From Archangiaceae bacterium (GTDB lineage: Bacteria; Myxococcota; Myxococcia; Myxococcales; Myxococcaceae): a stretch of DNA of 33,162 nucleotides. A program made the translations under genes and the position numbers. Below, piece by piece: positions 1 through 33,162 of this stretch. Location of the stretch: contig JAYVCD010000116.1 in the NCBI GenBank assembly GCA_043750125.1, positions 1-33,162 on the forward strand, given 5' to 3'. Below the pieces are notes generated by a model. That model did no database searches, was not told the DNA's origin, and saw only the letters and a program-made list of their open reading frames with translations. Numbering within the stretch: the first letter of the stretch is position 1; each line of letters opens with the position of its first letter.

Positions 1-393
1 AACGCCGCCAACCCCGCCGAGACCGCTGCCCCCATCGCTTCGGGCCCTGTCGCGACCAATTCGACTTCGATGCTCAGCCTGACCGCCAACGCGATCGCGC
101 AGGTCAAAGACGTAATGAAGACCCAGAAGTTCGAGGGCTATTTCCTCACTGTTCGCGTCGTTCCCGCCGGTTGCAGCGGCCTGGGCTACGACCTCAACCT
201 GATGAAGGAATCGAAGCCGGGCGACCTGGTCTGGGAACAGGACGGGGTGAAGCTCTGCACCGACCCGATCAGCACCAAGTACCTCAACGGCACTGAGGTC
301 GACTACCAGAAGACCGACATGGGCGCGGGGTTCAAGTTCAGCAACCCCAACGCGAAGTCGTCGTGTGGGTGTGGCACCTCGTTTTCGACGTGA
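1..393 (+). CDS. HesB/IscA/ErpA family A-type Fe-S cluster carrier protein (5' end may lie before the window)
   Basis: GCSG motif and C-terminal NPNAKSSCGCGTSF; the frame is open from base 1, first ATG at 70. Confidence 0.93.
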   Translation, partial: NAANPAETAAPIASGPVATNSTSMLSLTANAIAQVKDVMKTQKFEGYFLTVRVVPAGCSGLGYDLNLMKESKPGDLVWEQDGVKLCTDPISTKYLNGTEVDYQKTDMGAGFKFSNPNAKSSCGCGTSFST

Positions 394-1082
394 GAGCAGA
401 AGCCCTGGTTCGCCGGGGGATGCTTTTCGCCTCGCTGCTTTTCGCAGCCTGCGCGACCGCCCGGGCCGATTCGGTCGCGCTTTTCGATGACGCGACCGGC
501 CCCGATAAACCTGCCCTGGTGGGTCAGCTCACATCAGACCGCTGCGGCTCCGAAGGGAAGGGCGACCTGGTGCTGCTCGATGCCCGTACCGCGGGCCCGT
601 TGACCTGCACGGTGGTCACCATCAACAAGGAACCCACCGATTGTCCGCGCGGCGAGTCGTGCTTGAGCGACGCACTCTTTCGCGGACGCACCAACGCCCG
701 CGGTCAGATTTCGCTCGCTGAGCCTTTGGTGAATGTCCGGCTGGTCGCGGTGGCCGATGGGTATGCGCCCTCGTACCTTGAAGCCGCGTCAACGACGCTG
801 GGCAAGATCCTCGAGCTCGAGATGGCGCCCTCGACGGGCTTCTGGATCAAGGCGCTCGATCCCGAAGGGAACTACTTGCAAGACCTGCTGCTGTCTTTCA
901 AACAGGGGGAAGAGGTGGTCGCCACGCTGCGGACCAATGACCTGGCGAATGTCTTCTTTCCCCAGCGAGACCCGTTCAGCGGCCAACCGGTGACGATCGA
1001 GGCGCCGGGTTATCGCCCGACGCGGGTCGCCCACGTCGGCGAGCTCGGCGCCGATGGGCACACCCTGACGCTGCAGAAATAG
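390..1082 (+). CDS. Hypothetical exported protein, probable lipoprotein, with beta-rich repeats resembling carboxypeptidase-regulatory-like domains
   Basis: GTG at 390 overlaps the upstream stop (GTGA), alternative ATG at 420; hydrophobic segment ending LLFAAC (lipobox-like); two similar units ending VADGY and EAPGY. Confidence 0.6.
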   Translation: MRAEALVRRGMLFASLLFAACATARADSVALFDDATGPDKPALVGQLTSDRCGSEGKGDLVLLDARTAGPLTCTVVTINKEPTDCPRGESCLSDALFRGRTNARGQISLAEPLVNVRLVAVADGYAPSYLEAASTTLGKILELEMAPSTGFWIKALDPEGNYLQDLLLSFKQGEEVVATLRTNDLANVFFPQRDPFSGQPVTIEAPGYRPTRVAHVGELGADGHTLTLQK

Positions 1083-1084
1083 GT

Positions 1085-1906
1085 TCAGAGCTCGAGCAGC
1101 ACGAATTTCGGCGTTCCGTAATCGCTGGGCACCACGTGCGTCAACACCGGGTCCAGCCGCGGCCGCTCGACGATCGCCTCGTGGCCGACATGGCTGTGCC
1201 CGCTGATGATCGCTTTGACCTTCGAGCGTTCCATCACCGCGCGACCGGTCGTGAGATTTCCAAAGTAGGCGTTGCTGGTGCCCCACCGGTGATCCGCGGG
1301 CTTCCGGGTCATCTGTTCCTCGAGCAACGGGACGTGGGTTACCACCGCCACCGACCGCACCGAAGGGTCGCTTTGTTGGACATCGATCTTTCGAAGCAGC
1401 TCGCGTTCGAGCTCAGCGGCAAAGTCGGGGTCGGTTCGAGCCCAGTCCATGTGGCGGCCATCGCCGTTGAGCGAGTTCTTGGCGCGCGCCAACTCGTCGG
1501 GGGTCATCCTCACCGCGGCATCGACCGCCGAATAGTCGTACCAGCACATCGAGCCCACCACGGCCACGTCGCCCACTCGAATCGGGTGAGACTCGAGCCA
1601 CACCAGCCCGGCGTCTTCGGCCGCTTTTTCCAGTGCGCCGCCCCAGAGCTTTTCCGTCGACATTCCAAGCTCATTGTCGCGCCACAGATCGTGATTGCCG
1701 GCCACCACTCCGACCGGAATTCCCAACCCTTCGAACTGCGCCAGGCACGCTTCAAAAGCCGCGAAGCCTGCGGCAATGTCACCCGCGAGCACCACCGCGT
1801 CGGGTTGGCTTCGGGCGATCTGAACCACCATCGCGGTGATCGCCTCGGGCCGGGTCAGGTGACCCACGAAGTCGAAATGAAGATCACTGGTGACGGCCAG
1901 GCGCAT
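1085..1906 (-). CDS. Calcineurin-like metallophosphoesterase
   Basis: Motifs SDLH, AGD, GNHD, THVP, SGHSH. Confidence 0.9.
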   Translation of the reverse strand: MRLAVTSDLHFDFVGHLTRPEAITAMVVQIARSQPDAVVLAGDIAAGFAAFEACLAQFEGLGIPVGVVAGNHDLWRDNELGMSTEKLWGGALEKAAEDAGLVWLESHPIRVGDVAVVGSMCWYDYSAVDAAVRMTPDELARAKNSLNGDGRHMDWARTDPDFAAELERELLRKIDVQQSDPSVRSVAVVTHVPLLEEQMTRKPADHRWGTSNAYFGNLTTGRAVMERSKVKAIISGHSHVGHEAIVERPRLDPVLTHVVPSDYGTPKFVLLEL

Positions 1907-1909
1907 GGG

Positions 1910-2425
1910 TCAACTCGAGTGGGACTCTGTAACCAGCGCATGCCAGCTCGCGCCCTGTCCTCGACGGGTCAATCGCTCTTTTCGACGCTCGAGCGCCTCT
2001 TCGTTGGCCTGCTTTTCGTCGGGGGAACGCAGCAGCAGCCCGGGCACCTGAAGCCGGTTTCCGTCCTTGTCGAGGGCGACGAAGGTCAACAGGGCGCTGG
2101 TGGTGAGCGCGCGCTCGCCCGAAAGAGGATTTTCTGAATGGACCGTGACCCCGACTTCCATCGAGCTGGTGAAGGCGGCAAGGACGCGCGCTTTCAAGAT
2201 CGCCGTCCAGCCCACCTTGATCGGAGCGTGAAAGTGCAAGTCGTCCATCGATGCGGTGACGACGATCTGTCGGCAATGCCGCTGGGCCGCGATCGCCGCG
2301 CAGATGTCTATCCACCCGATGACCGTGCCGCCGAAGGCCGCGCCCAACGAATTGGCGTCGCCGGGCAACAACAGCTGCGCCATCTCGACCACCGAATCTG
2401 CCGGAGCCTTCGGTTCCAGGCTCAC
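1910..2425 (-). CDS. Acyl-CoA thioesterase (hotdog fold, YciA-like)
   Basis: DANSLGAAFGG...WID, VVTAS, SSMEVGV, LTFVALD motifs; GTGA overlap with the upstream gene. Confidence 0.9.
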   Translation of the reverse strand: MSLEPKAPADSVVEMAQLLLPGDANSLGAAFGGTVIGWIDICAAIAAQRHCRQIVVTASMDDLHFHAPIKVGWTAILKARVLAAFTSSMEVGVTVHSENPLSGERALTTSALLTFVALDKDGNRLQVPGLLLRSPDEKQANEEALERRKERLTRRGQGASWHALVTESHSS

Positions 2426-3072
2426 GCGGAAAGAAAGTCCGTCACTTTGTCCATGAACTCTTCGGCCCCACGGCCATTTCGGATGTCGAGCGACGTCACA
2501 TCGAACGTCAACACGTCGATTCCGTACTTCCCCTGCAGGACCATCGGAAAGGTCGCGTAGTACCCGTTGAGCCCGCGCAGGAATGCCGAGCCGATGCCCT
2601 TCTCTTCCTCGCGACCGCGCTTCTTGATCCGGTTCATCAGCACGTCGACCTCGGGCACGTCGAAGCAGATCACCTTGTCGGGGTGAACGATGTTCTTCGA
2701 CAGCCGCTGGAAGTACTCGAAGTACAACTCGAGCTCGGCGTCGGTCATGTTCCCCAGGCCGTGCAGGTACTTCGCGAAGATCTCGGGATCCTCGTAGAGC
2801 GTGCGGTCTTGAATGCAGCTCTTCGGCACGGTGTGGATCAGCTCGTGGTGCTCGATGCGGCGAATCAGGAACTCGAGCTGCAGCGTGAAGCTCCAGCGCT
2901 TCATCTGCCCGTAGTAGTCCTTGAGGAACCGGTTATCGATCACCGGCTCATCGAACAGCTCGTAGCCGAACTTCTGGCTGATCATCTTCGCAGCCGTCGT
3001 CTTCCCGGCCCCGATGTTTCCGGCCATCGCGACGAACCGCTTCTTCGCTTTTCTCTGAGCTTTCTTCGTCAC
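2422..3072 (-). CDS. Deoxynucleoside kinase (dNK family)
   Basis: P-loop [30 protein letters not shown] lid; likely GTG start at 3072 overlapping the tdh stop. Confidence 0.9.
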
Positions 3073-4097
3073 GCGGCCCAATCGAGCACCACCTTCCCTG
3101 ATTGGCCGGTGCGCATCGTTTCGAACGCTTCCTGGTAGTCGTCGATCTTGAAGCGGTGGGTGAGCACCGCGGTGATGTCCAGGCCCGACTGCAGCATCGC
3201 GGTCATCTTGTACCAGGTCTCGAACATCTCTCGGCCGTACACGCCCTTGAGCACCAGGCCCTTGAAGATCACCTGGTTCCAGTCGATCGCCACTTCGGCG
3301 ACGGGGATGCCGAGAATCGCGACCCGGCCTCCATGATTCATCGCTTTGAGCATCGAGCGCAGCGCCAGCCCGTTGCCGCTCATCTCGAGGCCGACATCGA
3401 AACCCTCGGTCATTCCCAGATCTTTCATCGTGTCTTCGATCGAGGAATTGCTGACGTTGATGGTGCGGGTCGCGCCGAGCTTCTTCGCCAACGAGAGCCG
3501 GTAATCGTTCACGTCGGTGACGACCACGTGGCGCGCGCCGACGTGCTTACAGATCGCCGCAGCCATCACTCCGATCGGGCCGGCGCCGGTGATCAACACG
3601 TCCTCGCCGACCAGGTCGAAGCTCAGCGCGGTGTGGACCGCATTGCCCAGCGGGTCGAAGAACGAGGCGATCTCGTCGGGGATCTCGGGCGGAATCCGAA
3701 AGACGTTCGAAGCGGGAATCGAGAGGTACTCGGCGAAGCAGCCCGGACGATTGACGCCGACTCCGATGGTGTTGCGGCACAGGTGACGCTTTCCGGCGCG
3801 GCAGTTGCGGCAGTTGCCGCACGTCAGGTGACCTTCGCCCGAGACGCGATCGCCTTTTTGAAAGCCGGTGACCGCGCTGCCGACCTCGGCCACCTCGCCC
3901 ATGAACTCGTGGCCGATGTGCATCGGCACCGGAATCGTCTTCTGGCTCCACGCGTCCCAGTTCCAGATGTGAATGTCGGTGCCGCAGATGGCCGATTTGC
4001 GAATCTTGATCAGCACGTCGTTGTGCCCGACCTGCGGCAGCGGCACTTCCTGCAGCCACAGCCCGACTTCCTTCTTCGCCTTCACCAATGCCTTCAT
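3069..4097 (-). CDS. tdh: L-threonine 3-dehydrogenase
   Basis: [20 protein letters not shown] zinc site, [20 protein letters not shown]; adjacent to kbl. Confidence 0.97.
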
Positions 4098-5290
4098 GAA
4101 ATGACTCCCAGCTTGCGGCCGACTTTGATGAAGGCTGCGATCGCGAGATCAACCTGCTCGAGGGTGTGCGCTGCAGACATTTGAGTGCGAATCCGTGCCT
4201 TGCCCTGCGGCACCACGGGGTACGAGAAGCCGACCACGTAGATTCCTTCGCCAAGCATCGCCTGGGCGAAATCACCGGCCAGCTTCGCGTCGCCGAGCAT
4301 CACCGGAATGATCGGGTGCCCGTTGCCTGCGAGCGTGAAGCCCGCCTGGGTCATCTGGCTTCGGAAGTGCGCGCTGTTCTCGCGCAGGCGGGCACGAAGC
4401 CCGTCGCTCTTTTCGAGAAGCTCGAGGCACGCCACCGTGGCGTGGGCGATCGCCGGCATCAGCGTGTTGCTGAACAGGTAGGGCCGCGCGCGCTGGCGCA
4501 GCAGGGTGACGATTGCACTTCGCGACGCGACGTAGCCGCCCGACGCGCCGCCCAGCGCCTTGCCCAGGGTGCCAGTGAGAATGTCGATCTTCCCCAGCAC
4601 CCCGTTGAGCTCGTGCGAGCCGCGGCCCCTGGCACCGGTGAAACCGACCGCGTGCGAGTCGTCGACCATCGTCAGCGCCCCGTACTTTTCCGCCAGCGCG
4701 ACGAGCCCCTTCAGGTCGGCGATCACCCCGTCCATCGAGAACACCCCGTCGGTGGCGATCAAGATGAAGCGCGCCCCGGACGCCTTCGCCTCGATGAGCT
4801 TCGCTTCGAGGTCGTTCAGGTCGTTGTTCGCGTACCGAAAGCGCTTCGCTTTGCACAGTCGGATTCCATCGATGATCGAGGCGTGGTTGAGCGCGTCGGA
4901 CACCACCGCGTCTTCTTCGCCCAGCACCGTCTCGAACACGCCCCCATTTGCGTCCCAACAGGAACCGAACAAGATCGTCTCTTCGGTGCCGAGGAAGGCC
5001 GAGATCTTCTCTTCGAGCTGCTTGTGAATGTCTTGCGTTCCGCAGATGAAGCGCACCGACGAGAGCCCAAAGCCGTGGGTGTCGAGCCCTTCTTTGGCAG
5101 CGGCGATGAGCTGCGGTGAGTTGGCGAGGCCGAGGTAGTTGTTGGCGCAGAAATTCAAGACCTGGGCGCCACCCTGGAGCGTGATCTTCGAGCTCTGGGC
5201 CGACGAAATGATCCGCTCGTTCTTGAACAGCCCCGCGGCCCGGATTCCCTCAGCCTCACTGCGCATCCGTTCGTAGAAGGCGTCGTTCAC
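4094..5290 (-). CDS. kbl: Glycine C-acetyltransferase (2-amino-3-ketobutyrate CoA ligase)
   Basis: [58 protein letters not shown]. Confidence 0.97.
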
Positions 5291-5322
5291 GAGGCCGCGA
5301 TTAGCGTGCTATGCGCAAAAAC

Positions 5323-5418
5323 GGTAGGGCTTCCTGCTCTGGTGACAGGCCCGGTCTTCAAAACCGGCGAGAGGCGATGAAAGTCGTCTCTGGCGAGTTC
5401 GATTCCCGTGCTCTACCG
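5323..5418 (+). tRNA. selC: tRNA-Sec (anticodon UCA)
   Basis: 8-bp acceptor stem GGTAGGGC/GCTCTACC with G discriminator; D arm CCTG(C)TC-TGGT-GACAGG; anticodon arm CCGGT-CTTCAAA-ACCGG; 9-bp variable arm with GAAA loop; T arm GCGAG-TTCGATT-CCCGT; 8/5 fold; CCA not encoded. Confidence 0.93.
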
Positions 5419-5549
5419 AGGCGTTGCCCGGGCCTCGCTGGACTGGGGCCACGGCGCAACAAGAAAGATGCCATTTTCGACAGTCAAATCATCGACTTGA
5501 GTCATTCTCCGTAGCGCAGTCAGATCGAAATCTGTATACCGTGCGCCGC

Positions 5550-6386
5550 GTGAAGGAACGGTACCAATACATCGAAGAGAAGAACGAGGCGCTGCGAGAC
5601 ATCCTCGCCAGCAAAAAGGTCGCCTCGCAGGACTTCCTCGAAAAGTTCGAAATGTCGTGGGTCTACCATGACAACGCACTCGAGGGCGTCGTCTACACCG
5701 GGCAGGAATTGATGGCCGCCCTGCGTCCGGGAGCGATCGCCGCCGAGGCCTCGTTGATGCCGATCGTGCTCGAGATCAGGAACCACAAGTCCTGCCTCGA
5801 ATACCTGCGCGAGGAAGCGAAGAGCATTAGCAAAAAGACCGGTGGCGTCACGATGACCCAGGTGCGGCGCATTCACGATCTGCTCGCAGGCAACACGCCT
5901 GAGGCCCAGGCCGCGCGCGCTTCAGCCGAGCGCCGTGAACGCAGTGAGAAAGAGCTGGCCAAGGAACGGGAGCGGGCCGGGTTGCGCAAGGACATGCCGC
6001 TCCACCGGACGTACTTTCACGAGATCGCGCAGCCGGCGAAGATCCTCCCGATGCTCGAGAAGTTGATCGACTTCACCGCCACCGCCGAGTTCAAGGAACA
6101 GCACCCGATCTTGCAGTCCGCGCGGGTGCAGCATCAGTTCATTCAGATTTTTCCGTTTGCAGAGCACTCGGGAAAGGTCGGCCGAATGCTGAGCAACCTG
6201 ATCTTGTTGCGCAACCAGATGTTCCCCTCGGTGATTCATTCCATCGACCGCCAGAAATACTACGAAGCGTTTCGAGGTACTGTTGGCAGCTTTTCGCACC
6301 TGATGATGGACGCGATGGAGAACTCGCTCGACAACGCGCTGAAGTACTTCCGAGACGATGCTCGAAAGTACAAAGCCGTCAATTGA
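5550..6386 (+). CDS. Fic/DOC-fold protein with a degenerate catalytic motif
   Basis: YHDNALEG helix, EIRNH, IHDLL, FIQIFPFAEHSGKVGR in place of HPFxxGNGRxxR, DRQKYYEA; GTG start at 5550 is inferred. Confidence 0.82.
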   Translation: MKERYQYIEEKNEALRDILASKKVASQDFLEKFEMSWVYHDNALEGVVYTGQELMAALRPGAIAAEASLMPIVLEIRNHKSCLEYLREEAKSISKKTGGVTMTQVRRIHDLLAGNTPEAQAARASAERRERSEKELAKERERAGLRKDMPLHRTYFHEIAQPAKILPMLEKLIDFTATAEFKEQHPILQSARVQHQFIQIFPFAEHSGKVGRMLSNLILLRNQMFPSVIHSIDRQKYYEAFRGTVGSFSHLMMDAMENSLDNALKYFRDDARKYKAVN

Positions 6387-6422
6387 ACGGTCTGAAGGCG
6401 AAGAACCAATGAAGAGGTCACC

Positions 6423-7496
6423 TTGGGCGCTGCGCTCACACCTTTAAACGTCGCCTCGCTTTCCGCGAAACTGAAGGTCGAGCGGCTGATGAAGCTCGCC
6501 CGCGGCAAGAAGCGGGTCGTGATTCTCACCCACGACAATCCGGACCCCGACTCGATCGCTTCCGCGTGCGCGCTGGGGCAGATCTTCGAAAAACGGGCGT
6601 CGATGGAATCGAAGGTCGCCTACGGCGGGATCATCGGGCGCGCCGAGAACCTCGCGTTCGTGAAGGTGCTCAAGCTTCCGGTGACGCCGGTCTCGCAGAT
6701 CGTCTTCGACGAGTACGAGCTGGTCTGCCTCGTCGACACCCAGCAGCCGATTGGCAATCACTCTTTGCCTCCGGGTCTGAAGGCAGACGTGGTGATCGAT
6801 CACCACCCTCTGCGCGAAGAGGGGCTGACCGCACCGTTCGGCGATGTCGGTTTGAACTACGGCGCCACGTCGACGCTGTTGGTCGAGTACCTGCGCGCGG
6901 CGCGGCTCGAGCCGGGCCCCGAGCTCGCCACGGCGCTCTATTACGGGATCAAGGCCGATACTCGAGATCTCGAACGCCAGACCCACGATCCGGACATCGA
7001 CAGCTACCTATGGCTGTTTCCGAAGATCGATCGCGCGCTGCTCAGCCAGATTGAGCACCCCGAGCTGCCGGCTCGGTACTTCCAGCTTTATTACCAGGCG
7101 ATCAAACGGGCGAAGGTCTTCTCGGACGCGGTGATCACCGACCTGGGCGAGGTCTACAGCCCGGACATGGTGGCCGAAGTGGCCGAACGGCTTTCCTTCC
7201 TTGAAGGTCCGCGCTGGTCGCTGGCGTTCGGCTCCTTTCGCAGCCAGCTCTACCTGTCGCTGCGAGTCAGCGACCGCCGAATGCGCGCCGGTCGATTGAT
7301 TCGCGAGACCCTGGTCGGGCTGGGTGGGTCTGCGGGTGGGCACGGCAGCATGGCGGGCGCACGGATTCCGCTGTCGGGTACCCGGAAGGCGCGCGCCGCG
7401 CTGAAGCACGAAGTGGTGAGCCGCTTTCAAAAGGCCTTTGGCGTCGAAGGAGAGCGAGGCACCGCCCTGCTCAACGTCGCCCAACAAGAGCCGTGA
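6423..7496 (+). CDS. DHH/DHHA1 family phosphoesterase (NrnA-like)
   Basis: THDNPDPD, VDT, IDHHP, GATST, GIKADT, AGGHGSMAG; start position uncertain. Confidence 0.9.
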   Translation: MGAALTPLNVASLSAKLKVERLMKLARGKKRVVILTHDNPDPDSIASACALGQIFEKRASMESKVAYGGIIGRAENLAFVKVLKLPVTPVSQIVFDEYELVCLVDTQQPIGNHSLPPGLKADVVIDHHPLREEGLTAPFGDVGLNYGATSTLLVEYLRAARLEPGPELATALYYGIKADTRDLERQTHDPDIDSYLWLFPKIDRALLSQIEHPELPARYFQLYYQAIKRAKVFSDAVITDLGEVYSPDMVAEVAERLSFLEGPRWSLAFGSFRSQLYLSLRVSDRRMRAGRLIRETLVGLGGSAGGHGSMAGARIPLSGTRKARAALKHEVVSRFQKAFGVEGERGTALLNVAQQEP

Positions 7497-8617
7497 TTTT
7501 TCTCGACTACAACGCCGGCGCACCGCTTCTGGCTGAAGCGGCTGCGGCGCTCACGCTTGGGTTTTCGGCGCCGGGCAGCAACCCCTCGAGCGTGCACCAG
7601 GCGGGCAGGGCCGCTCGCAACCGGCTGAGTGCCGCGCGCGAGGCCGTGGCTCGCACTTTTGGATGCGAGGCCCGCGAGGTGATCTTCACCGGCTCGGGTT
7701 CGGAAGCAGCCACGCTGGCGATCAAGGGGGCGTGGACCGCGCGCAAGGATCAAAGCCGCACCACGGTGGTGACCTCGAGCATCGAGCACCCCTGCGTGCT
7801 CGGCGCGATGAAGCAACTCGAGGCTTCCGGAGCGAAGGTGGTGCGCCTGTCGCCCGATCGTTCGGGCCAGGTTCCGCTCGAGCGGGTGCGGGCCGCGCTG
7901 ACCCCGGAAGTGACGCTCTGCTCGCTCATCTGGGTGAACAACGAGACCGGCGTCGAGCAGCCGGTGGCCGAGGTCTCGCGAGAATGCATCCGGCGGGGAA
8001 TCGTCTTCCACACCGACGCGGTCCAGGCGGTGGGCCGGATTCCTGCGTCGCTTCGGGAAGTCCCTGCCGATCTGTTCAGCTTCTCAGGCCACAAGCTCGG
8101 AACCCTGCCCGGAATCGGGGTGCTGCTCGCGCGTCGTTCGGTGCCGCTCGAGCCGATGGTGCCCGGTCACCAGGAAGACGGAAGGCGGGGAGGAACCCAG
8201 GCCCTGGCGATGATCGAATCTCTGGTCGCAGCCCTCGCGGTCGCCGCCCGCACCGTCGAGACCGAAGGAATTCGGCTCAATGACCTGCGCCAAACGCTCG
8301 AGACCCGGGTCGCCGCCGAAGTGAATGGACAGGGCGTGGCTCGCGCACCCGGCACTTCGAACCTGCGCTTCCCGGGAATCGACGGGGAAGCCCTGTTGAT
8401 CGCGCTCGACCTGGAAGGAATCTGCGTTTCGTCCGGAGCCGCCTGCGCCTCGGGCTCACTGACCCCCTCGCACGTGCTGACCGCGATGGGGCTGTCGAAC
8501 ACCGAGGCCCAGGAGTGTCTGCGGTTTTCCTACGGCCGGGGCACCTCAGTGTCGGACATCGAAGCCGCGATCGAGGCGATCAACCGCCTGGCTGCGCGCG
8601 CGCGGATTTCGACATGA
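7493..8617 (+). CDS. NifS/IscS-type cysteine desulfurase (PLP-dependent)
   Basis: FLDYNA, NPSSVH, IEHPCV, VNNETG, HTDAVQ, SGHK (PLP lysine), SSGAACASG (catalytic Cys); GTGA coupling to the DHH gene. Confidence 0.92.
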   Translation: MIFLDYNAGAPLLAEAAAALTLGFSAPGSNPSSVHQAGRAARNRLSAAREAVARTFGCEAREVIFTGSGSEAATLAIKGAWTARKDQSRTTVVTSSIEHPCVLGAMKQLEASGAKVVRLSPDRSGQVPLERVRAALTPEVTLCSLIWVNNETGVEQPVAEVSRECIRRGIVFHTDAVQAVGRIPASLREVPADLFSFSGHKLGTLPGIGVLLARRSVPLEPMVPGHQEDGRRGGTQALAMIESLVAALAVAARTVETEGIRLNDLRQTLETRVAAEVNGQGVARAPGTSNLRFPGIDGEALLIALDLEGICVSSGAACASGSLTPSHVLTAMGLSNTEAQECLRFSYGRGTSVSDIEAAIEAINRLAARARIST

Positions 8618-9270
8618 TCTGGTTGATGTTGTTGGCCGCCAGCCCCGACGCAGGACGAATCTGCAAGCCGCTGCCCCCCGACACTCAGCTCAAGGTGAGC
8701 TTCAAGGCGGGGTCGACGGTCGAGGATCTCGCCCACTTCGCGAGCGCCATTCTTTGCGAGCCGTGGAAAGTGTCGGCCGCCGCGCGCAAACGCACCTTGA
8801 AGCTGTCGGTCGACGGGGACGTCTACGGCCGCCAGCTGCCTGCCCTGTTCGCCCTGCTCACCGAGTCCGCCGGAGTCGACCCCGCCGAGCTGCCGTCGGC
8901 TTCGTCCGCCCCTTCCGCCTGTCATCCCCGGTTGCTGGCTGCGATCGTCCCGGTCGATTCGTGGACGCGCCGGATTCCCGCTGCGTCCAGGGGGCCGCTG
9001 CTCGAGTGCGCTCCGGGCCAATTGCGGGTCGTGCCAGCGTTCAAGGAAGGTGCGGCCCAGGGCTTCAAGCTCTTCGGCATTCGACCGGGAAGCCTCGGAG
9101 AAGCGCTCGCTTTTCAAAACGGAGACATCGTGCTCGCGGTGAATGGGGCGGGCCTGTTGAGCGCGGACCAGGCGCTCGAGGCGTACGCGAAGCTCAACCA
9201 GGCCACCGAGCTGAAGATCGCGATCGTCCGAAAGGGCGAGCCCCGCACACTCACCTGGCTGCTGCGCTGA
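8614..9270 (+). CDS. Putative exported protein with a C-terminal GspC-type PDZ domain and an N-terminal secretin-N0-like segment
   Basis: ATGA overlap with the desulfurase stop; short hydrophobic N-terminus; VVPAFKEG..GFKLFGIRPGS..FQNGDIVLAVNG..IVRKGEP is typical of GspC PDZ domains. Confidence 0.65.
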   Translation: MIWLMLLAASPDAGRICKPLPPDTQLKVSFKAGSTVEDLAHFASAILCEPWKVSAAARKRTLKLSVDGDVYGRQLPALFALLTESAGVDPAELPSASSAPSACHPRLLAAIVPVDSWTRRIPAASRGPLLECAPGQLRVVPAFKEGAAQGFKLFGIRPGSLGEALAFQNGDIVLAVNGAGLLSADQALEAYAKLNQATELKIAIVRKGEPRTLTWLLR

Positions 9271-9282
9271 ACAGCTGCAAGG

Positions 9283-10314
9283 TCAGTCGAGCCCGCGCTG
9301 GTGGAGCTCTTCTTCGTCGAGCCCCAGCAGGTGCCCCACCTCGTGCAGCACCGTGACTCCGATTTGTTCGATCAGCTCTTCGGGGCTGCGGGCGAACCGT
9401 TCGAGGTTCCGCTGGTAGAGGACGATCTGCGCCGTGGTGTGATGCTCGGCGACCGTGGGGTTGCGCTCGTCGATGGGCGTGCCCTGAAACACCCCCAGAA
9501 TGGTAGGCGTCACCTCGCCTGAGCCCAGTGACTCGTCGTCGGGAAAGGGCTCGACCGAAATGGTGACGTTTCCCAGCTCGGTCTTCGCGTGCGCTGGCAG
9601 CCGGGCGATCGCCGCCTTCACCGCCGCATCGAACTGAGGCTCGGACAACGTCACCGCCGCCGGGAACGCGTCGGGATCCAGCCGGGTCGCCTTAGCAAAG
9701 AGGACACCGGCCCGGGCGGCGTCTCCTTCGCGCTCGGCCAGAAGCCCCAGGTAGTGGGGCGGCCAGGGATCTTCAGGAAGCTCCTTGGCGAGCACGAGCA
9801 ATTGTTCTTTTGCAGCGCCGAACCGCCCGAGATCAAACAGCGTCACCGCCCGCTCGAGCCGGGCCTCGGGCTCGTCGGGGTTCAACTTCAGCGCCTGCTC
9901 GAGCGCCTTCAAGGCCTGCGGGAGCTCGCCCAGTTGGTTCAGACAGATGGCTTGAAGCATCAACCACTCGAAGTGGATCCGGTCGTCTTGCCGGACCTGG
10001 CTGTCGATTCGCGAGAGCAGCTTCATTCCCGCTTCGAGACGATCTTGATCATCACCGGGCTGCCGAATCATCACGTCCGCGGCTGCGAGCACCCACGAAG
10101 GCTCGTCGGGTTCGCGCTCGATCAGCTGGGCGTACACCGTGTCGGCATCTTCCCACCGGCCGAGCTCTGCCAACGCGGCCGCCCTCAGGCCCAGCGCCTC
10201 GAGATCCTCGGGGGCCAAACGCAGGGCGTGCTCGGTCTTCTCGAGGGCCTCTTCGAAGCGCCCGTCGTCGAGCGCGTTTCCGGCCTCATCGAGCAAAGAA
10301 TCCAGTGAAAGCAC
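9283..10314 (-). CDS. TPR-repeat protein with a C-terminal minimal zincin (DUF1025/Zincin_1-like) metallopeptidase domain
   Basis: Several TPR-like repeats; ILGVFQG, IVLYQRNL, TVLHEVGHLLGLDEEEL (HExxH). Confidence 0.85.
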   Translation of the reverse strand: MLSLDSLLDEAGNALDDGRFEEALEKTEHALRLAPEDLEALGLRAAALAELGRWEDADTVYAQLIEREPDEPSWVLAAADVMIRQPGDDQDRLEAGMKLLSRIDSQVRQDDRIHFEWLMLQAICLNQLGELPQALKALEQALKLNPDEPEARLERAVTLFDLGRFGAAKEQLLVLAKELPEDPWPPHYLGLLAEREGDAARAGVLFAKATRLDPDAFPAAVTLSEPQFDAAVKAAIARLPAHAKTELGNVTISVEPFPDDESLGSGEVTPTILGVFQGTPIDERNPTVAEHHTTAQIVLYQRNLERFARSPEELIEQIGVTVLHEVGHLLGLDEEELHQRGLD

Positions 10315-10387
10315 GCGGGCCTCTTAGCCGAGCCGACATCGCCTGTCGCGCCAGGCCCCCGTGCAAGAAGTGCGTTCGAGCGCTGCT

Positions 10388-10783
10388 GTGATAAAAGTCG
10401 AGCCCGTGCCGCCCGGACCTTTGATCAAAATTCTGGTCGTCGACGATGACCTTGCGCAGTCGGCGCTGATTTCGAAGTTTCTGACCAAGCACGGCTACTC
10501 GGTGCTGACCGCGCCTTCTCCGATTGAAGCGATGCAGATGCTTCACACCGATGACATCAAGCTCGTCATCACCGACCTGATGATGCCTCACGTCGATGGC
10601 ATTTCATTCGCTCAGCAGATCCACGCGGTCCCGCGCCTGAAGGACATGCCGATCATCCTCGTGACGGCCTGGCACTCGGAAGAGATCAGCGAGAAGGGCA
10701 TGCGCAAGGGCATCGCGTTGACCATGAGCAAGCCGATCGAGTTCAACAAGCTGCTCGATCTGGTCGGCTTCGCGACCCATTGA
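10388..10783 (+). CDS. Single-domain response regulator (CheY-like receiver)
   Basis: ILVVDDD, ITDLMMPHVDG, LVTA, SKP; start uncertain (GTG at 10361, 10388 or 10406). Confidence 0.9.
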   Translation: MIKVEPVPPGPLIKILVVDDDLAQSALISKFLTKHGYSVLTAPSPIEAMQMLHTDDIKLVITDLMMPHVDGISFAQQIHAVPRLKDMPIILVTAWHSEEISEKGMRKGIALTMSKPIEFNKLLDLVGFATH

Positions 10784-10790
10784 AATTCCG

Positions 10791-12701
10791 TCAGCCCTTC
10801 ACCCCGGAAGCGGCTGGAGTCTCGCCACTGTCTCGTCGCTTCACCACGTTCGGTCCGCGCTCGCGGTCCGGGTGCATTTCCATTCCGGCCGCGTAGGACG
10901 TGACCTTGTTCCGGCCATTGCGCTTGCTCGCGTAGAGCGCCGAATCGGCACAGTCGACCAGCTGACCCTGCTCGACCGCATCGACCGGAAGGTTGGCGAC
11001 TCCGACCGAAATGGTGACCTTCCCACCAGGCTGAACTTCGCGGTGCTCGATCGGAGCTTCCTCCACCAGGCGACGAAGCTTGTCTCCGACTTCGAGCGCC
11101 TCGGCCCGCGTCACCTGGGGAAGCAGCACGACGAACTCTTCGCCCCCGTAGCGGGCCAGAGTGTCGACGCGGCGCACGCTGCCCTGCATCAGCTCGCACA
11201 CGTGGCGCAGCACGCTGTCGCCGGCAGGGTGTCCCGCGGCGTCGTTCAGCTTCTTGAAGTGGTCGATGTCGATCATCAGGAATGAAAGCTGAGTTCCGAA
11301 CCGATTGGCACGCGCGATTTCCAGCTCGAGCTGCGCGAACAGGTGGCGGCGGTTCGAAACGCCCGTCAGCGGGTCGGTGATCGACAGCTCGACCGTCTGC
11401 TCATGAAGCCGCGCGTTCTTCACCGCCAACGCTGCGTGGTCGGCCACCGCGGTGAAAAACTCGATCTCGCTGGCGGCGAAACCCGCCTTCTCAGGTCGCT
11501 CGAAGTTCAAGACTCCCAGCAGCTCTTCGCCGTGAAGCATCGGCAACGCGAGCAGGCTTCCCCGGCCCTTGGCGCCGGCCCCGCCGCGCATCTTGAAGAA
11601 GACCTGATCGCCCTCGAGGTCCGCCACGTAGACCGACTTCCGGGTGGCCGCCGCGTGACCACAGACTCCTTCGCCCACTGCGAACGAGAGGCCTTCGCTG
11701 CCGGGAGGATGTGCCTTGCGCACTTCGAGCCGCGCCTCTTGAAGCAGCATGATCGAAAACTTCGGCACGTTGAGCCGGGCCGGCACGGTGTCGGTGATTT
11801 TCTGCAACACCTCGTTCAGCTCGATCGACGACGTCACCGCGCGCGCCACGTCGTAGAGAATCGACAGCTCTTTGATTCGGCCTTCGAGCTGGCCTTTGAG
11901 CTCGAGCTCTCCCCGCGCCTCGTCCAGGTCGCGCCGGTTGTCGATCTCTTCGGCCTTCAAGGAAGTGATTCGATTCAGCATCCGATTGAACGCCCGGGCC
12001 AGCCGGCCAATCTCGTCCTCGCTGGTCTCTTCTGCGCGGGTCAGAAAATCGCCTTCCTCCGCACGCTTCATCGCTGCGGTCAGCTTCTGCAGCGGAGAGG
12101 CGAGGAAGATTCGCAGGCTCACTGCGGTCGCGCCCACCAGGGCCCCCGAGAACAGCAGCAAGATCATCAGCGCCTGAATGAAGCCCCCGGCCACTGACTG
12201 TTGCAGCGACGCCTCGTGCACTCTCAATTGCAGCATTCCCGCGCGCATCGTCGCTTCTCCGACATGACAGCCAGCGCAGGCCACGCCACCCAGGGGCAAC
12301 ACCACTTCGGTTCCCCCGGTGACCGCTGGCCGGGGCCCAGAAGGCTTGTCCTCTTCCTCGACATTCCGCGACCAGCGCACGATGCCGTTGGCCCCGAGAA
12401 TCCGCAGCGACGAGATGTTGGCCTGGGTCGCCCAACCCGATCGCATCGTCTGAGTCACCGCCCGGTGCACCGCGCGCGGGCCTCCGGGTTGGGTCGCATC
12501 GGCCGCGTCGGCCAGCGAAAAATTGCCCGCCACGAGCTCGGCCATGCGTACCGCTTCTTCCTGACTGGCCTGACGGACAGCCTGATCGGTGCGCTGCCAG
12601 AGGATTCCCAACGCCACCAGCGCCAACGCCAACGTCGGCAACGCGATGCTCAGCAGCAGCTTTTTGCCTACAGAGTTCAGCGGTGCTCCAGCCAGAGACA
12701 G
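10791..12701 (-). CDS. Membrane diguanylate cyclase: TM - extracytoplasmic CxxCH sensor - TM - HAMP - GAF - GGDEF
   Basis: CAGCH between two hydrophobic segments; HAMP (DEIGRLARAFNRM); GAF; TDPLTG, DIDHFK, RRVDTLARYGGEEF; start either TTG 12641 or CTG 12701. Confidence 0.9.
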   Translation of the reverse strand: MSLAGAPLNSVGKKLLLSIALPTLALALVALGILWQRTDQAVRQASQEEAVRMAELVAGNFSLADAADATQPGGPRAVHRAVTQTMRSGWATQANISSLRILGANGIVRWSRNVEEEDKPSGPRPAVTGGTEVVLPLGGVACAGCHVGEATMRAGMLQLRVHEASLQQSVAGGFIQALMILLLFSGALVGATAVSLRIFLASPLQKLTAAMKRAEEGDFLTRAEETSEDEIGRLARAFNRMLNRITSLKAEEIDNRRDLDEARGELELKGQLEGRIKELSILYDVARAVTSSIELNEVLQKITDTVPARLNVPKFSIMLLQEARLEVRKAHPPGSEGLSFAVGEGVCGHAAATRKSVYVADLEGDQVFFKMRGGAGAKGRGSLLALPMLHGEELLGVLNFERPEKAGFAASEIEFFTAVADHAALAVKNARLHEQTVELSITDPLTGVSNRRHLFAQLELEIARANRFGTQLSFLMIDIDHFKKLNDAAGHPAGDSVLRHVCELMQGSVRRVDTLARYGGEEFVVLLPQVTRAEALEVGDKLRRLVEEAPIEHREVQPGGKVTISVGVANLPVDAVEQGQLVDCADSALYASKRNGRNKVTSYAAGMEMHPDRERGPNVVKRRDSGETPAASGVKG

Positions 12702-12742
12702 GTTTTTTCCCCCACGCGGCCCAAATGCCGTGCGCGGAAAAT

Positions 12743-12771
12743 AGCTTCGATTTCATGACGCAGAATGTCAA
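12743..12771 (-). promoter_or_regulatory. Possible sigma70-type promoter for the DGC gene, overlapping a TGAC-N7-GTCA inverted repeat (12756-12770)
   Basis: Perfect TTGACA on the minus strand at 12771-12766; the -10 match at 17 nt spacing is weak (GAAGCT). Confidence 0.3.
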
Positions 12772-12800
12772 ACAGCGCTTCGAACTAGAATGGCGCGACT

Positions 12801-13529
12801 TTGGACTTGATCCTCTCGAAGCTGTTGAAAGTCCCTCACGGGTTTCCCACCCGGAAAGGAGGCGTCTCTACCGGTCCCTGGGCCAGCCTCAATGCGGGGG
12901 CTGCAGTGGGAGACGAGCCGGGGGCCGTGGCGATGAACTTTCAGCGGCTCGCCGTTGCAGCCCAGGTCGAGCGCGAACGGTTGTTTTCGGTGCGCCAGGT
13001 GCACGGAGACACCGTCGTCGAGGCTCCCGTCAGCGAGGACCTCGAGGCCGATGCGATCTGGTCTGGGCGGGCAGGGGACGGGGTGGGGGTAAGGACCGCC
13101 GACTGTGTGCCGCTGTTGCTGGTCGACCCCAGGGGGCAGCGGGTCGCGGCGGTGCACGCCGGCTGGAAAGGAACCTTTTTGGAAGTTGCCGCCCGGACCG
13201 TAGAGGCGCTGACCCGCGCGGGCTCGAGACCGGCCGACCTCAGGGCCGCGATTGGGCCGTCGATTGGCCCGTGTTGCTATGCGGTCGGCGAAGATCTGGT
13301 CGCGCGGTTCGCCGAGCGCTTTCCGCCCGAAATCTGTGTGAGGCGGACTTCGGGCCCCCACCTCGATCTCCCGTTGGCGGTGCGAACGACGCTCGTGCGT
13401 TCAGGAATTCCCCCCGAGCAGATCGACAGTTTGGGAATCTGCACCGCGTGCGACCTGCGCTTCTACTCGCACCGTCGCGATCGCGGGCTGACGGGGCGGC
13501 ACTTCTCGTTCATCACCTGCCGCTTCTAA
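12801..13529 (+). CDS. pgeF: PgeF/YfiH family protein (purine nucleoside phosphorylase/laccase-like, peptidoglycan editing factor)
   Basis: HGFPTRKGGVS, QVHG, ADCVP, HAGWKG, GPSIGPCCY, CTAC, FYSHRR. Confidence 0.92.
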   Translation: MDLILSKLLKVPHGFPTRKGGVSTGPWASLNAGAAVGDEPGAVAMNFQRLAVAAQVERERLFSVRQVHGDTVVEAPVSEDLEADAIWSGRAGDGVGVRTADCVPLLLVDPRGQRVAAVHAGWKGTFLEVAARTVEALTRAGSRPADLRAAIGPSIGPCCYAVGEDLVARFAERFPPEICVRRTSGPHLDLPLAVRTTLVRSGIPPEQIDSLGICTACDLRFYSHRRDRGLTGRHFSFITCRF

Positions 13530-13541
13530 GTCGCGGGCCGG

Positions 13542-14150
13542 CTATTTCGCTTTCGCGGCAGTCGCGGCTTTCTGCGCCGCGATCCACTTGTGCATCCGCT
13601 CTTGCAGCACTTCCATCGGCAAGGCCCCCGCGCCCAGAAGCTCATCGTGGAAGGCGCGAATGTCGAAGCGGGCTCCGAGATCTTTTTGGGCTTCGTCGCG
13701 CAGCCTGGAAATCGCCAATTGCCCCACCTTGTAGGCCAACGCCTGGCCGGGCCATGCGATGTAACGGTCGGTCTCGCTCTGCACCGTCGGCTCGTCGATG
13801 TTCGAATGCGCGTGGAAGTAGTCCACCCCCTGCTGGCGGTTCCAGTGTTTGAAAATGAAAGCCGGTGTCGACCACGAGACGAATCGCGCGAAGCATTTCG
13901 TTCTGTAGCCGCTCGTAGTCGCTGTACGGGGCCTGGTAGAGCCCCACCTCTTTCCCCAGCCGTTCCGAGTAGACGTTCTGGTCCAGAACCCGGGCGACCT
14001 GCTTCAGCCGAGCGATGCAGTCGTCGAAGTCCTTGATCGTGTCGAAGGGCAGTTGGGAAACCAGCTGGGGAAGATCAATGTGGGCGCCGGTCATCTGGTT
14101 GATCGGCATCTGCCAGTCCTTGAACTTTGCGAGGTCCAGCTGCTGTAGGC
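13542..14150 (-). pseudogene. DUF885-family gene remnant: 5'-truncated, large in-frame internal deletion, one frameshift
   Basis: MPINQMTG..LPFDTIKD..RL joined directly to YSERLGKEVGLY..RAIRLVVDTG; frameshift at the A4 run 13852-13855; C-terminus ETDRYIAWPGQALAYKVG..FDIRAFHDELL. Confidence 0.8.
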
Positions 14151-14306
14151 CAACCCGTACAACAGCCAAGGTGCGAGCCAAGGCGGAAGGAAGTCGAGCT
14201 GGGTCGAGGCCAGCCGCGAAATGCCAACGAAGCCCCATGCCAGCAAACCCAACGCGCGCAGCCACAGGTGAGCCTGGCCGAGCTGTGCGTGTTCTTCTCG
14301 GCCCAT
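14150..14306 (-). pseudogene. N-terminal fragment of a membrane protein fused out of frame to the DUF885 remnant
   Basis: MGREEHAQ..LWLRALGLLAWGFVG..WLAPWLLYGLAY has two TM-like segments, then the frame runs into DUF885 sequence and stops. Confidence 0.4.
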
Positions 14307-14400
14307 TGCTCAATCATCCTGGCTGCGATCTGAAAGGCGCCGGCCGCGCGCCGGGGTGCGACCTCGCACGACAGACCTGTTGCAACGGCAGGCCGAATTC

Positions 14401-14430
14401 TTGACGGTCTGGAAACAGGGTCCGTACACT
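14401..14430 (+). promoter_or_regulatory. Putative sigma70 promoter TTGACG-N18-TACACT
   Basis: Near-consensus -35 and -10 boxes ending 15 nt before ATG 14446. Confidence 0.55.
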
Positions 14431-14445
14431 TCGCCTGCCATCCGC

Positions 14446-15207
14446 ATGTTCCTCTTCATGGGTCCCCTCGCGCTGGCAGCCTGCGCGACGCCGGGGGCTG
14501 CACCGCACTCAGAGCTGACCGAGCTCAAGGCCGAAGTGCGCGCGCTGAAGGAAGAGAATGCCCGGCTGGAAAAGCGCCTCGAACGATCCGGGCAGCAGGC
14601 GTGGATGCCACCCCAGCCGGCCGCGGTTGTGGCTGCGACCGCGCCGATTCCTGAGCCCCAGGGCGCTTCGCAAGCAGTGCCGTGGTTGACAGTGGTGAAG
14701 CTCAAGCCGCGAGCGCAGGCCGCTCCGAAACTATCGACCGGGGTCTCGATCATCGAGCCGGGCGCGGACGTGATCGATGCTTTGAAGAACGCGACCCCCG
14801 AGCCGGCCGAAGAGACGGACCTCGACGTGGGCGACGCGTTTTACGAGCAGGGAGTCAGTGCGCTGAAGACCGGAAATGTCGCCGGCGGCATTCTCGAGCT
14901 GCAGAAGTTTGCCAGCGAGTCTCCTCGCCACCCGCGAGCAGACAACGCGCTGTACTTCGTGGGCCTCGGGTTGATGGGCCTGGACGACATCGAAGGAGCG
15001 GCGAAGACTTTCGAAGACGTAGTCGCGCGCTACCCTGCGGGGGACGCGGTGCTCGACTCGTTGCTCAAGCTTGGCGAATGCAGGGTCCGGCTCAACAAGC
15101 CGGCCGACGCGCGTGTCGTCTACCAGAAGATCGTCTCGACCTATCCGGGCACCACGGCTGCTACTGCAGCGCGGGCTCGCTTGTCTTCGCTCACCGGTTC
15201 CCCATGA
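14446..15207 (+). CDS. CpoB/YbgF-like lipoprotein (coiled coil plus TPR)
   Basis: Lipobox LAAC; coiled coil ELKAEVRALKEENARLEKRL; TPR motifs ADNALYFVG, SLLKLG, YQKIVSTYPGTTAA. Confidence 0.8.
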   Translation: MFLFMGPLALAACATPGAAPHSELTELKAEVRALKEENARLEKRLERSGQQAWMPPQPAAVVAATAPIPEPQGASQAVPWLTVVKLKPRAQAAPKLSTGVSIIEPGADVIDALKNATPEPAEETDLDVGDAFYEQGVSALKTGNVAGGILELQKFASESPRHPRADNALYFVGLGLMGLDDIEGAAKTFEDVVARYPAGDAVLDSLLKLGECRVRLNKPADARVVYQKIVSTYPGTTAATAARARLSSLTGSP

Positions 15208-16370
15208 CCCTGAAAATTATGACCCTGCGCCACCCGCTGTTTGTGTCCCTTGTCTTCCTCGCGCTCGACGCCGGTACGGCCCGGGCCCAGAACGAGACCG
15301 AGCTCAAGCCGGGAACAGAAGAGACCGAGCAGCCCATTCCCGCCGCACCAAGCAAGGGCTCTGCGTCGAACCACACCGTCGTGAAGGACGACACGCTGTG
15401 GGACCTGTCGCAGAAGTACCTCGGCAGCCCGTGGTACTGGCCCAAGGTCTGGTCCTATAACCCTGAGATTGCCAACCCCCACTGGATCTACCCGGGCAAC
15501 CAGGTTCGCTTCCTGCCCACCGGCGAAGAGGTTCCGACCCAGGTCGAGGTCGGCGGTGGGCCAGAAGAAGTCGAGCAGGGACAGCTGATCGAAGAGGATC
15601 GCGTTCAGGTCTCGGGCAAGATCGGCTACCAGGGCAAGGGCAGCATCAGCGTCCGGGTCGAGGGCTTCGTCACCGATAAAGAGATCGAAGAGGCGGGCAC
15701 CATCGCCGGCTCGTTCGGCGAGACCCAGATGCTTTCCTTTCCCCAGCAGCTCTACGTCAGCTTCAAGAAGGCGGGCGCGGTGAAGATGGGCGAGCCGTAC
15801 GTCATCTACCGCACCACCACCAAGCTCAACCACCCGTACGGGGGAAGCTTCGGGTACCTCACTCATGTGATCGGCACCGCGAAGGTCGTCCGGTGGAGCG
15901 ACAAGGAAAAGCTCGCCACCCTTGAAATCGTCGGAGACTGGGAAGAGATGATGCGCGGCGATCTGGTCGGGCCCGCGGGCGAAAACATGATCCGCTCGAT
16001 CGCGCCGCGGCCCAGCAGCAAGAAAGTCGAGGGCGGAGTCGTCGTCGCCGGCGGTCGCTACTGGTTCTCGACCTTCGGTGAACACGAGCAGATGTTGATC
16101 GACAAAGGCAGCGCCGACGGGGTCGAGAAGGGGAACATCTTCACCATCTTCCGCCACATGGACAGCGTGACCAGCGGGGACACGATCAACAAGCCGAACG
16201 TCCTCGACCTGAAGTGGCCGAAGGAAGACGTGGGCCAGTGCATGGCGGTCGAGGTGAAGACCCGGGCCACCACCTGCATCATGGTTCGCTCGATTCGCGA
16301 GATCATCGCCGGCGATCACGTCGAGATCCGGCCCGCGTCCGGTGGCGGCCGCGCCGGTGCATCGAGGTAG
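15204..16370 (+). CDS. Exported LysM peptidoglycan-binding domain protein
   Basis: Signal peptide; HTVVKDDTLWDLSQKYLGSPWYWPKVWSYNPEIANPHWIYPG; C-terminal IDKGSADGVEKG beta domain; ATGA coupling to the upstream gene. Confidence 0.88.
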   Translation: MTLKIMTLRHPLFVSLVFLALDAGTARAQNETELKPGTEETEQPIPAAPSKGSASNHTVVKDDTLWDLSQKYLGSPWYWPKVWSYNPEIANPHWIYPGNQVRFLPTGEEVPTQVEVGGGPEEVEQGQLIEEDRVQVSGKIGYQGKGSISVRVEGFVTDKEIEEAGTIAGSFGETQMLSFPQQLYVSFKKAGAVKMGEPYVIYRTTTKLNHPYGGSFGYLTHVIGTAKVVRWSDKEKLATLEIVGDWEEMMRGDLVGPAGENMIRSIAPRPSSKKVEGGVVVAGGRYWFSTFGEHEQMLIDKGSADGVEKGNIFTIFRHMDSVTSGDTINKPNVLDLKWPKEDVGQCMAVEVKTRATTCIMVRSIREIIAGDHVEIRPASGGGRAGASR

Positions 16371-16477
16371 TCGGCATTACGGTCGTCCGATTTTAAGCAA
16401 AGGGGCTCCTCTGTGCTTTTGCAGATGAATGGAAACGGCGCTGCAGGAGCAAAATCTGTGTCTTGGGGTTGAGCAGA

Positions 16478-16745
16478 TGGACGGCTTGAACGCGATGAGG
16501 CCTGGCGGCTGGAAAACGGCGGTCGCGATGCAACTTTTTGCGAGCGCTGCAGCCGCCGGGGCTGATCGACATCACCTTCAACGTCGGCAACGGCATTTAC
16601 CGTCGGCCGCTGGGCCCGAGCCTGTGGATCGAGGTCGTTCTCAACGTTCTCTCACTGGCCCTGGGCAGCTGGGGCATCTGGTTTGGCTGGCGAAATCGCC
16701 TTGCCTTTCTGACCGAGGCGGTCCCTCGAGCGCCCTCGCCGCGCG
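16478..16745 (+). pseudogene. Fragmented small membrane-protein gene
   Basis: MRPGGWKTAVAMQLFA in one frame and ALQPPGLIDITF..LWIEVVLNVLSLALGSWGIWFGW (TM-like) in another; no clean start or stop. Confidence 0.35.
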
Positions 16746-17449
16746 ATCGTCTCTCGCCGTCGTCACGGGCGCGTCGTCGGGCATTGGCGCCGAGCTCGCG
16801 GTTCAGCTCGCGGCTTCTGGAATGCGGGTGGCGCGATCGAGCCCCTGGCGCTCGATCTGACGGCTGCAGATTCCCTCGCACAAATTTTGGCCCGGGCCAC
16901 TGCGCTGGGAGGCGCCGACTGGCTGATCAACGACGCGGGCGTGAACAGCTTTGGCGCCTTTCGCGAGGCCAACGCAGAGGCAATCACTCGAATGATTCGA
17001 CTCAACTGCGAGGCCCTGGTGAGCGTCACTGGAGCGCTGCTGCCCACCATGCTCGCGCGGCGCCAGGGCGTCATTCTCAACGTCTCGTCCGTCGCCGGCT
17101 TCGTGCCCACGCCCTTCATGGCGGTCTACGGCGCGACCAAGGCGTTCGTCCTCTCGTATTCTGAAGCGCTCAGAGCGGAACTGCAGGGCTCGGGGGTGTC
17201 CGTCACGGCTCTGTGCCCCGGGCCCGTCACCACCGGCCTGTATGCGCTGTGTGCTCCGGGGGTGAAGCGAAAGGCGGTTTTCAACGAGATGTCGCCCGAG
17301 GCCTGCGCCCGGCGATCGCCGTGCCGGGGCTGTTCAATCGGCTGAACCTGTTGAGCGCGAAGTTCGCTCCGCGCGGCGTGGTGCGATGGCTCTTGAAAGC
17401 GCAGGGCCTGTCGTACCTGGGCTACGAGCGCTCGACTTTCAAGTCATGA
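16745..17449 (+). pseudogene. Short-chain dehydrogenase/reductase pseudogene split over three frame segments
   Basis: AVVTGASSGIG (one frame), break near 16830, LINDAG..NVSS..YGATK..CPGPVTT (second frame), break near 17312, AIAVPGLFNR..FKS* (third frame). Confidence 0.85.
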
Positions 17450-18433
17450 CGACGGCATTGGTGCTCGGCGCGGGGGTGGCCGGCCTGCTCGCGGCCCGCA
17501 GCTTGAGCGAGCACTTCACGCACGTGCAGGTCGTCGATTCGGACGTCCTGCCTGAAGGTCCTGAAAATCGGCACGCCATTCCTCGGGGCTACCATTCGCA
17601 TGTGCTGCTGGCTGGAGGCGCAGGGCATTCGAAGCGCTCTTCCCCGCGTTGGACGCAGAGCTCGCCGCGCTGGGGTGCGAGAACGTCGACTGGGCAGGCG
17701 ACTGCGTGGTCTTTTCCTCGGCAAGACAGGTGCCTCGCTTCGACTCGGTTGGTGACGCGTTCGAGCACCCGCGCGCTGTTCGAATGGCAGGTGCGGCGGC
17801 GGGTGCTCGCGCTGCCGAACGTCACTGTCCGGGGCTCGGTGAAGGTTCAAGGGCTGGTGGGGCACAGCTCACGGGTCACCGGGGCACGGGTCGAAGGGGG
17901 AGTGCTGCTGGCAGACCTGGTGATTGATGCGACCGGCCGTCACTCTGCCGCCCCGCAGTGGCTAGAGCAGCTGGGCTACGCGCCCCCCGAAGAGACGGTG
18001 ATCGATTCCTTCCTCGGCTATGCGACCCGGCTCTACCAACGTCCAGCCGGCGCCTCGCCGTACAAGGGCCTGTTGATCAACAACCAGCCGCCCGACAACC
18101 CGCGGGCGGGGGCGCTGTGGCCCATCGAGAACGACCGTTGGTTGATCACGCTCGCCGGGGCCGCGAAGACCTACCCGCCCACCACCGAGGCCGGCTTTCG
18201 TGAGTTCGCGGGCAAACTGCAGAGCCCGCTGCTGGGCGAGGCGATCGATCGCGCAATTCTCCTCGGTGCCACGTCGGTTCCAAAAGCAGATCGTCAAAGC
18301 GATCGCGCCCGCCTGGCTCGTCGCGACAGCAGAAGACCTGCGTTGGGACACGACGGTCGGCAGCAGCGTGTCGACCGCGACGCGTTTCTCGCGTTGGTAC
18401 ATGGCGATTGCCCTGAAGCGCTGGCCGTGGTGA
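17446..18433 (+). pseudogene. FAD-dependent oxidoreductase/monooxygenase pseudogene
   Basis: VLGAGVAGL, ADLVIDATGR; two offsetting frameshifts near 17620 and 17747; break near 18255 with the usual C-terminal GD motif region absent; tail AWLVATAEDLRW in another frame, truncated. Confidence 0.82.
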
Positions 18434-18469
18434 ACGTCGCAATGTCAGCCCCTTTTCGTAAAAAGCCGC

Positions 18470-19585
18470 ATGACCCAGGACGAAAGAAGGGCGGTGATCG
18501 GGTTGTGGGGAATCGTCGGCGTGGGTACGCAAGCGATCGCGAAGATTCGCAGCGTCTACCCGGACCTGGGCGTTCTGGCCGACGAGTTGCCGCGCCGGTG
18601 GCTCAGCTCGGTGCTGCTGGCTGAGCCTGCGCGCGAAGGGCTGGCTGCGCTCGCAACGTCGCTGGGACTTCATGCCGAACGGCTGATCGACCGGGCCCTG
18701 GGGGCGAAGATGTCGGTCTGCTTTCCCGAAGACCCCGGCTACCCGCGGGGCCTGGGGGACGTGCGCGGGGCTCCTCCGATGCTCTTTTATCGGGGCAGGG
18801 CCGACCGACCCAACGGGCCTCCCCGCCTGGCGATGGTCGGCAGCCGCAGCTTCGAGTCGAACTTCGTGCCCGCGGTGAAGGCCCTCGCCGCCGATTTGGC
18901 CGCCCAGTTGGTGATTGTCTCGGGCGCGGCCCGGGGCATCGACCAGCTGTGTCACGACGCGGCGATCGAGGCGAAAGGTGAAACCTGGGCCTTCATGGGC
19001 TCGGCGCTCGACGCGCTGGACTATGCGCAGGCGCAGATCGCGGTGCGCATCGTCGACAGCGGCGGCACGGTGTTTTCCGATTTTCCTCCGGGGGTACGGG
19101 CGGCCCAGAACACCTTCCCCCGGCGAAACCGACTCATCTCGGGTGCCAGCGACGGGGTGCTGCTGGTTCGGGGCCACGGCGACTCGGGCGCGCTGATCAC
19201 CGTCGACTACGCGCGCAAGCAAGGCCGCCTAGTGATGGCCGTGCCCGGACAGATCGACCACCAGACGGCCCACAGCTGCAACCAGCTCATTCGCGCGGGG
19301 ACCGCCCGCCTGGTCGCCTGTGCCGAGGACGTTTTCGTCGACATGGGACTTCGCGAGACCCAGACCGAGCCAGCCCAGGTTGGAGCCGAGGCATTTGATC
19401 TGACGCGCCTTTCGGACAATGCGCGCCACGCCTTCAGCATTCTCGATCGCACCCCGGTCGATTTCGACTCGTTGCTCGGGAAGGCCGACCCCCTCAACTC
19501 GGGTTTACTGGCCAGCGCTCTGATGGAATTGGAACTTGCAGGATTACTGGTCCAAAAACCCGGCCGGCGGTATGAGCGTCGCTGA
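18470..19585 (+). CDS. dprA: DNA-processing protein DprA (Smf)
   Basis: YP..L..PPMLFYRG, AMVGSR, VSGAARGID, FPRRNRLISG, SGALIT, AVPG; C-terminal winged helix LMELELAG. Confidence 0.95.
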   Translation: MTQDERRAVIGLWGIVGVGTQAIAKIRSVYPDLGVLADELPRRWLSSVLLAEPAREGLAALATSLGLHAERLIDRALGAKMSVCFPEDPGYPRGLGDVRGAPPMLFYRGRADRPNGPPRLAMVGSRSFESNFVPAVKALAADLAAQLVIVSGAARGIDQLCHDAAIEAKGETWAFMGSALDALDYAQAQIAVRIVDSGGTVFSDFPPGVRAAQNTFPRRNRLISGASDGVLLVRGHGDSGALITVDYARKQGRLVMAVPGQIDHQTAHSCNQLIRAGTARLVACAEDVFVDMGLRETQTEPAQVGAEAFDLTRLSDNARHAFSILDRTPVDFDSLLGKADPLNSGLLASALMELELAGLLVQKPGRRYERR

Positions 19586-19594
19586 AGCAGTTTG

Positions 19595-19623
19595 TTGACG
19601 CCTCAGGTTGGGCCAACTAAAAA
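19595..19623 (+). promoter_or_regulatory. Putative sigma70 promoter TTGACG-N17-TAAAAA for the TolQ/ExbD operon
   Basis: -35 match with 17-nt spacer and AT-rich -10; SD-like GAAGGGG upstream of ATG 19670. Confidence 0.45.
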
Positions 19624-19669
19624 CTGCGCAAGCTTTTCAACCGCGTTGAGTCGAAGGGGTTATTCCGAA

Positions 19670-20407
19670 ATGTCCGCCAGCACGATGTTTCACCACATTC
19701 TCGATGTGGTGCTGACCGCTGAACCCGCTCACAAAGATAGCGCGCTCGATGGCTTGATCGCGTTCTTCAAAGAGGGCGGTCCTTTCATGTTGATCAACAT
19801 TTTCTGGCTGGCCTGCGCGCTCGCAGTCGTCGTCGAGCGGGTCATCACATTGATGTTCCGCTACAACCTCAACGCGCCGCCCTTCATGGAACAGGTCACC
19901 AAGTTGGTGCTGACCGGAAACGTCGACCGCGCGGTCAAGCTGTGCGGCGCCGCTCCGAATGCTCCGCTGGCGAAGGTGATTCGCGCCGGGCTCACCCGGG
20001 CCAATCGCGGTGAAATCGAAGTCGCCAAATCGATCGAAGAGGCGATTCTCGAGAACAACCCCCACATCTCGGCCCGCATTCAATGGCTGTGGTCGCTGGC
20101 CAACGTCGCGACCCTGTTCGGTCTGATCGGAACCATCATCGGTCTGATCAACACCTTCAAGTCGCTCGGCGGCGTTCCCGCGGATCAGAAGCAGGCGCTG
20201 CTGTCGAAGGGCATCTCGGAAGCGATGAACAACACCGCCTTCGGCCTTTTGATCGCGGTGACCTGCATCATCTTCCACCTCTTCCTCACCGCGTACGCGA
20301 AGCGAATGACCGAGACCGTCGAGCTCAACGCGATGAAGCTCGAGAATCTCCTTGGCCGTCGCAGCGCAGGCGAGACCAGCGCGATGGACTTCGAGAAGGC
20401 CTCCTAA
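19670..20407 (+). CDS. MotA/TolQ/ExbB proton channel protein (AglR-like paralogue)
   Basis: EGGPFM..VVVER, ATLFGLIGTIIGLI, GISEAMNNTAFGLLIAV; three TM segments. Confidence 0.93.
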   Translation: MSASTMFHHILDVVLTAEPAHKDSALDGLIAFFKEGGPFMLINIFWLACALAVVVERVITLMFRYNLNAPPFMEQVTKLVLTGNVDRAVKLCGAAPNAPLAKVIRAGLTRANRGEIEVAKSIEEAILENNPHISARIQWLWSLANVATLFGLIGTIIGLINTFKSLGGVPADQKQALLSKGISEAMNNTAFGLLIAVTCIIFHLFLTAYAKRMTETVELNAMKLENLLGRRSAGETSAMDFEKAS

Positions 20408-20454
20408 GTTCCAGCCGGAACCCGACTCGCACCCCTGCTGTCAGGAACTGACGT

Positions 20455-20991
20455 ATGGCGTTCTACTTTTCAAAGCGAAAGATCAGACCCAAAGAAGACG
20501 AGGATCTGGGTGAGCTGAACGTCATCCCGTATCTCGACATCTTGATGAATCTGATCATCTTCATCCTCCTGTCGATGTCAGGCCTGGCGACGTTTGGAAT
20601 CTTGAACGTCAACGCTCCGAACTACGGCGCGACCAGTGGAGAGGGCGACAACCCGGACAAGCCGCCCCTGTTGTTGACCGTCGCGATTTCCGCCAAGGGC
20701 TTCTACCTCGCCGCCACCGGCGGAGTGTTGCCCGGTGCGGAAGGCGCCGTGGCTGCAGTCCCAGGCCAGGGCGTGCCGACGGTCGGAAAGTTGAATGACG
20801 GGTCGTTTGATTACGCGGGTCTCAACACCAAGATGAAAGAGATCAAGTCGACCTTTCCCACCGAGTCGAAGGTGATCATCGCCGCCGACAAAGAGGTTCA
20901 GTACGAAGTGCTGATCGCGACGATGGACGCGCTGCGCGAGACCAGCGATCACAAGGCGCTGTTCCCCGACGTAACCCTGGGGTCCTTCTAA
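20455..20991 (+). CDS. ExbD/TolR family protein
   Basis: ELNVIPYLDILMNLIIF with the conserved TM Asp; IIAADKEVQYEVLIATMD. Confidence 0.92.
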   Translation: MAFYFSKRKIRPKEDEDLGELNVIPYLDILMNLIIFILLSMSGLATFGILNVNAPNYGATSGEGDNPDKPPLLLTVAISAKGFYLAATGGVLPGAEGAVAAVPGQGVPTVGKLNDGSFDYAGLNTKMKEIKSTFPTESKVIIAADKEVQYEVLIATMDALRETSDHKALFPDVTLGSF

Positions 20992-21570
20992 GTGACCGGC
21001 AAGACCGCGACTCCCGCGATGGATGAAGAAGCGCTCGACGACCTTCAGCGCATGCGCTTTCGCAAGGCGATGGCGCGCAAGAAGCGCAAAGAACGCGAAG
21101 GTGAAGGCGAGATCAAGGAACTGAACATCATCGCGATGATGGACATCATGACCATCATTCTGGTGTTCCTGATCAAGTCCTACGCGACCAGCTCGTTGAC
21201 CACCACCAGCTCGGAAGACGTTCGGCCGCCGATCTCGACCACCCGGCTGACTCCCAAAGACACCATCTCGATCACCATCACCAGCAAGCACATTCTGGTC
21301 GGCGACAAAGTGAAGGCCACTTTGGTGAACGGCGAGGTCAGCAAAAGCGACCTTTCCGGCCGCCTGATTGTCCCCGTCGACCAGGCGCTGAAGAAAGAAG
21401 TCGAGAAGCTGAAGTTCATTGCCGAGCGCAATCCGGGCGCTCCGTTCACCCATGAGCTGACGGTGATTGGAGACAAGCGGGTGCCGTACGATCTGCTGCT
21501 CACGGTGCTCTACAGCGCGGGCCAGAACGAGCTCGAGAACTACCGCTTCGTCGTCGTGCAGAAGGATTGA
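20992..21570 (+). CDS. Second ExbD/TolR family protein
   Basis: ELNIIAMMDIMTIILVFL with TM Asp; IGDKRVPYDLLLTVLYSAGQ. Confidence 0.92.
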   Translation: MTGKTATPAMDEEALDDLQRMRFRKAMARKKRKEREGEGEIKELNIIAMMDIMTIILVFLIKSYATSSLTTTSSEDVRPPISTTRLTPKDTISITITSKHILVGDKVKATLVNGEVSKSDLSGRLIVPVDQALKKEVEKLKFIAERNPGAPFTHELTVIGDKRVPYDLLLTVLYSAGQNELENYRFVVVQKD

Positions 21571-21782
21571 GAGCCAGTCGCATTCGGCATCAGCCCTTCA
21601 GTCCGTGCGGGTGATTTTCAGGGGCTGCCTGCCGCTGTACGGCAGGCCGTGGGTCGAGGCGCACCGCGACGAATTGTCGTGGGCCGCCGAAGAAATGTGA
21701 TGAACCACACCACCGCACGCCGCGCTTTTCGCCGGCTGCTCGGATGAACCCACATGATCTCCTACTCCAAAGAGGCCGCTTC

Positions 21783-23141
21783 TTGATCACCGTCATCGGA
21801 GGGGGCCTGGCCGGTTGCGAGTGCGCTTTTCAGCTGGCGCGGCTCGGACACCCGGTGGTGTTGCGCGAACAGAAGCCCGTCAAGCGCTCGGCCGCCCACC
21901 ACAGCGACAAGCTGGCCGAGCTCGTCTGCAGCAACTCGATGCGATCCGATGACCCGACCTCGGCGATCGGAATGCTTCATGCCGAGCTGCGCCGGGTCGG
22001 AAGCCTGATTTTGGGATCGGCCGATGCCCACCGGGTCCCTGCCGGGGGGGCGCTGGCCGTCGAGCGCGAGCTGTTCGCCGCCGAAGTCACTTCTCGGCTG
22101 CTGCAGTCGGGCCAGGTTTCGTTGATCCCCGGTGAGGTGACGGAAATTCCCGAGGGGACCGTGGTAATTGCCACCGGACCGCTCACCTCGGTTGCCCTCA
22201 CCGATCAGCTCGCGAAGTACACGGGCGAGAAGCTCTACTTTTACGACGCGATCGCACCGATCGTCTCGGCCGACTCGGTCGACGAGACGATCGCTTTCCG
22301 ACAGAGCCGCTACGGGAAGGGTGGGGGGGACGATTACCTCAACCTCCCGATGGAAAAGGCCGAGTACCTGACTTTCGTCGCCGAGCTCAAGGCCGGCACG
22401 AAAGTGAAGCCGCACGAATTCGAAGAACCCAAGTACTTCGAAGGCTGTCTGCCGATCGAAGTGATGGCTGAACGCGGAGATGAAGTGCTGTCGCACGGGC
22501 CGATGAAGCCGGTCGGTCTCTGCGACCCCCGCACTGGTCGGCGACCCTGGGCCGTGGTCCAGCTTCGCCACGAAGATCGCGCAGGCACCGCCTACAACCT
22601 GGTCGGGTTTCAGACCCGGCTCAGCTGGCCAGATCAAAAGCGGATCTTCAGCTCGATTCCGGGCTTGAAGAACGCCGAGTGGATGCGCATGGGGCAGATT
22701 CACCGCAACACGTTCATCGACTCTCCCCGGCTGCTCAATCGGGATCTCTCGCTCAAAGCCGAGCCGCGCCTGTTCTTCGCCGGGCAGATTTCGGGAGTCG
22801 AGGGGTACGTCGAGTCGGCGGCCTGCGGTTACCTGGTCGCGCTCTCGCTGCATGCGCGCCTGGCGGGAACGCCTTTCGAGCCACCCCCGGCGACCACCGC
22901 GCTGGGTGCGCTCTATCGCCACGTCACCGGTGAGGCCCACCCCGAAGGGGCAATCTACCAGCCCACGAATGTCGTCTACGCGCTGTTTCCGCCGCTGCCG
23001 GGGCGGGTGAAGAAGCAGGACAAGCGCGCGGCGTACACCAGCCGGTCGACGGCCGATTTCGACCTCTGGGCCCGGGGGGCTCCTCACCCGATCTCTGCTG
23101 CGTTGCCGAGCGTCTCCGCGCCCGCAGAGGTGTCGGCGTGA
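21783..23141 (+). CDS. trmFO: Folate/FAD-dependent tRNA (uracil-5-)-methyltransferase TrmFO
   Basis: [67 protein letters not shown] 21783 follows AGAGG. Confidence 0.96.
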
Positions 23142-24745
23142 AATTCGTCCTGGTTTTGGCGATGGGGCTGGTGGGCTGCAAGGGCAAGGGGGCTGAAGGG
23201 GCCGGCGGGGTCAGCGGTTCGCGGGTCAGCCTCAACAAGGTGATGAAGGGCGAGGCCGGCGTCGGCAGCGTCGGCGTCAAGCGGGTCGGAGGAATCGGCA
23301 TCGACCTACGCGCCACCTCAGACGGGCGATTCCTCACCTGGCTGCTCGATGCCGAGAAGCCGCGGCTCGATGGGCTGCCTCCTCCGATGCGCATTGGAGT
23401 GCTCTGGGCGGTGCCGAGCCAGGGCGGCGAATCGCGCAAGCTCGGCAGCGGGGTCACCAACATGCCCGGCGGTTACCTCTTCAGTCCCGACGGGCGGTGG
23501 GTGTTGTTCCTGGCCGGCTACAACGCCGCCGAACAGAGTGGCGAGCTGCGGGTGGCGTCTTTGTCCGACCCGGCCTCGACCCCCGAACGTCTGGGCGGGC
23601 GGGTGACCTACATGCTGGCCAGCCCCGATTCGAAGCAGGTCGCGTTCGTCGACGAAGGGGTGCTGCGCGCCGGCCCACTGCCGAAAGGACCTTTTCGGGA
23701 AGTCGCGGGCGAAGTGGCGACCGCCGAGTTCTCGCCCGATTCGGCGACGCTCTACTTCCGGCGCCGGGTCGCCAACGCGGGCGGGCTGTACCAGGTGCCG
23801 TTGAAGGACGTAGGCAAGCCCCCGCGCAAGGTGGCCGACCAGGTGGGCGACTTTCGGCTGACCCCCGATGGAAAGACGGTCGCCTACGCGGCGCGGCCGT
23901 CGGCGGGAAGCTCGAGTTACGAGCTGTTTGTCGCCGACACGACGGCCCTCAAGAGCAAGCAACTGGCGCGCAACGTGATCAACTTCCGTTTTTCGCCAGA
24001 CGGGAAGCTGCTGGCGCACAACGAAGGCTTGTCGCCTGAAGATCCAGGGGACCTCTTTGTTGAAACGCTCGCCGGCACGGGCGCCGAGCCCACCGCGCTG
24101 GGCTCGAAGGTGAAGGACTTTCAGTTCTCACCCGACTCGAAGTCGATCGCCTTTCGCGAAGGGTACAACGACGGCGAAGGAGATCTCGCGGTCAGGGTGA
24201 TTGGCGACAGCAAGCCGGCGAAGAAGATCTCGCGCCGCGTGCGCAGCTACAGCTGGAGCGACGACAACCTGAAGATCGCTTTCACCATTCGGGTGGTGAA
24301 GCCGATCACCTCGGTGGATCTGGTGGTGTGGCGGGTGGGCGATGAAGAGCCGACCAAGATCAAGCAGTGGGTCTACGACTACACGTTTACGCCCCAGTCC
24401 AACCGGTTGCTGTTTCGCACCGATTGCAGCCGGGAAGGGCGCTCGTGCGATCTGCTCGCGCTCGACCTGGCAGACCTCAAGGTTCCGCCCAAGAAGCTCG
24501 TCGAAGCGATGAGCGGCTTCAAGATTTCTCAAAACGGCGAACGGGTGCTGATCACTTATTCGCGCGCTCAGACCGGCGATTTCTACGACGTAGCGGTGTT
24601 CAACTTGAAGAACAACGAGCGCAAGACCCTGGAACAGTTCATTCGGTTGCCCGCACTGTTCCTCGATAAAGACGGCGGGAAGGTGGGCTACGTGGTGGCC
24701 GAGCAGAACAAGTCGGGGGTCTACGTGGCGGACCAGGTGCCCTGA
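23138..24745 (+). CDS. TolB-like beta-propeller lipoprotein resembling myxobacterial AglU
   Basis: Lipobox LVGC; many FSPDG/SPDS repeats; located between trmFO and xerC. Confidence 0.75.
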
Positions 24746-24750
24746 AGCAA

Positions 24751-24779
24751 ACCCGGTCGACGTGTGAACTCGACCCGGT
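24751..24779. repeat. Imperfect inverted repeat upstream of xerC
   Basis: ACCCGGTCGA-N9-TCGACCCGGT, 9 of 10 positions pair. Confidence 0.5.
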
Positions 24780-24806
24780 GAAGTTGCACGCCTACGATCG
24801 AGCTAG

Positions 24807-25700
24807 ATGAGCGACGTTCATGTCACCGGTTTTCTGAGGCACCTCGAGGTCGGCCGGGCCGCTTCGGTTCATACCCTGGCTGCGTACGCCTCGGACTTGC
24901 GCGCCTTTGCGGCCTACCTCCAACCGCTGAAAGTGGAGCTCTTGAAGGCCACCCCCCTTCACGTTCGAGGCTTTCTTGGAGTTCAAGCCGTTGATCACGC
25001 CGCCACCTCGCGGGCGCGCAGACTCGCGGCGATCAAGGCGTTCTACAGCTACCTCGTTCGACGCAAAGTGCTCGACGCGAACCCTGCTGCACGGACACGG
25101 ACCCCGAAGCTGCCGCAGCGGCTGCCCCGCGCAGTGCCGATCGACGAGACGTTCGCCCTGATGGAGTCGCCGGATCTCGATCGTCTGCTCGGGCTTCGCG
25201 ATAAGGCGATTTTGGAAGTTCTCTACGGGGGAGGCCTGCGCGTCAGTGAGCTCGTGGGCCTGAGTCTCGAGTCGCTCGACCGCAGCAACGGGGTGGTGCG
25301 GGTGCTCGGGAAAGGGAACAAAGAGCGTCTGTGCCCGCTCAACCCCGCTGCGCTCGAGGCGATCGAGCACTGGCTGGCGCGGCGGGGCGAGCTGCTCGCG
25401 AAGGCCCACAAGGGTCAAGACCCCCTGGCGCTGTTTTTGAACCACCGGGGGGGCCGACTGACCACCCGCAGCGTCGGCCGTCACCTCGATGCCTACGTGC
25501 AGAAGCTCGGGCTCGAACGAAAGCTGTCTCCCCATGCGCTGCGCCACTCGTTCGCCACCCACCTGCTCGCCGGCGGAGCAGACATTCGTGTCATTCAGGA
25601 ACTGCTGGGCCACGCGAGCCTCTCGACCACCCAGCGCTACACCCACGTCGGCTTCGAACAACTGCAGCAGGTTTATGACAAAGCGCATCCCAGGGCCTGA
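24807..25700 (+). CDS. xerC: Tyrosine recombinase XerC
   Basis: N-terminal SAM-like domain (HTLAAYASDL), GLRVSEL, GKGNKER, PHALRHSFATHLL, LLGHASLSTTQRYTH; trmFO...hslVU context. Confidence 0.9.
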   Translation: MSDVHVTGFLRHLEVGRAASVHTLAAYASDLRAFAAYLQPLKVELLKATPLHVRGFLGVQAVDHAATSRARRLAAIKAFYSYLVRRKVLDANPAARTRTPKLPQRLPRAVPIDETFALMESPDLDRLLGLRDKAILEVLYGGGLRVSELVGLSLESLDRSNGVVRVLGKGNKERLCPLNPAALEAIEHWLARRGELLAKAHKGQDPLALFLNHRGGRLTTRSVGRHLDAYVQKLGLERKLSPHALRHSFATHLLAGGADIRVIQELLGHASLSTTQRYTHVGFEQLQQVYDKAHPRA

Positions 25701-26343
25701 CCCCTTCAACAACCCCTTCTCGAAGGTGAAGCTGACCGAGCCGAAGAAGGCCGAGCCGATCAAGCCCGCGGCTGCTCCACCGCGCAAAGAAAAACCGGTG
25801 ACGCTCGATGCCGAGGCCGCGATGTTTCTCGAGGCGATGGGCGAAGTGGTGCCCACCCGAGACGACAAGAAGCGCGCGCCTCCGGCTCAAGGTCTGCGGG
25901 TCGACCCGGTCAAGGTGGCGGATGAAGAGTCAGAATCGTTGGCGCAGCTGGCCGAGCTGGTGTCGGGAGACGGGCCGTTCGAGCTGACCGACTCGGGCCC
26001 GTTCATCGAAGGCAAAGTTCCAGGCTTTGATCCCCAGGTGATGAAGCGGCTTCGCACCGGGGGCTTCCGAATTCAGGGGACGCTCGATTTTCATGGCCTC
26101 ACCCGGGACAAGGCTCAGGCGGCGCTCGAGCCCTTCATCACTTCGGCGCGGCGTGAGGGACACCGCTGTGTGCTGGTGATCACCGGCAAAGGTCTCAACA
26201 GTGAAGATCAGATTCCCGTGCTGCGGACCAGCGTGCAGCAGTGGCTGACCCGCGGCCGAATCGCGCGCCATGTGCTCGCGTTCTGCTCGGCTCAAGCCGG
26301 CGATGGGGGCGCCGGGGCACTGTACGTTTTGCTGCGCCGCTGA
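25675..26343 (+). CDS. Smr domain protein
   Basis: LDFHGLT, VITGKG, GGAGALYVLLRR; ATG 25675 overlaps the xerC 3' end. Confidence 0.88.
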   Translation: MTKRIPGPDPFNNPFSKVKLTEPKKAEPIKPAAAPPRKEKPVTLDAEAAMFLEAMGEVVPTRDDKKRAPPAQGLRVDPVKVADEESESLAQLAELVSGDGPFELTDSGPFIEGKVPGFDPQVMKRLRTGGFRIQGTLDFHGLTRDKAQAALEPFITSARREGHRCVLVITGKGLNSEDQIPVLRTSVQQWLTRGRIARHVLAFCSAQAGDGGAGALYVLLRR

Positions 26344-26380
26344 CGGCCGCCGTGGTGCGGGCGCTCACGACGGTCTCGCC

Positions 26381-27436
26381 TCACACCGGGTCGGTGCGCT
26401 CGAGCGGAAAGAGCAGCAGGTCCAGGTGCCCATCGCCCCAGTCTTCGAGTGCGCGGCTGAGCTCGGCGAAGCTCTGGGCGACCAGGCGTCCCTCGAAGCG
26501 CGAGACCTGTTGCGCGCCGTAGCCCAGAGCCCCCAGGGTGTTGATCAGCCCGCGACCGCCGGTGTACTCGAGCAGCAGCAAGGGCCGAGAGGTCTTCAGA
26601 ATCTGCCCCATTCCCGCGAGCGCCTGTTCTTCGGCGCCCTCTACGTCAATCTTCACCAGGTCGACCCGGCGGCCGGCGATCAGATCATCGAGGGGTCGAA
26701 GCTGAACCTCGAAGGTCCCGGTGGATGCCTGGCCGACCAACGCATACGAGCCCCCGTTGGCGCGATCGGGAAGCGCCATCTGGGCCCGGCCGGTCGAGGC
26801 TCCGACCGCTACCTGGTGGGCCTCGATCTGGTGCAGTCCGTTGCGAGCCACGCTCTTCTGCAGCAGCTGGAAGTTGTGCGGCGCCGGCTCGATTGCGACC
26901 ACGCGCCCCGTTGGGCCGACCTGCCGCGCCCCGAGCAGGGTGAAGTACCCGATGTTGGCGCCGACATCGACGAAGGTGTCTCCTTCGCGCAGCAGTCTGC
27001 GCACCGCGCGCGTCACATCGGGTTCCCAGGTGCGGTGGCGCGCGAGGTGTTCGCCAATGACCAGATCGTTGCCGTCGACGAGGATCGAGAAATCGTCCAA
27101 CTGCACCCACTTCTCGACCGCGGGCAAAGGGCCTTGGGCCGGAGCCACCCGCGCCTTCAATTCGGAGCTGACCCAGAAATCGGCGGCCAGCTGCTCAGGA
27201 GTCAACTGCAGCTGACTCAGTCTTCGGCGGTGGTGGGCAAACCCGCTGTCGTCAGGCGAGCGCCCCAGCATCAACCGGTAGGCAAAGAAGACGTCGAGTG
27301 CGCTGGCGCGCTTCTTCCCCACCAAAGCGTTGAGCAGCGAGAGGACCGCTGTGTCGTGTCGATGGCGCAGACCGCGCGCGGCTGCCCGGACCAGACGGAC
27401 CAGGGGACCTCCACGCTCGAGCCATTTTCGGTTCAT
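26381..27436 (-). CDS. FkbM family methyltransferase with an N-terminal DUF4214-like helical segment
   Basis: WEP, FVDVGANIGYFT, AIEP, KIDVEGAE; N-terminal AYRLMLGRSPDDSG. Confidence 0.87.
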   Translation of the reverse strand: MNRKWLERGGPLVRLVRAAARGLRHRHDTAVLSLLNALVGKKRASALDVFFAYRLMLGRSPDDSGFAHHRRRLSQLQLTPEQLAADFWVSSELKARVAPAQGPLPAVEKWVQLDDFSILVDGNDLVIGEHLARHRTWEPDVTRAVRRLLREGDTFVDVGANIGYFTLLGARQVGPTGRVVAIEPAPHNFQLLQKSVARNGLHQIEAHQVAVGASTGRAQMALPDRANGGSYALVGQASTGTFEVQLRPLDDLIAGRRVDLVKIDVEGAEEQALAGMGQILKTSRPLLLLEYTGGRGLINTLGALGYGAQQVSRFEGRLVAQSFAELSRALEDWGDGHLDLLLFPLERTDPV

Positions 27437-27546
27437 CGGGGCACGTTCTAGCGCCGCAGCCCGTCGATGCTGAAAGAAGTGCCGCTCCGAAAGTCCGGAC
27501 GCCGGTCTGCGTGCCGGCCTGCCGGTGAACTGTTACAAACCCCCGC

Positions 27547-28074
27547 ATGTTCCATGGCACGACGATCGTTTGTGTTCGCCGCGACGGAAAGACGGTGATC
27601 GGCAGCGATGGGCAGGTGACCCTCGACAAGACGGTGATGAAGGGCAACGCGCGCAAAGTTCGTCGCCTGGGCGAGGGGCAGGTGATCGCCGGTTTCGCGG
27701 GCGGCACGTCCGACGCCTTCACCCTGTTCGAGCGGTTCGAGGCGAAGCTCAAAGAACACCGCAAGAACTTGACCCGCGCGTGCGTCGAGCTCGGGAAGGA
27801 CTGGCGCACCGATCGCTATCTTCGAAAGCTCGAGGCGTTGTTGATCGTGGCCGACACCGAGAACACCTTCATTCTGTCGGGGGCCGGTGACGTGATCGAG
27901 CCCGAGCACAACATTGCCGCGGTCGGCTCGGGGGGCAGCTACGCGCTCGCCGCGGCGCGGGGGTTGATCCAGCACTCGACGCTCTCGGCGCGGCAGATCA
28001 CCGAAGAGTCGCTGAAAATCGCCTCGGACATCTGCATCTACACCAACACCCATTTCAGCTTCGAGGAGTTGTAG
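27547..28074 (+). CDS. hslV: ATP-dependent protease peptidase subunit HslV
   Basis: [41 protein letters not shown]. Confidence 0.97.
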
Positions 28075-29451
28075 ATGCCGAGCTCATTTACTCCGCGCGA
28101 GATCGTCGGTGAGCTCGACCGCTACATCATCGGTCAGACTGCGGCGAAGCGCGCCGTCGCGATCGCGCTGCGCAACCGCTGGCGACGTCAGCAGGTCGGC
28201 GCGGACATGCGCGATGAGATCTACCCGAAGAACATCATCATGATCGGGCCGACCGGAGTCGGGAAGACCGAGATCGCCCGCCGCCTTGCCAAGCTGGCCC
28301 AGGCGCCGTTCGTCAAGGTCGAAGCCAGCAAGTTCACCGAGGTCGGCTACGTGGGCCGCGACGTGGAATCGATGGTCCGCGACCTGGCCGAAAATGCGAT
28401 CGCGCTGGTCCGCGAGGAAGAGACCGAGAAGGTGCGGGCCCGCGCCGCCGAAGCCGCCGAGGACCGGTTGGTGGCGATCCTCGCAGGGGCGGCTCCGAAG
28501 CCGAACACCCAGACGTTCGGGTTTGCCGCTCCGCCGCCGCCTCCCCGGCTGTCGGATTCCGAGCGCGAGAAGCTGCGAGCACAGATCCGTGCCGGCACGC
28601 TCGATGACCAGTACGTCGAGATCGAGATCAGCGACACCGGAGGGATGACCTTCCTCAAGAACTTCTCAGGGCAGGGAATGGAAGAGGTCGGCGTCAACCT
28701 TCAGGATCTCTTCAAGACGATGCCCGGCTTTGGGGGGAAGAGCCGCAAGCGCCAGGCGAAGGTCCCTGAAGCGCTCAAGCTGCTCGAGCAGGAAGAGGCG
28801 GCCAAGCTCGTCGATCAAGATCGCGTCAACCGCGAGGCGATGCTGCGCGCCGAGCATCACGGGATCATCTTCCTCGACGAGATCGACAAGATCTGCAGCC
28901 GCGATGGCGGAAAAGGGTCTGGCGGACCCGATGTCTCGCGCGAGGGGGTTCAGCGGGACCTGCTGCCGATCGTCGAAGGCAGCACCGTCAACACCAAGTA
29001 CGGCTCGGTGAAGACCGACCACGTGCTGTTCATTGCCGCGGGTGCGTTTCACGTCAGCAAGCCTTCGGACCTGATCCCCGAGCTGCAGGGGCGCTTTCCG
29101 ATTCGAGTCGAGCTCGAACCTCTCACCGGCGATGATCTGGTGCGGATTCTCAAAGAGCCGAAGAACTCGCTGCTCAAGCAGTACACCGCCCTGCTCGCGA
29201 CTGAAGGGATCACGCTGACTTTCACCGACGAGGCGATCAGCGAGCTGGCCCGTCTGGCGCAGGTGGTCAACGACCGCTCGCAGAACATCGGAGCGCGCCG
29301 CCTGCACACCGTGCTCGAACGTCTGCTCGACGAGGTCAGCTTTGGCGCGACCGAGCTGACCCACAAAGACGTGACCATTGATCCGAACTACGTCCGCGAG
29401 CGGCTCGGTGAGTTGGTCAAGGACGAGGACCTTTCGAAGTACATTCTGTGA
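28075..29451 (+). CDS. hslU: ATP-dependent protease ATPase subunit HslU
   Basis: [55 protein letters not shown]. Confidence 0.97.
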
Positions 29452-29459
29452 CACCCCCC

Positions 29460-30653
29460 ATGACCAAGAACGAACAGATCATCGAGCGCGCTCGAAAGCA
29501 CCTGCTGCAGAACTACAAGCAGCAACCCATCGTGCTGGTGCGCGGAGAAGGCTGCTACGTCTGGGACGCCGACGGCAAGCGCTACCTCGACCTGCTGGGA
29601 GGCATCGCCACCTGCGCCCTGGGTCACTGTCACCCTGCGGTGGTGGCCGCGGCGAAGAAGCAGATGGAAACGCTGTGGCACGTCTCGAACGTCTTTTATT
29701 CTGAGCCGCAAATCGCGCTGGCCGAGCGGCTCACGTCGTCCTCGGGGCTGCCGGGCGCGCGCGCCTTCTTCTGCAACTCGGGTGCGGAAGCCAACGAGGC
29801 GCTGATCAAGCTCGCCCGCCGCGCCCAGGTCGATCGCGGCTTCAAAGATCGCTACGAGCTGTTGACGTTCGAAGGCTCGTTTCATGGCCGCACCCTCGCG
29901 ACGTTGACCGCTACGGCCCAGCCGAAATACCAGGCGGGCTTCGAGCCGCTGCCGCAAGGCTTCCGACACGTGCCTTATGGAGACCTCGAGGCGGTCAGGA
30001 AGGGAATCGGCCCTCACACCGGCGCCATCCTCGTCGAGCCGATTCAGGGGGAAGGGGGCGTGCGGGTGGCTCCGGCTGGGTTCCTCAAGGGCCTGCGCGC
30101 GCTGTGTGACGAGAAAGGTCTGCTGCTGATGATCGATGAAGTGCAGACCGGCTTTGGCCGGACAGGAAAGACCTACGCCTTTCAGCACGAAGGCATCATT
30201 CCCGACGCCTTCTCGCTGGCGAAGTCCCTGGGCAACGGCTTGCCAATCGGCGCAATGGTCTGCACCGACGAGGCGGCCAAAGCGTTGCCGTCGGGAACCC
30301 ACGGCTCGACATTTGGCGGCAACCTGGTGGCGGCCGCGGGGGCGTGCGTGGCGTTTGACCTGGCATGCAGCGAAGAGGCGATGGCGGCCACCCGCCAGAA
30401 GTCCGCCCGCATGTTCGAGCTGGCGCGCGCGGTTCAGGCCCGTCACCCCGGGAAGGTCAAAGACGTTCGTGGGAAGGGCCTGCTGATGGGCATGGAAATC
30501 GAGGGCGGGGCGGCGGACGTGGTCGCGCGATGTCGGGGAAATGGCCTGTTGGTCAACATGGCGGGCGAGAAAACGGCCCGTTTTGCCCCGGCGTTCGTGG
30601 CCACCGACGAGCAATTGGTCGAGGGATTGTCGCTCTTCGAAAGGTCGCTCTAG
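29460..30653 (+). CDS. argD: Acetylornithine aminotransferase (class III PLP aminotransferase)
   Basis: GEGCYVWD..YLDLLGGIA, NSGAEANE, FHGRT, EPIQGEGG, DEVQTGFGRTG, LAKSLGNG, HGSTFGGN; alternative GTG start at 29448. Confidence 0.9.
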   Translation: MTKNEQIIERARKHLLQNYKQQPIVLVRGEGCYVWDADGKRYLDLLGGIATCALGHCHPAVVAAAKKQMETLWHVSNVFYSEPQIALAERLTSSSGLPGARAFFCNSGAEANEALIKLARRAQVDRGFKDRYELLTFEGSFHGRTLATLTATAQPKYQAGFEPLPQGFRHVPYGDLEAVRKGIGPHTGAILVEPIQGEGGVRVAPAGFLKGLRALCDEKGLLLMIDEVQTGFGRTGKTYAFQHEGIIPDAFSLAKSLGNGLPIGAMVCTDEAAKALPSGTHGSTFGGNLVAAAGACVAFDLACSEEAMAATRQKSARMFELARAVQARHPGKVKDVRGKGLLMGMEIEGGAADVVARCRGNGLLVNMAGEKTARFAPAFVATDEQLVEGLSLFERSL

Positions 30654-30710
30654 ACTCCGGTTCATGTTTTTGAAGTCGAGGGCACTCTGGCGTCTGACGT
30701 AATTACCGGG

Positions 30711-31889
30711 TTGGGCTCGAAGTCCGACTTCATCGCAGTGGTGCCGCACATCGACGTGCAGCGCCTGGCGCTCAGCCCAGAAGAGGCCGCGCTGTTCGCC
30801 TTGGTCGGTCGGGCGGCCCAAATCAGCGAGGTGATTGCGCGCAGCAACCTCGCCGAATCCCGGGCCATTGCGGCGCTGCTGGCACTGCGGGCCAAGGGAG
30901 CGATCGTCCCCGCCCGGGTCCAGAAGGGCGTCGCCAGCTCATCGGACGCCGCTCTGCTCGAGCAAATCGACCTCGACGACAAGCGCAAGCTCGAGATCAT
31001 CGAATTCGAGAGCAAGTTGCCCGGGTTGGATTACTTCCAGATGCTCGGAGTCCCGAACCTCGCCAGCCCGGACGAAGCGCGCCGTGCTTTTCACTCCCTG
31101 GCGCGCAAGTTTCACCCGGATCGCTTCTACGGGAAGAACATCGGCAGCTTTCGCAGCCGGGTCGAGAACATCTTTCGCAAGCTGACCGAGGCGAACGAGG
31201 TGCTGGGCGACATTGAGCGGCGCACCGCCTACCTCGGCGCCCACCCTGAGCTGGTCGACGTGTCCGCCACGATGTCGGCCGACCCGGTCACGGCCCGGGT
31301 TCGCACCGCCGACGATGATGTCCGCGATGCCGAGCGCCGAACGCGTTTGAATCGCCACCCCTACCTGGCGCGAACGTCGAAGGTGAACGATCTGATCAAG
31401 CACGCTCGGGAATCGTTGGCCAGGGGCGAGCCCAGCCTCGCCTTCAATGACTTGAGCCTTGCCGGCCGTCTCGACGAACGGAACGTCGAGGTCAAGACGC
31501 TGATGGCCGAGGTGCGCAAGAAGCACGAGACCGCCCGCGGGGACCAGGAGTTCAAGAAGGGAGCCGCGTTGATGGAATCGGGAGACAGCCGGGGTGCGCT
31601 GGCTGCGTTTCGGGCTGCGGTCAACGTCGACACCAACCACGCGGGCGCCAACTATCAGGCCGCCAAGCTGACTCTGATGACCAACGGAGACCTCAAAGAG
31701 GCCAGCAGCTACGCCCAGCGGGCCGTCGACTCGGAGCAACAAAACGCGTCGTACCGCGAGCTTTACGCAAGGATTCTGGATCAAGCGGGGATGAAGGCGT
31801 TGGCGCGCAAGCAATTCGAAGAGCTGTTGCGCCTGGATCCCGAAAACGCCGAAGCAAAAAAGCAGCTCAAGCGCCGGTGGCCGTTCTAA
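30711..31889 (+). CDS. J-domain protein with an internal J domain and C-terminal TPRs
   Basis: DYFQMLGV..RRAFHSLARKFHPDRF..LTEANEVL (HPD motif); TPR-like repeats; directly upstream of dnaK. Confidence 0.88.
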   Translation: MGSKSDFIAVVPHIDVQRLALSPEEAALFALVGRAAQISEVIARSNLAESRAIAALLALRAKGAIVPARVQKGVASSSDAALLEQIDLDDKRKLEIIEFESKLPGLDYFQMLGVPNLASPDEARRAFHSLARKFHPDRFYGKNIGSFRSRVENIFRKLTEANEVLGDIERRTAYLGAHPELVDVSATMSADPVTARVRTADDDVRDAERRTRLNRHPYLARTSKVNDLIKHARESLARGEPSLAFNDLSLAGRLDERNVEVKTLMAEVRKKHETARGDQEFKKGAALMESGDSRGALAAFRAAVNVDTNHAGANYQAAKLTLMTNGDLKEASSYAQRAVDSEQQNASYRELYARILDQAGMKALARKQFEELLRLDPENAEAKKQLKRRWPF

Positions 31890-31901
31890 CCTTGGAGGCA
31901 A

Positions 31902-33162
31902 ATGGCGGACCGTGAGCCCGTGATCGGGATCGACCTGGGCACCACGAACAGCGTGGTGGCCACGGTACAAAGCAACCAGCCCGTCGTGATCAAGAACCGG
32001 ACGGGTTCAAACCTGACGCCGTCGGTGCTCGCGGTCTCGAAGACCGGCAAGCGCCTGGTGGGGCAGATCGCCAAGCGGCAGGCGATCACCAACCCGCAGG
32101 ACACCATCTACGCAAGCAAGCGGCTGATCGGCCGGAAGTTCTCGAGCCAACAGGTTCAAGAGTCGATGAAGGTCCTCTCGTACCAGGTGGTGTGCGGGGA
32201 CCACGACGACATCAAGATTCGAATGGGCGGGAAGGACGTCTCGCTGCCCGAGCTGGCGGCGCTGGTACTCCACGAGCTGAAGCTCGACGCCGAGGCGCAT
32301 TTTGGCCAGCCGGTGACCAAGGCCGTGATCACCGTCCCTGCCTACTTCAACGACGGCCAGCGGCAGGCCACCAAGGACGCCGGCCGGATCGCGGGCCTCG
32401 ACGTGCTGCGCATCGTCAACGAACCCACGGCCGCCGCGCTGGCCTACGGTTTTGGAAAATCGGTCAACGGGAAGATCGCGGTGTTCGACCTGGGCGGAGG
32501 CACCTTTGACATCTCGGTGCTCGAGATCGGCAACGGCGTCTTCGACGTGATCGCGACCGGTGGGGACACCTACCTGGGTGGCGAAGACTTCGACAATCGG
32601 ATCATCGAGCACCTGGTCTACGGGTTCGCGAAGGAACACGGCGTCGACCTGCGCAAAGACCGCATGGCACTGCAGCGGCTGAAGGACGCGGCCGAGAAGG
32701 CGAAGATCGAGCTGTCGAGCGCGAAGGAAGCGCAGGTCAACCTTCCGTTCATCTGCACCCCTCCGGGAGGGGGAACGGCGCTGCACCTGCAAAAGCCGCT
32801 GACCCGCGAGAAGCTCGAAGAGCTGTGCGCCGACCTGATCGAGAAGTGCATCACGATGTGTGATCAGGTATTGACCGAGGCCAAGGTCAAGCCGGGCGAC
32901 TTGAAAGAAATGGTGCTCGTCGGCGGGATGACGCGCATGCCGAAGGTCGTCGAGGCGGTGAAGAAGTACTTCAAGCGCGACCCGTGCAAGGGCGTGCACC
33001 CCGACGAAGTGGTCGCGTTGGGCGCCGCGGTTCAGGCCCACTCGCTGACCAGCGAAGAGTCGCAGGTGCTGCTGCTGGACGTGACGCCGCAGAGCCTGGG
33101 CGTGGCCATCGCAGGCGGCTACGTGCGCCGGCTGATTCCGAAGAACACCACCGTGCCGACGT
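31902..33162 (+). CDS. dnaK: Hsp70/DnaK family chaperone (runs off the window end)
   Basis: GGAGG SD then MADREPVIGIDLGTTNS; TVPAYFND, NEPTAAALAYG, DLGGGTFD, GGEDFD, VGGMTRMP, LLLDVTP linker; absent from the ORF track because it has no stop in the window. Confidence 0.95.
   Translation, partial: MADREPVIGIDLGTTNSVVATVQSNQPVVIKNRTGSNLTPSVLAVSKTGKRLVGQIAKRQAITNPQDTIYASKRLIGRKFSSQQVQESMKVLSYQVVCGDHDDIKIRMGGKDVSLPELAALVLHELKLDAEAHFGQPVTKAVITVPAYFNDGQRQATKDAGRIAGLDVLRIVNEPTAAALAYGFGKSVNGKIAVFDLGGGTFDISVLEIGNGVFDVIATGGDTYLGGEDFDNRIIEHLVYGFAKEHGVDLRKDRMALQRLKDAAEKAKIELSSAKEAQVNLPFICTPPGGGTALHLQKPLTREKLEELCADLIEKCITMCDQVLTEAKVKPGDLKEMVLVGGMTRMPKVVEAVKKYFKRDPCKGVHPDEVVALGAAVQAHSLTSEESQVLLLDVTPQSLGVAIAGGYVRRLIPKNTTVPT

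Follow-up and report, generated by a model that had tools for sequence, protein, structure and literature searches.

Judged from its sequence, the stretch at positions 5323-5418 of the window (the whole 33,162-nucleotide piece of DNA that was analysed) is a genuine selenocysteine (Sec) tRNA gene of the ordinary bacterial type. Our comparisons within the genome and among its relatives indicate that it is almost certainly functional and serves as selC in the standard bacterial Sec pathway, the genes of which are scattered in this lineage.

Identity and structure of the tRNA-Sec gene

ARAGORN calls tRNA-SeC(tca) at 5323-5418 as the sole tRNA in the window, and selC is the single UCA tRNA among 40 ARAGORN calls in the whole genome. 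The initial annotation had proposed a search with the Rfam tRNA-Sec model. This model (RF01852) matches 5323-5417 with 65.1 bits (gathering cut-off 47, E 2.7e-11), which is not a low score; it is the only gathering-level Rfam match in the window, and the runner-up match to RF01852 in the genome is a tRNA-Ser(TGA) with 44.8 bits. The gene has the following parts:

5323..5418, + strand: selC, tRNA-Sec(UCA), bacterial 8/5 fold, G73, no encoded CCA
5323-5330/5410-5417, + strand: acceptor stem, 8 bp, read from the sequence
5333..5349 (5333-5339/5344-5349), + strand: D arm, 6-bp stem with UGGU loop, one bulged nucleotide at 5337
5358..5360, + strand: UCA anticodon in a CU-UCA-AA loop (ARAGORN), invariant in 27/27 aligned genes
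5370..5391, + strand: variable arm, 9 bp with GAAA loop, two-sided changes in 9/9 pairs
5393..5409, + strand: T arm with G49·U65, C50-G64, G51-C63, an A52·C62 mismatch and G53-C61

The acceptor and D stems are linked by UU, the anticodon stem has 5 bp, and G48 precedes the T stem. By the numbering adopted in this analysis the D-stem bulge occupies position 13a, and the A52·C62 mismatch corresponds to 5396/5406. The discriminator G73 is located at 5418. Folding of this sequence on its own gave the acceptor, D and variable arms only (z -2.12). The full cloverleaf therefore rests on comparison.

For this comparison 27 of the 30 strong selC matches of related genomes were aligned (those of G005, G014 and G029 differ in length and were left out), and pairing statistics were computed over the 26 distinct sequences. 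With the 8/5 cloverleaf and the bulge, 97.9% of 858 cells are paired and two-sided changes occur in 21 of 33 pairs; sliding the partners by 1-3 columns as a control lowers the pairing to 35-48%. The acceptor stem is 100% paired and the T stem 93.1%, with pair 52-62 unpaired in nine of the 26 sequences. A D stem without the bulge was rejected, as it is 69.2% paired versus 96.8% in the bulged register, and covariation across the 26 relatives supports the bulge. At the junction of the acceptor and T stems, C7-G66 and G49·U65 are each found in 26/26 sequences and C50-G64 in 15/26. The 9-bp variable arm falls in the 6-9 bp range of bacterial tRNA-Sec. In the 27-gene alignment G73 (column 96) is always G, and C15, G20a, G48 and U16/U59 are kept as well (columns 17, 22, 70, 18 and 81, all invariant).

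The sequence, ARAGORN and Rfam all confirm the cloverleaf described in the initial annotation (UCA, 8-bp acceptor stem, UGGU D loop, 9-bp variable arm, G73). Its 8-bp acceptor and five-position T stem stand, but the D-stem bulge (5337) and the A52·C62 mismatch had been overlooked. It had also likened the junction to that of E. coli tRNA-Sec, rightly so: C7-G66, G49·U65 and C50-G64 are all present, and the E. coli tRNA has the same pairs (review PMC9976931). In other tRNAs G49·U65 alone raises EF-Tu affinity (PMC1904265), so rejection by EF-Tu is not implied by that pair alone.

The gene shares the 8+5 fold, the 6-bp D stem with a 4-nt loop, the 9-bp extra arm and G73 with the tRNA-Sec of Aquifex aeolicus as described by Itoh et al. 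(2013, PMC3711452), together with U16/U59, G18/U55, U20-G19-C56 and C15-G20a-G48. Unlike the Aquifex tRNA, it has the bulge at 13a and not 11a, U-A and not G-C at 14-21, the A52·C62 mismatch, C·C at 26:44 and no encoded CCA (PMC3711452). The same account gives the Aquifex D stem as bulged, and bulges in the D and anticodon stems as frequent in bacterial tRNA-Sec. In Clostridiales the D-stem bulge is at the same position, 13a, although those tRNAs belong to the 12-bp (7/5) type and selC here is 8/5 (Santesmasses et al., 2017, PMC5330540). Since both studies report D-stem bulges, the bulge here is a known kind of variation. The selC* and allo-tRNAs have a 12-bp acceptor branch, arranged 8/4 or 9/3 (PMC7609411); we rejected the selC* tRNA-Cys and allo-tRNA class for this gene because its 8/5 arrangement is backed by covariation.

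Genes of the Sec machinery

The genome (G000) is an assembly of 460 contigs that total 6.17 Mb, with a completeness of 89.4% and a contamination of 1.96%. A search of it for selA, selB and selD, as suggested by the initial annotation, recovered the latter two, and selA was not found. An intact selB without stops is located at C31:13896-15842; it scores 301.9 bits with TIGR00475 (cut-off 242.25), and its product has the SelB winged-helix domains. Two selD genes are present. The Cys-type selD is cut by the end of contig C370 and is 82% identical over 87 aa to the orthologue in G004, one of four congeners (G001-G004). The Sec-type selD on C278 (L058:2955-4034) has an in-frame TGA in the motif GG-U-GAK. 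Its product shares only 38-46% identity with the SelD proteins of 31 relatives, none of the four congeners has a close orthologue, and the gene was probably acquired horizontally. It adjoins a tRNA-Leu(TAG) gene and lies near two YeeE/YedE-type sulfur-transport genes. The trigger factor encoded on C278 is 85-96% identical to that of the congeners, so at least that end of the contig is native.

TIGR00474, PF03841 and the G004 SelA protein gave no selA match in G000. The gene is present in three of the four congeners and was not found in G002 (86% complete). The selA of G004 is part of a 4.6-kb segment. One flank of this segment matches C280 through the final base (4295), and the other matches C63 from base 1977 of 1978; G003 has the same contig order around selA. 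In G004 an HNH gene overlaps selA at its 3' end, and it is within this HNH gene that C280 breaks off. Because the selA of the congeners sits exactly where two G000 contigs break off, its absence is likely an assembly gap, and selA likely lies in an unassembled gap of ~3-5 kb between C280 and C63. A selA-less genome as a real feature was rejected on account of these contig breaks at the syntenic site. Two related HNH endonuclease genes (L060:9026-9667 and 11765-12310) stand on either side of selA in G004, and they might be part of the reason why the assembly breaks here. The 40 ARAGORN calls include no tRNA-Trp, -Asp, -Tyr or -Ile, which is another sign that the assembly is incomplete. For selU/ybbB (selenouridine), this incomplete genome yielded only a TIGR03167 fragment of 20.7 bits (cut-off 219.75).

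Candidate selenoprotein genes and SECIS hairpins

UGA-interrupted genes were searched for genome-wide, another check that had been proposed at the outset. At least six G000 genes have an in-frame TGA at the position of a catalytic Cys, and in all six the frame is open on both sides of the TGA:

C278:3039: SelD, GG-U-GAK
C416:1792: FdhA, CNRT-U-HAP
C12:20935: SelL/Prx-like, U-LL-C, TGA in 11/15 matches
C353:41970: ArsC/Spx-like, U-TG-C, TGA in 10/10 matches
C220:3368: TlpA-like, U-SV-C, TGA in 15/18 matches
C364: SelW-like, C-SA-U, TGA in 3/3 matches

All but the Sec-type SelD, which lacks a close orthologue, have the TGA in the orthologues of relatives as well, and three of the selenoproteins share 73-83% identity with their congener orthologues. 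Eight of 47 Fdh-alpha matches contain one TGA, including those of G000, G001, G003 and G004, its position having been checked in G000 only. The SelL/Prx-like protein scores 110.5 bits with NF040769 (under the cut-off of 120) and the ArsC/Spx-like protein 44.4 with NF041106 (under the cut-off of 85). The motif types UHxP, UxxK, UxxC and CxxU are all in a published list of prokaryotic selenoprotein families (PMC13188914). G019 and G038, two relatives without selA, selB, selD and a strong selC match, have a Cys codon at the site of the TGA (TGT in the TlpA-like gene of G019, TGC in the SelL-like gene of G038). G012 has the machinery yet a Cys codon in its TlpA-like gene.

A dicodon scan took 164,991 TGA junctions through two filters, to 3,884 and then 233, from which 19 were picked by eye. 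Five of these are selenoproteins of known families. The other 14, read with X, were not accepted: eight have no Pfam match, in two the only domain lies downstream of the TGA, and in four a domain spans it (peptidase M14, Kelch, Trans_reg_C and TspO, none of them a known selenoprotein family). These four in-frame TGAs, on C167, C88, C7 and C131 (L128, L130, L131 and L133), probably reflect nonsense mutations or errors of assembly. Because the SelW-like gene escaped the scan, the list of selenoproteins is a lower bound. PF07355 (GrdB/PrdB) has no match in G000, but it has none in any control genome either.

The evidence for SECIS elements 3' of the TGA is mixed. Hairpins of the SelD, FdhA, SelL-like, ArsC-like and TlpA-like genes were folded against shuffles, and one of the five beats them (TlpA-like, z -2.70; the others range from -0.88 to +0.73). 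The evidence is good for the TlpA-like hairpin, which has two-sided changes at three pairs and is lost in both Cys versions aligned. It is suggestive for the ArsC/Spx-like gene. Here a 19-nt hairpin, which begins 18 nt beyond the first TGA base, is unchanged in 8/8 aligned genomes even at silent positions (L102-L109), with no covariation among the eight. The SelD, FdhA and SelL-like hairpins are not above shuffles. After their TGA the TlpA-like and SelL-like genes have a hairpin similar to that of the ArsC/Spx-like gene, with GGAGUUYC in it. GGAGTTYC as a common SECIS motif was rejected, as genome-wide it is no more frequent after TGA than in the control (55 versus 67 matches).

Distribution among related genomes

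We searched G000 and 40 genomes from its genus, family and order, a sample of 41 genomes that are kin and hence not independent. Among these, selA was found in 30, selB over the cut-off in 30, selD in 32 and selC (≥64 bits) in 30; G033 and G038 have RF01852 matches of ~51 bits (88-89 nt), which were counted as not selC. All four components are absent in nine genomes, and the Sec trait is present in 32. One component is missing or partial in six of these 32 (selA in G000 and G002, selB in G003 and G001, selC in G020 and G022), and all six are assemblies of 450-1380 contigs. For comparison, 21.5% of the bacteria sequenced in 2006 used Sec (PMC1794560). The description of the trait as patchily distributed, given in the initial annotation, does not hold for this group.

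The selC locus

The tRNA gene is located in the following surroundings:

3069-4097: tdh, next after kbl
4094..5290, - strand: kbl, glycine C-acetyltransferase, divergent neighbour (NF005394 648.6 bits, NF003808 603.7 bits), not of the Sec system
5307..5311, + strand: TGCTA element, candidate -10 region, 12-16 nt upstream of selC
5311..5514, + strand: spurious 67-aa ATG ORF over the tRNA, Pfam-negative and not conserved
5550..6386, + strand: Fic-domain gene, downstream neighbour (PF02661, E 9.7e-11), not of the Sec system

No sel gene was found in the window among 41 distinct ORFs scanned with NCBIfam (the window holds 123 ORFs of at least 90 aa), in line with the initial annotation; selB and selD are on other contigs. 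selC stands alone because the sel genes are scattered around the chromosome of this bacterium, and a selC apart from the other sel genes is usual in this group. The view that a spurious ORF hides selC was also correct. At E up to 1, Pfam gave no match for the 67-aa ORF or any of five ORF pieces overlapping or adjoining selC, and the ORF is conserved in none of the three congeners translated (G004 has a stop at codon 9 and G002 one at codon 46, and G001 lacks the ATG). A protein encoded over the tRNA was rejected on these grounds.

The ATG of this ORF overlaps the TGCTA element, which is invariant in 5/5 genus members, stays upstream of selC in either orientation of the gene and probably represents the -10 region of the selC promoter. 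A scan of 5200-5620 for sigma-70 consensus promoters and terminators returned no sites. The segment with selC and TGCTA (5291-5549) faces fic in G000, G001 and G003 and kbl in G002 and G004, with kbl and fic unmoved. In the family beyond the genus, selC points toward fic in G005, G008 and G014 and away from it in G016; the Fic-domain gene is near selC in eight of 30 selC loci. The orientation switch looks like one or more small local inversions with no evident function, and no inverted repeat around selC (a possible recombinase site) is common to the five genus members except the acceptor stem.

A non-coding stretch of ~67 nt directly upstream of the Fic gene (5476-5542) is near-invariant in 5/5 genus members with selC in either orientation. 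It has no Rfam match and is probably a promoter or regulatory element. A NifS/IscS-type cysteine desulfurase, with scores under the equivalog cut-offs, is encoded at 7493-8617, 2 kb from selC. Cysteine desulfurases of this type can act as Sec lyases. A search of sequencing runs for expression gave no evidence of transcription: six runs have matches, each to at most 10% of the query words, and the four examined are contigs from relatives. A 435-nt contig from one relative covers selC and the start of kbl, with 26 differences over 231 nt.

Discussion

The components and clients of the pathway are known here from sequence, and its chemistry is taken from established E. coli work. On that basis SerRS would serylate tRNA-Sec, which has G73 and a long variable arm. 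SelA would convert Ser to Sec on the tRNA with selenophosphate from SelD, and SelB would bring the Sec-tRNA to UGA codons that have a SECIS hairpin downstream. The initial annotation left two readings side by side, recoding of UGA as Sec and a relic selC. The former is supported by selB, selD and six Sec-type genes. The latter finds no support, given the intact selB, the selD genes and the six TGA genes with open frames.

A recent relic, in which selA is truly lost and selC, selB and the TGA genes are still intact but no longer function and will soon decay, would account for the three failed selA queries in G000 and for the missing selA of G002. However, the expected selA site has a contig break on either side, one of them inside the HNH gene that overlaps selA in G004, the frames of the six TGA genes are open before and after the TGA, and dropout of a single component also hits selB and selC in other fragmented genomes. 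We consider such a relic very unlikely. Slightly less likely still is a true loss of selA with SelA-independent decoding of UGA, be it through another PLP enzyme, through archaeal-type PSTK/SepSecS or by insertion of Ser or Cys via tRNA-Sec and SelB.

Two further readings have next to nothing of the probability. In one, the gene is another UGA suppressor (a Ser, Trp or Cys tRNA, a selC* tRNA-Cys, or an allo-tRNA using EF-Tu). The UCA anticodon is common to such tRNAs, and the TGAs inside the peptidase M14, Kelch, Trans_reg_C and TspO domains fall outside known selenoproteins. These four are most simply nonsense mutations, though, and a suppressor of this kind fits poorly with the 13-position acceptor and T helix (8/5), the 6-bp D stem with its 4-nt loop and G73, with the co-occurrence of the tRNA with selB and selD across the genomes searched, and with conserved TGAs that alternate with Cys codons. 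In the other, equally improbable, the bin is chimeric and the contigs with selC, selB and the selenoproteins come from different organisms, as the divergent Sec-type SelD of C278 might suggest. Against this stand the low contamination, a selC that is identical or nearly so in 4/4 congeners with the same neighbours, the three selenoproteins close to their congener orthologues and the congener-like trigger factor on C278 itself. A functional selC in a dispersed Sec pathway thus remains by far the most probable reading.

By family models this pathway has the same components as selA, selB, selC and selD of E. coli (selA in the congeners only), and its FdhA has the same motif, UHxP. Unlike in E. 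coli, all four genes are unlinked, selD occurs twice and several clients have a thioredoxin fold. For Anaeromyxobacter dehalogenans, a relative if G000 is myxobacterial, Zhang et al. (2006, PMC1794560) list 11 selenoproteins: three FdhA, SelD, three Prx, proline reductase, two Trx and a DsbA-like protein. Sec use, FdhA, SelD and clients with a Prx/Trx fold are shared with that list, whereas G000 in addition has SelW-like and ArsC/Spx-like clients. This table row is the only literature on myxobacterial selenoproteins that we found; the supplementary tables of PMC5029168 and PMC5330540 may list such genomes.

The selC described here is a further bacterial tRNA-Sec gene of a well-described family. 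By itself it matters little, because tRNA-Sec is well described and most of the relatives searched have the trait. With six or more TGA genes, G000 falls under the definition of a 'selenoprotein-rich' genome given in PMC5029168. The gene is of practical use, as it indicates that UGA is recoded in this lineage and that gene callers will therefore cut short at least six redox genes in this genome.
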